64,000 nucleotides of DNA from a bacterium (GTDB lineage Bacteria > Hinthialibacterota > Hinthialibacteria > Hinthialibacterales > Hinthialibacteraceae), in assembly GCA_963662285.2 (NCBI GenBank), contig CAXXMV010000001.1, forward strand, positions 928,001-992,000, given 5' to 3'. Shown here piece by piece: positions 1 through 64,000 of this stretch. Under the pieces are notes generated by a model, which searched no databases, was not told the DNA's origin, and saw only the letters and a list, made by a program, of their open reading frames with translations. A program made the translations under genes and the position numbers. Every line of letters starts with the position of its first letter. Position 1 is the stretch's first letter.

Positions 1-1227
1 CCGGAAAATATTCTCCACAATAACGATAGCATTATCTACTAGCATACCCACAGCCAGAACCAACGAGAACAATACGACCATATTAAGCGTCAGTCCCATC
101 AATTTGAGCACTTGAAATGTAATAAGCATAGAAAATGGAATAGCCGACGCCACAATCAAGGCATTACGCAATCCCATAGCGCATAAAACAACTATCAGAA
201 CCAGAATCAATCCAGACAGGATGCTGTTTTCCAGGTCTGACACCATCTTACGTATATCGGTAGACATATCCATCACAATAGAAATATCCACGCCATTAGC
301 CGCTGAAGCCTTGTATTCTTTTATAAGTCTTTTAATTTCTTCAGATATTTCGATAATGTTTTCGCCGCTGCGCTTGACGATGTTTATCGATACTGACTCT
401 TTTTGGTTATAGCGGGATTTGGTTTTAGGCTCTTCGAAACCATCTTCCATCCTGGCGACATCGGTAATATAGATGGGATTATTCTCATGAGAATAAACAA
501 TCAGACTTTTAGCCTCAGAAGGATCCTTGAATTCACCGGGAATTTTAACCAGATAATTACTCGGCCCGATATCCATCTTTCCGCCGGGAGTGTTCAGATT
601 ATTGGAACGGACGGCGGTCATTAAATCTGTCACAGCAAGATTGTAAGAGGCGAGGCGTTCGGGCTGATAAGTGACGCGAATTTCCCGTTCAAGCCCTCCC
701 ATAACATTGGCTTCCAGAACGCCGGATACGCTTTCAAAATCATCCGCCATATCATCAGCCAGGTCTTTCAGACGCACCAAACCAACCGGACCCGAAACAA
801 CTACAGTCATTATAGGGAATTCAGCGAAATTGATTTCATCAACCATCGGATCATCTTCCAGATCAGCGGGGAGTTTAGATTTGGATTCATCCACCTTATC
901 CCGCACTTTTTGCAAGGCGGTATCGATATCAATGCCGGTGTTGAATTCACATACGATAGTCGAAGCGCCTTCCGATGAATAAGAACGCAGTTCTTTAATC
1001 TCACCAATAGTGGTCAGTTTTTGTTCAATTTCATTGGTAATAAGATTTTCAATATCCGATGGCGCTACGCCTTCATAAGTAGTTGTAACGATAATGTTCG
1101 GAATAGTAATATCGGGCGCCGATTCACGCGGTAGAGTAACATAGGCATACGAACCTCCTATGATAATCATAATGATAAGCACTAAAACAGTAGTAGCATG
1201 TCGTATACTAAATTCAGAAAGAGTCAT
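1..1227 (-). CDS. RND efflux permease (AcrB/AcrD/AcrF family), N-terminal part; runs off the window start
   Basis: Absent from the ORF track. Manual translation from ATG at 1227 gives MTLSEFSIRHATTVLVLIIMIIIGGSYAYVTLPRESAPDITIPNIIVTTTYEGVAPSDIENLITNEIEQKL, a classic AcrB-family start; it follows an MFP gene. Confidence 0.93.
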   Translation of the reverse strand, partial: MTLSEFSIRHATTVLVLIIMIIIGGSYAYVTLPRESAPDITIPNIIVTTTYEGVAPSDIENLITNEIEQKLTTIGEIKELRSYSSEGASTIVCEFNTGIDIDTALQKVRDKVDESKSKLPADLEDDPMVDEINFAEFPIMTVVVSGPVGLVRLKDLADDMADDFESVSGVLEANVMGGLEREIRVTYQPERLASYNLAVTDLMTAVRSNNLNTPGGKMDIGPSNYLVKIPGEFKDPSEAKSLIVYSHENNPIYITDVARMEDGFEEPKTKSRYNQKESVSINIVKRSGENIIEISEEIKRLIKEYKASAANGVDISIVMDMSTDIRKMVSDLENSILSGLILVLIVVLCAMGLRNALIVASAIPFSMLITFQVLKLMGLTLNMVVLFSLVLAVGMLVDNAIVIVENIFR

Positions 1228-1238
1228 CTAATTGCCTT

Positions 1239-2357
1239 TTAATTATTCTCGTTATTGATATTAAAAATTATGGAATTATCCATCACCTGGACTTGTTGAT
1301 CATCCACCAGGTCTTGCTGTCCAACAACCACAACATGTTCGTAGGGTTCGAGTCCATCAGTAATTTCAATCCGATCCTTCTTGAATACGCCAAGATTGAC
1401 TGGCCGACTATGCACGATTCCTTCTTTCTCAACAAAAACCATCATGCCGGATGCGCGTTTGATCAAAGCAATCAGGGGAACAATCAGGGCTTTATCGACG
1501 CGTTTAGTGGTTATTTCCGCCCGGACAATCATCCCTGGGCGAATGCGGTAATCAGGATTATCCATTACCAAGGTAGCCTCAAAAGTGTTAGTTTGAGCAT
1601 CGGCTTCAAAAGCCAGACGTTCAATCCTGGCTGGAAGAATTTCACCCAAAGACTCAAGATGAACCATAGATTCTTTTTCATGAGAGACTGCATCAGCATA
1701 AAGTTCCGGGACTCCAACCACAACCTTGACTTTATCCATTGAAAGCAGACGGGCTAATTGCGATCCTTCAGGAGCGAATTCGCCTTTTTCAACTTCTATA
1801 CGATCAATGATTCCATCCATGGGAGCAACGATATGACCAAGCGAAACATCTACTTGCAATGTACGCATTATTGCGCTGGCCCGGCGTTCCTGAGAAACAG
1901 CTTCGTCATACTCCTGCACCGTGACATCTCCGCGCTTGTTGAGGATTTTTTTACGTTCCAGGCTTTTTTGGGCCAAGTCGTGGGCCGCCTTGGCATCTTC
2001 GACGCGCGCAGTACGCGAGCGGAGATCGATTTGAAAGAGTTCCATTCCTTTCTTAACCCGGTCTCCTTCTCTGACGTATACCTCTTCAACGATTCCCGGA
2101 ATTCCCGCGCTGACATTGACGTCTTCATAGGCTTCAACCGTACCAGGCAGAAGAACTGTTTCCTGAAGCGGTTGAGGAATAATTTCTATTGACTGAACGC
2201 GCTTAAGCGGCGCTTTTTCCTGCATTGCCTCAATTGAGGCAGATTTCTGCGCCGAACTGGATGGAATCAGCGACATCACGTATAAAGCTCCTACAAAAAA
2301 AACGGGCAGCGCCAAATACATAATCGAGCGCAATAAATATTTCATAACAAATTTCAT
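1239..2357 (-). CDS. RND efflux periplasmic adaptor (membrane fusion protein)
   Basis: N-terminal TM; motifs GIVEEVYVREGDRVKKG, IVAPMDGII, RIRPGMIVRA; lies between TetR and the RND permease. Confidence 0.93.
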   Translation of the reverse strand: MKFVMKYLLRSIMYLALPVFFVGALYVMSLIPSSSAQKSASIEAMQEKAPLKRVQSIEIIPQPLQETVLLPGTVEAYEDVNVSAGIPGIVEEVYVREGDRVKKGMELFQIDLRSRTARVEDAKAAHDLAQKSLERKKILNKRGDVTVQEYDEAVSQERRASAIMRTLQVDVSLGHIVAPMDGIIDRIEVEKGEFAPEGSQLARLLSMDKVKVVVGVPELYADAVSHEKESMVHLESLGEILPARIERLAFEADAQTNTFEATLVMDNPDYRIRPGMIVRAEITTKRVDKALIVPLIALIKRASGMMVFVEKEGIVHSRPVNLGVFKKDRIEITDGLEPYEHVVVVGQQDLVDDQQVQVMDNSIIFNINNENN

Positions 2358-2962
2358 TATTTCTTTCCTCCAATACCATGCAATACAAAGTCAAGCAATA
2401 TTTCAACAAAGTTATCAGGAACAGATGTGGGATCAAGCATTAAAGTTTGCATATATACGCTGATTGAGCCTAAATAATGCATGATTAATTGTTCGATATT
2501 GCCTTCTCTTATGAATCCCTGATTAATTCCTTCTGTGAATAGCACCGCTAATAATTCAAAATGTTCTTTTTCAAATGCCATAATATCAACGTGCGGAATC
2601 GTGTTTCGCGGCGAAAACGCAGCATGATATATTAAACGAACCGTATCTTCATAATCTTTGAATAATAGAAAATATAAATTTGTTGTTTCCCGCAACCGCT
2701 CCATAAAGTCACCGGGATTACTCGTTATTTCGCTTAATCTATTAAAGAAAAAAGCGTAGGCCTCACGAATCAGAGTAACAAACATATCCTCTTTATTCTC
2801 AAAATAATAATATAGAACTGGTTTAGTGACTCCTGCTGCTTTTGCAATATCACGGATGCTGGTTCCATCAAAACCTTGTTTCGAGAAGAGGCGTGTGGCT
2901 GCATGCGCGATGTGTTCCCGTGTATCTTCTGATTTATGAGATATTTGCGTATTAATCGCCAT
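2357..2962 (-). CDS. TetR/AcrR family transcriptional regulator
   Basis: HTH motif LFSKQGFDGTSIRDIAKAAGVTKPVLYYYFENKEDMF; stop overlaps the MFP start. Confidence 0.95.
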   Translation of the reverse strand: MAINTQISHKSEDTREHIAHAATRLFSKQGFDGTSIRDIAKAAGVTKPVLYYYFENKEDMFVTLIREAYAFFFNRLSEITSNPGDFMERLRETTNLYFLLFKDYEDTVRLIYHAAFSPRNTIPHVDIMAFEKEHFELLAVLFTEGINQGFIREGNIEQLIMHYLGSISVYMQTLMLDPTSVPDNFVEILLDFVLHGIGGKK

Positions 2963-2974
2963 ATTATCACCAAT

Positions 2975-3011
2975 CTACTTACCGTTCATTAAGTTACCTA
3001 ACGGTAAGTAG
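2975..3011. promoter_or_regulatory. Probable TetR operator (inverted repeat) upstream of the tetR-MFP-RND operon
   Basis: Perfect 12-bp inverted repeat CTACTTACCGTT-N13-AACGGTAAGTAG, also containing TTACC-N4-GGTAA, 12 bp upstream of the tetR start. Confidence 0.6.
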
Positions 3012-3167
3012 TATAATTACTTATACCCATTTCGCAAAGATTTTATTTCATTTTTTTTGCATTCTAGTAAAATTAACCATAAAATGTTTTGTTAATTCAC
3101 ACTCCTATAGCAATGAATGCATGATTGATCCTTCATAAAATTGGATTATTTGAGAAAAGAGATAAAA

Positions 3168-6100
3168 ATGAACTCTAGCAAAACTCGATTATTCGTGATT
3201 TTCGGCTTCTTCATGGTTGTTATATTGGGATTATCCTGGGTATCTAACATCCCCATGAAGAATCATCCGGTCGCGCTGCAGGTTAATATGCCTGCTGAGG
3301 AAAAGTCGAAATTGCTGACCATGGCAATTTCAAAGAATATATCAAATACTGTAACCGTTCCTGCAAAATTCGCAAAACCGGATTCGCCTGTCAGGAATCA
3401 ATCAATTACCACACCTGCTCCTCAACAGCAATCTCAGTCCATTGCAACCGGCCAAGAGATACTAAACAGAATCAACAAAATTCACAACACATCAAAAAGT
3501 AATCCCACAGATTCAAGACTTGGGCTTGCCCGTGGCAGAGGCCGCAAAGTCGCGAATCCCGAGCAGCAAAAAGCCATTGATGAATTGCTTGATAAATTAG
3601 GTGGTAACGCAACATTACAGATGGATAATGTTTCACGAACTCTTCGATATCTCGATGGCGATTTATCAAAGATTGTAAGTGACTCAAAAGCATATCAATC
3701 AGCCCACTCACAAAGCAATTATTCTGCGATGTCTATAGCGCTGGTAGATGAACTAAGATTGATTATGAACCTTAGTGAACCGCAAAAAGAATTCGTTACC
3801 AACCGCATAAAAGAAGACAACCTGGGGATGACGCATGTATTCTTGCAGCAGCAATATGATGGAATCCCGGTTTATGGAGCGCAAGTCGGCGTTCATTACG
3901 ACAAAAATAATAATCCAATTCAAGTATCCGGCGTTTATGCGCCAATGCCGGGAATGATAAGTGCTGTTAAATCATGTATTAATCCCCAAACCGCGCTGCA
4001 AAACGCCCGGCAGGATATTGGCAGCATTGGCAATGATTATGCATCTCCCAAGATCGAGCAAATGATCTACTGGGATATCGACCGGGTTCCCGTTCAAACA
4101 TATTTCATTGCCTTAACCCCGACTGTATTTGATCACTGGCATTATTTTATATCCGCAGAAACGGGAGAAATCGTTCACAAAAGCCGCCCGATATGTGCAG
4201 CAGCGGCAGTTGGACAATCCCCTGACCTGTCTGGACAAATCAGAGATGTTCATTGCTGGGAAGATGGAGGAGCTTTCGGCGCCATCGACACCACCAAGCC
4301 AATGTATCAAGCAAGTTCCCAACCGCCAGATATTAAAGCCACTAAAGGCGCCATAATCGTCCTTGATGCAGAAAACCAGATACTTGAAGAAGCCCAGTCA
4401 TTTACAATCGTCAATTCCAACAACAAGAATAACTGGGATCCCACAGCAGTCAGTGTATTGCATAATTACAGTTTAGTTGAAGATTATTACCGCCGCACAT
4501 TCAACCGCAACTCAATCGATGACAAAGGAATGAATATCCTGGCCATCATCCATGCCCAATTCAAAGGGCCAGATGGAAGCGTCTATAAGGATAATGCATT
4601 CTGGAATCCGGGAGCGCAATTAATGGTCTTCGGTGATGGAGAAGTGGATTTCCAAAACCTGCCTTCATCATTAGACGTAACTGGTCATGAGTTGACTCAT
4701 GGCGTGATCGACCATGAAGCCAAATTAATTTATGAAAACCAATCAGGCGCCCTCAACGAACACTTGGCGGATTTCTTCGGCGCCATGGTTGACCGGGATG
4801 AATGGTTACTGGGCGATGGCGTAACCAAAGGCAAGGAAGCCTTGCGCGATATGAAGAATCCCCATAATCCAAACATTCTCGCCGCACAGCCCCAAACCAT
4901 GACGGAATATAGGAACCTGCCCAATACTCCGCAAGGCGATAATGGCGGCGTTCATGTTAATTCCGGCATTCCCAATCACATGGCTTATTTATTAGCCGAA
5001 GGCCCCGATGGGATCGGGCGAGACAAAACCGAGAAAATACTTTACCGTGCACTTTCCGAATATATGACTCAAAGATCAACATTCATCGACTACCGTAGAG
5101 CAGCGATATCATCAACCCGTGACCTTCATGGCGAAAACAGCGCCGAAGAAGCATCGGTAAAAAAAGCATTTGATGCAGTGGAAATTTTCGACCAGGATGG
5201 AGGAGACTCTCCTAATCAACCTACGCCCGGACAAGCAACTGTAGGCAACGATGTTGCTCTGTTCCTGCTAGGTGATCTCAGCGCCGGAGTGGATCAGGTT
5301 CATGATGATCTGTTCTACCAGTTAGCCATCAATGTTAATGGTGAAAACCTGCTTGCTGCGCCGCGTTATGTAGTTAACACCAGACCAGCCGTTTCTGGTG
5401 ACGGACAATGGTTTTTGTATGTCGATACGACCAATAACCTCTATTGGACCGATGGCGCCTCTGAAGAAAAATGGACTGACAGTGGAATCATACGAAGCAT
5501 CGCCATGTCGAAAGATCAACGTTATATCGTATTCACATCAACCAGTTATGACAATTTCATCACTGTTATTGATACAGAAACCGGGGAAATTAATATCGCC
5601 GATCTTTATGTCACCCGAATGGATGGCGTAACGCAGGATTTGGATTTCGCGGATGTTATGACGTTTAATTTCCGTGGTGATTCTCTGATATACGATGCGG
5701 TTATGCAGATGAAACTGGATAATGGAGAAGAGTATCCTGTCTGGGGGATATATTGCCTACGTATGGTTGACCTAAATACTCAGCAGTTGGTCGCCCAAAC
5801 TCCCGGCGAGCAGATTGGCAATCCAACTATTGCTAATACCAACGACCATTTATTACTGGCGGATTATGTTGTATCCGAGGGAGATGATGAAGCGTTAGCC
5901 ATGGTCGCCATTGATTTTCTTGACATGAAAATGAGCGTCTTATTTGGACCAATGAACGATTTCGCTCATCCTACTTTCCGGGGTGATGACCAGAAAATAA
6001 TTTTCAGGGGATCAACCGGGGATAATAGTCAATTCGCGCTGATAGAAGGAGAATTACAAGATAACCAACAGGCCTTAATCGATACGTCAACACGGGTATT

Positions 6101-7142
6101 ATTCGAAGCCTTTGCGCCTATAACATATCCAGTCGGTTTCCGTATTGGAGAATATGTCAAACAGGAAGGTAAAATCAGCGTTCCTAAATCCATCGCAATC
6201 GGAGAAACTCCAGTTCTTACTCAGAACAGCCAAACAATTTCAATAGCGAATATTGGTAATAGTGATTTATCTTTGATTGAGATATCGATTGAAGAAGATA
6301 TAGATGGCGCCTTCTCTCATACCGGCATCAATCAGCAAATTTCCGCAGGTAAGAACATTTCATTTGATATTGTGTTTAATCCCAAGAAAACAGGTGCGGC
6401 ATCAGCTGCGCTTAAGATTAAATCCACTGATGCTTCACAACCGGAATCTATCATCAGCATCTCCGGCAATGGAACCGCCGCCAACACCCCTACGCCGACT
6501 GCGACTATTCCGGGTGGAGTAAGTACGCCAACGCCAGCCGCACCCACGCCAACGCCAATCAGCGGACTCGAACCGACGCCGCTTCCCGGTAGTGAAGATC
6601 AGCTGTCAGTTTATGAATTTGATAAAGATTCGCTATCCGACAACGGGTGGCTCGAAATTCCAGGGGGTTTCGGCGGCGCTGATCCAGGGATTCTTGACTT
6701 TATAACCTTTAATACGGGATTATTCTCTGCTTCTGCAGATGACAAGGGACTCTCACTTACAGTCGAACCAGGTCAAGTCGCTTTTCTAATGGCAAACACG
6801 CCGGTAAATACGCAAGACAATCCCATCCTTCTGCGGATGACAGTACGTTCTAACACCGCTAATGCTTCCATATTCCTGGTCGCTCTCAAGGGAGAATTAT
6901 CCAACAATACACTGGATGGATCATTAACATATAACAACCGCGTCAATGCATCCAGTTTCCTTGACAAAGATCAACGGTTAACGCTTATCTACGAGCCGGA
7001 TCAGGGAGGCAAAATAACCCCTGCCATTCAGGTGGCCGGCGTCGGCGATGAAACAACTACGGTTTATGTAGATAAATTAGAAATTTTCATGCTAAAACCC
7101 GATGGTTCATATAGCGGAATACTATTTCGTTCTTCACCATAA
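3168..7142 (+). CDS. Secreted M4 (thermolysin-like) metallopeptidase with propeptide, beta-propeller-like region, ASH/Ig-like domain, Pro/Thr linker and C-terminal domain
   Basis: NAFWNP, HELTH zinc motif, GALNEHLAD third ligand, DNGGVHVNSGIPNH; FTP propeptide (DNLGMTHVFLQQQYDGIPV); N-terminal TM; TPTPTATIP linker. ATG 3168 preferred over TTG 3141. Confidence 0.9.
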   Translation: MNSSKTRLFVIFGFFMVVILGLSWVSNIPMKNHPVALQVNMPAEEKSKLLTMAISKNISNTVTVPAKFAKPDSPVRNQSITTPAPQQQSQSIATGQEILNRINKIHNTSKSNPTDSRLGLARGRGRKVANPEQQKAIDELLDKLGGNATLQMDNVSRTLRYLDGDLSKIVSDSKAYQSAHSQSNYSAMSIALVDELRLIMNLSEPQKEFVTNRIKEDNLGMTHVFLQQQYDGIPVYGAQVGVHYDKNNNPIQVSGVYAPMPGMISAVKSCINPQTALQNARQDIGSIGNDYASPKIEQMIYWDIDRVPVQTYFIALTPTVFDHWHYFISAETGEIVHKSRPICAAAAVGQSPDLSGQIRDVHCWEDGGAFGAIDTTKPMYQASSQPPDIKATKGAIIVLDAENQILEEAQSFTIVNSNNKNNWDPTAVSVLHNYSLVEDYYRRTFNRNSIDDKGMNILAIIHAQFKGPDGSVYKDNAFWNPGAQLMVFGDGEVDFQNLPSSLDVTGHELTHGVIDHEAKLIYENQSGALNEHLADFFGAMVDRDEWLLGDGVTKGKEALRDMKNPHNPNILAAQPQTMTEYRNLPNTPQGDNGGVHVNSGIPNHMAYLLAEGPDGIGRDKTEKILYRALSEYMTQRSTFIDYRRAAISSTRDLHGENSAEEASVKKAFDAVEIFDQDGGDSPNQPTPGQATVGNDVALFLLGDLSAGVDQVHDDLFYQLAINVNGENLLAAPRYVVNTRPAVSGDGQWFLYVDTTNNLYWTDGASEEKWTDSGIIRSIAMSKDQRYIVFTSTSYDNFITVIDTETGEINIADLYVTRMDGVTQDLDFADVMTFNFRGDSLIYDAVMQMKLDNGEEYPVWGIYCLRMVDLNTQQLVAQTPGEQIGNPTIANTNDHLLLADYVVSEGDDEALAMVAIDFLDMKMSVLFGPMNDFAHPTFRGDDQKIIFRGSTGDNSQFALIEGELQDNQQALIDTSTRVLFEAFAPITYPVGFRIGEYVKQEGKISVPKSIAIGETPVLTQNSQTISIANIGNSDLSLIEISIEEDIDGAFSHTGINQQISAGKNISFDIVFNPKKTGAASAALKIKSTDASQPESIISISGNGTAANTPTPTATIPGGVSTPTPAAPTPTPISGLEPTPLPGSEDQLSVYEFDKDSLSDNGWLEIPGGFGGADPGILDFITFNTGLFSASADDKGLSLTVEPGQVAFLMANTPVNTQDNPILLRMTVRSNTANASIFLVALKGELSNNTLDGSLTYNNRVNASSFLDKDQRLTLIYEPDQGGKITPAIQVAGVGDETTTVYVDKLEIFMLKPDGSYSGILFRSSP

Positions 7143-7164
7143 GAGAACATAAAAAAAATACATT

Positions 7165-7202
7165 AAAAAAGGCTCGCGGTTATTTTCCGCGAGCCTTTTT
7201 TT
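7165..7202. terminator. Bidirectional intrinsic terminator
   Basis: A6-GGCTCGCGG-N7-CCGCGAGCC-T7 between convergent genes. Confidence 0.85.
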
Positions 7203-7245
7203 GTTTATGTATTACTCAAGAAGTTCAGCAAGATTCATTCTCCAC

Positions 7246-8907
7246 CTAAAGAGAAGGCGAAATGCTATGAGTCTTCTTAATAGAAGGAATCGCCAGATAA
7301 TCGGGCAATACGCATAATTGCTCTCCATGTTGTCCTATGGCCCGGTATGCATTATTCAAGATTTCCAAGGCATCTTGAACTTTCCTTTGCGAGGGAAACA
7401 AAGCGTTATCCTTAAGACAGATTTCCCGCAATTTGTCTTTCGCGATGCATAGCCCATGATTGCAAAACAATTCATAAATAAAATAGAGTTGTTTCTTGGT
7501 AAAAGTGTCTGTTTCGTAATCGAGTACTTCTTTCAAAGGATTCAACGCAATTCTACGGTCTTGCGCAGAAAGATTATTCTGTTTTTTAACGACATCAGAT
7601 TCCTCTTGCGTAAGAGCCTTGCGCAGATCATTAACAAAATCCTTGGTAACCAGCGTTCTTTTACTTAATTTCTGTCGAGATAAACCAAGTTCCAGCGCGC
7701 GTCGCAGAACATTTGGTTTAACCTCAAATCCCCAATGGTTGCGATAGAACTGTTTATAATTTTCTTTCAGAAAATTTAACGTTCTCTTTAGATGTTGGAT
7801 AGAATGATTCTTCCGCGTCCGGGCGTAAGATTCCGCAATTCGATGACTTATGCCTTCTTCTTTGGTCAAATACTGAGATATGGATAATTCGGCCCGGCTC
7901 TGGGTCTGTCCACGCTTGCGAAGCAACTTCCTGATAGTCCGTTTCCCTCCCATAAGGTCAGAAATGGCCAGTTTCCCATTTGCTAACCGCAGAAGGTTCT
8001 TCATGGTCTGATAGGTTGCCCGTGCTGAAATGTATTCAATTTGTTCTTGAGTAGCGCCCAGTTTCTTAAGCAATTCACGGCGGCGTTGAAAATCGGACGA
8101 CCGTTGGTTTGAGCGCTGCAAATGATCCCGCAGCCGTGAATAATTGGCTTTCAATCTATTCGGTTCAACGCATTTCAATTCACTAAGCAGAATATCGGTT
8201 TTCTTTTTCAGCATATCCAAACTGGATTGACTAACCAGAAATTCCAAATCCGCTTCCGTAAACTGAGGAATAACTCTCCCGGAATCAGCCAGGTTCTCTA
8301 AAAACTCATACTTATTCCGTCGATCATAGGGCCACAGATTACCGCGTTTGGCGCGGGCGCTGGAACGAGTTCTCACTTTAACCGCCGATAGTTGTAATTC
8401 CGGCGTATGAATAAACGAGCCAACTTCCCGGTATATCTCAAGTTTTTTACTAAAGCGATTATAAGATTTTGGAGTATCAAACTGATCCGCCATATTAAAT
8501 TCTTTAGCAATCTCCAAGATTCCTTCTTTTCCCCGTGCTGAAATGCCCTCTAAGTAAGATAGATGCTCTTGAAGCAGCCAATCAGCCAGATATTGACGAA
8601 TATTACGACCTGCTAGTCTAATAGATTCATGCGAAGCAGGACGTTCTTTGATTAATAATTCTTCAATTTCAAATACAGTATCCAAGAAAGATTTTGCATC
8701 AGAATCTTCTCTAATCGGTTGATCCAATTCTAAGTTAGTATTGGAAAAATATTGTTCAACAAATGCTTTTGACTTGGCGTATGAATCAAGTCGTTCATCT
8801 GCGATGGTTATGATTGCCTGGCGAATTCCAACACGGGCCATTTGCCAAGGAGTAGTATCAAACCCAAAAGTAAGCGGAAATTGTGAAATTGTACTAAACG
8901 TATTCAT
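7246..8907 (-). CDS. Hypothetical basic helical protein, putative nucleic-acid binding (see findings)
   Basis: Long ORF (571 aa from 8961); probable start ATG 8907 with GGAGG at 8915-8919; K/R-rich; no signal peptide or TM. Confidence 0.8.
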   Translation of the reverse strand: MNTFSTISQFPLTFGFDTTPWQMARVGIRQAIITIADERLDSYAKSKAFVEQYFSNTNLELDQPIREDSDAKSFLDTVFEIEELLIKERPASHESIRLAGRNIRQYLADWLLQEHLSYLEGISARGKEGILEIAKEFNMADQFDTPKSYNRFSKKLEIYREVGSFIHTPELQLSAVKVRTRSSARAKRGNLWPYDRRNKYEFLENLADSGRVIPQFTEADLEFLVSQSSLDMLKKKTDILLSELKCVEPNRLKANYSRLRDHLQRSNQRSSDFQRRRELLKKLGATQEQIEYISARATYQTMKNLLRLANGKLAISDLMGGKRTIRKLLRKRGQTQSRAELSISQYLTKEEGISHRIAESYARTRKNHSIQHLKRTLNFLKENYKQFYRNHWGFEVKPNVLRRALELGLSRQKLSKRTLVTKDFVNDLRKALTQEESDVVKKQNNLSAQDRRIALNPLKEVLDYETDTFTKKQLYFIYELFCNHGLCIAKDKLREICLKDNALFPSQRKVQDALEILNNAYRAIGQHGEQLCVLPDYLAIPSIKKTHSISPSL

Positions 8908-9122
8908 GGTAAAACCTCCAAGGGACAAAATCCACATCCTATACATGTTATCATGACTCATTATATCATCATTATAGCCGGTTTGTCAAGAAAAAAAACA
9001 AGAATTCCAGTATTTTTTTCAGCAATAACAACAAGGCAGGCAGACATCTATATTATTTATATATAAATACAACAATATCAGCATATTAAGAAATTAAGTA
9101 CTCTGGAATTTGCATTGTCAAC

Positions 9123-9165
9123 AAAAAAAATCCCTCGTTTTTATTCTAAACGAGGGATTTTTTTT
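9123..9165. terminator. Intrinsic terminator (bidirectional-type) downstream of the FG-GAP gene
   Basis: A8-TCCCTCGTTT-N7-AAACGAGGGA-T8. Confidence 0.8.
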
Positions 9166-9194
9166 ACATTTTTTTATTTAATCAAGAAAAATAT

Positions 9195-9310
9195 CTAGAG
9201 CGATTATCAAAATTATGTTCGTTTATTATCACCTTTGGTCTTCATAGAAGCCAATCTTTTCTGGCTTCTATGAATCGCCAATCAGAATATTATTATGAAA
9301 ACTACTCTAG
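9195..9310 (-). mobile_element. Miniature inverted-repeat element (MITE-like), copy 1
   Basis: CTAGAGCGATTATCAAAAT...ATTATGAAAACTACTCTAG; colinear with 22527-22640 and 63632-63746; internal perfect 13-bp hairpin. Confidence 0.75.
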
Positions 9311-10647
9311 AACATTTCCCAATGCAAAACGTCTGTTCCCGCATTATTAAAGAAAACGTATACCCGCCCGTTTAGAGCATTGGAAGCGTCTCCAGAATCA
9401 ATAATTGAGCAGAGGACGGCAACATCGGTATCGCCATCACCATCAAAATCATCCTTCACGGCATAGCGCGGCTCCTCTTCCAGCATAAAAGAGGCTGTTT
9501 CAGTGAATTCAGCATTGCCATTATTCTCGAATATCTTCAAACTTGCTTCGAGTCTGTTAGCGCCACCGACATTAACGATTTCCTGGACAGTTGTGATGTA
9601 ATCAACATCGCCGTCCATATCATAATCATCCACCAATACGCTGAAGGCCATACCGGGCGCTGGAATCGAAACTAAAGGACTAAATCGGTCGCCTTTGTTT
9701 TCAAAGATATTTATTGATGCATTGGTTCCTAAAAAGGAGGCCAGGCCATCCATGTCGCCAACATTGGATACGGCTATATCTTCCAAGCCATCGCTGTTGA
9801 AATCTCCCTTATCCAGGCTCCAAGGGAAGAAATTGATATCCAGGGGCATGTATTCTGCAAGTTTGTCACCTGTTCCATTAAAGATGGAGATATTCATATA
9901 GGTGTATATCAAATTGAAACTGGAATCCAAATCAGTTGCTCCCTGGTTAACGCCGACGATATCTTTATTGCCATCCTGATTATAATCGAACGCCAAAAAA
10001 TCGACTAAACTTCCATCCGTATATTTAGGTAAATTAGAAGAGAACAATCCATGCCCCCGGTTATCGAATGAGTATATGCCAGCTTCATAGACATTTAAGG
10101 TTAATTTGACTTCGTCTAATTTAAGCTCACCGTTATTACTCACAATAACTTCATTATCACCATCTCCGTCTAAATCACTTATTTTCAATGCCGATGGAAT
10201 GCCTGATATGGGCTGGAATATCTGTATATAGCTGCCATCCTCTTCTGAATAGAGAAAAGCAATACCAGATTCAGCAGGGGTGCCCAATTGCGCACGGGTC
10301 AGATTTTGCACAAAAGCAACGGCCAGATCGAGGTTCCCCGAGCCATCCAGGTCGCCAATGGTTAGCGCTACGGGATGTTTTCTATCTGATTCCAGAGGCA
10401 AATTAACAATATTGTTAAAATTACCGTTTCCATCGTTAAAAGCCAATGTAATTGAATGGCTGAAAATGTTTGATACAGCTATATCAACATCGCCATCGCC
10501 GTCCAGGTCACCTGAATCGATAGTGCTGGAACGTAAACCTGTCCCGAAAATTGCTCCTTGTTCAAAAGAAATATCGGCGTAAAGATTCGCCGGAACGCAA
10601 AGAACCAAACCTAACACCATGATATAACATACTCTTTTCAATAACAT
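9307..10647 (-). CDS. Secreted FG-GAP/VCBS-repeat beta-propeller protein
   Basis: Signal peptide; seven DxDGDGDxD-type repeats (GDLDGDGDVDIAV, GDFNSDGLEDIAV, DDFDGDGDTDVAV). Confidence 0.88.
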   Translation of the reverse strand: MLLKRVCYIMVLGLVLCVPANLYADISFEQGAIFGTGLRSSTIDSGDLDGDGDVDIAVSNIFSHSITLAFNDGNGNFNNIVNLPLESDRKHPVALTIGDLDGSGNLDLAVAFVQNLTRAQLGTPAESGIAFLYSEEDGSYIQIFQPISGIPSALKISDLDGDGDNEVIVSNNGELKLDEVKLTLNVYEAGIYSFDNRGHGLFSSNLPKYTDGSLVDFLAFDYNQDGNKDIVGVNQGATDLDSSFNLIYTYMNISIFNGTGDKLAEYMPLDINFFPWSLDKGDFNSDGLEDIAVSNVGDMDGLASFLGTNASINIFENKGDRFSPLVSIPAPGMAFSVLVDDYDMDGDVDYITTVQEIVNVGGANRLEASLKIFENNGNAEFTETASFMLEEEPRYAVKDDFDGDGDTDVAVLCSIIDSGDASNALNGRVYVFFNNAGTDVLHWEMF

Positions 10648-10919
10648 TGTAATTCTCCTTATATTACTTGTATCAAAGATATCTTGAATTAAAATTACAT
10701 TCTTTTAAACCTTGAATCACCTTTTGGAAGCGTTTTAACTTAACAATTGCTCAAAATAGCCGAATTATTCATAATTCTGACCACTCCACTATAAATCAAA
10801 TGGATATTGTAAATGTATCTGAATTGTAATAAATTGTCACTATTATAAAAACGAATTGATGTTTTGGCTGCATTAAACTATAGTTCAGTGTGAGTTAGTA
10901 AAAGAAATGGAGCAGGACG

Positions 10920-11471
10920 TTGAAGACAAAGGCATTCACATTGATCGAATTGTTGATCGTTGTAGCGATTATCGGGATTCTCGCGTTAATCGTAATGCCT
11001 AATTTTTTAAACGCTCAGATTAAAGCCAAAGTAGCCCGCAGCCAGGCTGATATTCGCACTATCTCTAATGCAATCATGGCGTATAGGATCGATAATAACA
11101 ATATCCCCCCCATTCCACGCTCAAATGGCACATCGACCATAATCCGTCCCATGCACTTATCGGTGCTGTTTAATTTAACCACGCCCATCAACTACATCTC
11201 CATCGGGTCGCTCAAAAGCCCGTTCTCTGTATATCATGGTTATTGGTTTTACAATTGGGATTGGTTCGTTGAAGAATCCGGCTCGCCGCCCATCTGGTTT
11301 TGGAATAGCACGGAACATCCTGAGCAAACATTATGGATGGTATCCACGCTGGGACCGAATCGCACTGAATTCCCTTATGATACGGTCAATGACAGCATCA
11401 TCCTGTGGTATGATTATCAACCAACCAACGGAATGAGAAGCCGGGGTCTCATCCAAACCCACGGCAAGTAA
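10920..11471 (+). CDS. Prepilin-type N-terminal cleavage/methylation protein (type IV pilin/GspG-like)
   Basis: KAFTLIELLIVVAIIGILALIVMPNFLNAQIKAKVAR; TTG start. Confidence 0.88.
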   Translation: MKTKAFTLIELLIVVAIIGILALIVMPNFLNAQIKAKVARSQADIRTISNAIMAYRIDNNNIPPIPRSNGTSTIIRPMHLSVLFNLTTPINYISIGSLKSPFSVYHGYWFYNWDWFVEESGSPPIWFWNSTEHPEQTLWMVSTLGPNRTEFPYDTVNDSIILWYDYQPTNGMRSRGLIQTHGK

Positions 11472-11497
11472 TCCCTATTGTTGTTGAGATTGATTAC

Positions 11498-11783
11498 GTA
11501 GGGGCGCCTCTCGTGGGCGCCCGGAATACGTATCAACCGTAGATGAAATCATAATCGGGCAACCATAAAGGATTGCCCCTACGGGCTTCGGGATACGCAT
11601 CAACCGTAGGTGGAATCATCATCGGGCAACCATGAAGGATTGCCCCTACGGGATTCGGGATACGCATCAATCGCAGGTGGAATCATCATCGGGCAACCAT
11701 GAAGGATTGCCCCTATGGGATTCGGGATATGCATCAACCGCAGGTGGAATCATCATCGGGCAACCATGAAGGATTGCCCCTAC
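11498..11783. repeat. REP cluster: one GTAG-REP followed by four tandem 67-bp units, each ending in an inverted 26-bp REP
   Basis: GTAGGGGCGCCTCTCGTGGGCGCCC at 11498; GGGCAACCAT(G/A)AAGGATTGCCCCTA(C/T) starting at 11557, 11624, 11691 and 11758; linkers nearly identical. Confidence 0.9.
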
Positions 11784-11796
11784 GGTGAGATTTTAA

Positions 11797-12948
11797 TCAA
11801 GTTGCCTGGCGGATGCTGTATTCAACCGCATAACAAATTTGGGCGGTCTGTTCTTCGGTCATTGAGGGATAAAAAGGCAGGGTTATTTCTCTATCGCCGA
11901 CGTTTTCAGTTATGGGGCAACGTACGTCATAATCTCCCAGCAGTTCGCGGTAAACGGTAAATTTATGAATGGCGGGATAGTGAATCGATGTCTGAATTCC
12001 CTGCTCTTTCATCCCTCCAATAAAGGCGTTCCGGCTGATGTTATAACTTAACAATATTGGGAAAATATGATAACCGACGATCTCATTACTTCTTTTTTGG
12101 AAGGGGATGGAGACGCCATCCAGGTTTTGCAGCAAATTCACATATTGCGCATAGATGCCCCGTCGTAATTCAAGATTGCGGTCCAGGCGTTGCATCTGGC
12201 TTAATCCCAGGGCGCTGGTCATCTCGTTGGGACGGTAATTCAATCCTATGGCCTGGACATCATAAGACAACGCCCGGCCTTTGAAACGATCCAGGGTTAA
12301 TGAGGTCATACCATGAGAACGCAATAAGCGGATCCGATCCGCCAATTGATCATTCCCGGTTACGATCATGCCGCCTTCGCCAGTGGTCATATTTTTATTG
12401 CTGAAGAAACTGAAGCAGCCCAGGTCACCATGGCATCCGCAGTTTTTACCATCATGGGATGTTATCAAAGCGTGGGCGCAATCTTCGATGATGGCGATAT
12501 TATGTTTTCGGGCGATGCGTGAGATTTCCGCCATTTGGCATGAAAAACCAGCGTAATGAACCACAACAATGGCTTTGGTTTTTTCGGTTATTTTCGCTTC
12601 AAAATCAGCGGGAGATACGGTCCAGTCGTTTTCATCGCAGATATCAACGAAAACCGGCTTGGCGCCAACCGCGCCTATGACATTAGCGCAGGCGACGAAT
12701 GTCATAGACGGCGTCATGACCTCATCACCGGATTTTATCCCCAGAGCCATCAACGAAAGATGCAGCGCGGCGGTTCCATTGCAAACCGCAATGGCATGGT
12801 CAATATTTAGTTTTTCCGCAAAGGCTTCTTCATAGCGCTTGGTGCGCCCCCCCATCGTCAACCAGCGATCACGGATAGGTTCGCAAACCGCATTCAGATC
12901 ATCTTCGGTTATATCGGGTTCAAAAAGAGGGATTTTCCAGTCTGGCAT
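11797..12948 (-). CDS. DegT/DnrJ/EryC1/StrS family PLP aminotransferase
   Basis: NGTAALHLSL, IIEDCAHA, FSFFSNKNMTTGEGG. Confidence 0.93.
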   Translation of the reverse strand: MPDWKIPLFEPDITEDDLNAVCEPIRDRWLTMGGRTKRYEEAFAEKLNIDHAIAVCNGTAALHLSLMALGIKSGDEVMTPSMTFVACANVIGAVGAKPVFVDICDENDWTVSPADFEAKITEKTKAIVVVHYAGFSCQMAEISRIARKHNIAIIEDCAHALITSHDGKNCGCHGDLGCFSFFSNKNMTTGEGGMIVTGNDQLADRIRLLRSHGMTSLTLDRFKGRALSYDVQAIGLNYRPNEMTSALGLSQMQRLDRNLELRRGIYAQYVNLLQNLDGVSIPFQKRSNEIVGYHIFPILLSYNISRNAFIGGMKEQGIQTSIHYPAIHKFTVYRELLGDYDVRCPITENVGDREITLPFYPSMTEEQTAQICYAVEYSIRQAT

Positions 12949-13002
12949 TAAAGCGCTCCTTGGGGATATTGTTTCTTGAGAGATTTATAAAAAAACGTGG
13001 AT

Positions 13003-13050
13003 AAAAGCGGTAGTCCAAAGTTTTCATAAGACCGGACTTTGAACTACCGC
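13003..13050 (-). terminator. Probable intrinsic terminator downstream of xylA
   Basis: GCGGTAGTCCAAAGT...ACTTTGAACTACCGC stem followed by TTTT on the minus strand. Confidence 0.6.
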
Positions 13051-13078
13051 GTATTCAGTAAATAGAGAAAGCAAAAGC

Positions 13079-14116
13079 CTAGCGCAGTTTCATCAATTTA
13101 TTCATGATCATCATTTCCATGGCTTCATAATCGCGTTGTTTGCGGAAGGCATCGATTTTCTTTCTATCCATGCTGCGTGAAATCTTCAGCAGGTTATTAA
13201 ACATTTCACGGCTATTCTTGAGATGATTGGTTGCACAACCATCTTTCTGGGTGCGCAATGCCTTAACATCCAATCCAACCATTTCGCCATTAAGACCAAA
13301 GCCGTTCTGATCAAGGACGTCAACCTGATTGAAGGCGCGGCGTAGATTCACAAAACCAAATGAACGATCCTGGTCATATTTCAAACCGTTCTGATCGTTG
13401 AGGTGAACGCTCCAGAGTTTGCCGTGCCAGAGTGCATAGGCCATATCATCTGATGGGTCAAGGCCAGCCAGGATGGAGTGCGCCGATTCGATTAAGCCGC
13501 CAACCCGGGCAGGATCAACCGTGCGATAGGACAAACCGAGGAAATGTCCGATGGTCGGGCAGAAAGATTGATCCATTGGTTCATTGGGTTTCATTTCGCC
13601 AAGAATCTTTATTTCGGGGTCATAATTAAGCAATGCATCCATGTATTCAACGAATCTGCCGACTGAAGCCGCGGCATCTTTGGACTCCCGCGTATAAGTG
13701 CCTTCACGGGCAGGCCACAGAACAATCAATTTTGTTCCGATAAGATTGGCAATATCAATCGTACGCAACGATCTATCGATAGCATACTGTCTCTCACTTT
13801 TGTTGTTGGATGTCCATCCACCATCAATAGTACGGGGGTCTTCCCACAAACGGGGGGCGACGAATTCTGGAACCAAGCCTTCGTTTTCCAACATTTTACG
13901 AATGCGAGTTGTTCCCCTTTTGGTTTGGGTTACATCCCAATCCGCTGGTACGACGTCATCATCATGAAACTGCACGCCGTCGAATCCCAGTTTTTTATAT
14001 TCCCCAAGGACGCTGGCGAAAGTTCGTTCTTTACGAACTGCCGGACCAAAGGGATCCGCTCCCGTATGAATATTCCATGGGCCAAACGAAAATCGATACT
14101 TGTCTTTCCGAACCAT
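13079..14116 (-). CDS. xylA: Xylose isomerase (short class I type)
   Basis: FSFGPWNI..GADPFG, FHDDD, WPAREG, EMKPNEP, ESAH, HLNDQNGLKYDQD metal-binding motifs. Confidence 0.8.
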   Translation of the reverse strand: MVRKDKYRFSFGPWNIHTGADPFGPAVRKERTFASVLGEYKKLGFDGVQFHDDDVVPADWDVTQTKRGTTRIRKMLENEGLVPEFVAPRLWEDPRTIDGGWTSNNKSERQYAIDRSLRTIDIANLIGTKLIVLWPAREGTYTRESKDAAASVGRFVEYMDALLNYDPEIKILGEMKPNEPMDQSFCPTIGHFLGLSYRTVDPARVGGLIESAHSILAGLDPSDDMAYALWHGKLWSVHLNDQNGLKYDQDRSFGFVNLRRAFNQVDVLDQNGFGLNGEMVGLDVKALRTQKDGCATNHLKNSREMFNNLLKISRSMDRKKIDAFRKQRDYEAMEMMIMNKLMKLR

Positions 14117-14178
14117 AATAAATCCTTTCCATTTCAGAATACTATATTAAAAGAAGTTAAAAAATATTCTCAATCCAA

Positions 14179-15129
14179 TCAACCATTAAATGCTTTTTGG
14201 AACATTTCCATACTACGCCGGACGCCTTCATCTGCGTCCGCCTTGCCTTCGAATTCCAGGGAGATATATCCACCATAGTTTACGTCCGCCAGAATTTTAG
14301 CTACCCGCTTATAATCCAGATCAAGCGTATACCACTCGCCGCCGCCGAAATAGGTTTTAGCCTGGACGAAAGTAGCCTTGGAAGCAATTTTCTCTAATTT
14401 TTCATAAGGTTCTTCAAGAAAATTACCCGTATCCATTAGAAGTCCCATCCAGGGCGATTCAATGGCATCAACGATGCGAAGCAGGCCTTGCGGAGAGCGG
14501 GTTAATCCCCAGTGATTCTCCAGGGCTAGAACCACGCCGCATTCTTCGGCTTTAGGCAGGCATTTCTCAATCGAGTCGATGCACCATTTGAAAGCATCTT
14601 CCTCGGTGTAACCTTCTATAACCGGCTCAAGTCCGCGTCTCTCCATTAATTCATCGAAGGTTTTAATCGTGCCCCAGCGCCCTGAATTCAGGCGTATGCA
14701 GGGGATGCCCATTTTGTAGGCCAGTTCGATGCATTTTTTGGTATGTTCGATATTTTTGTTTCGAGACTCAACATCAGGCTCCACGAAGTCCTGGTGTATG
14801 GAGAGACAGATAAGATCGATGCCGTTTATGAAGGCGTGCCTCTTGATGCTTTGCAAATAAGCGTTTTCTTCACTTTGAGTATAATCTTTATTGTAGCAAT
14901 CCATCTGTTGATGAAGAACATCCACGCCTTCAATGCCAAATTTGGCCGCGTTATCAATTACTTGATGAATGGTGACTTTGGGATCTCTGAAATGCCAGTA
15001 TGAATAACTGGATAATCCAAACTTAATGCGTTTCTTTACGGCGGGAGCTGAATAAGCTGAGTTTACAGCCAAGGTTGCGCCAACAGCGCCGGCGGCAGTT
15101 GATAACATGGCACGTCGGTTTATTTTCAT
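14179..15129 (-). CDS. Tat-exported sugar phosphate isomerase/epimerase (xylose isomerase-like TIM barrel)
   Basis: Twin-arginine signal NRRAML; LALENHWG, MDTGNF, ISLEFEG. Confidence 0.85.
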   Translation of the reverse strand: MKINRRAMLSTAAGAVGATLAVNSAYSAPAVKKRIKFGLSSYSYWHFRDPKVTIHQVIDNAAKFGIEGVDVLHQQMDCYNKDYTQSEENAYLQSIKRHAFINGIDLICLSIHQDFVEPDVESRNKNIEHTKKCIELAYKMGIPCIRLNSGRWGTIKTFDELMERRGLEPVIEGYTEEDAFKWCIDSIEKCLPKAEECGVVLALENHWGLTRSPQGLLRIVDAIESPWMGLLMDTGNFLEEPYEKLEKIASKATFVQAKTYFGGGEWYTLDLDYKRVAKILADVNYGGYISLEFEGKADADEGVRRSMEMFQKAFNG

Positions 15130-15347
15130 AATAACGCCTCTCCAGTAAATTGTTTATTAAATATACCACGCATCTGAATTTCTATTTAATAAGCATGATG
15201 ATATATACTAGCATTATTTTTATTTAAAGAGTATTTTCACAGAACAAATTAATACTCATTAATCGACTGTCCATAGAAATGCTTGGCGCTCTTTTCATGT
15301 TTGAGTTATAATCACTCTATAAAAACACAACGGTATAAGGAAACATT

Positions 15348-15926
15348 ATGTCGCGCATATCTTCGAAACCAGACAAAGAATATCCGTGGTGGATTCGGCT
15401 GTTTTTTCGTTCTCAATACAAAAAGTATGGACAGGTTTTAGAACCAGCCAAAATCTGGGCGCGCATTCCACGGGTTTTTCTGGGCGTTGCTGCATTATAC
15501 GGAGGGCTGGACCGTAAATCATCGAATATTGAACCTGTGCTGCGGGCCTTAATCACCGTGCGCATTTCTCAAATAAACTGGTGCACCTTTTGCGTCGATA
15601 TCAATTCAGCCACCGTCTTGAAACGAGGCGGGACGGATAAGAAACTGGAAGATTTGGATAGTTTTCTGGATAGCCCGCACTTCTCAGATAAAGAAAAAGC
15701 CGCATTAGAATATGCCGAAGCAGTTACCTACACTGATCGTCAGGTAACGGATGAATTGTTCGCCAAAGTCAAACAGCATTTTGACGATGATGGAATAGTT
15801 GATTTAACCGGGCTTATCGCCTTCCAAAATCTATCGAGTAAGTTCAACGCATCCCTGGACGTAATGCCGCAGGGATTCTGTAAAATCGCTCCTCAGCCCA
15901 CCGGCGCTAATACAGAAAAAGAGTGA
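15348..15926 (+). CDS. Carboxymuconolactone decarboxylase/AhpD family protein
   Basis: RISQINWCTFCVDIN CxxC; EKAALEYAEAVT. Confidence 0.88.
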   Translation: MSRISSKPDKEYPWWIRLFFRSQYKKYGQVLEPAKIWARIPRVFLGVAALYGGLDRKSSNIEPVLRALITVRISQINWCTFCVDINSATVLKRGGTDKKLEDLDSFLDSPHFSDKEKAALEYAEAVTYTDRQVTDELFAKVKQHFDDDGIVDLTGLIAFQNLSSKFNASLDVMPQGFCKIAPQPTGANTEKE

Positions 15927-15941
15927 TATTCAAGCAGCGCT

Positions 15942-17123
15942 CTAATTAACTTTCAATTCATAAAAGGCATCGGCCAGCCGTTTGATCCCGGTATCTATGG
16001 CAGACTCATCAGCGTTGGAGAAATTCAAGCGCATTGTAGAGTCGCCGCCATCTTCACAATAGAATGGAAAACCGGGAACAAAAGCGACATTATTTTTTAC
16101 AGCAGCATCGAATAATTTCATCGACGACATCCCATCCGGTAAATCAGCCCAAAGAAACATCCCGCCTTCCGGCTCGGTGCATTTAATATCACCGTCGAAT
16201 CGCGCTTTGATGGCATGAACCATGGCGTCACGTTGTTTTTTATAGACTTCGCGAATTTTGTTGATATGTTCATCCATATCATAATCTACCAGCAATTGGT
16301 GAATCACGCGCTGCACGAAAGAACTGGAATGAAGATCAGAGGCTTGCTTGGCGACGATCAATTTCTCGATAAATTCCTTACGGGCGCAAATCCAACCCAG
16401 GCGGAAAGATGGAACAACAACTTTGGAAAACGAACCCAGTAAAAGAACGTTATCCATACAGAAAGATTTGACCGGAGCGATGTCAGAACCCATAAAGCGC
16501 AATTCTCCATAGGGATTATCTTCTACAAACAATAGATTATTATCATGCAGAAGTTGGGCTGTTTCCCGCCGGACTTCCTCAGAATAAGTGATGCCTGTCG
16601 GATTCTGGAAACTGGTTACAGAATAAATCAGTTTGATGGAGAATTGCCTTATAGTCCTTTTCAATTCATCTAAATCAATGCCCTCTTCAGTCAAGGCAAC
16701 CGGGTGAAACTCAGGTTGATACATGGAAAGAGCCTGCAAGGCGCCCAAGTAACCGGGCTTCTCAACTACAACCGGGTCGCCTTTATTGAGGAAGACCTTG
16801 CCGATCAGGTCGATGCCCTGCTGAGAACCATTGGTGATCAATATTTCATCGGCATCAACATCCATTCCGTATTGTTGGTTGTAACGTCCGGCTACCCATG
16901 AGCGCAAAGGGTGATAACCCTGGGTTTTGGCATATTGAAGGGCGCCCTTACTATCCGTCGCCAAAACTTTCTGACAGGCCTCGGCAATTTCCGCAGCAGG
17001 GAACAAATCGGGATTGGGCAATCCTCCAGCAAAGGATATCACTTCCGGTTTTCCTGCGACTTCCAGGATATCGCGGATAAAAGAACGGCGTGTATTAAGA
17101 ATTCTATCTGAGAAATAGTTCAT
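15942..17123 (-). CDS. PLP-dependent aminotransferase class I/II (LysN/MocR-domain type)
   Basis: ISFAGGLPNP, ITNGSQQG, FQNPTG, EDNPYG, GSFSK. Confidence 0.92.
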   Translation of the reverse strand: MNYFSDRILNTRRSFIRDILEVAGKPEVISFAGGLPNPDLFPAAEIAEACQKVLATDSKGALQYAKTQGYHPLRSWVAGRYNQQYGMDVDADEILITNGSQQGIDLIGKVFLNKGDPVVVEKPGYLGALQALSMYQPEFHPVALTEEGIDLDELKRTIRQFSIKLIYSVTSFQNPTGITYSEEVRRETAQLLHDNNLLFVEDNPYGELRFMGSDIAPVKSFCMDNVLLLGSFSKVVVPSFRLGWICARKEFIEKLIVAKQASDLHSSSFVQRVIHQLLVDYDMDEHINKIREVYKKQRDAMVHAIKARFDGDIKCTEPEGGMFLWADLPDGMSSMKLFDAAVKNNVAFVPGFPFYCEDGGDSTMRLNFSNADESAIDTGIKRLADAFYELKVN

Positions 17124-17186
17124 AGAAGGTTGTCCAATTTAAGTAAATATTACGAATATAGTATGTTCAGATAATCTAAAGATAGA

Positions 17187-17729
17187 TTATTTAAGATCAA
17201 GGTCAAGCAGATAAAAAGCATTCAATACAAGAGCATGACGGATAGTTCCATTTTGAATCATGGAGGGGATTTTATCTCCAGGAATCAATACTACTTGAAT
17301 GTCTTCGCCCGCATCCAGGTTCTGCGGATATTTTAACTCAACATTTTCAGCGCAAAAGATATGGCAGGTATTATTCAAAATCGCCGGATTGGGATGACAC
17401 GATCCGATGCATCTAACCTTATCAGAATGATATCCTGTCTCTTCCTTCAATTCACGTCGCGCCGCATCAATCGGGGATAGGTCGGCGCGATCAATCAGGC
17501 CGCCGGGAATCTCCAAGGTAACCTCTTCCATTCCAAAACGATACTGACGCACCATCACAATTTCGCCTTGGGGTGTAATGGGAATGACAATCACCCAATC
17601 TCTGGTTTCCAAGACAAAGACCTGTAGGTCATCGCCTGTACGAGGCGATTCCATCAGGTCGCTTCGAAGATCAAAGACCGGATAACGACAAACATACTCG
17701 CTGGATTTCTTCTTCCATGGACGAACCAT
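17187..17729 (-). CDS. NUDIX hydrolase (ADP-ribose pyrophosphatase-like)
   Basis: Nudix box EIPGGLID...AARRELKEETGY; RQYR. Confidence 0.92.
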   Translation of the reverse strand: MVRPWKKKSSEYVCRYPVFDLRSDLMESPRTGDDLQVFVLETRDWVIVIPITPQGEIVMVRQYRFGMEEVTLEIPGGLIDRADLSPIDAARRELKEETGYHSDKVRCIGSCHPNPAILNNTCHIFCAENVELKYPQNLDAGEDIQVVLIPGDKIPSMIQNGTIRHALVLNAFYLLDLDLK

Positions 17730-17755
17730 GTAATTATATACTCCTTTGGCAGGAT

Positions 17756-19339
17756 TTATTTCGCCATACCAGGATCGTTTATACTTAAAAGCGGCCCAAT
17801 ACGATGTCCATTATGAGGGATGCTATAAGTCCGGGAACCATTCGATGTTACAAAAGAATGCGATGCAACCGCTTCGGTCGACATAATATAACCAGAGTAT
17901 AACACGCCAATACGATAATCATATTCTGCATTCCCCGATGCAACAGGTTTTAAATCATAAGGCTTGTCACCGAGCATGACGCGAACATATTCTGGAGGCC
18001 TATTCATCATATCACGATAGACGCACCGCACATGATATTTTTTCCGGGAGTTTCCCACCAGTTCATAAATCTCAGCAGCATGCAGGAAAGGAGGAGGGTC
18101 GCCAGAAGGCACGCCTAGGGTTTCTGCAAATGCATAGACAATCAGTTCGCCCTCGGTCATAAGATCATCCTGCGACTTATACAGCGTATACGGCAATCCA
18201 AAGCTCTGATTATAACGATGCTCGCATTGGCATAATCCCGTCAAGACATCAGGAAACAGATCCGCAACATACTTGGAAAACCGGGTATCCTGCAAAACCC
18301 GCTCGGAATTGTAAAACCAGGGTAAATATTTCTGGCAAAGCAATTGACTAAAAAAAGCATCCTGAGCAGCGTAATTCGATTCAGCGCAATGTTCTCTTCT
18401 GAAGTGATCGTCGCTCCAGGCGCTTGAATGGATCCGGATAGCATAGTTGATGGAATTGCCGGAATCTTTCCACTGTTGCAGGAAAAGTTTTAATTGACGT
18501 TGTTCATAAAACGAATAACTGGTTTCCGGCCATGTCTCAGTCCAATATACGTTCTTCCCTTGGGCGGAACCTTCTAATGAGATGGGATGAACTGCGCTGC
18601 CCAACGCAACGCCATCTCTATCAAATAGCGGAATAAACATAAAGCGGCAGCGCCGTTTTACTGCGGCGGCGACAGGATCATCCGAAAGTAAAAAGCGAAT
18701 TATCCCTTCACAGAGCCATGAAGCGGCGCCCTCCAGGGCTTCTTCCCGCGCCAGGATAAAAATGGCTAATTTATCTTTGTCAACTATTTCCGGATCAGTA
18801 ACTGTTATCAAGGGAATAGAGAGCTGCTTGATCGGCGTTTGACATATAGATTGAAAATTGACATGGGGATTGGCGCCAATCTCCTTGATAAAATCATCTA
18901 ACCGGTTGTTGGGATAAGGTGGAGTAAAAGCCAGCCAGGCTCGATTTGATGCAAAAGTATGAGTGAAAGAATATTTAACTATATTCTGTTCACCGGGATA
19001 TGAGGTTGTGGTGCGCGTCTTGAGAAAAGACCAGTTTTTCTGATCATAACTGATCGCAGGAAGCGCGTCGCAGCTATAATAATCCTTACGGGCATGCTCA
19101 AATACAAAGGTTCTGGTTTTACCGCCAAGCCCATCAACTCTGAAAAAATACCATATCCCGCCAGAAGATGGAGCATGTTGCAGAACAATCTCACCACTGG
19201 CATTCTGCGTCCACCCGCCTAAACTGCCATTATCAAAATTCCAGGCGATCTGGAAATCGTTATCCGATGCAGATTGGGCGTATAGCGCAGGAAAGACAGA
19301 TAAATATAAAAGAACGATTACAGATGCACGTTTCATCAT
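17756..19339 (-). CDS. Secreted M14 carboxypeptidase-fold protein with degenerate active site
   Basis: Signal peptide; NFDNGSLG, WYFFRV and AFTPPYP typical of the M14 cytosolic-carboxypeptidase N-domain; altered catalytic motifs. Confidence 0.7.
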   Translation of the reverse strand: MMKRASVIVLLYLSVFPALYAQSASDNDFQIAWNFDNGSLGGWTQNASGEIVLQHAPSSGGIWYFFRVDGLGGKTRTFVFEHARKDYYSCDALPAISYDQKNWSFLKTRTTTSYPGEQNIVKYSFTHTFASNRAWLAFTPPYPNNRLDDFIKEIGANPHVNFQSICQTPIKQLSIPLITVTDPEIVDKDKLAIFILAREEALEGAASWLCEGIIRFLLSDDPVAAAVKRRCRFMFIPLFDRDGVALGSAVHPISLEGSAQGKNVYWTETWPETSYSFYEQRQLKLFLQQWKDSGNSINYAIRIHSSAWSDDHFRREHCAESNYAAQDAFFSQLLCQKYLPWFYNSERVLQDTRFSKYVADLFPDVLTGLCQCEHRYNQSFGLPYTLYKSQDDLMTEGELIVYAFAETLGVPSGDPPPFLHAAEIYELVGNSRKKYHVRCVYRDMMNRPPEYVRVMLGDKPYDLKPVASGNAEYDYRIGVLYSGYIMSTEAVASHSFVTSNGSRTYSIPHNGHRIGPLLSINDPGMAK

Positions 19340-19421
19340 TAAACATCACCCACATCACCAGGATTCGTTCTTTAATCTCAGCGCTACGCTCTAGGCAGCG
19401 CATCTATCCAATACTCCAAGA

Positions 19422-20378
19422 TTATGATTTATCACCAATCTCCATACCAAGCAAGACGCCGCCTACAACCACTACATCTTCGCCAAGAGCGGCTGGAACT
19501 ATTGAGAATGATCCATCAAAAGGGCTAAAAGAATTTTGCATGACTCTCTTTAGCAGCGCATCCCAAAACAAAGATCCCATCAAAGAAACGCCGCCTCCGA
19601 TAATAAAACGTTCTGGATTCAACAAGGCGATAGTATTACAGATGCTCACAGCCAGGGCGTTACAAGTATCATCTAGTATAGCACAGGCAAGAAGGTCATC
19701 CTGTTCAGCTGCGGCGTAAACCATTTTGGCGTCGATTGATGAAAGGTCGCCTTTCGACAGGTTCTTAATAAGCGTGGATTCGCCTTCTTCAACAGCATGG
19801 CGGGCGCGTTCACCGATAGCCCAACCCGAACAAATATTCTCTAATTTCTCGGGATCGCCATCGTCAGGATCAGGCACCCAGGTATGGCCGATTTCCGCGG
19901 CGCCAAATCCCTGCCCTTCGTCAATTACGCCATCAACGATCCAGCCGCCGCCGATGCCGCTGCCAATCGTCATATAGAAAACGCGGCTGAATCCTTTACC
20001 AGCGCCCATCCGGGCTTCGGCATAGCCTGCCAGACTGGCGTCGTTTTGAATAGCCACAGGCGCCTGACATTGTTGGCTCAGCCAATCTCTCAAGGGAAAG
20101 CCATCCCATCCATCAATTTGGTGAGATATAAGGGTAATCCCTTTTTTGGAATCAATCGGTCCGCCAAAACCTACGCCGACGCCGCAGATATCATTGCGCG
20201 AGATTTGCGCCTTTTCAATTACATCATCAATCAGAGCGGGAATGGCTTCACGGATGCCTTCTGCGCCGCGTTCCACATCAACTTGCGTACGCGAAATAGC
20301 AATCAACCGATCATTTTTGAAACCGATTCCCGCTTGTAATTTAGTTCCGCCAATCTCAATTCCGATTGCGATGCTCAT
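19422..20378 (-). CDS. ROK family sugar kinase (glucokinase-like)
   Basis: GIEIGGTK, QNDAS, TIGSGIGGG, AAEIGH. Confidence 0.92.
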   Translation of the reverse strand: MSIAIGIEIGGTKLQAGIGFKNDRLIAISRTQVDVERGAEGIREAIPALIDDVIEKAQISRNDICGVGVGFGGPIDSKKGITLISHQIDGWDGFPLRDWLSQQCQAPVAIQNDASLAGYAEARMGAGKGFSRVFYMTIGSGIGGGWIVDGVIDEGQGFGAAEIGHTWVPDPDDGDPEKLENICSGWAIGERARHAVEEGESTLIKNLSKGDLSSIDAKMVYAAAEQDDLLACAILDDTCNALAVSICNTIALLNPERFIIGGGVSLMGSLFWDALLKRVMQNSFSPFDGSFSIVPAALGEDVVVVGGVLLGMEIGDKS

Positions 20379-20950
20379 GATGTGTGCATAGCCTTGAATT
20401 TCTCTGTCAACGCATCCAAAGCGTAATGCATAACAACGCCATGCACCGCCTCGACGACGCCCATGTTAAAAGAATCAACATGTACTGATTGATGAGCCAT
20501 TTTACGTAATTTCCCGCCATCATATCCAGTGAAACCAAACGTTTTCATGCCGTTTTCATTGGCGTACTCAATGGCTTTGATAATATTAGGGCTATTGCCG
20601 GAACCGCTGATAGCGATCAGCAAAGCGCCAGGTTCGGCGAAGTTCTTCAATTGCTCGACGAAGATGCGGTCATACGACGTATCATTTCCCCAGGCGAGAA
20701 TATAAGGCGTATTATCGGTTAAGCTCATAACTTTGAGCCGTTTCTGCGTATCGAAATCGGTCAGAGTACCCTTACCCAAATCTTCACAGAGATGAGAAGC
20801 GTTAGCGCCGCTGCCGCCGTTGCCAATCAAGAATACAAAACGGTTATTAACATAGGCTTCAGTGATAGCGTCGATTAAACCATCGACCTCTTTTTGATCA
20901 ACTTTGCTCAGCAAATCCGTAAAATCTTTTAAGTATTGTGCAATAGACAT
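20375..20950 (-). CDS. gmhA: SIS-domain phosphoheptose isomerase (GmhA-like)
   Basis: GNGGSGANASH, AWGND, ISGSGNSPN, EAVH; ATG 20950 with RBS. Confidence 0.8.
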   Translation of the reverse strand: MSIAQYLKDFTDLLSKVDQKEVDGLIDAITEAYVNNRFVFLIGNGGSGANASHLCEDLGKGTLTDFDTQKRLKVMSLTDNTPYILAWGNDTSYDRIFVEQLKNFAEPGALLIAISGSGNSPNIIKAIEYANENGMKTFGFTGYDGGKLRKMAHQSVHVDSFNMGVVEAVHGVVMHYALDALTEKFKAMHTS

Positions 20951-21085
20951 TAAAAAAAACCTCCTAGTAGACATTAACTACGAATCATACATTCTGATGT
21001 TATTTATGAAAAGCGAGATGAAGTTAAAAAAAATAATTTCAGCATTTACATGAAAGAATATGCAACCAATATTATTCTACATGCT

Positions 21086-21111
21086 GCAAGGATAATCCTT
21101 GTGGTTACCCG
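21086..21111 (+). repeat. Degenerate GTAG-type REP
   Basis: GCAAGGATAATCCTTGTGGTTACCCG resembles GTAGGGGCAATCCTTCATGGTTGCCCG of the 11.5-kb array. Confidence 0.45.
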
Positions 21112-21174
21112 ATTACGAAATCCCCTTTGGTTTTTCAAATTTCCAAGCCGCCTGAAATATTCTTAGGAAAAGTA

Positions 21175-22254
21175 TTAGAGAATAATGAGTTCTTTAGTTG
21201 AGTTATTCATTATTTCACATGCGCCGTCTCTAATAACTACCATATCCTCTATGCGAATCCCGCCTACTCCTGCAACATACACGCCCGGTTCAATAGTTAC
21301 TACATGGCCGCTCTCCAGTTGGTGGTCGGCCAGAGGGGATAGCCGGGGTGATTCGTGAATTTCAAGGCCTACGCCATGCCCCAGGCCATGCATAAATTGA
21401 TCGATCCGCCCCGCTTTTCTGATAACATCTCGCGCATATTTATCGGCCTGCACGCCGCTGATGCCCGCGCAAATACTATCTTCAGCTGCGCGATTAGCGT
21501 CAAATACGCACTGATACATGCTTTTCAGTTCCTCAGACGGTTGGCCGAAGAAGATAGTGCGCGTTATATCTGAATTATACCCGTCCGGCATCAAACAGCC
21601 AAAATCCATCAGAATAACATCGCCTGTTTTCAGCGTATGATTAGAAGCCTTGCCGTGGCACATCGAAGAACGGGGGCCAAATAAGACCAGTGGGTCAAAG
21701 GACTCTTTCACCGCCCCGGCGCGCCACATCTCATCAAGCAGAAAACGGGCCAGTTCACGCTCGCTCATACCCTCATGGATTTCATCCAAAGCCTTTTGGA
21801 AAGCATCTTCGGCCAGTTTGAGAGCCTGCTTCAGTGCAAGAATCTCCGGCTCTTCTTTTACTACGCGCAAGAGTTCGACAACGCTGCGCTTAGGAATGAA
21901 CGATTTGGCAGGTATAGCATCCTGCAAGGCGGAAAACCTCGCTACCGTGTAGTTATCAGCTTCAAACCAGATAATCTTATCAGACGCATCGCCAATTATA
22001 TCAGATATAGCCTGCATCTCCTTACGGTTACCCTGTATAACTGCTTGATATTCTGATACTTCGCGCGAAACCTGTTCGGTATATCTTCCATCCGTCAGAA
22101 TATACTGCCGGTCAGGGCTAATTAACAAAGAAGCAGAACTTCCAGTAAAACCGGATAGATAACGTACGTTAGACAGGTCGGTTACAAAAAACCAATCCGC
22201 GTCGCCCTGATCAATTGTTTTTAAGACTGAAGCGGTTCTAGATTTATAGTCCAT
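21175..22254 (-). CDS. Xaa-Pro peptidase, M24B family (PepQ/YpdF-like)
   Basis: YLSGFTGS, TDGRY, YNSDITRT, HGLGHGVGLEIHE, TIEPG, GIRIED. Confidence 0.93.
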   Translation of the reverse strand: MDYKSRTASVLKTIDQGDADWFFVTDLSNVRYLSGFTGSSASLLISPDRQYILTDGRYTEQVSREVSEYQAVIQGNRKEMQAISDIIGDASDKIIWFEADNYTVARFSALQDAIPAKSFIPKRSVVELLRVVKEEPEILALKQALKLAEDAFQKALDEIHEGMSERELARFLLDEMWRAGAVKESFDPLVLFGPRSSMCHGKASNHTLKTGDVILMDFGCLMPDGYNSDITRTIFFGQPSEELKSMYQCVFDANRAAEDSICAGISGVQADKYARDVIRKAGRIDQFMHGLGHGVGLEIHESPRLSPLADHQLESGHVVTIEPGVYVAGVGGIRIEDMVVIRDGACEIMNNSTKELIIL

Positions 22255-22526
22255 ATATTTTCACCCTTAGAGCGATTCTCAAAACAACATGCGTCTATGC
22301 GGTTGTTAACTGCTATAACCCATTTTCACTCATTATGGATGCATATCTTTGAAGGGCAAGAGTTAAATTAAATGCTTTTGTTTTTAATAATATAAAAAAA
22401 GTCATAATTATTTCACTCGCCTTGACCAGAACCAAGCTACAGAGAAAATACTTATAATCTCTTCACCTCATAAAATCATAGGTATATAGATTGAATTTTT
22501 GATTTTTTACGCCGGATGCAGAGATG

Positions 22527-22640
22527 TAGAGTGCTTGACATAATAACATTCATTTTCGCGTTTTGAAAAAGCCAGTAAAGATTGGCTTTTTCAAAGACTA
22601 AAGGCAATAATAAACGAATATGGTTTTGGCAACCGCTCTA
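22527..22640 (+). mobile_element. Miniature inverted-repeat element (MITE-like), copy 2
   Basis: TAGAGTGCTTGACATAAT...TTTTGGCAACCGCTCTA, colinear with copies 1 and 3; perfect 13-bp hairpin TTTGAAAAAGCCA/TGGCTTTTTCAAA. Confidence 0.72.
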
Positions 22641-22686
22641 ATCACAAAATATATTCCACTCTGTACAAAGATGGGAGGAAATACTC

Positions 22687-24042
22687 ATGGATTTTCCAGC
22701 GCTTAAGAAAACTGGTGCACTCGATTTCTTTTCCGAATACGGAAAGAAAATATTCAATCCAACAGGGATATTCTATTGGACGGGACGTTCAAAAACCGAG
22801 GCGAAAATCAACGCCACGATCGGTTCCGCTATGGGTCGCTCAAAAGATATCTTTGAAGATGGCGACGACCAAAAAATCACTTTATGCATTCCGTCAATCA
22901 AAGAGTATTTTTCAGATTTGAGCACCGAAGAGATTTTCCCCTACGCTCCAGAAGTAGGCATCCCGGCTTTCCGTGAAGCATGGAAGGAATGGCTGCTCAC
23001 CAAAGCAGCAGGCGATGCAGACCGGATTAAACCGCGCTTGATTAATCCAATGATCATTCCCGGCATCACTGGCGGCATCAGCATCTGTACGCGTATGTTC
23101 GTGGATCCAGGAACACCTATAATCGTGCCGGATAAACGTTGGGAAAACTACGATAACATCTTCCTGCGTAACGTGTTCTGCGAAATTGAAGAATACCCCA
23201 CCTTCGATGGACAGGATTACAACCTGGACGGCATGATCGCTTCGATTAAAAAAGTATGGGGCAAACAAGACCGTGCGGTAGTTATGCTTAATTTCCCGAA
23301 TAACCCGACTGGTTATTGCCCGCCAAAAGCGATTGCGGCGAAAATGGTTAAAGAGATTCAAGAACTCGTCAGCAATAATGCAGACAAGATACTTGTTTTG
23401 ATCTTAGATGATGCTTACGAAGGTTATGTATACGATGACGAAGCGGAAAACCGCTCGCTCTTTTACAGCTTCGATCCAGCGCCCAATTTCCTGCCAGTGA
23501 AGATGGATGGCATCAGCAAGGAAATGCTATGGTACGGCGCACGGGTTGGCGCAATAACTCTTATGTGCCCGGACGAATGGTTCGAGCAAGGCGGTAAAGA
23601 CGAAGTTTGTAAAGAGATTGAAAACAAATTTCGCGGCATAGTTCGCAACACCGTTTCCAACTGCTCGCGCGTCGCTCAGGTTGCCGCATTAAAAGCGCTG
23701 CAAAATATCGACAAAATAATCGAAGAACGAAACAAAGTATTCGACATTCTGGCGGAAAGATATCGAGTTACCAAAGAAGAACTGGGCAAATTGACAACTG
23801 ATCTCCTCCAGGTCGATCCGTTCCAGGGCGGCTTCTTCTGTTTTGTTAATATTAATCCTAAATCAGGATTAAAAGCTTTTGACGTGTGCGACCATCTATT
23901 GAAGAAATACGCTGTTGGCGCCGTTCCCATCGAAGAGGGCGATATCAACGGCATCCGTCTGGCATTCTGCGGCGTTGAATCGAAGGACATTCCAGAAATG
24001 TGCCAAAGCCTGGAAAAAGCTGTTATTGATTTGGCTAAATAA
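22687..24042 (+). CDS. PLP-dependent aminotransferase class I/II
   Basis: NATIGSA, NFPNNPTGY, DDAYEG, KMDGISKE..WYGARVG. Confidence 0.9.
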   Translation: MDFPALKKTGALDFFSEYGKKIFNPTGIFYWTGRSKTEAKINATIGSAMGRSKDIFEDGDDQKITLCIPSIKEYFSDLSTEEIFPYAPEVGIPAFREAWKEWLLTKAAGDADRIKPRLINPMIIPGITGGISICTRMFVDPGTPIIVPDKRWENYDNIFLRNVFCEIEEYPTFDGQDYNLDGMIASIKKVWGKQDRAVVMLNFPNNPTGYCPPKAIAAKMVKEIQELVSNNADKILVLILDDAYEGYVYDDEAENRSLFYSFDPAPNFLPVKMDGISKEMLWYGARVGAITLMCPDEWFEQGGKDEVCKEIENKFRGIVRNTVSNCSRVAQVAALKALQNIDKIIEERNKVFDILAERYRVTKEELGKLTTDLLQVDPFQGGFFCFVNINPKSGLKAFDVCDHLLKKYAVGAVPIEEGDINGIRLAFCGVESKDIPEMCQSLEKAVIDLAK

Positions 24043-24068
24043 AAAACCATTATCAAAAAGATTCCATC

Positions 24069-24101
24069 AAAAGGGGCGTATATATTTTTACGCCCCTTTT
24101 T
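24069..24101 (+). terminator. Intrinsic terminator
   Basis: AAAAGGGGCGTA-N7-TACGCCCCTTTTT. Confidence 0.8.
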
Positions 24102-24201
24102 CAATTTTAAAAACGGGTGGATGATAAACAAATATAGAGGTTAAGAAAAATTCTTGCTCTATTTCATATTACAATAAAAACCAAAATATATTACTAAACC
24201 T

Positions 24202-25626
24202 ATGCAATCAAAAATTTCCCGTACAATTCCAATTTTTATCCTGTGGCTCATAAGTTTCGCATTGCAGGCTAATGCTCACCCTCACGTTTTTATTGATCTA
24301 TATTCTAATATTTTATATAACCAGCAAGGCATTGATGCGATTGAGATCGAATGGATATTCGACCGGTTCTCAACCCAGATCATCCTCGAAGATTGCGACG
24401 ATGACGGCAATGGAAGAATTGACCCCGATGATATGCCGGCTATTCAAAAAAATTATGGCGATTCGCTCTCCAAAGAAGATTTCTTCACCATTATCCATGC
24501 GGGAGAAGAACGGATTACCAACGTCACATCAACCCTTCAGAACGCTTCGATTATAAAAGGATATGCGGTTTTCAATATATTATTGGATGTCGATATTCCA
24601 TTCACAGAGAGCGAGCAATTTCTAACATTGAATTTTGAAGACCCAAGTATATTCATCGCTTTCTCGGTTAATAAAAAAAAGCCATCCATCACTACTAAAA
24701 TAGTTGAGGGCGACCTTCCCCCGGTCAGCATCAAATCAAGTTCAGAGATGGCATATCAGTTAATCCTGCGCTTGGGATCACTAAATGACTTAGGAAAAGA
24801 GTTCGACGCCTCTGATTTATTTACAGCATCCGCCTATTCACATAAATCAAAAAATTATTTCTCAACCATAAGAACCAGATTCACCGCATTGCAAGCAAAA
24901 TACAATCAAAAAATTGGTAACATGGTTATCGAATCAAAAGAAAAATTATCCTTAAAATTATTATTGGTTATATTCCTGTTTGCTTTGGGATACGGCATTA
25001 TTCACGCCGCTGGACCAGGACACGGTAAGACCGTCGTGATGGGATTTTTTCTGCAAAATCGCGCCAAACCATTTCATGCCATACTAATGGCCTTGAATAT
25101 TTCAATCGTCCATACCGGAACAGCGATTCTATTATCGCTCTTGTTCATGACTATTCTTTCATCTTACTCAGGGATGTCGAGAATGGTTATTCAAGCGCAA
25201 ATCAGTTTTGCAGTGGCTATCTTCATCTTAATATTCGGCATTTGGCTATTGGTAAGAAAAATCCGCTCAGACAACCAGGTGCTCTCAATCGAATCAGTTT
25301 CATCCAACAAAAACATGGTACGCGCCGTGATGGCCGCAGGCATGATTCCCTGCCCGCTATCCATTACCATCATGCTGCTGGCAGTTACTCAAAATGTTTT
25401 CTTGCAAGGATTGCTGGCAGTGGCAGGAATCGCGCTGGGCATGATGATTCTACTCTCCTTAGCAGGGATTACAGCCATAAAAGCTAAAGACGCAATTCGC
25501 GTCTTATCAGAATCCCGTAAAGGCGCCGCTACGAAATTGCATAACGCCCTGGAATACGCCGGGGCGATTATGATAATCTGTTTCGGCGCAGGGCTGTGCT
25601 TCTTATACACGCCCCGGATTTGGTAA
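24202..25626 (+). CDS. DUF1007-like periplasmic domain fused to an RcnA/NicO-type nickel/cobalt transporter
   Basis: ANA|HPHVFID and WIFDRFS (DUF1007); YGIIHAAGPGHGKTV and GMIPCP (RcnA family). Confidence 0.85.
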   Translation: MQSKISRTIPIFILWLISFALQANAHPHVFIDLYSNILYNQQGIDAIEIEWIFDRFSTQIILEDCDDDGNGRIDPDDMPAIQKNYGDSLSKEDFFTIIHAGEERITNVTSTLQNASIIKGYAVFNILLDVDIPFTESEQFLTLNFEDPSIFIAFSVNKKKPSITTKIVEGDLPPVSIKSSSEMAYQLILRLGSLNDLGKEFDASDLFTASAYSHKSKNYFSTIRTRFTALQAKYNQKIGNMVIESKEKLSLKLLLVIFLFALGYGIIHAAGPGHGKTVVMGFFLQNRAKPFHAILMALNISIVHTGTAILLSLLFMTILSSYSGMSRMVIQAQISFAVAIFILIFGIWLLVRKIRSDNQVLSIESVSSNKNMVRAVMAAGMIPCPLSITIMLLAVTQNVFLQGLLAVAGIALGMMILLSLAGITAIKAKDAIRVLSESRKGAATKLHNALEYAGAIMIICFGAGLCFLYTPRIW

Positions 25627-25650
25627 TCACATTCTATTACTGTAATACAG

Positions 25651-26118
25651 TTATTCTTTTAACGCTTCAAGAACTGCTTCGGTATGACCGTCAACTTTCA
25701 CTTTGTGGAAAATCTTTTTGATTTTGCCGTCTTTGCCGATAATAAAAGTGCTGCGCTCAATGCCCATTACTTTTTTGCCATACATATTCTTCTCTTTCAT
25801 GACGCCATACTTTTTGCATACGACCTCTTCCTCATCACTTAAGAGAGGAAACGGCAGTTCGAATTTATCGCTGAATTTAATATGAGATTTTATACTGTCA
25901 CGGCTGACGCCCAGAACCACCGCGCCTTTGCTTTTAATCTTGGTGATATTCTCTTTGAATGAACATGCTTCAGCAGTGCAGCCCGGCGTGTTATCCCGTG
26001 GATAAAAAAAGAGCACTACTTGCTTTTCGCCTTTATAATCCTTCAGCGAAACCTTCTCTCCATTTTGTGCGGGAAGCGTAATCGCCGGTGCGGCTTTTCC
26101 TTCTTCAACAGTCGCCAT
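25651..26118 (-). CDS. bcp: Thioredoxin-dependent peroxiredoxin Bcp
   Basis: FFYPRDNTPGCTAEACSF, GIERSTF; ATG 26118 with AGGAG RBS. Confidence 0.92.
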   Translation of the reverse strand: MATVEEGKAAPAITLPAQNGEKVSLKDYKGEKQVVLFFYPRDNTPGCTAEACSFKENITKIKSKGAVVLGVSRDSIKSHIKFSDKFELPFPLLSDEEEVVCKKYGVMKEKNMYGKKVMGIERSTFIIGKDGKIKKIFHKVKVDGHTEAVLEALKE

Positions 26119-26202
26119 TTTATATCTCCTATATTTACAGTAATCCACCATATTAGTAATATTGTAATCTTAGAGATTAGAAAAATCCAACAAATTCAGA
26201 AA

Positions 26203-26985
26203 TTACTTATAATCGATTGGGTGGGTGATTGTAGGATTGTCGCCGCATACCGCACAATCTTTGTCCCGTGGAATCGACACGCGGCGAAACTGCATTTCCA
26301 GCGCATCATAAATAACCATTTTTCCGACTAAAGGACTGCCAATTCCAAGAATGATTTTGATCGCTTCAGCAGCCTGCAATGTCCCCAGCGTACCAGCGAC
26401 GCAACCTAATATTCCCGCCTCCTTACCACTGGGTATTAATCCCGGCGGGGGAGGCTCAGAGAAGATGCATCTATAACAGGGGCCTTCACCGGGAACAATG
26501 GTCATAGCCTGTCCGGCAAATTGAGAGACGCCTGCATGCACCATTGTTTTACCTGCTATAACGCAGGCGTCATTAACGAGAAAGCGGGCGGGGAAATTAT
26601 CGGTGCAATCCAAGACCACATCATAAGGTTCAATGAGTTGCAGGATATTTTCAGCATTCACTCTTAGCGAATGCTGAATAATCTGACAATCGGGATTAAG
26701 TTGCTTGAGTTTACGCGATGCAGACTCTGTTTTATCAATGCCCAAATCAGGCGTGGCGTGTAGAATCTGCCGCTGGAGATTGGAATAATCAACCATATCG
26801 TTATCTACCACGCCCAGCGTTCCTACACCGGCAGCCGCCAGATAGAGCAACACGGGAGAACCAAGCCCTCCTGCGCCAATAACCAATGCGCTGCTGGCTA
26901 ACAGTTTCAACTGTCCGGCCTCTCCAAATGAAGGAAGGACAATATTGCGGCTATAGCGTTCGGTTTGCTCTTTGGATAATTGCAT
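26203..26985 (-). CDS. moeB: MoeB/ThiF family adenylyltransferase
   Basis: RYSRNI, IGAGGLGSP, SNLQRQ, CYRC and CAVC zinc motifs. Confidence 0.85.
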   Translation of the reverse strand: MQLSKEQTERYSRNIVLPSFGEAGQLKLLASSALVIGAGGLGSPVLLYLAAAGVGTLGVVDNDMVDYSNLQRQILHATPDLGIDKTESASRKLKQLNPDCQIIQHSLRVNAENILQLIEPYDVVLDCTDNFPARFLVNDACVIAGKTMVHAGVSQFAGQAMTIVPGEGPCYRCIFSEPPPPGLIPSGKEAGILGCVAGTLGTLQAAEAIKIILGIGSPLVGKMVIYDALEMQFRRVSIPRDKDCAVCGDNPTITHPIDYK

Positions 26986-27028
26986 GATTATCTAAATCTT
27001 CAGAAGACAGGTGATCAATAAAAATCGC

Positions 27029-28336
27029 CTATTTCGGGTCGCCCGCTATTACCCACTCCAGATTAAACTCAGCGTGTTTAATAGATTTTTTATTCTCCGG
27101 CAAGTGGTAGCTATAAGTGGCGTGAATCATGCCATCCCTGGTTTGAATAAGCGATGGATAAGAAAAACTGCCTTCACCGGGTTTGCCCAGTTCAAGATGT
27201 CGCTGCAATGGCCAAGTCCTTCCTTCATCACTGGAAAGAAACAAATTCAGGCTATGACGCCCATCCGTGGTATCGTTGCACATCAAAAGCCAATTCCCGT
27301 TTGCTAACCGAATCACCTCTACGCTTGATCCGGGATTGGGGATTTCCATTTCAGAAACGCGTCCCCATGTCATACCTTCATCAACGGATTTACTGATACG
27401 GATGCGATTATGCGGGCCGTTCTCTCTCATCATGGCCGCAATGGTTCCATCATTCATGCGGATAAGGCTTGGTTGGATGCCTCCAAAACCAGCTAGAGGA
27501 TGACTGGTCTGCCATGTTTTTCCTCGATCATCTGAAATGGCAATAATGGATATGCTAAAAGCGTCGGTATAGAGCGGCAGCAAAATCCGGCCTGAAGGAA
27601 GCGTAAGCGGGTGGATGCGCGTCATCCATCCCAGGCGCTGAGTCAATTTATTATTGACATTTCTTTTCATATAATACCCGGTAAATTCGTCTGCGGTTAA
27701 TTCGGCGAAAGGTTTCAAATCAGAAGGCATTATATCGGGGAATTTCTTAATAAACCGATCCCATTCATCACGTAAATCATCAGCAAAATTCTGGGGAGTA
27801 ATATGAATATTATCCTGCCAATCCCATTCAGGAGCGCCATCTTTTTGCATGAAATTATTGGAAGTGCGGTATTTAAGCAGAGATGATTCCCAATGATTAG
27901 ATAACACAGTGATCCAGAAAAGCCACAATTTATCCTGTTGATCAACATAAAAAACCGGATTGCAATCAGGATATCCTGGCGTATCTGCCAAGACAAAACG
28001 ATCACTCCATCGTTTCATCCCCTTTTGTTTTCTTGCTCCTTCAATACGAACATCATCCGCTTTGCGTTCGCCTGACCCATGAAACCAACACAACAATAGA
28101 CTACCGTCGGGACATTCAACCAGACTTGATGCATGATTATGCCATGATTCGAGAGGGAAAACTAACTCGGATTCATAATAAGGTTCATCGCAATATACTA
28201 TGGGAGAAAAAAATGCGAGAACTAGAAAAAATACTGTTGAATAAATAAGAAAGTCGTTAACGTTTCCCTTTGAACGTTCGAAACACCATACCGCGACTTG
28301 ATTTAGATTGCGATTTGGCGCCAGTTTTTGGACCAC
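27029..28336 (-). CDS. Secreted sialidase-fold (BNR/Asp-box) protein; start uncertain
   Basis: Asp boxes SDDRGKTW, SVDEGMTW, SSDEGRTW; FSYPSLIQ; the nearest in-frame canonical start before the signal-like stretch is GTG 28336. Confidence 0.8.
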   Translation of the reverse strand: MVQKLAPNRNLNQVAVWCFERSKGNVNDFLIYSTVFFLVLAFFSPIVYCDEPYYESELVFPLESWHNHASSLVECPDGSLLLCWFHGSGERKADDVRIEGARKQKGMKRWSDRFVLADTPGYPDCNPVFYVDQQDKLWLFWITVLSNHWESSLLKYRTSNNFMQKDGAPEWDWQDNIHITPQNFADDLRDEWDRFIKKFPDIMPSDLKPFAELTADEFTGYYMKRNVNNKLTQRLGWMTRIHPLTLPSGRILLPLYTDAFSISIIAISDDRGKTWQTSHPLAGFGGIQPSLIRMNDGTIAAMMRENGPHNRIRISKSVDEGMTWGRVSEMEIPNPGSSVEVIRLANGNWLLMCNDTTDGRHSLNLFLSSDEGRTWPLQRHLELGKPGEGSFSYPSLIQTRDGMIHATYSYHLPENKKSIKHAEFNLEWVIAGDPK

Positions 28337-29138
28337 TATAAGAGGTAGACGGACTAGAAGGTTTTGCATCTTCACCCATTTTTTCATTGAGTTGTTTCAC
28401 CGCTTTCTTCATTTCTTTTCGTTGATTATCCAATCGCCCTATATCCTGATGAGTTTTCTGCATCGACTCAATGCCATCTTTAAGAATTTTCTTTAATTCA
28501 GTCGGCGATGCTTTGAGACTTCCAACCCTAACTTTTGAAGGAACATCTAAATTCAATGATTTGAGCATTGTCCGTACTTCCTGGATCGCATCACTATCTT
28601 GCAGCAAAAGAGCGACTTCAGTTAATCTGTGAGCGATATTAATCATATTTGCTACCAACGCACTACGATGCGCTTCCAGAATATCATCATAACACCATGC
28701 CATTTGAACTCGATTCTGCATCGATTCAACAACGTAGTTACGTATATTAGATAATGGACTTGGTTCATAAGACAAGGATGTTTTATTATCCAAATCGCCA
28801 AGGCAGTCGATTAAATTATCAAGCGTTGTTTCTTTCCCCGCCGCAATTAAAACTCCACAAATCTGTTTAACAACAGGATTAGTATTTTGTTCATGTATAA
28901 TCTTTTTATCTGTAGTATTAAGAGTAAATCGAAGATTGGACGCTTCTTCGAGATTATCTTTCACTTGACGTTGAAGCGATTGAGTTTTATTAGAATCGAG
29001 TTCCTTATTCTTCTCTGCTTTTTGCAATAAATCAATACAGGTATCTGCTTGATGCTGAATGGCATGGTAAATTTGCTGCGCTTCTCCCGATATAAGGAGA
29101 TTCGCAATTGCTGTAGGTGAAGAAATGTCATTTTCCAC
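28257..29138 (-). CDS. Hypothetical helical/coiled-coil protein
   Basis: 293-aa ORF starting 3 bp after the response-regulator gene stop; low-complexity basic C-tail. Confidence 0.7.
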   Translation of the reverse strand: MENDISSPTAIANLLISGEAQQIYHAIQHQADTCIDLLQKAEKNKELDSNKTQSLQRQVKDNLEEASNLRFTLNTTDKKIIHEQNTNPVVKQICGVLIAAGKETTLDNLIDCLGDLDNKTSLSYEPSPLSNIRNYVVESMQNRVQMAWCYDDILEAHRSALVANMINIAHRLTEVALLLQDSDAIQEVRTMLKSLNLDVPSKVRVGSLKASPTELKKILKDGIESMQKTHQDIGRLDNQRKEMKKAVKQLNEKMGEDAKPSSPSTSYSGPKTGAKSQSKSSRGMVFRTFKGKR

Positions 29139-29141
29139 AAT

Positions 29142-30320
29142 TTACTCCTTTTCCACCAATATTGATTGGATCACAGCGAAAAGTTCTTCTTTTTTAAATG
29201 GCTTTTGCAAAAACCTCGTTTTCCCACTTAAAGGAAAATGGTTAAGAATATTTTTTTCATTTTGCAATGCACTGTAAAATACGATTCTAGCGCCTGGATC
29301 AATCCCTCTAATCAATTTTGCAACCTCAATACCGTCAATTCCTGGAACAAATACATCTAGCAAAAAAATATCAATTTCCGACAAGTGCATAGAAGGCAAC
29401 AGATTAGCCAGTTCCTGTCCATTATCATATATTGAAACATCAAAACCATGCTGAACCAATAGGTTTTGAATAAACTCAGATACCATTTTCTGGTCTTCCA
29501 GAATTAACATATTCTTTTTGTGATCATAGGTTTGAAAATGTTGTTTTGAGTCAATATCTGAATCTACCGAAACCGGCGCAGTCGATTGAAATGGGATAGA
29601 AATAGAATATTTTGCTGGTGATATACTATTTCTATCATATACAATTTCACACCCGGATTTCCCCGCGATTTCATGAGCCAGTTCTAAACTGACTTTTTTA
29701 ATAATTCGCGAAGATGTTGCAGATTCATTATGATCATATAGGATAGAATTAGTAGAAACCATCCTCCGAGGAATGACGTCAATTACCAAATTCGCATCAT
29801 TTTCTTTACCGTAATTTAGATCAATTACGGCTTCAACCCGGATATCTCCCTGGGCGGATAGATCTGCCTTGGCCGCCAATAAGACATAAAGCAGCAATAA
29901 CGGCAATTGATTTACCGCAATATAATGACCTGATAAGGACTCGTCCGGCTTATAAACAATGGAACAATTCGAACCAAAAGTTTTATCACAGAAATCAATC
30001 ACTCTGATTAATCTCTCATTGATACAACTCGAAGCATCTCCATCTGTGCGAAATAAATCCAAAAAATCATTACTGATTGTTTTATTTTTTTCACAACACT
30101 GAATAGAACGTTCAATAAAAGAAATTACATCTTCAGATAATGAGGGAGTTTTCCGGGCAAGGATAAGATATCCCAAAATCCCGGTTAATTGATTATTAGA
30201 TTCATGCAAAACTTTCCTGGTCAGCGATCCAATAATCGCTAATTCAAAAATTTCTCTTATTGCATCATCAGATACTGATTGATGCAATAATTCTTCAAAT
30301 AAACCAGAATGTTCCAACAT
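29142..30320 (-). CDS. Hybrid HisKA + degenerate HATPase + receiver domain protein
   Basis: H-box LHESNNQLTGILGY; intact REC (LILED, LLDVFVPGIDG, YSA, FLQKPF); N and G boxes not recognisable. Confidence 0.8.
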   Translation of the reverse strand: MLEHSGLFEELLHQSVSDDAIREIFELAIIGSLTRKVLHESNNQLTGILGYLILARKTPSLSEDVISFIERSIQCCEKNKTISNDFLDLFRTDGDASSCINERLIRVIDFCDKTFGSNCSIVYKPDESLSGHYIAVNQLPLLLLYVLLAAKADLSAQGDIRVEAVIDLNYGKENDANLVIDVIPRRMVSTNSILYDHNESATSSRIIKKVSLELAHEIAGKSGCEIVYDRNSISPAKYSISIPFQSTAPVSVDSDIDSKQHFQTYDHKKNMLILEDQKMVSEFIQNLLVQHGFDVSIYDNGQELANLLPSMHLSEIDIFLLDVFVPGIDGIEVAKLIRGIDPGARIVFYSALQNEKNILNHFPLSGKTRFLQKPFKKEELFAVIQSILVEKE

Positions 30321-30383
30321 TTTTCCTACACAGCATATTTATACAGATTTTACTATAATCAAACAAATCTCAAAGTCAAATTA

Positions 30384-32747
30384 TTATGTTTTTTTACTTA
30401 TAAAAAAAATACTTAAAATTATCAAAATGCTAATTACCGTAATAATAACACCAATAGTAAAACCAGTTAAAGGCTGCATCGCAAATGGCGTTATCGAAAG
30501 CGAAATATGATGTTTTCCACTCGACGCCTTAACTGCTAAAAAGGTATCTTTATATTTTTCGATAGAAACATCCTGCTGGGTTTCTTCAAGCCTCCATCCC
30601 TTATAATAATTCTGGGGGATTATAATACTGTTAGCAATTGGAGTATTAATGCTAAAATTGATATATGAAGGCTCCATTACGAGAACATCAATCTTTGATT
30701 CTTTTTCTCGTTCCGCGAAATAAATCGGTTGCCCGATACTATTAACGCAATATACCTTTAATCCTGAATTCGCATTGCACCATATTTCATCAAACGGTTT
30801 TGATAACGATTGAGTGGTAAGAACTAAACTAACGTTCATGGTGCACAAATCTTCCTGCGCAGGAACAGAAGGGAATAACAAAAGACCGCCTTGCGGCGCA
30901 TCAGGGTCTTTACCATAGATTCGATTTACATAACCCGCATAAGAACGAAGAATTAATGGATCATAACCTCGAACCGTCATTATTCCATAATGCATCAATC
31001 GATTGGGACGCAACTCAGGATGAGTGTTTATCGCAGGATACCCAATCGCATCATCTAAACAGAGAATCCTTCCCCCATTAGCATGATTCTTTAATACCTG
31101 CACTAGTTCGGTTTCAGGAAAAAAAGTCTCACGCCATTGATCAGCGGGAAGCGTTTTAACAAAACGCGCTGAAAAGAAAAGCAGATCAAACACCAAAATC
31201 GACGCTGGAACAATCCAGATATGACGTTTTCTCATACGTAGAACAGCAAAAAGGCTGATCCAACCAGCCGCCGCCCACGCACATGCTTGCAAACAGGAGT
31301 TCAGCATCCATGCATAACGCGTTTCAAAGAGGATGTTAGGGAGTCTCTGGCCGATTGCCGCCCGATTGGTAAACCACAATTGATATTCTGCAATGGTACG
31401 ATCTATCTCGAATTCTCTCAATAAATTAAGCAAAGCGGGTTTTGATCCCGATAAAATAATAGTCAAGACCAATAACAATACCGAAGCGATCACTCCGGTT
31501 TTCAACTGCCATGAATTGATTGTGACGGAAAAATCATTGCGGCGCCAACACATCATACCCCGTGCTGATAATACCGATACGCCAATAATGAACATCAAGA
31601 GCAACCTGCCGGGAACCCTGAAATAACTCCAACCGGGAAGTCCATAATATAAAAGCGGGTAGAGTGGATTGTATTCCCCCATGGCAAAGAGAATCCCGAA
31701 TATTGTAACAAAAAGAAAGAACCAGGCATCCCACCTCCTAAACTGCTCCAAATTATCCCGTTTTTTCTCTGATATAGGTATAAAAGCCAATAAAAGCAAT
31801 ATTAAAGGCAACACTCCACAATATCCACTGATTTCGTGATACCCGGTTTTAGTCTCCCAAAAACGGCCTTCGCGCGCTTCGCTGGTTGGATCGCCATAAA
31901 AAAAGGGAATGGCCAGAGTAATAATATGCTGTGGAGGCATCGAATCGCTGGTGGCGAATTGGTAATCCGCCCCTCCTGCGCGACTGGCTGTTTCAGAAGA
32001 CAATTCTAAAAGAGGAACTATGACAAATGCCGCCAACCCTAAAGCCAAAGCCTGCCCCGCCAGAGTCCATAATGGATACGGAATAAGGTCTTTAATTCGT
32101 CCACTGCTCCGCATATCTCCCAAGCCCCACCACACCGCCCGGAACATGAGTAGATAATACACATAAAGAGGGATTTGAGTGTGCCCGGCATAAAATAGCC
32201 CGGATAGGACAATGGCGAACAAGGCCAAACTCTTTAACCGGAGCCGGTCACGCCAACAAGTCTGAATATACAACGCAAAGGGTAAAAGAGCATAAGCCCT
32301 GGCGTGTATCAAATGTCCATCATGTCCATGAGTAATGAAAAAACCAGACCAACCATAAGCCAACGCCCCCAATACAGCGCCGCCTTTATCACCCCACAAT
32401 TTATATAGAAACAGGTACATTCCCAAAAGAGACAACGCATGATGAAACGCTAGAGATAATGAAAAAGTACTCTCAACCGACAAAAACAGGTTCAATAAAT
32501 TCCAGGGATAAAAAAGTGAGGTCTGAATATTGGCGGCGAACGGCGTTCCGCAAAATACCCAAGGATTCCATATCGGAAAACGTCCCTGCCAAATCTCATG
32601 CAACGCAAATTCGCGCCAGGGAACGAATTGATTAATCATATCTCCACCGCAAATTATCTCACCGGCGAAAATAATTCGCCAATAATAAACCAGTAGCGGA
32701 ATAATTAAAAAAATCAAGTAAGGAATGTGTGATCCAATGCGTTTCAT
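30384..32747 (-). CDS. YfhO-like polytopic membrane protein (GT-C fold glycosyltransferase-like)
   Basis: GDMINQFVPW, PIWNPWVFCGTPFAAN, FRVPGR, YYKGW; many TM segments. Confidence 0.8.
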   Translation of the reverse strand: MKRIGSHIPYLIFLIIPLLVYYWRIIFAGEIICGGDMINQFVPWREFALHEIWQGRFPIWNPWVFCGTPFAANIQTSLFYPWNLLNLFLSVESTFSLSLAFHHALSLLGMYLFLYKLWGDKGGAVLGALAYGWSGFFITHGHDGHLIHARAYALLPFALYIQTCWRDRLRLKSLALFAIVLSGLFYAGHTQIPLYVYYLLMFRAVWWGLGDMRSSGRIKDLIPYPLWTLAGQALALGLAAFVIVPLLELSSETASRAGGADYQFATSDSMPPQHIITLAIPFFYGDPTSEAREGRFWETKTGYHEISGYCGVLPLILLLLAFIPISEKKRDNLEQFRRWDAWFFLFVTIFGILFAMGEYNPLYPLLYYGLPGWSYFRVPGRLLLMFIIGVSVLSARGMMCWRRNDFSVTINSWQLKTGVIASVLLLVLTIILSGSKPALLNLLREFEIDRTIAEYQLWFTNRAAIGQRLPNILFETRYAWMLNSCLQACAWAAAGWISLFAVLRMRKRHIWIVPASILVFDLLFFSARFVKTLPADQWRETFFPETELVQVLKNHANGGRILCLDDAIGYPAINTHPELRPNRLMHYGIMTVRGYDPLILRSYAGYVNRIYGKDPDAPQGGLLLFPSVPAQEDLCTMNVSLVLTTQSLSKPFDEIWCNANSGLKVYCVNSIGQPIYFAEREKESKIDVLVMEPSYINFSINTPIANSIIIPQNYYKGWRLEETQQDVSIEKYKDTFLAVKASSGKHHISLSITPFAMQPLTGFTIGVIITVISILIILSIFFISKKT

Positions 32748-33064
32748 ATTAGTTTCAAGACCATCAAATCAGATATTTTAATTACACTCCAACAATGTCA
32801 ATCCTTTAGCACCATACCACAGAGCATAATTCTGATCCATCCTCAAACCAAGCAATGGATAAACATCAAAAGATAATGGAAAATTATCTTATCTAAGAGT
32901 TTACACTCTGTATTAGTAGATTTGTTGGCTATAATAATTGTAACGCGTTATTTAAATTATAAATAATTGGTTTGGCGGAAATTAACAATCTTATTGATTT
33001 TATTTCTTTAGATCATGAAATATCGAACGCCAGCCAATCAAGAAATGAAACGGAGGATATATCA

Positions 33065-33616
33065 GTGCAGATTTCTATTGTTGGAAGGCATATAGATATC
33101 ACCGATGCCATTCGGGATTACGTGGAAAAGAAACTGCAAAAACTGAAGAAATATTTCCCGTATTTGGTTGATGTTCGGGTGGTTTTTTATACTCAGAAGA
33201 TCAATCAGGTCGTGGAAATCACTATCCAAGCAAATCGCTTCACAATACATGGTGAAGAAAAATCGCAGGATTTATACGCTTCGGTTGATCTGGTAATTGA
33301 AAAATTAGACGCACAACTCAAAAAACATAAAGAGCGAATCCATCGAAAGCATCAAAAAAAGCAAAAACATGAAGAAGAACTTAACATGAGTATTTCGGTG
33401 TTTGAGCGGGATGATATTGAAGAGAATAATCCTGAACCGGAGATTATTCATACCAGGCGATTAGCCATCAAACCCATGTCAATCGATGAAGCCGCTATGC
33501 AAATGGATTTGATCAACCAGGAATTCCTGGTATTCAGAAATGCCATATCGAATGGCATTAATGTGCTTTACCGTCGGGATGATGGAAATTATGGTCTAAT
33601 AGAACCAGAGTATTAA
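33065..33616 (+). CDS. hpf: Ribosome hibernation promoting factor (long HPF/RaiA)
   Basis: GRHIDITDAIRDYVEKKL, DLYASVDLV, KPMSIDEAAMQM; GTG 33065 after GGAGGA. Confidence 0.93.
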   Translation: MQISIVGRHIDITDAIRDYVEKKLQKLKKYFPYLVDVRVVFYTQKINQVVEITIQANRFTIHGEEKSQDLYASVDLVIEKLDAQLKKHKERIHRKHQKKQKHEEELNMSISVFERDDIEENNPEPEIIHTRRLAIKPMSIDEAAMQMDLINQEFLVFRNAISNGINVLYRRDDGNYGLIEPEY

Positions 33617-33707
33617 AACTTACAGTAAAAGCGCTGGAGATGATCGGTCTCTATAATCCGGTCAGTCGAACAGACTAAAAAACAACTAGAAAAACGGATT
33701 CAAAGAC

Positions 33708-34187
33708 ATGAACTTCTTAGATATGATATCTCCTCATTGCATTCGGGTTCCGCTTCAGTCAAAAAGCAAAAAAGACGTGATTGAGGAATTAGTGGAATTA
33801 CTTGTATCAGTAAAAAAACTACCGCATCGAGATGCTATTCATGAGGCGTTGATTGAACGGGAAGAAGTCGGAAGCACCGGTATTGGCCATGGAGTCGCGC
33901 TTCCCCACGCCAAATGCGCTGAAGTCAAAGAAATTTATGTTGCCTGCGGCATTGCGCCGGAGGGAATTGATTTCGATGCTTTAGATGGAGAACTGGTTTA
34001 TATTTTCTTCTTGATCCTAGCTCCACGTTCCGCCCCGGGACAACACCTCAAAGTAATGTCCATTTTGACTCGTTTTTTGGGCCGGGCATCTTCTAGAGAA
34101 GCTTTACTCAAAGCTTCCGATAGCGACGAAATTTATTCCGTATTATGCGATCTTAACGAATCACAATCGGCTGCAGGTGCAACATGA
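33708..34187 (+). CDS. ptsN: PTS EIIA component (Ntr/fructose type)
   Basis: EREEVGSTGIGHGVALPHAK, GIDFDALDG. Confidence 0.88.
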   Translation: MNFLDMISPHCIRVPLQSKSKKDVIEELVELLVSVKKLPHRDAIHEALIEREEVGSTGIGHGVALPHAKCAEVKEIYVACGIAPEGIDFDALDGELVYIFFLILAPRSAPGQHLKVMSILTRFLGRASSREALLKASDSDEIYSVLCDLNESQSAAGAT

Positions 34188-35146
34188 ACGAAGAACGCGT
34201 ATTCATGCCTAATCCAGTTCCAGTCAGCAGACTGCTGGAATGGAGCGACTTGGATTTAAGAGTTGTCGCAGGAGAGAGCGGCCTAACTCGAAAAATCGAA
34301 CGTCCCGAACTAAACCGTCCGGCTCTGGAAATGGCGGGATTTTTCGAAAAATGGCAGTGCGACCGAATTCAAATACTTGGAACTGGAGAGATTGCCTATC
34401 TCGAAGCGCATCGCAACGACAAAGCAGTTGCGCATAATATTGAGCATATATTCTCATCTCCCCCTCCCTGCGTGATTATCACAGGCAATCTTCCCATATT
34501 TGATGAAATAATTTCACTCGCCAATCAATATGGCGTTTCAATATTCGTATCATCACACCACACAACAATCTTCACCAAACGACTCTGGGATCACCTCGAA
34601 AAGGAACTGAGTCCTTACGTGGTGAAGCGGGGCGTACTGATGGATGTCTTCAACCTGGGAGTCCTCATTACCGGCCCCAGTTCCATCGGAAAGAGCGAAA
34701 GCGCCCTTGAACTGATGAACAAAGGACATACCTTCGTCGCCGATGACCTGATTTTAATTAAAGGCGGGGGATTATCCAAACTCACTGGAACGGGGCGCTC
34801 CCCAGTACCTTACCATATGGAGATACGCGGTATCGGAATTATTGATGTAAACCGAATGTATGGCCCCAGAGTAGTTCGAATGGAAAAACAACTCGATCTG
34901 GTTGTCGAACTGGAAGACTGGGATATCCTCAAAGAATATGAACGATTAGGCATTGAAAGTAAGACCACCAAAATACTAGGTATTGATTTGCCCTACTACA
35001 AAATACCTGTTAAGCCGGGAAGAAATGTAAGCACAATCGTGGAAGTCGCCGTATTGGATCACAAATTAAAAGAATCTGGCGTTCGCATGGCAAAAGAATT
35101 CGATGAGAATCTTATCAAGGCTATGCAGAAACATGAAGGACGTTAA
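34184..35146 (+). CDS. hprK: HPr kinase/phosphorylase
   Basis: Walker A GPSSIGKSE, FVADD, MEIRGIGII, PVKPGRN. Confidence 0.95.
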   Translation: MNEERVFMPNPVPVSRLLEWSDLDLRVVAGESGLTRKIERPELNRPALEMAGFFEKWQCDRIQILGTGEIAYLEAHRNDKAVAHNIEHIFSSPPPCVIITGNLPIFDEIISLANQYGVSIFVSSHHTTIFTKRLWDHLEKELSPYVVKRGVLMDVFNLGVLITGPSSIGKSESALELMNKGHTFVADDLILIKGGGLSKLTGTGRSPVPYHMEIRGIGIIDVNRMYGPRVVRMEKQLDLVVELEDWDILKEYERLGIESKTTKILGIDLPYYKIPVKPGRNVSTIVEVAVLDHKLKESGVRMAKEFDENLIKAMQKHEGR

Positions 35147-35151
35147 ATTAA

Positions 35152-35433
35152 ATGTCCAATAGCAACTCAATTACAAAGACATTTACCATAATAAACGAAC
35201 TGGGTCTTCATGCCCGGCCAGCGATGCTATTAGTGCAAGCTATTTCAAGACTGGAATGTTCCGTTAATATCGAAAAAGATGGTTTTGAAGCTGACGCCAA
35301 AAGCATCATGGGCGTTCTAACTCTTGCGGCGGAACAGAACAGTCATATTATTGTGCGGGCCGAAGGGCCTGATGCGGAGAAAGCCATCAATGCCATCGAG
35401 AAACTCGTCGAGGAGAAGTTTGGGGAAGATTAA
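35152..35433 (+). CDS. ptsH: Phosphocarrier protein HPr
   Basis: GLHARPA (His15) and DAKSIMGVL (Ser46). Confidence 0.95.
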   Translation: MSNSNSITKTFTIINELGLHARPAMLLVQAISRLECSVNIEKDGFEADAKSIMGVLTLAAEQNSHIIVRAEGPDAEKAINAIEKLVEEKFGED

Positions 35434-37213
35434 ACTCCGGGGGTCTGGCGTTTCATCCGGCGTGTCCATCGGTCACGTTCAGCTTTTTCACGTCTCCAAT
35501 CTTGAGGTCGGTGAATCTGTAGTCCTCAAAAATCACATAGAATCAGAAATCCAACGCTTCCAGGATGCTGTTTCCAAAACGTGCAAGCAAATTGAAGAGT
35601 TAGGAAAACGCGTCACCGAAAGAGGTGAAGATAAAGCACTGATCGAAGTGCTAACCCTTCACCTTCTTCTTCTCGAAGACAAGATGATCTATGATCGCAC
35701 CATAGAATTGGTGCGTGATAAACGATATGGATCGGAATACGCGCTTTCCTGCGTATTCCGCGAAGCCGAAGAACGATATTCAGACCTACCCGATTTATTC
35801 CGCGAACGCATTAAAGATGTAGAAGATATCTGCCGGCGCATTATGAACAATCTATGCGGCGTAGATGCTCAATCCCTGGAAGACGTCGAAGAAGAAGTAG
35901 TCATCGTTGCCCGCGACCTCTCTCCTTCCGACGCAGCCTCCATGCGAAGCGATAATATTCTGGGCTTCGTCACTGAGGCTGGCGGTAAAACATCTCATAC
36001 TGCCATTATCGCGCGCGCCCTGGAAATTCCCGCTGTGGTGGGCGTATCCGGCATCACCAAATTCACCAGAGACCATGACGTCATCATCATTGATGGCGAA
36101 TCCGGCTCTATCATCATTAACCCTACATCTAAAGAGATCAATGAATACCGCGATAAACAGCATCGACTGGATGTTCGTCAATCCCGTTTGATTGAATTGA
36201 GCGATTTTGAACCATATACTCTTGATGGCTTCAAAATCGAATTAGCGGCTAATATAGAATTCGCTTCCGAGGTAGAATCCATCGCCAAATACCGGGCTAA
36301 TGGCGTGGGCTTATATCGTACAGAATATCTCTTCCTGGATAGAATCGTAGTACCTTCAGAAAAAGAACAATATAAACACTATTTCGAAGTAGCGGAAAAG
36401 ATATTCCCCAATCCAGTCATTATCCGCACGCTGGACATCGGGGGGGATAAATTCGCTCACGCGCTAGACACGCCCCACGAAATGAATCCCTTTCTCGGAT
36501 GTCGCGCCATTCGTTTCTCATTAACCAATAAATCAATTTTCCGCACCCAATTACGCGCAATTCTCAGAGCCAGTACCTATCATAATCTTCTTATCATGTA
36601 CCCTCTTATTTCAGGACATGGGGAATTGATGGAAGCGAACGAACATTTGGAAGCAGTAAAAGACGAACTACGATCTAAAAACGTTAGTTTCGACGAAAAT
36701 ATCAAAGTTGGAGCAATGATTGAAGTACCCTCAGCGGTTATGGTCGCTCAAGATTTGGCCAAACACGTCGATTTCTTCAGCATTGGAACCAACGACTTGA
36801 TTCAATACACTCTGGCCGTTGACCGGGGCAACCAAAACATCGCTTACCTTTATCAACCGTTTCACCCGGCAGTATTACGCATGATCTCGAATGTCGTAGA
36901 TGTAGGTAGAGAATACAACATTCCCGTCAGCATCTGCGGAGAGATGGCCAGCGATCCGGTATGCGTATTAGTTTTATTGGCTCTAGGAATTGAACGCCTC
37001 TCCATGGCGCCAAACGCCATCCCCTCTATAAAGCAACTGGTTCGCGCCGTATCGATTGTTCGATTACGTGAATTCGGCAGTAAACTGTTGGGAATGGTAA
37101 GCGCTGAAGAGATCAAAATGCGCGTCATTGAAGCGCTTCCCAAACTACTGGCAGAGGGTGGTGAGGAAGTACTGGAGAACCTTAATGAATCCTCCATACT
37201 TGCATCCTCATAA
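35420..37213 (+). CDS. ptsI: PEP-protein phosphotransferase, enzyme I
   Basis: GGKTSHTAI, GLYRTEYLF, RTLDIGGDK, FSIGTNDLIQY; probable TTG start at 35420 after GAGGAG. Confidence 0.95.
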   Translation: MGKIKLRGSGVSSGVSIGHVQLFHVSNLEVGESVVLKNHIESEIQRFQDAVSKTCKQIEELGKRVTERGEDKALIEVLTLHLLLLEDKMIYDRTIELVRDKRYGSEYALSCVFREAEERYSDLPDLFRERIKDVEDICRRIMNNLCGVDAQSLEDVEEEVVIVARDLSPSDAASMRSDNILGFVTEAGGKTSHTAIIARALEIPAVVGVSGITKFTRDHDVIIIDGESGSIIINPTSKEINEYRDKQHRLDVRQSRLIELSDFEPYTLDGFKIELAANIEFASEVESIAKYRANGVGLYRTEYLFLDRIVVPSEKEQYKHYFEVAEKIFPNPVIIRTLDIGGDKFAHALDTPHEMNPFLGCRAIRFSLTNKSIFRTQLRAILRASTYHNLLIMYPLISGHGELMEANEHLEAVKDELRSKNVSFDENIKVGAMIEVPSAVMVAQDLAKHVDFFSIGTNDLIQYTLAVDRGNQNIAYLYQPFHPAVLRMISNVVDVGREYNIPVSICGEMASDPVCVLVLLALGIERLSMAPNAIPSIKQLVRAVSIVRLREFGSKLLGMVSAEEIKMRVIEALPKLLAEGGEEVLENLNESSILASS

Positions 37214-37490
37214 TCAGGGCGTTGTTCTTGCAGTCCGGGTTACGCCAAAGTCTTCTCAATCAAAAATCTCTGGAATTATCGGCGAAGAACTTAAAATAAT
37301 GCTCAACGCCCCGCCAGTTGATGGCAAAGCCAACCAGGAACTGATCAAACTATTATCAAAAACCTGTTCTATCCCCAAAAGCCATATAACCTTGTTGTCT
37401 GGAGAGACATCACGCTCCAAACGCCTGTTAATCAATGGCTTGGATGAACAAGACATTATTGATGCGCTTGGAGCTATTCTCAAAACATAA
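37185..37490 (+). CDS. DUF167/YggU family protein
   Basis: VRVTPKSS, APPVDGKAN, SGETSRSKRL. Confidence 0.88.
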   Translation: MNPPYLHPHNQGVVLAVRVTPKSSQSKISGIIGEELKIMLNAPPVDGKANQELIKLLSKTCSIPKSHITLLSGETSRSKRLLINGLDEQDIIDALGAILKT

Positions 37491-37518
37491 CGTAAATTTA
37501 TGCGTGCATTCCAACAAT

Positions 37519-39651
37519 TCACCAGGAAATATTCACCTGGACTCCATCCGGATGATTGGGATATCTAATCAACAAGGTCTTGCTTTTCTGATCCCATTCA
37601 GGCTGAATCTTGATATCTTCACCATCCGCTCCACGCACGGTTACCTTCTCTGGCTTAGAAGCCAACAGCACGCGAGCAATCCCATTGGTCGCACTGGGCG
37701 CTTTCATCACAAAAGAATATCCATCGGTGCTACGCGTCTCTTCATAAACCCGTGATCCAGAGGCTAGGATGCAAGGCGATTTTTTGGTATTCCGGTTCAG
37801 GTTATATAGAAACGCCCTTTGATTAGGTTCAATTTGTTTTTGATCCAGAATTGGCAATTCGGGATCAAATAAATCAATCACCGGCCCGCTAATTATATAT
37901 GGCTGGTCTGATACGCTCTCATCCAAAACCGCAGCAATATCAAACGCGCCGCGTTGAAGATGGAAATAGTTTTTCTCCTGAATTTCAATTCCACCTTGTT
38001 GGACGCAATCCAATAGCGCCTTTGATCCACCTTGTTTCATTACAAATTCTTTTGGTTCTTGAGGAATCCAAACCGCTTTCCCTTTACCATATCCGAAAAA
38101 TTCTATGCGGGAATTGGTTGGATCATATTGCAAAGCGCTGAGAAGGTGCTGCGCGGGAGTTTTTTTGGTTTTACCGTTTTCATTCCACCATTCACGGATG
38201 GATTGAAATGGATCGGCGTCGCTGCCGGCCAAAATCAAACACCCGCCATCCTGCACCCATTGCGTTAAAACATCATGATATACTCGGTTCAATGGCTTCA
38301 TGTTGGCGTAACTCATTATCAATATCTTTACGCCATCAAGCATATCGGGTTGGGTCAGGTTCTCCATTTGAACAAGCTGCACCGGAACGCCTTTCTTAAG
38401 CAAAGGCAACACCATGCCATAAAAATTAGACAAGCGGGGGTCTTCATATCCTGCATGCGTTGGAAAACGCTGAAACATCATGGTATCTGAAAGCAGGACG
38501 CCAATCCCCTCAGTTCCGGGAAGTTTCTGGTCGCTCTCCTCCATCTCGTTGAGCGCATTGATCAAAACCAGTAATTGCGTGGCGTATTTTTCGGGAATTC
38601 CCTGCCGCTGATCAGAATCACCTTTCTTGTATTTCCCGGTGAATATACGGCTGGGCCAAGGCATCACTTCATAATTGGCGACAGATGGATGCAGCAATTG
38701 CGCGGTGAATGTCGCTTCATAATTATAACGGTAATCATCCCATGAGTAATTAGGATTATCTTCTATAGGATCAGTTAAAAAGAAAACCCGGCGTCCCGTC
38801 GGCTTGGTCATGGCCACCATTGAACCATATTCCAAATAGGCATTCTCGAAGGTGCGTTCTTTTTCGATTCCCTCATAAAAAACCGGCGTTCTTGAAGTTC
38901 CGGTCCACACTTGCGCGATATAGCCATCCATACCTGGAAGATCAGACAGACTCGATTCAGGACTGACAATCTGCCAGGCGGAGTAATTGATCAATGAATG
39001 AGTGGGGACGTAACATCTGATACGCCGCCCTTTTTCTTCGCTATACTCTTTGGCATAAAGAAAGATTTCTTTCAATGCGCGGAAATAGAGCTGGTATTTC
39101 AGTTTGGCTGAACGGTAGGTGGCTTCGGGAGACTCATGCTGCGCCTGCCATGGTTCGTTATAATAGGCTTGCCATTCACGCTTAAATCCTTCGCTGTACC
39201 CTCCGCGATTCCAGAATTCAGGTTCTTCCAGATGAATAGCCGTCACTCCTTCATCAATAGCAACTTTTACCAGACTCTTTAGATATTCGATATAACTTGT
39301 ACTCGGAACCATATAAGGAATGGTGGGATTATGCAAAATCATCTTGCCATTACGCTGCACCTGTCCTTCGTCCATGTGTTTCTGGCCATCAAACTGGCCA
39401 TTCAAATATTCCTGATAATTGCCCCAGGCCACTCCAGTCATGAGGTGAATGCCATATCCACGGTCACGCCAACTTTTAACGCGATTGGGGAATGACTTAT
39501 TAACTCCATAAACAATGGCCACATCAGACCGTAGATCGAGCTCGGGAATCCAACCACGACTAGTCTGGAAGCAGGTTTTTTCGGGATTCTGCCCGAACGA
39601 CAAAATAACAAATCCAAACATTGATATTAACGTAATAATAAAACGCTTCAT
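37519..39651 (-). CDS. Secreted hypothetical protein, probable glycoside-hydrolase-like TIM barrel plus GATase-like trimerisation domain
   Basis: Signal peptide MKRFIITLISMFGFVILSFG; HLEEPEFW; LTQWVQDGGCLI resembles a beta-galactosidase trimerisation domain. Confidence 0.6.
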   Translation of the reverse strand: MKRFIITLISMFGFVILSFGQNPEKTCFQTSRGWIPELDLRSDVAIVYGVNKSFPNRVKSWRDRGYGIHLMTGVAWGNYQEYLNGQFDGQKHMDEGQVQRNGKMILHNPTIPYMVPSTSYIEYLKSLVKVAIDEGVTAIHLEEPEFWNRGGYSEGFKREWQAYYNEPWQAQHESPEATYRSAKLKYQLYFRALKEIFLYAKEYSEEKGRRIRCYVPTHSLINYSAWQIVSPESSLSDLPGMDGYIAQVWTGTSRTPVFYEGIEKERTFENAYLEYGSMVAMTKPTGRRVFFLTDPIEDNPNYSWDDYRYNYEATFTAQLLHPSVANYEVMPWPSRIFTGKYKKGDSDQRQGIPEKYATQLLVLINALNEMEESDQKLPGTEGIGVLLSDTMMFQRFPTHAGYEDPRLSNFYGMVLPLLKKGVPVQLVQMENLTQPDMLDGVKILIMSYANMKPLNRVYHDVLTQWVQDGGCLILAGSDADPFQSIREWWNENGKTKKTPAQHLLSALQYDPTNSRIEFFGYGKGKAVWIPQEPKEFVMKQGGSKALLDCVQQGGIEIQEKNYFHLQRGAFDIAAVLDESVSDQPYIISGPVIDLFDPELPILDQKQIEPNQRAFLYNLNRNTKKSPCILASGSRVYEETRSTDGYSFVMKAPSATNGIARVLLASKPEKVTVRGADGEDIKIQPEWDQKSKTLLIRYPNHPDGVQVNISW

Positions 39652-39952
39652 TTCATTCTCCATAATCATTAATAAATTATTAAGGTTCAAAAACATACGT
39701 AGAAGAAACTACAGTATATGGCTGCGCGAAATAGACGCCTAGAGATATCCGCAATCAATATTCATGCGATATAGTTCACGGCGCAATTTAATACAATAAT
39801 TTGTTTATTTAAAAATCACACAAGGATGCCCGCAAACTGCATATAGGTTTTTATAAATGAAAAATCAATGTAATGCATTGCGGTTAGACGCTTGATGTTT
39901 TATAGTGGAATTTGATTATGTATCACTCATTTATTCCATGGAGGAAAAATTT

Positions 39953-40636
39953 ATGAATTTACGTTATTTAAGAATTGCGATACTGATCATCGGAGTTGTC
40001 GGTTTAACCACTTTTGTCATGACTGACATTTCATCCGCATCGGAAAAAGAAGGGATTCAGAACTTAAAATCCCCCGAAGATATCCAGAAATTCAGAGAGA
40101 ATTATATCAAAGATTTCCATCGCACCGGACTCAACACAACTCCCGGCGATGCACGCTTCCTGCGCATTACGGTTGCCAGCGCAAAGTGCAAACGCGGCAT
40201 CGAAGTGGGAACCGCTACCGGCTATGGCGCCATACTAATGGGTATGGCCTTCGAACGTAACGGCGGCGAACTGATCACCATTGATATCGACCATAAAATG
40301 GTGGTTGCAGCAGAACAGCACATCAAAAATATGGGGCTTGAGAAAACTGTCAAAGTAATCGAAAACGACGCCTTAAAAGCAATACCCGAACTTAAAGGCA
40401 AATTCGATTTCATGTTCATCGATGCCCTGAAACAGGATTATTTCAAATATTTCAAAGCCGCCCTACCGCTGCTGACTCCAGAAGCGATCATCATCGCGGA
40501 CAATGTAATAGTATCTGAAAAACAGATGAAGGATTTCCTCGATTTCATGGAAAGCAATCCTGACTACGATATGCAGATCATCCGTTGTTCATTAGAAAAA
40601 GGCGACGGCATGGCAGTGATATATAAGATGAAATAA
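39953..40636 (+). CDS. Class I SAM-dependent O-methyltransferase with N-terminal signal/TM segment
   Basis: IEVGTATGYG, FDFMFIDALK, IIADNV; ATG 39953 after GGAGG. Confidence 0.88.
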   Translation: MNLRYLRIAILIIGVVGLTTFVMTDISSASEKEGIQNLKSPEDIQKFRENYIKDFHRTGLNTTPGDARFLRITVASAKCKRGIEVGTATGYGAILMGMAFERNGGELITIDIDHKMVVAAEQHIKNMGLEKTVKVIENDALKAIPELKGKFDFMFIDALKQDYFKYFKAALPLLTPEAIIIADNVIVSEKQMKDFLDFMESNPDYDMQIIRCSLEKGDGMAVIYKMK

Positions 40637-40657
40637 AGTATGTTTTCACAGAGAATT

Positions 40658-40694
40658 AAAAGGGGCGCATGATAAATCAAGCGCCCCTTTTTTT
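40658..40694. terminator. Bidirectional intrinsic terminator
   Basis: AAAAGGGGCGC...GCGCCCCTTTTTTT between convergent genes. Confidence 0.8.
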
Positions 40695-40718
40695 GTTCAA
40701 TATTATAAGATCAAGAAT

Positions 40719-41918
40719 TTATTTCCTGATCATGCTCTCTATTTTGGTTGGCAGACCAAACAGGCGAATAAAGCCTTCAGCATCCGCTTGATCATATACT
40801 TTGTCTTCGCTGAAGGTGGCGTATTCTTGGCTGTAAAGCGAGTGGGGAGATTTACGCCCAGCCGAAACGCAATTGCCTTTATATAATTTAAAACGAACCG
40901 TCCCAGTGACGTATTGTTCGGTTTGTGCAAAGAACGCATCCAACGAATGACGCAAGGTAGTAAACCATTGACCGTTATAAACCAGTTCGGCGTAACGTTC
41001 AGCGAGCAGATTACGATAATGCAGCGTGTCGCGGTCACAGGTCAGCGTCAGTAGATCGCGGTGAGCATTGATCAACAGCGTGCCGCCCGGAGTCTCATAG
41101 ACGCCGCGTGATTTCATTCCCACCAAACGGTTCTCAACCAGATCAACCCGGCCCACGCCATGCTTACCGCCAATGGCATTGAGCGTCGCCATTATCTCGA
41201 TAGCGCCCATCTCTTTGCCGTTAACCGAAACAGGAAGGCCTTTTTCAAAACCTAGTTCAACATATTCAGGTTCATCCGGCGCATCTTCCGGATTGGTCGA
41301 AAGAATAAACATATCGGCGGGAGGTTCGTTCCACGGATCTTCCAGAACGCCGCCCTCAAAAGATAGATGCCAGAAATTCCGGTCCATTGAATACGGTTTC
41401 GCGGCAGTGACCGGAACCGGGATATTATGCTTTTCGGCATACTCAACCGCATCCTCGCGCGAACGGATATCCCACTCACGCCACGGAGCAATAACTTTCA
41501 AGTCTGGCGCCAGCGACTGGTAAGCCAACTCGAAGCGCACCTGATCGTTGCCTTTACCGGTAGCGCCATGAGAAACCGCATCCGCCCCTACTTTGCGGGC
41601 TACTTCTACCTGCGCTTTGGCAATCAATGGACGCGCGATTGAGGTTCCAAGTAAGTACTGACGCTCATAAATGGCGCCGGATTTCAACATTGGATAACAG
41701 AAATCACGCAGGAACTCTTCGCGCAAATCTTCAATGTATATTTCTGATGCGCCGGACTTCAGCGCTTTCTCGCGTACCGGTTCCAACTCTTCACCTTGAC
41801 CGATATCTGCTGCGAAGGCAATAACTTCGCAATCATAATTTTCAATCAACCACGGGATAATGACGGAGGTGTCTAATCCACCTGAATAGGCCAGGACTAC
41901 TTTTTTAGCTTTACTCAT
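40719..41918 (-). CDS. argG: Argininosuccinate synthase
   Basis: [40 protein letters not shown]. Confidence 0.97.
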
Positions 41919-42291
41919 CGCACTTCTCCAGATTTATAGTATTTCTTACTTTATACCGGTACGCATCCACAATCGAATAAATGTAAACAACGATACTGGC
42001 TATAAACAAAACGACTAAATGAATCCATTCATCATTCAGCAATTGCAGCGATTGAGTGGCGTTGTCCAAATTTCCTGACGCAATATTTAGATAATATCTA
42101 AGCATAGCATTAGTAATTGGAACCAACACCGCAGAGGTAGCAGATAGAAAGAGCAGAATAATAACGATTGCCTTAACCCACTGCCGATTCAATAACTGTC
42201 CGGCGCCGGGAAGAACCAGAGCGGAAAGCAGCGCCGCTTTCATGGCGTCTCCACGTTGAGATTTCCCGGAAGCCTGCGTTTTATTTTCCAA
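41911..42291 (-). CDS. Small membrane protein (SxxxPGxGQ motif, DUF5683/TM2-like)
   Basis: [22 protein letters not shown]; TM segments. Confidence 0.7.
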
Positions 42292-42479
42292 AACGTATTC
42301 CTTAATTAATTTTTAAAATTATCAATTCAAAGCCGCCAACATCTCCGGGCGTATTCACTCCGACTTGATGAATGGCTCGATAATCAAATGCTTCATCGAT
42401 ATATTGTATGATAATAACAATCTTAAGCATGAGTAAGTTCTACAGATATTATTGCCTCAGAGGATTAATACCATTCGCT

Positions 42480-43949
42480 TTAGCCATTATCCGCCGAACG
42501 CGCTTCCAGGTCATGGTGACGTTCAAATACTTTAACTTCATCTCCCCCCGATAGATATTTCAAAACTTTCGGAGGATCGCTTTTACTGATGGGATAAACC
42601 CGGAAATCATAGATATGTCCGCACTCAGCGCCATCATAAAACTCAGGCTTCATTACCGGCGCCAACTGAGGTTCACCGGATTTCCATCGGTATGTTTTAC
42701 TGGTTCCGGGATATGTTCGTCCCAGATACCTATGCTTATTTTCATCATCGCGCCTAACATAAACATGATATTCACGCACTATATCCTCATCGTAATCCCA
42801 ACTAATTTCCAGGTCTCTGGCTTCTGGATTAGCGGCAGTACATTGAACATATCTTTTTGCTCGATTATCAATGGATTCTCCATTCACCATATCCCAGACA
42901 GCCATAGAAAAAACCTGCGCCTTGTAATTGTTTCCCATGGCATTCAAATGCACCAGATCAAGAAACCATTCCGGTTTATTCTTCATTAACAGATCAGTCT
43001 CAACAACTTGCACTCCCAATTGCTCAGCGACTGACCTGGTAACACGGTTGCACTCTTGAATTCTAACTTGATCAAACGAATTATTATGTTTTCTGTTATA
43101 AGCCATTGGCGCTGCAATTAACTGCCCGCCATTGCTTTGCACCATCGTTGATAGCATACGTAAATTATGTTCGTAGGGTAACAGAGATTCCGGGTCTAAT
43201 TTCCGCTTAAGATCTTTCAGAGGTACACGCCTCACAGTTGAATTAGAAATATCAAAGTGAGATATGCCTAAACGCTGCATACAAAAGACGCCCAACCAAC
43301 TACGGGCGATAATTCTTGACATAAATCTCGGCATTCCAGACTCCCGCCATGCTATACGGAAATGTGAATAATCAGGCTTGAAATCCGGCCATATCCGGGG
43401 CGGTCCATCATTGACGCCATGATGTACAATCACCACATCTGGAGCAAACGCAGCAACGCGAATCATATAATTGATAGTCGATTCCATCAGCGTCCAGGCG
43501 TCGCAGCCAAAATCCATAACCTCGAACCGCTTATCTCCAGGCCATCGATTTAGCAATTTGGCCAAAGCCGCCGGATATTGATTCATAGTGGTCGAACCGC
43601 CCAGGCAGGCGACTCGAATAACATCCGGCGGTTTTATATAAGAGAATTCGTCCTTACCTATCCGAATGCCATTATCCTTATAACGGATTTTCGTAGGAGC
43701 ATAAGATAAATAGGGATGCGCTTCAAAACGCAACCGCGTATCATCCTTTGCAACCGCCTGAGTAAACTTGTATATCGCTTGAGCATTTTGCGGTCGCCAG
43801 GATCGAATAATTATCCTAAAACCAATTTCCAAAACCATACATACAACAAGAACAGTAACTACTAAAAGTATAGTGTTTATAAATAGGGGATGTCGCTTGC
43901 TGAATGCTCTCAAAAAATGAATCATCTTGTTGCCCATACTCATTGCCAT
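42480..43949 (-). CDS. Membrane-anchored SGNH/GDSL hydrolase with C-terminal Fn3-like domain (paralog B)
   Basis: ACLGGSTT, HHGVND, DLVH; N-terminal TM; exact start uncertain. Confidence 0.8.
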   Translation of the reverse strand: MAMSMGNKMIHFLRAFSKRHPLFINTILLVVTVLVVCMVLEIGFRIIIRSWRPQNAQAIYKFTQAVAKDDTRLRFEAHPYLSYAPTKIRYKDNGIRIGKDEFSYIKPPDVIRVACLGGSTTMNQYPAALAKLLNRWPGDKRFEVMDFGCDAWTLMESTINYMIRVAAFAPDVVIVHHGVNDGPPRIWPDFKPDYSHFRIAWRESGMPRFMSRIIARSWLGVFCMQRLGISHFDISNSTVRRVPLKDLKRKLDPESLLPYEHNLRMLSTMVQSNGGQLIAAPMAYNRKHNNSFDQVRIQECNRVTRSVAEQLGVQVVETDLLMKNKPEWFLDLVHLNAMGNNYKAQVFSMAVWDMVNGESIDNRAKRYVQCTAANPEARDLEISWDYDEDIVREYHVYVRRDDENKHRYLGRTYPGTSKTYRWKSGEPQLAPVMKPEFYDGAECGHIYDFRVYPISKSDPPKVLKYLSGGDEVKVFERHHDLEARSADNG

Positions 43950-45367
43950 GGACGCTCCAGCGTCTTAACCTCGTGCTTCGATGTCAGATGCCCGATAACT
44001 TTATGTGGATACTCATTGCTGATAGCGACTACTTTGAAATAATAGTCATGGCCGAACTGAGGACCTTCAACGAATTGCTCATCCAGAGAATAAGATAGTT
44101 GCGGCGCACCACTTTTCCACCGGAATGATTGCTCATTACCCGATGGAGTACGTCCCAGAACCTTAAATTCTTTCTCTTTTTCTTTACGAACCGAAATTAT
44201 AAATTCTTTGGTTTTAGCGGCATCGAATTCCCATTGTATTTCCAGGTCGCGCCCTAGGGGAGCAGCGGTCTCTTCACAGCCAAAAATCTTTATTGGAGAA
44301 ATTTCTTCTTTTTCAGGATAAAGCCCCAGCATATCCCAAATCACCATAGCATATACTTGCGCTTTAAGAAAATCACCATTCTCTTTTACATGAACCCAAT
44401 CGGCGAACCAATCAGTGTGCTGCTGCATCAACGCATCAGTTTCAGCAATAGGCAAATCACGTTCTCTAGCCAGCATCCGGGAACATTGATTAAACTCATG
44501 AATCATCTGCTGGATGGCAGGCTTGCCTCTTTTCCTATAATAAGGCATTGGCGCTACCAATAACTTGGCATCGATAGATTGCGCCATAACGGCTAGATGC
44601 CGCAGATTTTGTTTTATGGTTTCTATCGATCCCGGAGCCGGATCGCCATGGATTTGGTCTTGCTGCACCCGATTTATTACTAGGTTCTGCACTTCAAAGG
44701 CCGACAGGCCGCTACGCCACATCAGGTATGACGCCATCCAACTGCCGGACAGCACTCTACGGGTAAAAAATCCCAACCGGGGATTATTCCATGATTTGCG
44801 GAAATGAGAATAATCAGGTTTGTAATTAGGCCACTGACGCGGTGGGCTTTCATTGGCGGCATGATGCAAAAGAACAATATCAGGCTGAAACGCGCTAACA
44901 CGAATAAGAAAATTAATGGTGGATTCCATCAGAGTCCACCCGTTGCACCCGAAATCCATCACTTCAAATTTCAGGTTCCCCGGTCGACGGTTTAACACCC
45001 TTTGCAGATGAGCCGGGTATTTCCGCATAGTAGTCGAACCACCCAGACAAGCGATTCGCACTACATCAGGAGACTTTTTATTAGAGAAAAACTGTTCGCG
45101 AATCCACAGGCCGCCATCATCATATTTGATTTCGCTTGGAGCATAGGATAGATAAGGATGCGATACAAATTTCAGTTCTGTATCATCAAGCGACGACCAT
45201 TTCCCAAACTTTGTAATAACCCGCGCCACGCCCGGCTGTTGCGATTGCAAATAAACGCGGAAAACGACCTCCATTACAGTAAACACAAAGGTTAATGATA
45301 ATAACACCAAGACACAATTAACGATTTTAGGATGCCGGTGGATAAAAACACGCAATAAGCGAATCAT
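43940..45367 (-). CDS. Membrane-anchored SGNH/GDSL hydrolase with C-terminal Fn3-like domain (paralog A)
   Basis: ACLGGSTT, HHAANE, DWVH; ATG 45367 (MIRLLRVF) aligns with paralog MIHFLRAF; the longer ORF start runs through a REP. Confidence 0.8.
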   Translation of the reverse strand: MIRLLRVFIHRHPKIVNCVLVLLSLTFVFTVMEVVFRVYLQSQQPGVARVITKFGKWSSLDDTELKFVSHPYLSYAPSEIKYDDGGLWIREQFFSNKKSPDVVRIACLGGSTTMRKYPAHLQRVLNRRPGNLKFEVMDFGCNGWTLMESTINFLIRVSAFQPDIVLLHHAANESPPRQWPNYKPDYSHFRKSWNNPRLGFFTRRVLSGSWMASYLMWRSGLSAFEVQNLVINRVQQDQIHGDPAPGSIETIKQNLRHLAVMAQSIDAKLLVAPMPYYRKRGKPAIQQMIHEFNQCSRMLARERDLPIAETDALMQQHTDWFADWVHVKENGDFLKAQVYAMVIWDMLGLYPEKEEISPIKIFGCEETAAPLGRDLEIQWEFDAAKTKEFIISVRKEKEKEFKVLGRTPSGNEQSFRWKSGAPQLSYSLDEQFVEGPQFGHDYYFKVVAISNEYPHKVIGHLTSKHEVKTLERPWQ

Positions 45368-45372
45368 ACCAT

Positions 45373-45398
45373 GTAGGGCGCGCCCCTTGTGGGCGCCC
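45373..45398 (+). repeat. GTAG-type REP
   Basis: GTAGGGCGCGCCCCTTGTGGGCGCCC. Confidence 0.75.
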
Positions 45399-45423
45399 TT
45401 TCTCATCAAAGCAGTAGGATGAA

Positions 45424-45472
45424 AAGGGCAGAAATTTTTCTGCCCTTGATTGAGTTCACTTCTTTTATTTCT
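45424..45472 (+). repeat. AAGGGCAG-palindrome repeat (second REP-like family)
   Basis: AAGGGCAGAAATTTTTCTGCCCTTGATTGAGTTCACTTC similar to 54661-54708. Confidence 0.65.
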
Positions 45473-45492
45473 ATATGACTAAATCCATCAAT

Positions 45493-46884
45493 TTACTCTT
45501 TATCCACAAATATCTTCCCAGGATTCATCAAACCTTCAGGATCAAATATATGCTTAATTCGTTTCATAACCTTAAGACCCGTCTCGCCCACCATCATGGG
45601 AAGATACTTGCTCTTGACGCAACCTACGCCATGTTCTCCGGTTACCGTTCCACCAAGGGAAATTGCCTTCTTAAATACTTCCTCAAAAGCCTGATGAACC
45701 CGTTCCATCTCTTCGGTATCACGTTCATCAGTTAAACAGGTTGGATGCAAGTTGCCGTCGCCGGCATGACCGAAAACGCCGATATCAAGATTATATTTAT
45801 CACGCATCTCTTCGATGAACGCCAGCATTTCGGGAACCTTGCTGCGCGGCACGGTGGCGTCTTCTAGAATGGTGGTTGGCTTACGCCGGGCCAGAGCAGC
45901 TAATGCCACCCTTCGCGCCTGTGCCAGGTTATCTGCTTCTTCTTTAGTTTGGGCGACTTTTATCTCTGTAGCATTATTTTCTCTACAGACCGATTCGATT
46001 TTTTCCGCCTCTTCTTCAACCTGCGCAGGGTAGCCATCAGTTTGAATCAGCAATAGAGCAGCAGCGTCACGCGGCAGTCCGATTTTGGAATAATCCTCCA
46101 CGCAATTGATGGTGACATTATCCAAAAACTCCAGCGTACATGGAATAATCTTGTTGGCGATAATGCCTGCAACCGCTTTACCTGCCGAAACCATATCCGG
46201 GAAATAAGCCAACAACGTCTTACTGGCCTGGGGAGGTGGAACTAGCCGCAGAAGAACTTTGGTCAGAATTCCCAAAGTCCCCTCAGAACTGATCAGCATT
46301 TTTTTCAAATTATAGCCCGCAACATCTTTTTTCGATTTATTGCCCGTCCAAAAGACCTCGCCATCGGGAAGCACAATTTCCATCCCCAAAACATAATCTT
46401 CGGTTACGCCATATTTCAAGCATCTTAATCCACCTGAATTCTCAACCACGTTTCCGCCGATTGTGGATATCTTCATCGACCCTGGATCGGGAGGATAGAA
46501 TAACCCTCGGCTGGCCACGGCATCCGCCAGCGTCATGGTAATCACGCCCGCTTCGGCCAGCACCGTTAGGTTTTCTTCATCGATCTCTAAAATATTATCC
46601 ATCCGTACCGTACTGATAACGATGCCGCCCTGTATGGGCACGCTGCCGCCGGACAGACCTGTTCCAGATCCACGGGGAACTACGGGAACTTTATTTTTAT
46701 AAGACCACCGCAGCACTTCTGAAATTTCATCAGTGCTTATTGGTTGAATAATGACCGCAGGGGCGCCGCTTAGATTGGGCGTCCCATCATAAGCATAGGT
46801 TATAAGGTCTTCCTGTTCGGAAAGGACGCGCTCTGGATCGATAATCTGTTTCATGGCGTCGATTATTTCCGTATTGGTTGGCAT
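45493..46884 (-). CDS. glcD: FAD-linked oxidase, glycolate oxidase GlcD family
   Basis: PRGSGTGLSGG, YPPDPGS, STIGGN, GHAGDGNLHP, TGEHGVG, MNPGKIF. Confidence 0.85.
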   Translation of the reverse strand: MPTNTEIIDAMKQIIDPERVLSEQEDLITYAYDGTPNLSGAPAVIIQPISTDEISEVLRWSYKNKVPVVPRGSGTGLSGGSVPIQGGIVISTVRMDNILEIDEENLTVLAEAGVITMTLADAVASRGLFYPPDPGSMKISTIGGNVVENSGGLRCLKYGVTEDYVLGMEIVLPDGEVFWTGNKSKKDVAGYNLKKMLISSEGTLGILTKVLLRLVPPPQASKTLLAYFPDMVSAGKAVAGIIANKIIPCTLEFLDNVTINCVEDYSKIGLPRDAAALLLIQTDGYPAQVEEEAEKIESVCRENNATEIKVAQTKEEADNLAQARRVALAALARRKPTTILEDATVPRSKVPEMLAFIEEMRDKYNLDIGVFGHAGDGNLHPTCLTDERDTEEMERVHQAFEEVFKKAISLGGTVTGEHGVGCVKSKYLPMMVGETGLKVMKRIKHIFDPEGLMNPGKIFVDKE

Positions 46885-46988
46885 TACTGTCTCCTTATAT
46901 AAAAAATCCGTAAAATTCTAATTGCATTTTCTACTAATACATTTTCTGCTAATACTCTGACCAAATAATAATGTCGGGCAGCCCAAGT

Positions 46989-47022
46989 CCCCTCTCCCTC
47001 CGGGAGAGGGCTATGGTGAGGG
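46989..47022 (+). repeat. CCCTCTCCC/GGGAGAGGG-type palindromic repeat (third family)
   Basis: CCCCTCTCCCTCCGGGAGAGGGCTATGGTGAGGG. Confidence 0.7.
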
Positions 47023-47201
47023 ATAATTACAGAACACTACCGAACAAAAGAAACTGATCGTACTACTAGATCAATCCTCTAAATAAAAAGGATTGCTTAT
47101 AACTGATACAGAATTATTGTATCACGAAAATTTGCTACTCAGAAGCAACTACAGGCAGGCAATTCAAACGAATATTTCAAATCAAAATAATGGCCGCCAA
47201 T

Positions 47202-49916
47202 CTAACGGAGAGGGATAGATTCAAGAATGGATATTTCACTCCAACGTTTCCCTTTTTTCTTATACTTGACTCTATATCCGGGGCAATCGAAACCAAGTAT
47301 TTCCGGTGCGTAAAAAACGCCTTTCACCGGGGGAGGAGATAAAGTATTAAGACTACGCTTACACCAGGCTACCGTCATGGGCGCTCCTTTGATATTTACT
47401 AACTCCAGAAATTGCTTTTGGGTGGGAGAAAACTTGCATCGCAGATAAGTTCCATTCACCATCAGATAAAAAAGCCCCTTCATGCTCCGGTCTTGAATGG
47501 CAATCACCAGGTCTGCATCGCTTTCAACAAAGGAATTCTTGATCTCATCCCCGGTATTCACCGCAATCAATTCAATGCCCTGTTTCCATTCGATGACCCG
47601 CAATCCCTCAAGAGGAAACATGGCGAACTTCACTTCAAACATCTCGCGGGCTGATTGCTCTTCTGCACAGAGATAAAAAAACGGTTTATCCGGATCAGCA
47701 ATTTCTAATTCAAATATCTTCCCTAATTCACCGCTTGATACACGTGATAATTTAGTTGCATCAGGGGAAAATAGCATATTTAAGACGCCTGTCTTGGATT
47801 GTGATGATCCTCCACCCGAACGGGCTGTATGACGCTCCATCTTAAATGAGGCTAGATTCATTTGACGATCAGGCATGTCTTCTTCAGAGGGAAGGATTCG
47901 ATATAAACCGGCAACATCATCACTCGGAAAAACGCGTCCTTCATAAGGTACAGATGCAACAATATTACGCACTCGCTTGGCAGGCGTGGCCGCATCGGGA
48001 AAATGAGCAACTACGGTGTATCCGCTTCCTATGCCGCCGAAATGACGACGCGCCACTAATGTACGGCCCACTGTGGCGCCGGTTTCCCAGCAGGAAAACA
48101 GCGATGTAACCAAAGGAGTCGCCGAGTTCACCAGATTCTTTGCAGATCCAGAGAAATCCACTTCAACATCCAGCGTTGCAGACTCGACATCAGTACTGGA
48201 TGGAATCTCGTGGAACCATCGCCATTGGCTGGCGCCTTCTGAAAGCAGAAAACTCTCATGGTCAATGGCGTAAGTAGGCATTACCAAAGTCTGATCAGCA
48301 ATTTGACATGCCAATAAATAATGCTCCCGTGGATTCTGCGCAGCAAGCATTGTTATATTAATATTGGGATACTCAATCAGATGATGCGACCGCTCTGTGT
48401 TCGATCCTGTCAAAGGAAATTCTGTATAATAGACAAACGTATAAGGATGCGAATCGCTGCCTAATGCGAATTGCTCCCATTGTTCTCCTGCTTGGGACTC
48501 AGGATTATCACGTTCGGCAAGTAAATAGAATCCCCCCCATACTACAGGTAAAACCAAATCAGGTGGAATCCATCCGGCATTGGCGTTAGAAGGAGTAATT
48601 TCATCCTCAAATGTAACTTCTGCTGGCTTGCGGGGATACCCATATTGTTCTAATTGTTCCCGTAAACTCAGTTTTCTTCCTCCATCCTGTATTATGTTGA
48701 CATCCAATGGACGAAACGATTTAGGCAATTTCAAAGATCCATCGCCGGAAGAATCTTTCTTATTCTTTTGAAATGGTTGAAACTCAAGTACTGAGTCGCC
48801 GCTATCTTCATACATCGATTGATCAATAACCCGGAAGATACTCTCTGAACGGGGAATCCAGGCATCATGCAATGATTTTGGCAGGAATGGATGTATGACG
48901 CCCACTCCATTAGGTATACGGTGCGTCTCAAAGGCATCCACTATCCGGCCATACACATCTTTTTGCATCCTATATGGATACCCCAATCGCCTTAAACTCT
49001 CACACCATGGGATTGTTATAAGAAACAGCGATTCCAATTCCTCTATTTCCATTGAATAGTGTGGAGAATTTTCGATCACAGAGAGGAATCCACTATAGGT
49101 ATAGGTAATGGCAAGATATAAATCAGGCAGAAATGATTGCGCGGAAAACCGCTTTTCCTTCTCCCATTCATGTGGATAAATTGATATACATAACAGAGTC
49201 GATAAACCCAACGCACTACCGCGTGCAATCCGGTTTTCCACCGTGAATGTCTCAGGGGCAACTAACGAGCAGTCTTCAACAAGTTGCTTCCGCATCTGAT
49301 TAAGACGATTGTTTATTGAATGTCTTTCCCGCGTGTCAAATCTGGCATAAACCATGTCGTACATCAAGGATGCCAAAGAGAGCATTCGCACATCTCTTTC
49401 GCTGAACGCAGAACCGGCATTTTCAGTTGTTTTACTCTGTACTGAAGGTTGAATCTCATCCAACAAACGCTCTAATTCACGCTTAAGCCCATTATTAACC
49501 CATCCTTCTTTACGGATGCCGGCATAAGCCATTACTTCACACAGCACTTTTTCATAAAATCGAAAATCCTTGTCAGTCAATTGGCCTGGATGAAAATTCT
49601 CGCTTTCACCCAAAGGTCCATCGCCCAAATACCAGCGTGACTTGGAATTAAAATAACCCATAATACGCTGTTCAAATTCGTCGCTGCGATCTTGAAACAT
49701 ATCACGGTGCAACAGACTCCGCGCATCGCTGAACTGATCACGGGAAGCCATTAAAAATGGGTGGTTCTCTTTTTCGATTCGCTCAATAATACGCCCGGGA
49801 ACAGGAGGCAGCGTCTTTGAGTCAACCTCTTCTGAATAACCAACCGCCGCAGAGATCACAACCAATATAAAAACAATTTGAATTAAGATTATTTTCCGAA
49901 TCATCCGTTTTTCCAC
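47202..49916 (-). CDS. Large secreted hypothetical protein, remotely heparinase II/III / alginate-lyase-like
   Basis: Signal peptide; HPFLMA, LMYDMVY..F...ER..I and DHESFLL echo DUF4962/Hepar_II_III motifs; family call tentative. Confidence 0.55.
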   Translation of the reverse strand: MEKRMIRKIILIQIVFILVVISAAVGYSEEVDSKTLPPVPGRIIERIEKENHPFLMASRDQFSDARSLLHRDMFQDRSDEFEQRIMGYFNSKSRWYLGDGPLGESENFHPGQLTDKDFRFYEKVLCEVMAYAGIRKEGWVNNGLKRELERLLDEIQPSVQSKTTENAGSAFSERDVRMLSLASLMYDMVYARFDTRERHSINNRLNQMRKQLVEDCSLVAPETFTVENRIARGSALGLSTLLCISIYPHEWEKEKRFSAQSFLPDLYLAITYTYSGFLSVIENSPHYSMEIEELESLFLITIPWCESLRRLGYPYRMQKDVYGRIVDAFETHRIPNGVGVIHPFLPKSLHDAWIPRSESIFRVIDQSMYEDSGDSVLEFQPFQKNKKDSSGDGSLKLPKSFRPLDVNIIQDGGRKLSLREQLEQYGYPRKPAEVTFEDEITPSNANAGWIPPDLVLPVVWGGFYLLAERDNPESQAGEQWEQFALGSDSHPYTFVYYTEFPLTGSNTERSHHLIEYPNINITMLAAQNPREHYLLACQIADQTLVMPTYAIDHESFLLSEGASQWRWFHEIPSSTDVESATLDVEVDFSGSAKNLVNSATPLVTSLFSCWETGATVGRTLVARRHFGGIGSGYTVVAHFPDAATPAKRVRNIVASVPYEGRVFPSDDVAGLYRILPSEEDMPDRQMNLASFKMERHTARSGGGSSQSKTGVLNMLFSPDATKLSRVSSGELGKIFELEIADPDKPFFYLCAEEQSAREMFEVKFAMFPLEGLRVIEWKQGIELIAVNTGDEIKNSFVESDADLVIAIQDRSMKGLFYLMVNGTYLRCKFSPTQKQFLELVNIKGAPMTVAWCKRSLNTLSPPPVKGVFYAPEILGFDCPGYRVKYKKKGKRWSEISILESIPLR

Positions 49917-49927
49917 TATCCAAACAA

Positions 49928-49985
49928 ATAGGGCGCGCCCCTCGTGGGCGCCCTCGTTTCAAACAAACGCCCCTCGTGGGCGCCC
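49928..49985 (+). repeat. REP plus partial tandem duplicate
   Basis: ATAGGGCGCGCCCCTCGTGGGCGCCC then CAAACAAA-CGCCCCTCGTGGGCGCCC. Confidence 0.75.
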
Positions 49986-50102
49986 TGTCTTATAATCGCG
50001 CCCGATACCAATAAAATACCCGTTTTTCATTATTTTACATGTGGTATACTCAAGATGTTAACACAAAACGCCCGGATCGGCAGAAGAAGAGGAGCACGAC
50101 CA

Positions 50103-50855
50103 ATGTCTCCCACAGAACTGCTCAAAAAGAAATACCGCCTATCCAACTTAATCAATCTACTTACCGCATCAGCCCTACTGCTAGTTGGATTCGTCTCATT
50201 CGCCAATTCCCGCGAAACTGAAGAATCTTTACAAACAGCACGTTCTTATATGGTTGTCTCACAAATTCAACGACGCGGAATCAAAGACTTAAACGTTATC
50301 AACACCATGTTGAAAGTGAAAAGGCACCTATTCGTTCCCCAAAAAATGATCCCCTACGCCTACCATGACGGCGCCATGCCTATCGGCTATGAGCAAACCA
50401 TCTCGCAACCATATATTGTAGCATTAATGACAGAATTACTTCAAATAAAGAAGGATGATACAGTCCTGGAGATCGGAACCGGATCAGGCTATCAGGCCGC
50501 CATTTTAGGAGAATTAGCCAAAGAGGTTTATTCTATCGAGATCATAAAAGCGCTTGGCGAGAAAACCCAAAAACTCCTTAAGTCACTGAAATATAACAAC
50601 ATCCACCTACGTATAGGAGATGGATACCAGGGTTGGCCCGAACATGCGCCATTCGACAAAATAATTGTCACCGCCGCCCCCGACCACGTCCCTAAACCAT
50701 TGATCGAACAACTCAAAACCGGAGGACGATTAGTCATCCCCGTCGGCAAATCACACCAGAAACTGCTGCTAATCACCAAAGATAAAAACGGCGTCAAGCG
50801 CGAAAACATTATAGCCGTACGTTTCGTCCCCATGACCGGAGAAGCGGAGAAATAA
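50103..50855 (+). CDS. pcm: Protein-L-isoaspartate O-methyltransferase with N-terminal hydrophobic segment
   Basis: RHLFVP, QTISQPYIVA, VLEIGTGSGYQAA, APFDKIIVTAA, VRFVPM; ATG 50103 after GAGGAG. Confidence 0.93.
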   Translation: MSPTELLKKKYRLSNLINLLTASALLLVGFVSFANSRETEESLQTARSYMVVSQIQRRGIKDLNVINTMLKVKRHLFVPQKMIPYAYHDGAMPIGYEQTISQPYIVALMTELLQIKKDDTVLEIGTGSGYQAAILGELAKEVYSIEIIKALGEKTQKLLKSLKYNNIHLRIGDGYQGWPEHAPFDKIIVTAAPDHVPKPLIEQLKTGGRLVIPVGKSHQKLLLITKDKNGVKRENIIAVRFVPMTGEAEK

Positions 50856-50954
50856 TCACTTAAATCATTAGAAATCAATAACCAACGTCTTTGGTGGGTC
50901 ACGCCTTTATTACCCACCAAAGAACCACCCACTCATACACAAAATCCTTCTACC

Positions 50955-51389
50955 CTAATCCGCATCAGGATCAATCTTCATATAACATTTCGAATACCCC
51001 TTACCCCCCTGACAATCCAGCACATACAACTCATATTTATGCATCCCAATGGTTTTCAATCCTTCTAATTCATAGGTAAATGACCTTACTCCAATTGGTA
51101 TGTTCAAATTCAGCTGTCGGCCATCCATCACTATCACCGCATAGCGGATGCCTTTAGGAGCATTAATATAAACATACATGGCATAATCATCTTTGCCGTT
51201 CAGTTCACGTCTTTGGGGGATTATTTTCGATAAAACATACTTAAAGGACGACTTACACCCTCTTATAGTATCAATATCCTGATGTTCAATATTGCAATAT
51301 GGTTTTTCAAACCAGGATGCGGCGCCCCAGTAAATGGCGAATCCTATAGCGAGATAAATAAGGTTTTTGGTTTGTTTAATTTTTATCAT
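50955..51389 (-). CDS. Hypothetical protein with N-terminal membrane anchor
   Basis: 144-aa ORF filling the gap; TM LIYLAIGFAIYWGAA. Confidence 0.6.
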   Translation of the reverse strand: MIKIKQTKNLIYLAIGFAIYWGAASWFEKPYCNIEHQDIDTIRGCKSSFKYVLSKIIPQRRELNGKDDYAMYVYINAPKGIRYAVIVMDGRQLNLNIPIGVRSFTYELEGLKTIGMHKYELYVLDCQGGKGYSKCYMKIDPDAD

Positions 51390-51494
51390 GAAATAGATTC
51401 AATTCAAAAATTATCAATCGTATCTTTATTTATCTTTCACAAAAACCAGATTTTGACAACAAAATCTTTGTAACATGTTGTGTAAAACAAGTTC

Positions 51495-52892
51495 TCAATC
51501 ACCGATATCAATGGTTCGCAGGTTATATTTTTTCATCAATTCCTGCAGATGACGTCGACTCATTCCAGCCATAATAGCCGATTTGGTCACATTGCCGCTA
51601 TTGGATTTTATAAGTTGTTCTAAATACTGATGTTCGAAAGCCTCTCGCGCCTTTTGAAAGGTCAATTCACTGGGATCAATAAAGACAGCGGATTTTTTTT
51701 CAGGAGTTGGAGCATATATTATTTCTGGCAGGTCGCCTTCTTCAATTACGCCTGATTCTCTCAGAACCATGCAGCGTTGAATCACGTTCTCTAACTCACG
51801 GACATTTCCCGGCCAGGAATAATTCATCAATAATTTCATAGCCTCAGGAGAAATGCTTATAACCGAACGGTTCATTTTCTGGTTGAATACAGTAATGAAG
51901 TGTTCAGCTAATTTGGGTATATCCTCTTTTCTATCGCGTAAATTGGGCAGTTGTATATCAATAATTGACAGGCGGTAATACAAATCTTCCCTGAATGAAC
52001 CTCCCTGAACGCCTTCCTTCAAATCTTTATTTGTAGCAGCGACAACCCGGACATCCACTGATTTATTGCTGACGCTTCCTAAACGTCGAATTTCCCGCTC
52101 TTCCAAAGCGCGCAGCAGTTTAACCTGCAATTCCATCGGCAATTCACCGATTTCATCTAAAAAGAGCGTGCCTCCGTCCGCTGATTCAAACAAGCCGATT
52201 TTTCTCTGATGGGCTCCGGAAAATGCGCCTTTTTCGTGCCCGAATAATTCACTTTCAATCAAATCTTTAGGTAAGGCGCCGCAATTGATGGCAAGAAATT
52301 TTTCATCTTTCCGGTTGGAATGCGAATGAATGGCGCGAGCAACCAGTTCTTTTCCTGTCCCGCTTCCGCCCAGGATTAAAACCGTACTATCGGTTGGCGC
52401 GACCTTTCTGATGAGAGAGAATAGTTCCTGCATGGGGTGGCTTTCACCGATGATGTTATCAATCCCCTGCTGCTCTTCCAACCGCTCCGCCAGATACCGC
52501 GTACGATCCAGTAAACGTTTCCGCTCCAGCGCATTATTGATGATATGGAGCACTTCATCATTATTAAACGGTTTAGTGATATATTCATAAGCCCCCCGTT
52601 TCATAGCCTTAACAGCGGTTTCAACCGTACCAAATGCGGTCATCATAATAACTGATGTATCAGGCGCTTCCTGCTTGATATGGTCTAGAATTTCCAAACC
52701 GCTTTTACCGGGCATACGGATATCCAGCATCACCGCGTCAGGCGCATCTTGCCCGATCATTTTTATTGCAGCATTACCCTCACTCGCCGTTTTAACAGTA
52801 TAACCTTCATCGGTTAACACGCGCTCCAGAATATGGCGCATACCAGGCTCATCATCGACGACTAAAACTGATCCACGTCGCAATTTTCGCAT
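51495..52892 (-). CDS. Sigma54-dependent NtrC/AtoC-family response regulator
   Basis: REC domain; GGSGTGKE, ESELFGHEKGAFSGA, LFLDEIG, WPGNVRELEN; Fis-type HTH. Confidence 0.95.
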   Translation of the reverse strand: MRKLRRGSVLVVDDEPGMRHILERVLTDEGYTVKTASEGNAAIKMIGQDAPDAVMLDIRMPGKSGLEILDHIKQEAPDTSVIMMTAFGTVETAVKAMKRGAYEYITKPFNNDEVLHIINNALERKRLLDRTRYLAERLEEQQGIDNIIGESHPMQELFSLIRKVAPTDSTVLILGGSGTGKELVARAIHSHSNRKDEKFLAINCGALPKDLIESELFGHEKGAFSGAHQRKIGLFESADGGTLFLDEIGELPMELQVKLLRALEEREIRRLGSVSNKSVDVRVVAATNKDLKEGVQGGSFREDLYYRLSIIDIQLPNLRDRKEDIPKLAEHFITVFNQKMNRSVISISPEAMKLLMNYSWPGNVRELENVIQRCMVLRESGVIEEGDLPEIIYAPTPEKKSAVFIDPSELTFQKAREAFEHQYLEQLIKSNSGNVTKSAIMAGMSRRHLQELMKKYNLRTIDIGD

Positions 52893-53278
52893 ATTTAGTC
52901 TTCCATATCACTTTATCAGCAATTCAATTTTTTCATGCTCATGCAGTTTATAATTATAGAAAGTATATCACAGAGCAATAATTCCGATTCCTATATTGTT
53001 TGAGTGATTCTCAAAATCATGCTCTCTAACAATCACATTTTTTCTTATAAAAGCCAAAGATTACATGATTTTTGAAACACGGACAAAACCACAATAATAG
53101 ATATTACTACAATCCGTGCGCAAAACAGAAGAGAAAACCATAATAATCGATGGCATCCATCTCCTCAAAAAAGACAAAAGCCCGTTATAATATCATTTCT
53201 ATCCATCGTCATGCGTATTGGCTTCTCAATTAGAGAATCTATAGACGCATAAATAACCTTAACCGGAGGATTACAACC

Positions 53279-54556
53279 GTGCTGGATATCAAGTTAATAC
53301 GAGAAAAAAAAGAGTGGGTTGAGCAACAATTACGCCGTCGCGAACCGGACGTTTCTTTAGATGCCATTATATCCCTCGATTCGCAACGCCGCTCTTTACA
53401 ATCCAGAACGGATGAAATGCGTTCTAATCAGAATACTGTCAGCAAAAACATCGCGCAACGCAAAAAAGCCGGCGATTCAGCTGATGATCTTTTAACCGAA
53501 ATGAAATCGCTCTCCGACCAGATAAAACAAAATACGTTGGAACTGCGTGAATGCGAAGAAGCCATGATGAACAAAGTGGCCGAACTGCCCAACATACCTC
53601 ATGAATCGGTCCCCACCGACATGGATAAAAGAAATAACCAGGTCGTTCGCACTTATGGAGAGAAGCGCATTTTTGATTTCAAACCCAAAAACCACCTGGA
53701 ACTGAGCGATATCCATTATCTGTTCGATTTCGAGCGCGGCGCCAAAATCGCCGGTTCGCAATTCCCCCTTTATATCGGATGGGGAGCGGATCTGGAGTGG
53801 GCTTTACTGAATTTCATGCGTGACCATAACCGCGAACGGGGCTACACCTCGATAGTTCCACCATTGTTGCTTAATCGTGAAAGCACCTTCGCATCAGGCA
53901 ACCTGCCCAAATTCGAAGATCAACTATATAAATGCAAAGACGATCCCTTCTATCTTCTGCCCACCAGCGAAATTCCCATGACCAGCCTATACCGGGATGA
54001 AATTCTGAACGAAGAGGATCTGCCCAAATATTTCACGGCGCTCACTCCATGCTTCCGGCGTGAAGCGGGAACCTACGGTTCCGAAGAACGCGGTCTGGTT
54101 CGCGTCCATCAGTTCAACAAAGTTGAAATGTATAAGTTCGTCACTCCCGAAAGTTCCTATGACGAACTGGATAAATTAGTAAAAGACGCCGAACACATCG
54201 TCGAACAACTTGGATTGCACTACCAGACCTCGCTTCTGGTGACTGGCGATATCGGCAATCAAGCCGCTAAAACCTTTGATATCGAAGTTTGGCTGCCGGG
54301 TCAGGATTCATATTACGAGGTTTCTTCTTGCAGTAATTGTGAAGATTATCAAGCCCGGCGGGGAAACATCCGCTATCGCCCAGCCGGTGGAAAGCCTCAA
54401 TTCCTCCACACTCTGAACGGTTCAGGATTAGCCACCCCACGGCTGCTGATCTCCATTCTGGAAAACAACCAGCAGGAAGACGGCTCAATCATAATCCCTG
54501 AAGCGCTGCGCAAATACCTGGGCGGCAAAGAAAGATTGGTCCCTGGCGAGAAATAA
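53279..54556 (+). CDS. serS: Serine--tRNA ligase
   Basis: MLDIKLIR, LLPTSE, CFRREAG, RVHQFNKVE, EVSSCSNC, HTLNGSGLA. Confidence 0.97.
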   Translation: MLDIKLIREKKEWVEQQLRRREPDVSLDAIISLDSQRRSLQSRTDEMRSNQNTVSKNIAQRKKAGDSADDLLTEMKSLSDQIKQNTLELRECEEAMMNKVAELPNIPHESVPTDMDKRNNQVVRTYGEKRIFDFKPKNHLELSDIHYLFDFERGAKIAGSQFPLYIGWGADLEWALLNFMRDHNRERGYTSIVPPLLLNRESTFASGNLPKFEDQLYKCKDDPFYLLPTSEIPMTSLYRDEILNEEDLPKYFTALTPCFRREAGTYGSEERGLVRVHQFNKVEMYKFVTPESSYDELDKLVKDAEHIVEQLGLHYQTSLLVTGDIGNQAAKTFDIEVWLPGQDSYYEVSSCSNCEDYQARRGNIRYRPAGGKPQFLHTLNGSGLATPRLLISILENNQQEDGSIIIPEALRKYLGGKERLVPGEK

Positions 54557-54653
54557 GCAAACAAAGTTCCATCTCCCCACAGGATGATCTTTACTCATAA
54601 ATATCAATATTGGAGATTATAGGAAATCCAATTATCTTATATAGGACAATATT

Positions 54654-54878
54654 GGGTGCCAAGGGCAGTGTATTTTCTGCCCTTGATTCAGGTCACCTCA
54701 TATATTTCGATAATTTAATCAAGGTTTCACTCAATAAAGAGAATTATGATTAACTTTAGAGTTGTTGTAGTTGGAACCATATTTCTATAATTCTATAAAA
54801 AAGATAAAGAATTATAGAAATTATTCAGTTTCTCTTTAGTTATCGTCAAGGGCAGAAAGGACACTGCCCTTGGCACCC
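54654..54878. repeat. Inverted doublet (REPIN-like) of 33-bp self-palindromic repeats with a central AT hairpin
   Basis: GGGTGCCAAGGGCAGTGTATTTTCTGCCCTTGA (54654-54686) versus TCAAGGGCAGAAAGGACACTGCCCTTGGCACCC (54846-54878), 31/33 complementary. Confidence 0.8.
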
Positions 54879-55002
54879 GTATTGATCTCTACGTAGCCAC
54901 CATTAATAATAAAAAAACTGTTGGATAAAAATCAGCCCCACGGGGCTAGGGTGAGGGCGAAATCCCCAAAAATTCTAACCACTCAAAAACGCCGAATGCA
55001 AT

Positions 55003-55026
55003 GTAGGGGCGTCTTTCATGGGCGCC
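55003..55026 (+). repeat. GTAG-type REP
   Basis: GTAGGGGCGTCTTTCATGGGCGCC. Confidence 0.7.
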
Positions 55027-55350
55027 TAAAGCCACCCTCTCACCACATAGAGTGAGGGGAAATCTAAAAAAATGAAGAATGACCAATAAAGCACTGATTA
55101 TCCTGCCGATATATAGTATAATACCTTCATATATAGATATTTGTGCTTTTTAGCAGTAGATTATCTCGCCGTCTAAAGTCTGAAGAAAGCAAACAAACTG
55201 CGTGATCTATCCGGTTTTAGAAACGTTATATTTTACGATATAATCAAAGTTGCTTTCAACTCAATAGAACTGACAATTATTGAATATTGAGATAGTTTTA
55301 TCGTTTTACCTAATTCAAGTCATAATTCATCATACTCAGGGAGTTTTCTA

Positions 55351-56295
55351 ATGCCTAAACTGACGCATCTAATCATTCTATGGAGCCTGCTCATCCTGTT
55401 GCTTCCCTTAAGTCTAACCGCTGAAGAATCAACCGATGCTTACCAATTACTAAACAAGTTCAAATCAGGGCGAACAATCTATCTGGACTTATCCACAAAC
55501 GCCAAAGGCGTAATTACTGACAACTCGAACGACAAGCCCGCCCAATCACCCATGGATTACCAAATGGATGCGGTCGCCTCCTACACAACCCAGAGCATCA
55601 GCGACAACCAGTGGGCCAATCTGGAAATCGGCTTCGATCAGTTATTGATATCTGGCAGCTCGATGGGAAGCGCTACGATGGATATGGCTGAACAACTTGG
55701 ATTAAATGAACGAAAAATTAAGGTGCAGGTTAGTCCTGCTGGCGATGTCAAAGAACAAACTGCGCCAACCGGCAAAACCAGCCCAATGGATAATTCAGTG
55801 AAAACCATTACCCGGCAGATGCCTTATTTGAAATTCCCTCAAAATGCCATCCCCATCGGATATTCGTGGCATGAATCAAAACAAATCCCCTTAACCGGCG
55901 CGTCAAAGCCGATAATCTCTCATAGCACATATACGCTTGACAAGATCATTGAACAGGATGGAGAGAAAATCGCCATAATTTCTACCAATACAAGCGTTAA
56001 CGAAAAAGATATTCCCATTGATTCCAATTCTTCTCCCCAAAAAAACGTCAACCTGGTCATCAAATTCATATATCAGGAATATTCCATCAACGGCAATGGA
56101 ATTATCCAATTCAGTATAGACCAGGGACGCATCCTGTCAGTGAAAGATACTCAGAAAACCATCTTGTCCATGCAGGGAAGCACCGATATAGACAAAGCAT
56201 CTTTCAAACAAAATAGCAAACAAGAATTCGTCCAGGAAATCAGCGCCGCATTTACAGAGACGAATCCGTCTACAGATGAAGCAGCAAAACAATAA
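55351..56295 (+). CDS. Secreted hypothetical beta-rich protein
   Basis: Signal peptide; FPQNAIPIGYSW and G.I.F....GR patterns seen in DUF6263-like proteins (tentative). Confidence 0.65.
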   Translation: MPKLTHLIILWSLLILLLPLSLTAEESTDAYQLLNKFKSGRTIYLDLSTNAKGVITDNSNDKPAQSPMDYQMDAVASYTTQSISDNQWANLEIGFDQLLISGSSMGSATMDMAEQLGLNERKIKVQVSPAGDVKEQTAPTGKTSPMDNSVKTITRQMPYLKFPQNAIPIGYSWHESKQIPLTGASKPIISHSTYTLDKIIEQDGEKIAIISTNTSVNEKDIPIDSNSSPQKNVNLVIKFIYQEYSINGNGIIQFSIDQGRILSVKDTQKTILSMQGSTDIDKASFKQNSKQEFVQEISAAFTETNPSTDEAAKQ

Positions 56296-56312
56296 AACCT
56301 AAAGATTCTGAG

Positions 56313-57722
56313 ATGATATACTCCATGAAACCTATACGCCTGCTAATCCTGTTGCTGCTGTTAGCCATTGTTGGAAACGCATATCCTGCGGGAAAACCGA
56401 TTACCATACACTCAACTAATTTTTATCTGCCAGGATTAGATAAAGATGTGTTTTACCCGAAAGCTATCAATGCTGATTTCCTGATGAATCCAGACATTGC
56501 ACCTGAATATATCAATAAAACCTTTGAAACATGGACCCAAAAGGGCATCAACACTATCCGTATTAGAGTTGACAGTATGCATGCGCCTGATGATCCATTA
56601 GACCTATATCAGTCTAGCGACGGTCAGCTGAAGCCTGTAATTATTGCCCGGTTGGATGCTCTGATTGAATCGGCGGAAAAACATAATTTGTATATTGTTC
56701 TGGTTCTTTTTGACCTGCAACGCCTTGGCGCCAATTGGGATAAATCGCCCTACAATACAGCCAATGGCGGATCATGCGCCAAATTGTCCGACTGGTTTAA
56801 TCAACCAACCCAAGTATCACTCTCGTTAAATCGAACCGAACAATTAGTCAATAGATACGCTGAACATAATATTTTCGCCTGGGAAATCGGTCGAGGATCA
56901 AACGTCTGGGATCTAAGCAAGCGTCCGAACAACAAACTGATGGAGAGCGTACCTTATTGGTTGATCAGACACGCCAATTTGATACTCAAGATAGATAATC
57001 CACGTCACCTGCTGGCGCTTTCTTTTCTTCCCAATACATATCCTGATACTCTGCTTGGTCTGCCGCATTTCCAAATGCATTTTATTCAGATTGAAGCGCA
57101 AAATACTCTTCAAACCGCCATGAGCGTCGCGCCTTACCTAAACAGTATCAGAGAAAAATTCAAAAAACCTGTTTTCGTGGTTGAACATAACTGGAAAGGG
57201 AATCCAGCAGAACGGGAAGAATTTGTTCATAACCTATTCTGGTCTTCATTCGCAGCATGCAGTGGAATGTTTCTTTCTCCAGTGCAAACCAAGGGTCAAT
57301 ACCAAGTTGCCGATTACGATTTAAGACAAATTCAAGTTTTAGATTTTTTCTTGCCGCAACTCAAATTAAATGGCGCTCCTCGACAGATCACCGTTCCAAT
57401 AAAAATATCCCAGGAAGATTCGTACTTAATTGTAGAGAGTTTGATTGGATATGACAGGTTTTTCTGGTTGCTCCGCAAAAGTCCATCTCAAGATAAAGCA
57501 ATCCTCAATCTAATGACAGTTGAAGGCAAATATCAGAAACAGTGGTTTGATATCGACGCGATGCGCAAATTCCCGATACAGGATTTCACTCTTTTACGCA
57601 AATCATTGATGATTGAATCTGTGCCATTCGAAAGAAGCGTTTTTGGCGTATTACGTCTTATAAAACGAGCCCCAAAAAAAGCAAAACCGCCGGTCTCTCA
57701 ACCAGCGGCTGGTGTTAATTAG
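56313..57722 (+). CDS. Secreted GH5/clan-A-like TIM-barrel protein, acid/base motif altered
   Basis: GINTIRI, LDALIESAEKHNLYIVLVL, SPYNTANGG, IFAWEI, KPVFVVE. Confidence 0.65.
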   Translation: MIYSMKPIRLLILLLLLAIVGNAYPAGKPITIHSTNFYLPGLDKDVFYPKAINADFLMNPDIAPEYINKTFETWTQKGINTIRIRVDSMHAPDDPLDLYQSSDGQLKPVIIARLDALIESAEKHNLYIVLVLFDLQRLGANWDKSPYNTANGGSCAKLSDWFNQPTQVSLSLNRTEQLVNRYAEHNIFAWEIGRGSNVWDLSKRPNNKLMESVPYWLIRHANLILKIDNPRHLLALSFLPNTYPDTLLGLPHFQMHFIQIEAQNTLQTAMSVAPYLNSIREKFKKPVFVVEHNWKGNPAEREEFVHNLFWSSFAACSGMFLSPVQTKGQYQVADYDLRQIQVLDFFLPQLKLNGAPRQITVPIKISQEDSYLIVESLIGYDRFFWLLRKSPSQDKAILNLMTVEGKYQKQWFDIDAMRKFPIQDFTLLRKSLMIESVPFERSVFGVLRLIKRAPKKAKPPVSQPAAGVN

Positions 57723-57736
57723 AAATTTATGTTTTG

Positions 57737-57988
57737 TTATCGGGCGAGAAATTCGAGCGATTGACCACTAAACGTAGAATTAAGAACCAAATAAATCGAT
57801 ACCACAATTATCAAAATCCCTACTCCAATCCATATCAGAGTAGTTTTTAACTGTTTACTATGTTCCGTTTTGCTACGTTTTTTTAATCCCTCAACCATCC
57901 TATCCATTCTTGCAGTATACTCATCGACTGGTTGTTCTTTAGTCTGGACATTTTGTTCTTCTGATGGTGATTCTTGAACTGAATTCAT
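57737..57988 (-). CDS. Small single-TM hypothetical protein
   Basis: ATG 57988 after AGGAG; TM LIWIGVGILIIVVSIYLVL. Confidence 0.6.
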   Translation of the reverse strand: MNSVQESPSEEQNVQTKEQPVDEYTARMDRMVEGLKKRSKTEHSKQLKTTLIWIGVGILIIVVSIYLVLNSTFSGQSLEFLAR

Positions 57989-58223
57989 GATTTTTCTCCT
58001 TGCTTCGCCCGCATTAATAATTATATCGCAAGAAAGTAATAAGTGCAACTATTTTTTTATTTATTGATACAGTAAGGCGCATATAAGCCATAATAATTTA
58101 CATTATATACCCTAAAAAGCCTAAAACAATGTTAATATAGTACTAAACAATATTATGAGACTTATCCGCCTTGCATCTATATAACTGAACGTGTACATTT
58201 TTCTGGTGTAAGATATGCGTTTA

Positions 58224-58298
58224 TAGAGTTTTCAATAATTATATTCAGATGACAAATCCAGACATGTTCAAAGTTTCTTCTTTTTGACAATCGCTCTA
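58224..58298 (+). mobile_element. Short (75-bp) relative of the MITE-like family lacking the internal hairpin
   Basis: Left TAGAGTTTTCAATAATTATATTCAGAT and right TTTTGACAATCGCTCTA match the family ends. Confidence 0.55.
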
Positions 58299-58313
58299 AT
58301 GCGGACGAATCCA

Positions 58314-60161
58314 ATGAACTTTAAATCTTCATCTTCTTATGAAAAATATCAGATAACAGAGACACCTACTGGAATCCGAATTCTAACCAGCATAATGATA
58401 ATCATTACTCTGGTTGGCGCCTTCTGGGCGGGATTATTTCCAATTCGCGGCGCCAATGATCCATGGTGGCACCTTAAAACAGGAGAAATAGTCTGGAACC
58501 ATTTCAAAGACAATGGCTTTCTAACTTTTCACACCTATGATGTTTTCACCTACACCGGCGCCACTACGCCTTGGGTAAACCACGAATGGTTGTCTGATCT
58601 TCTATTTTATGGCGCCTACTGCCTGGGAGACATCCAGGGAGCAATAATCTTTAAAGCATGCATATTCGCTCTAACCATCGCTTTGCTTATACTTTACATG
58701 GTGCGAAATGGCGCCAGTTGGAAGATGGCCTGTCTTGGTTCAGTGATGATCTTATTCGCCTGCCAGACATCACTTTATCTTCGCCCTCCCATTTTCACTT
58801 ACCTGTTTATCGTTATCTTCCTTCATATTATCTTATCATTTCAATTAGACGAATATTTCAAATTGGCTTTTATCGGAGCGATCATAGCTGAAATTGTCTG
58901 GGTCAATCTTCATGGCGGCGCCGTGATTGGAATTCTCTTGATTTTTTTCTGGTGGTTGAGCGAATTATGGTGCTGCCTGATAAACTGGCTTCAGGAAAAT
59001 CCCACTACTCCTTCTTTTAAGCGTCTCGGAACAGCATCAATTATCTTAGGCGCTGTTTGCGTCGCTTCTCTGATAAATCCTTTTACCTATCATATCCATT
59101 TACTTCCAACCAAAGTAATGGGTGACCGGTGGCTGATGTCTCATATCGGAGAATTACAAAGCGCGAATATGCATTACACCAACGCTTTTGAACTGATAAT
59201 TCTTGGCTTATTTCTGCTGCCTATGCTTCGCGCAGGATCGATATGGGTTTATGAATGCCTGGCAATAATATTTTTTGGTCATGAAGCGCTTAACCACATG
59301 CGCCACATCCCCCTTTTCGCCATAGTGGCCGTTCCTCCACTAATATCCGCCCTGGCTGAAGAAAGACGCGCCTTAATGCCTCCTGAGCGAGGTGACATCG
59401 ACTACTCCGGCTTTTGGGGAAAACTAAGCAAAGCCATAAAATGGCTGCTAAATCGTCATGTTGACATTGTAATTGCATTCATTTTGGTCTGTTACGTATT
59501 TGGTTTAAGACCGGGTAAAATTTGGGCAGTTAACTACTCATCCTTCCCTTACCTTAAAACCGATGGATACATCTCTTCGAAATATCCAGTTGCGGCGGCA
59601 AATTTTATTGAACGCTATGAACTTCCGGGAAAAATGTTTAATCATGATAATTTCGCCGGTTATTTAATATGGCGGTTCGCTCCCGAAAAGTACCAAATCT
59701 TCACCGATAGTAGATATGATCTTTGGGGCAGCCGCCTGGCCAAAGAGGAATTGGCGATTATATCAGCCAGGGATATCCCGTTAGGTGGATATAGCAAAAA
59801 CGGCAAATGGCTGGATTTCCAAAATCATTTTAAGACTAAAGAAGAAATCATAGCGTTTTCAAAGAGCCGACAAGAAGAAAGTGCGGGAGAGCCTTTTTTC
59901 GCTGATTTAGGTGATTGGTTGCAAAGTGATAAACCTTATTGGCAATATTTACTGGATGATAAGTATGATATTAATTTCATAATAACCTGGGATAATGATC
60001 CCATCCATATTGATAATTTCCAAAAGCATTTTATGGGATGGTTCCTGGTATTTCGCGAACCGGGATACGTGATTTATCTGCGCGATAAACCAGAGAATGA
60101 TGAAATCCTTAATAAATTCGCGTTGAATCATCAAGAGCATTTACGCAAAAATAACAACTAG
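58314..60161 (+). CDS. Polytopic membrane protein, GT-C-like glycosyltransferase candidate
   Basis: DPWWHLKTGE, WVNHEWLS, LRP, WVNLHGG, FTDSRYDLW; multiple TM segments. Confidence 0.7.
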   Translation: MNFKSSSSYEKYQITETPTGIRILTSIMIIITLVGAFWAGLFPIRGANDPWWHLKTGEIVWNHFKDNGFLTFHTYDVFTYTGATTPWVNHEWLSDLLFYGAYCLGDIQGAIIFKACIFALTIALLILYMVRNGASWKMACLGSVMILFACQTSLYLRPPIFTYLFIVIFLHIILSFQLDEYFKLAFIGAIIAEIVWVNLHGGAVIGILLIFFWWLSELWCCLINWLQENPTTPSFKRLGTASIILGAVCVASLINPFTYHIHLLPTKVMGDRWLMSHIGELQSANMHYTNAFELIILGLFLLPMLRAGSIWVYECLAIIFFGHEALNHMRHIPLFAIVAVPPLISALAEERRALMPPERGDIDYSGFWGKLSKAIKWLLNRHVDIVIAFILVCYVFGLRPGKIWAVNYSSFPYLKTDGYISSKYPVAAANFIERYELPGKMFNHDNFAGYLIWRFAPEKYQIFTDSRYDLWGSRLAKEELAIISARDIPLGGYSKNGKWLDFQNHFKTKEEIIAFSKSRQEESAGEPFFADLGDWLQSDKPYWQYLLDDKYDINFIITWDNDPIHIDNFQKHFMGWFLVFREPGYVIYLRDKPENDEILNKFALNHQEHLRKNNN

Positions 60162-60195
60162 CGTAGCACTCTAAAATTACAAGGCCATAATAATG

Positions 60196-60225
60196 AAAAG
60201 CGCCCGATAAAAGGCGCTTTTTTTT
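60196..60225. terminator. Bidirectional intrinsic terminator
   Basis: AAAAGCGCC-N8-GGCGCTTTTTTTT between convergent genes. Confidence 0.8.
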
Positions 60226-60259
60226 ATTCAATTTTCTCTAAAATGGCGGTACAAGCGAT

Positions 60260-61036
60260 TTACACTCTAGCCAATCCACGTTCAGAGCGATTAATAAAGT
60301 CGATCATATACTGCACTTCAGGAACATCCGGCATCTCTTCCTGTAACACTTGTATGGCCTTTTGCTCTGAAAGTTTGGAACGCATAATAATCTTGTAAGC
60401 CCGTTTCAGATTAGATATACGTTCTGGAGAATAATTATTTCTTTTAAGCCCGACGCTATTAACGCATCGCGATTTGCACGGGTTGCCGCCGCAAGTAGTA
60501 TAAGGTAAAACATCCTGCCGCACCGCTGAACCACCGCCGATAATTGAATTGCGTCCGATATGAACAAACTGGTGGATGCCGACAATGCCGCCAATAATGG
60601 CATGCTCTTCTACATGGATATGTCCGGCCAATCCCGCATGACTGGCCATAATAACCCGGTCTTCCAAGAAACAATTATGAGCGATATGGCAGTAAGACAT
60701 TACCAAGCAATTACTGCCTACCGTAGTAGCTTCACCCTCATAGGTGCCCCGATTAATTGTTGCATATTCACGGATAGTAGTATTATCGCCGATGATGACA
60801 TAACTCTCATCGCCGCGGAATTTCAAGTCCTGTGGGTCGCTGCCGAGTACAGCGCCATGTTCGATGCGGCATTTACGCCCTATGCTGGTCCATCCTTCGA
60901 TGACGACATGTGATCCGATGACAGTTCCATCACCGATTTTCACATTCTCCCCAATAACAGCATAAGGTTTCACTTCAACATTTTCACCCAGTTCAGCGCG
61001 AGGGTGGACGCTAGCGTTATTGGAGACCAGAGACAT
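60260..61036 (-). CDS. lpxA: UDP-N-acetylglucosamine acyltransferase
   Basis: Hexapeptide repeats, PQDLKF, IREYATINRGT, HIAHNC, HQFVHIG. Confidence 0.95.
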   Translation of the reverse strand: MSLVSNNASVHPRAELGENVEVKPYAVIGENVKIGDGTVIGSHVVIEGWTSIGRKCRIEHGAVLGSDPQDLKFRGDESYVIIGDNTTIREYATINRGTYEGEATTVGSNCLVMSYCHIAHNCFLEDRVIMASHAGLAGHIHVEEHAIIGGIVGIHQFVHIGRNSIIGGGSAVRQDVLPYTTCGGNPCKSRCVNSVGLKRNNYSPERISNLKRAYKIIMRSKLSEQKAIQVLQEEMPDVPEVQYMIDFINRSERGLARV

Positions 61037-61166
61037 TTATTTTCTTCGTCTTTCTATTTCAGAGTTACTGATATGCATCAACAACTTATCTTACATCTAG
61101 TATAATACCACAGTATTGAAATTATGTTCTGATTTTTTTTCAATTCATATAATATTATTTAGTGGA

Positions 61167-62459
61167 TTATTCACCAAGAGTAAAGAACAAATTAGCTTCG
61201 GCAACCAAGTTGCCATCAACATGAATAGTGCTCTCTACTCTACCAGCTTTTTTTCGCATTTTAAGAATCTTGGTTTCAATCACAAGCTGATCGCCTGGTA
61301 CTGCCTTCCGCCGTATTTTTGCTTGATCAACTCCAACAAGGTAAGCCGTCTTGCCGCGATTCTGATCCAAAGAGAGCAACAGCACGCCCCCGGCTTGAGC
61401 CATAGTCTCAATCAGTAATACGCCGGGCATAACAGGTTCATCAGGAAAATGGCCATTAAAAAATTCTTCATTGCTGGTTACGTTTTTTATAGCCTTCACA
61501 GACATATTAGAATAATCGATATCAATAACTCGATCAATCAAAAGAAAAGGATATCGATGAGGTAATATTCGCCGGATTTCTTCAGTTCCAATCGGGAGAT
61601 TCGGTATTCCGCCGCTATTGCCATTGACTGAGTTTAATACTTTCTGCACAAAACGAATATTAAAGGCATGTCCAGAACGAACAGCAATTATATGACCCTT
61701 AATCGGTTTGCCCAACAAAGCCAGGTCGCCCATGACATCAAGAATTTTATGGCGCACAATTTCATCTTCAAAACGTAATTCTTTATTAAGAAAATCGTGC
61801 TCACCAATTACGATTGCGTTTTCAAGACTGCCGCCTTTAATCTTGCCCTGCTGTCGAAGCACATCAACGTCCTTCAAGAAACAGAAAGTCCGGGCAGGAG
61901 CAATTTTCTTTTCAAAAGTTTCTTCATTAATAAGAAAAGAAGCAGATCTAATTCCAACAGCTGGATGATCGTAATCAATTTTATAGGTTATTTCTAATCT
62001 TGGAGAGGGGATAATAGCCAATTCAAGACCATTCTCGTATAACCAGATAGGTTCTTTAACCTCAATAAACTGCCTGGGGCGATCTTGCGTAACAAAGCCT
62101 ACCTTTTTGATAGCTTCAACAAAAGGCAGCGCGCTGCCATCGCATATAGGAGGTTCACTGGAAGAAATTTCCAGCACAATGTTATCAATCCCCATCCCGA
62201 TACAAGCAGCCAAGACATGTTCAACAGTTTTAATCTCGGTTTTACCAACGCCCAATTGAGTCAGAAAAAGAGATTCTTCTAAAACCGCATTTTCCGCCTT
62301 TACTTCAATTTCAGGTTTATCAGGTAAATCATCTCGAACAAATCGTATTCCTGTGTCGGCTTCAGCAGGCTTAAAGGTTATAGTGGTTTCCTGGCCGGTA
62401 TGAACGCCAACGCCACTTATACTTATTTCTCCTGCTATCGTTTTTTGATACTCAACCAT
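61167..62459 (-). CDS. lpxC-fabZ: Bifunctional LpxC/FabZ
   Basis: GVGVHTG, TVEHVLA, ARTF, RHKILD; then LPHRYPFLLIDRV, GHFP..PVMPGVL. Confidence 0.95.
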   Translation of the reverse strand: MVEYQKTIAGEISISGVGVHTGQETTITFKPAEADTGIRFVRDDLPDKPEIEVKAENAVLEESLFLTQLGVGKTEIKTVEHVLAACIGMGIDNIVLEISSSEPPICDGSALPFVEAIKKVGFVTQDRPRQFIEVKEPIWLYENGLELAIIPSPRLEITYKIDYDHPAVGIRSASFLINEETFEKKIAPARTFCFLKDVDVLRQQGKIKGGSLENAIVIGEHDFLNKELRFEDEIVRHKILDVMGDLALLGKPIKGHIIAVRSGHAFNIRFVQKVLNSVNGNSGGIPNLPIGTEEIRRILPHRYPFLLIDRVIDIDYSNMSVKAIKNVTSNEEFFNGHFPDEPVMPGVLLIETMAQAGGVLLLSLDQNRGKTAYLVGVDQAKIRRKAVPGDQLVIETKILKMRKKAGRVESTIHVDGNLVAEANLFFTLGE

Positions 62460-62461
62460 AA

Positions 62462-63460
62462 TTACTCCGAATTTGATAATTGATCTTCTAGTACTTGAAT
62501 TTTCCCAAACAATTTGGGAATTCTTGCTATATTAGCCTTGAGTCTTTTTTCTTTAGTATGAGGTTGAGCCGGGACGCCCCAATAATCAGCGTTTTCGGGT
62601 ACATCCCCAACAATCACGCTCTTAGCGCCTATCCGGGCGTCTTTGCTAATGGTAACGCCAGAGGAGATTACCACTTGTCCTGCCACAGTGACGCTCTCTT
62701 CCATTGTGACATGATCACAAATAGTAACCTGAGCAACAATTATACAATGCGGTCCAATCGTTGTTCCCGATCCTACCTGAACCAAATTGTCGATTTTTGT
62801 TCCTTCGCAAATAACTGTCGGAGATTCACTAATTCCTGAAACTACTACATTCGCCCCGATTTCAATATCATTTTTCAAGGTTACCGGTGGGACGCTGCCT
62901 AAAGGAGATTCGAGACCGACTGGACCTATACGGCAGCCAGCGTGCAAAATAGTCCGGTCGCCAACCACGCAACCAGCATAGATCGACACGTAGGGATAAA
63001 GTATTACATCGTCTCCAATAACTGATCCCCGCCCTATATAAACCCCCGGATAGAGAATGGATCGATCTCCGATTACAACGCCCTCTTCTACAATCGCATG
63101 GGGCATTATTGTAATATCTTGCCCCAGTTGGACATCCTTGTCTACCTGACTTGAAGGGTGGACTCCACCTGACAATTTACGTTTATCTTTATGAAAAAGA
63201 TAAAGCGCCTGCGTAAATGTAAGATATGGATTAACAGATCTAATTACTGGTCGAAAATTAGTTTCCAGATCTTTCGGAACAATCATTGCTGAGGCTTGGC
63301 ACTGAGAAATCTTAGAAACATATTTTGGATTGGCTACAAAAGAAATTTCTCCCTCTTTAGCCGAAGTAATTTCTGCAACTCCTGATATTTGTATTGATCC
63401 GTCGCCTTCAAAAGGCGTTCCGAGTTTTTCGCATAATTTTTCTAATGAATATGTCGGCAC
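62462..63460 (-). CDS. lpxD: LpxD-like acyltransferase, catalytic His apparently absent
   Basis: N-domain ISFVANPKY, NPYLTF; hexapeptide repeats; TKIDNLVQ; WGVPAQP; position in skp-lpxD-lpxC/fabZ-lpxA. Confidence 0.8.
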   Translation of the reverse strand: MPTYSLEKLCEKLGTPFEGDGSIQISGVAEITSAKEGEISFVANPKYVSKISQCQASAMIVPKDLETNFRPVIRSVNPYLTFTQALYLFHKDKRKLSGGVHPSSQVDKDVQLGQDITIMPHAIVEEGVVIGDRSILYPGVYIGRGSVIGDDVILYPYVSIYAGCVVGDRTILHAGCRIGPVGLESPLGSVPPVTLKNDIEIGANVVVSGISESPTVICEGTKIDNLVQVGSGTTIGPHCIIVAQVTICDHVTMEESVTVAGQVVISSGVTISKDARIGAKSVIVGDVPENADYWGVPAQPHTKEKRLKANIARIPKLFGKIQVLEDQLSNSE

Positions 63461-63631
63461 CGATACTACGTCCCTTCAAATTAGTTGACAATGTCTTTTG
63501 TAAGGCGCTCCATCAATCTTTGAGTAGTTAGCAAAATAATATTAAGTTGAGCGTTTCAAAAAAGAGATTAAAATTTGACTTTCTTGAAGGCGAGGTTTTC
63601 CTAAAAAACCTGCATATTATGAAAACCACTT

Positions 63632-63746
63632 TAGAATAGTTGTCATAATAATATTCTGTTTGGCGTTTCTAAAAAGTCAGACAAGATTGTCTTTTTAGAA
63701 GACCAAAGGTAATAATGGACGAACTTTTTTTTTGATAATCGCTCTA
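63632..63746 (+). mobile_element. Miniature inverted-repeat element (MITE-like), copy 3
   Basis: TAGAATAGTTGTCATAATAATATTCTG...TTTTGATAATCGCTCTA, colinear with the reverse complement of copy 1. Confidence 0.75.
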
Positions 63747-63836
63747 GTCAACCACAATGATATTTCAATGAATCACCCGCTAGCATACTACCGACAATTC
63801 GTTCATTCTTCTACAATGAAACAATACATTAATTCA

Positions 63837-64000
63837 TTATTTTTTATTTAATCGCTTCAAAACCTCACTGCTGATATTGAATTTTTCATCGGCGAAGAAA
63901 ATATTTCGCCGTTTAAAGATGAAGGAATAGTTCCCTTCTTTAGCAACCGCTTCAACAACTACTTTCAACTCCTGTTCTAATGGAGCGAGTTTTTCTTCAC
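63837..64000 (-). CDS. skp: OmpH/Skp periplasmic chaperone, C-terminal part (partial)
   Basis: Manual translation EEKLAPLEQELKVVVEAVAKEGNYSFIFKRRNIFFADEKFNISSEVLKRLNKK*; directly upstream of lpxD. Confidence 0.8.
   Translation of the reverse strand, partial: EEKLAPLEQELKVVVEAVAKEGNYSFIFKRRNIFFADEKFNISSEVLKRLNKK

Follow-up and report, generated by a model that had tools for sequence, protein, structure and literature searches.

The gene on the minus strand at 7246-8907 of the window (the whole 64,000-nucleotide stretch of DNA that was analysed) raises the question of what is done by a long, basic protein that resembles nothing in the standard family collections. The original prediction was of a composite transcription factor: its N-terminus, likened to sigma70 region 2, would sit on the clamp helices of RNA polymerase, mTERF-like repeats would read nucleic acid and a C-terminal winged helix would add DNA contacts. 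Our analysis favours a different reading, to which we assign a probability of about one half: a lineage-specific, nucleic-acid-binding chromosome or transcription factor, expressed from a strong and probably Rrf2-repressed promoter. The features on which the argument draws are collected in Table 1.

Table 1. Features of the long gene, of its protein and of its short paralogs (window positions, except where contigs C6 and C8 of the same genome are named).
Feature	Position	Strand	Remarks
Coding sequence (P0001)	7246..8907	-	553 aa plus stop; 41 homologs; start backed by ortholog N-termini
Residues 1-140, acidic fast-evolving helical bundle	8488..8907	-	net charge -7; median identity 35%
Residues 141-335, basic conserved all-alpha middle	7903..8487	-	long form only; charge +19; median identity 72%
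Residues 336-450, basic helical part of C-terminal module	7558..7902	-	common to short paralogs; charge +10; identity 62%
Residues 451-541, winged helix	7285..7557	-	best conserved part; net charge 0; median identity 77%
Ribosome-binding site	8915..8919	-	7 nt before ATG; read directly from the sequence
Candidate repressor operator, 27-nt imperfect palindrome	8944..8970	-	overlaps the -10 and the expected transcription start
Sigma-70-type promoter	8960..8989	-	both hexamers perfect (12/12); 18-nt spacer; TG before the -10
A-rich, UP-element-like tract upstream of the -35	8990..9034	-	by eye, unscored; in about 8/14 anchored orthologous promoters
Bidirectional intrinsic terminator	7165..7201	.	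15-bp stem; T runs on both strands; common to the convergent M4 protease gene
Terminator of the upstream FG-GAP gene	9123..9165	.	insulates the long-gene promoter
Short copies in the same genome	C6:113241-113951 and C8:217414-218058

The longest minus-strand reading frame spans 7246-8961. Within it, the ATG at 8907 was taken as the likely start, because a Shine-Dalgarno-like purine run lies 7 nucleotides upstream and the N-termini of the orthologs align there. The product was described at the outset as soluble and rich in lysine and arginine, and it is: 93 of the 553 residues are K or R, and the pI is 9.6. The description of a stand-alone gene with a terminator on each side was likewise confirmed. 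One terminator (7165-7201) separates the gene from a convergent neighbour encoding a 1333-residue M4-type protease, another lies upstream (9123-9165), and the gene has a promoter of its own (8989-8960); the gene is monocistronic. In 15 of 16 orthologs, a promoter with at least 11 of 12 consensus matches precedes the start codon by 44-87 nucleotides. Perfect consensus promoters number 13 in the 7.3-Mb genome, compared with 6.3 expected from its composition. The perfect promoter was considered as a clue to function and dropped, the 13 sites preceding unrelated genes. A 176-nucleotide contig from a sediment metatranscriptomic library matched 8103-8278 with two mismatches, a weak hint of transcription given that DNA carry-over is possible. 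Sequencing runs other than the probable source sample contained small shares of the gene only.

Searches of family collections bore out the orphan status of the protein. When the long protein and its paralogs were run against Pfam, NCBIfam, PADLOC and PHROGs, all matches were at noise level; sequence searches of the PDB, whether by the single protein or by any of three profiles, returned nothing, and the ESM Atlas yielded no usable match for residues 140-450 or for the whole protein. A word-indexed search did identify 41 homologs of about 550 residues with 43-85% identity, which, where they carry a name, are called 'hypothetical protein' and come from Omnitrophota or Omnitrophica MAGs, from 'bacterium' or from Candidatus Hinthialibacter antarcticus. 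Literature on the Candidatus Hinthialibacter lineage includes PMC9324843. Only 17 proteins emerged when 1.84 billion cluster representatives were searched in full with HMMER. Several of these, 200-250 residues long, matched residues ~340-540 alone, and one (P0044; 587 residues, 29% identity) is a singleton without relatives of its own.

The family profile was also run on whole genomes of the phylum. It was positive in 26 of 35 genomes, which are all those of families f1-f3, and in none of the nine genomes of the sister families f4-f6. The long form was present in 25 of the 26, the exception being a genome that is 82% complete (G012). Most genomes of f1-f3 have three matches, one long and two short, the short paralogs being stand-alone proteins of 230-250 residues that match the C-terminal ~200 residues of the long form. 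Profile-profile alignment of this C-terminal module between long and short forms gave a probability of 99.9% (hhalign, E 1e-36). A search with the module profile for longer fused forms recovered the long family only, with no further fusion architecture. The family thus comes in two architectures, both restricted to one order of Hinthialibacter-like MAGs. Rfam searches of the long-gene locus and of the locus of one short paralog (short A) returned sub-threshold, terminator-like matches only.

The protein divides into segments that differ in charge and conservation (Table 1), and these differences hold across the family. Among the 41 homologs the middle region, residues 141-335, has a median charge of +17 (range +4 to +22), and residues 1-140 have a median charge of -5. 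The middle region contains many invariant residues, largely R, K, S, T, N, Q and G at helix starts, which is the pattern expected of contacts to a phosphate backbone. AlphaFold2 predicted nearly all of the protein to be helical when the whole was modelled with the 41-sequence alignment (mean pLDDT 87, pTM 0.56); residues 140-450, modelled alone with 22 sequences derived from the loci, had a similar local score (pLDDT 86, pTM 0.44). In Foldseek searches, neither the PDB nor BFVD yielded a match at E ≤0.001. For the model of residues 140-450 the best Foldseek E-value was 0.2, and its fold matches all fell under the tool's noise level of 7-8; the same was true of residues 141-335, for which no fold match rose above noise. 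Prediction of a complex between two copies of residues 336-545 scored 0.00, a result that counts neither for nor against dimerization.

The sigma70-like N-terminus proposed for the protein turned out to consist of literal motif strings only, without a signal from any sigma HMM or profile, in a region that is acidic and the least conserved of all. The motifs sit in residues 1-140, where median identity among the homologs is 35%, as against 62-77% elsewhere. W21 and Y43 are nearly invariant in this segment and D68 and A71 invariant, and only these. Pfam found no sigma family in P0001 at E-values up to 10, and no Sigma70 family was among the 25 of 40 matched families listed for the 41 members at E-values up to 1. 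As a positive control, the Sigma70_r2 model recovers 35 genes from this same genome. When the family alignment was compared by hhalign with seven ECF and five large sigma factors of the same genome, the probability was 0.3%, whereas ECF against large sigma factors gave 95%, in a comparison whose small profiles limit its sensitivity. Foldseek placed two sigma-70 chains at E ~1 against the whole model, within which residues 1-140 were searched, and in the VIA lists for the whole model sigma chains, like mTERF and TALE chains, lay outside the top 50. The acidic and variable segment, together with these Pfam and hhalign results, argues against the RNA-polymerase-binding sigma region-2 module that had been proposed.

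A similar outcome was obtained for the four degenerate repeats, none of which was significant. Seven segments were compared in all 21 pairs, one trivial overlap match being set aside. The best profile-profile pair, about 141-171 against 222-252, corresponds to the first and second repeats of the original prediction; its E-value of 0.018 is not significant because 21 tests were made. Self-alignment of residues 140-450 with alternative alignments recovered the same pair only (E 0.17, probability 0.4%). The mTERF family (PF02536) was not matched by P0001 at E-values up to 10, and at E-values up to 1 it was absent from the 25 of 40 matched families listed for the 41 members. TALE, mTERF and designed helical repeats dominate the top of the non-significant Foldseek lists, the mTERF and TALE matches being at noise level (E 0.2-1, TM ≤0.22). 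Judged from these profile and model comparisons, the long protein appears to be neither a sigma factor nor an mTERF protein.

The C-terminal winged helix, in contrast to these two modules, stood up. In the AlphaFold2 model, residues 468-533 form the helix-strand-helix-helix-hairpin that had been anticipated, and they superpose on solved winged helices. The elements follow the H1-S1-H2-H3-S2-S3 topology (helix 468-484, strand 487-489, helices 490-499 and 507-520, strands 524-527 and 530-533), with block-mean pLDDT values of 82-94. The matches of lowest rmsd are protein-binding domains, namely the Rpa2 winged helix (1.6-1.8 Å), MCM and the cullin WHB domain; no winged-helix subfamily could be named, because the matches differ by no more than about 1 Z unit. 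In the third helix the conserved positions, in long and short forms alike, are mainly hydrophobic or acidic. A neutral winged helix of this kind suits contact with protein as well as it suits contact with DNA. The family is new, and of its three regions only the winged helix is assignable to a known fold.

The palindrome at the promoter supplied a clue to regulation. It lies directly after the -10 in 10 of 15 orthologs, its sequence kept through the centre, and these ten sites were made into a weight matrix. When the 7.3-Mb genome was scanned, the gene's own site scored 29.5, and the best other site (22.8, at C6:243244) fell in the promoter or leader of a 150-residue gene, ending 5 nucleotides before its start codon. 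The product of that gene is an Rrf2-family regulator (PF02082, E 6e-36), which in NCBIfam matched the superfamily model only and scored below every equivalog cut-off. It has cysteines at positions 92, 99 and 105, which we take to resemble the cluster ligands of IscR and NsrR. The following gene in the same genome encodes a 558-residue sigma factor with regions 1.2, 2, 3 and 4; it scores below the NCBIfam cut-off for RpoD, which another gene, of 587 residues, passes. Twelve Rrf2 loci were found, and in all 11 that have downstream sequence the Rrf2 gene is followed by a co-directional reading frame of at least 425 residues, confirmed as sigma-70 by Pfam in each of the five loci checked. A second matrix hit near a sigma gene (C8:548554) was dropped; it lies inside a 532-residue reading frame and not in a promoter.

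The score of the site at the Rrf2 gene is not significant by itself, because the best scores in shuffled genomes (20.0-22.6) come about as high as its 22.8. Co-occurrence was the more telling measure. An Rrf2 ortholog is present in 12 of the 26 genomes of the order, and the promoter of the long gene could be read in 21 genomes. The palindrome was found in 12 of these, with scores of 23.2-32.5 and within 8 nucleotides after the -10 wherever a -10 was found; ten of the 12 promoters had gone into the matrix and two had not. Palindrome and Rrf2 ortholog occurred together in 11 genomes, the palindrome alone in one, Rrf2 alone in none, and neither in nine. In those nine, all lacking an Rrf2 ortholog, the best matrix scores were -0.4 to 11.1. 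Half of the 12 Rrf2 promoters scored 16.7-23.5 at 5-14 nucleotides before the start codon; the other six reached 0.9-8.3 only. The genomes are kin, and a quick tree left the backbone of f1 unresolved, so that no more than one or two events may underlie the co-occurrence. The comparative evidence for a link to Rrf2 is stronger than the matrix score, and the promoter of the long gene appears to share an operator with the operon for Rrf2 and the group-2 sigma factor.

The surroundings of the genes were compared at 22 long-gene loci, including that in the window, and at 22 loci of the short paralogs. No co-transcribed gene or operon partner of the long form was found in its 22 loci, and no ribosomal or RNA-processing gene context. 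An FG-GAP gene lies upstream in 7 of the 22, a divergent pilin-like gene in 9, and a divergent STAS gene of about 115 residues, Pfam-confirmed for one, directly upstream in 8. The copy in the window is without a divergent STAS neighbour, and its genome contains 22 STAS matches. Short paralog B is preceded in 9 of 9 loci by an uncharacterized protein of about 125 residues, with a divergent radical-SAM gene, and short paralog A has as neighbours, in 5 of 22 loci, RNase III, a radical-SAM gene and a gene for a 230-residue protein that matches STAS below threshold. The ECF sigma and FecR genes that follow short B were considered as partners; found in this genome only and absent from the 8 other loci, they were treated as a chance arrangement.

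Taken together, these results suggest the following reading. As the long member of an orphan family with three paralogs, the protein would bind nucleic acid, most likely DNA, through its basic middle and C-terminal helical regions, with the neutral winged helix probably serving as a structural or protein-contact domain. Its role would be that of a factor associated with the chromosome or with transcription, and not that of a sigma factor. The three-cysteine Rrf2-family regulator may repress the long gene in about half of the lineage. With a similar palindrome at the operon that encodes this regulator and a group-2, RpoD-like sigma factor, the long protein and the alternative sigma factor would be induced together. 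For nucleic-acid binding, the charge and the fold class are only suggestive.

Several other explanations draw on the same observations. The architecture proposed originally keeps a real winged helix, a list of non-significant Foldseek matches headed by TALE, mTERF and designed repeats, the two sigma-70 chains at E ~1, and a long gene that is seemingly co-regulated with a group-2 sigma operon. Set against an acidic N-terminus conserved less well than any other part, the lack of any significant repeat, the absence of Sigma70 and mTERF from the Pfam families listed for the members, and an hhalign probability far below that of the control, this model appears largely refuted at the sequence level, and we consider it very improbable. 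A related but separate idea is that the family constitutes a new class of cofactor of the transcription apparatus, in which the C-terminal module docks on RNA polymerase or on the group-2 sigma factor, the long form adds a basic DNA-gripping region, and release from Rrf2 repression co-induces it with the sigma factor. In its full form the module would be a sigma-2/TFIIB-like helical bundle plus winged helix, present three times per genome, the repressor would be Fe-S-sensing, and STAS partner-switching proteins, beside two of the three paralogs in some genomes, would possibly tune the system. We regard this combination, taken jointly, as a long shot. The protein could instead be a scaffold or adaptor, its winged helix and C-terminal module joining paralogs or STAS partners and its basic region being incidental. 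The protein-binding character of the closest winged-helix matches and the zero net charge of the domain fit such a role, as do the divergent STAS gene at 8 of 22 long-gene loci, the weak STAS protein beside short A at 5 of 22 and the count of only 22 STAS matches in the genome. However, DNA-binding and protein-binding types of winged helix are tied within about 1 Z unit, the STAS neighbour is missing from the window and from most loci, and a middle-region charge kept at +17 is hard to explain without a polyanionic ligand; we consider a scaffold unlikely.

RNA binding is a further alternative. The long protein could be, for example, a ribosome-biogenesis factor or RNA chaperone that operates in the manner of mTERF, PPR or PUF-type proteins, with the palindrome acting as a 5'-leader hairpin for autogenous control. 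It is strongly basic, is made of helical-hairpin units and has mTERF4 and mitoribosome assembly factors among its weak fold matches, and the palindrome would fall at the 5' end of the transcript. Genes of the translation apparatus typically have a strong constitutive-type promoter with an A-rich tract upstream, and the promoter of the long gene is of that type. The mTERF4 and mitoribosome matches are nevertheless at noise level, the loci of the long form offer no ribosomal or RNA-processing context, and sequence conservation of the palindrome runs through its centre, where hairpin pairing would be impossible. The promoter of the Rrf2 regulator, a DNA-binding protein with which the palindrome co-occurs, moreover has a similar element. 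An RNA-binding role is in our estimate distinctly unlikely. If the palindrome is an operator, it might be the protein's own, bound by the winged helix as a dimer, with its likeness to the Rrf2 promoter due to cross-regulation or chance. Winged-helix regulators commonly autoregulate, the palindrome accompanies the long gene in 12 of 21 genomes, always in the same position immediately after the -10, and shuffled genomes score as high as the Rrf2 site. Nine genomes, however, have the long gene without the palindrome, and those same nine are without an Rrf2 ortholog; in addition, 6 of 12 Rrf2 promoters have a matrix hit at the same distance from the start codon. Autoregulation is in our estimate improbable, and a nucleic-acid-binding factor under Rrf2 repression remains our preferred reading.

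Should that reading be correct, an uncultured phylum would contain an order-wide, strongly expressed family of three basic winged-helix proteins without relatives elsewhere, wired to a switch of Rrf2 and alternative sigma factor and adding to chromosome or transcription control a layer peculiar to the lineage. The basic middle region of 195 residues, without a recognizable solved fold, is also a candidate for structure determination.

Compared with known systems, the long protein resembles mTERF and TALE binders in being all-alpha, basic and built of helix-turn-helix-like hairpins, and differs from them in having no detectable tandem repeat, the mTERF repeats being of about 30 residues. Relative to the sigma-70 family, it has a winged helix where region 4 would be, and sigma region 2 is the opposite of residues 1-140 in charge and conservation. 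The closest folds to the winged helix are the DNA-binding domain of Fur/Zur/PerR, the Rpa2, ORC/Cdc6 and cullin (WHB) winged helices and TFIIE, with none of which it shares sequence similarity; the domain of the long protein is electrically neutral and caps a 450-residue helical protein without a known fold. The proposed regulatory arrangement, as read from sequence, would be most like that of the IscR and NsrR regulons, in which an AT-rich palindrome of about 25 bp covers the -10 and the transcription start and a similar element lies at the promoter of the regulator. Unlike in those regulons, the operon partner of the Rrf2 regulator is a group-2 sigma factor and not a set of genes for Fe-S assembly or NO detoxification.

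The palindrome that follows the -10 element of the long gene resembles one elsewhere in the same genome, which lies between the promoter and the start codon of an operon for an Rrf2-family regulator and a group-2 sigma factor. The regulator has 150 aa, including three cysteines, and the sigma factor is an RpoD-like protein of 558 aa. Among relatives, the Rrf2 gene is followed at every locus with downstream sequence (11/11) by an ORF in the same direction that is 425 aa or longer, and this ORF was a sigma factor by Pfam in all five loci checked. At loci L003, L004 and L006, the orthologs of the long gene are without the palindrome, and the Rrf2 gene is missing as well. By eye, and unscored, the 5' leaders of these orthologs seem to carry other inverted repeats between the -10 element and the start codon.

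Genes surrounding the long gene and its orthologs were also compared. In the window, the long gene converges on the M4 gene and shares a single terminator with it; the M4 product combines a thermolysin propeptide, catalytic and helical domains with Ig-like domains. In 7 of 22 loci, the FG-GAP and pilin-like genes are found in synteny with the long gene. The HlyD-type adaptor and AcrB-type pump genes occur again at L007, L019 and L021, three loci besides the window, within 6 kb of the ortholog. A divergent gene for a STAS-domain protein of the anti-sigma-antagonist type adjoins the long gene in 8/22 loci; no STAS-domain neighbour of the long gene is present in the window.

Antisense ORFs of 70-270 aa recur within the orthologs, and 22 of them, from 15 loci, form one cluster. 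Most likely they are not genes in their own right but shadow frames within a conserved gene.

Features in the window, elsewhere in the same genome (contigs C6 and C8) and at ortholog loci (L, locus handle)
Feature	Position	Strand	Loci
TetR regulator, HlyD-type adaptor, AcrB-type pump	window 1-2962	-	
M4 (thermolysin) protease-type protein, 1333 aa, secreted-type	window 3141-7142	+	
Antisense ORF examples inside long gene	window 7456-7668, 8741-8956	+	
FG-GAP repeat protein	window 9307-10647	-	
Protein with type IV pilin-like N-terminal methylation motif, divergent from FG-GAP gene	window 10920-11471	+	
Rrf2-family regulator and group-2 sigma operon	C6:240943-243270 (outside window)		L028, L057, L058
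Two stand-alone C-terminal-module paralogs (226 and 239 aa)	C6:113241-113951, C8:217414-218058		L023, L024
Divergent STAS gene, ~115 aa	~350-450 nt upstream of ortholog		L005, L006, L007, L008, L011, L012, L014, L021

The short paralogs, stand-alone copies of the C-terminal module of the long protein, have neighbours of their own. Upstream of short paralog A in the genome under study lie ~1.5 kb without an ORF of at least 70 aa, except for one 72-aa frame. A 230-aa protein with a weak STAS match is encoded next to short paralog A in five loci, and a gene for a protein of ~125 aa precedes short paralog B in 9/9 loci.
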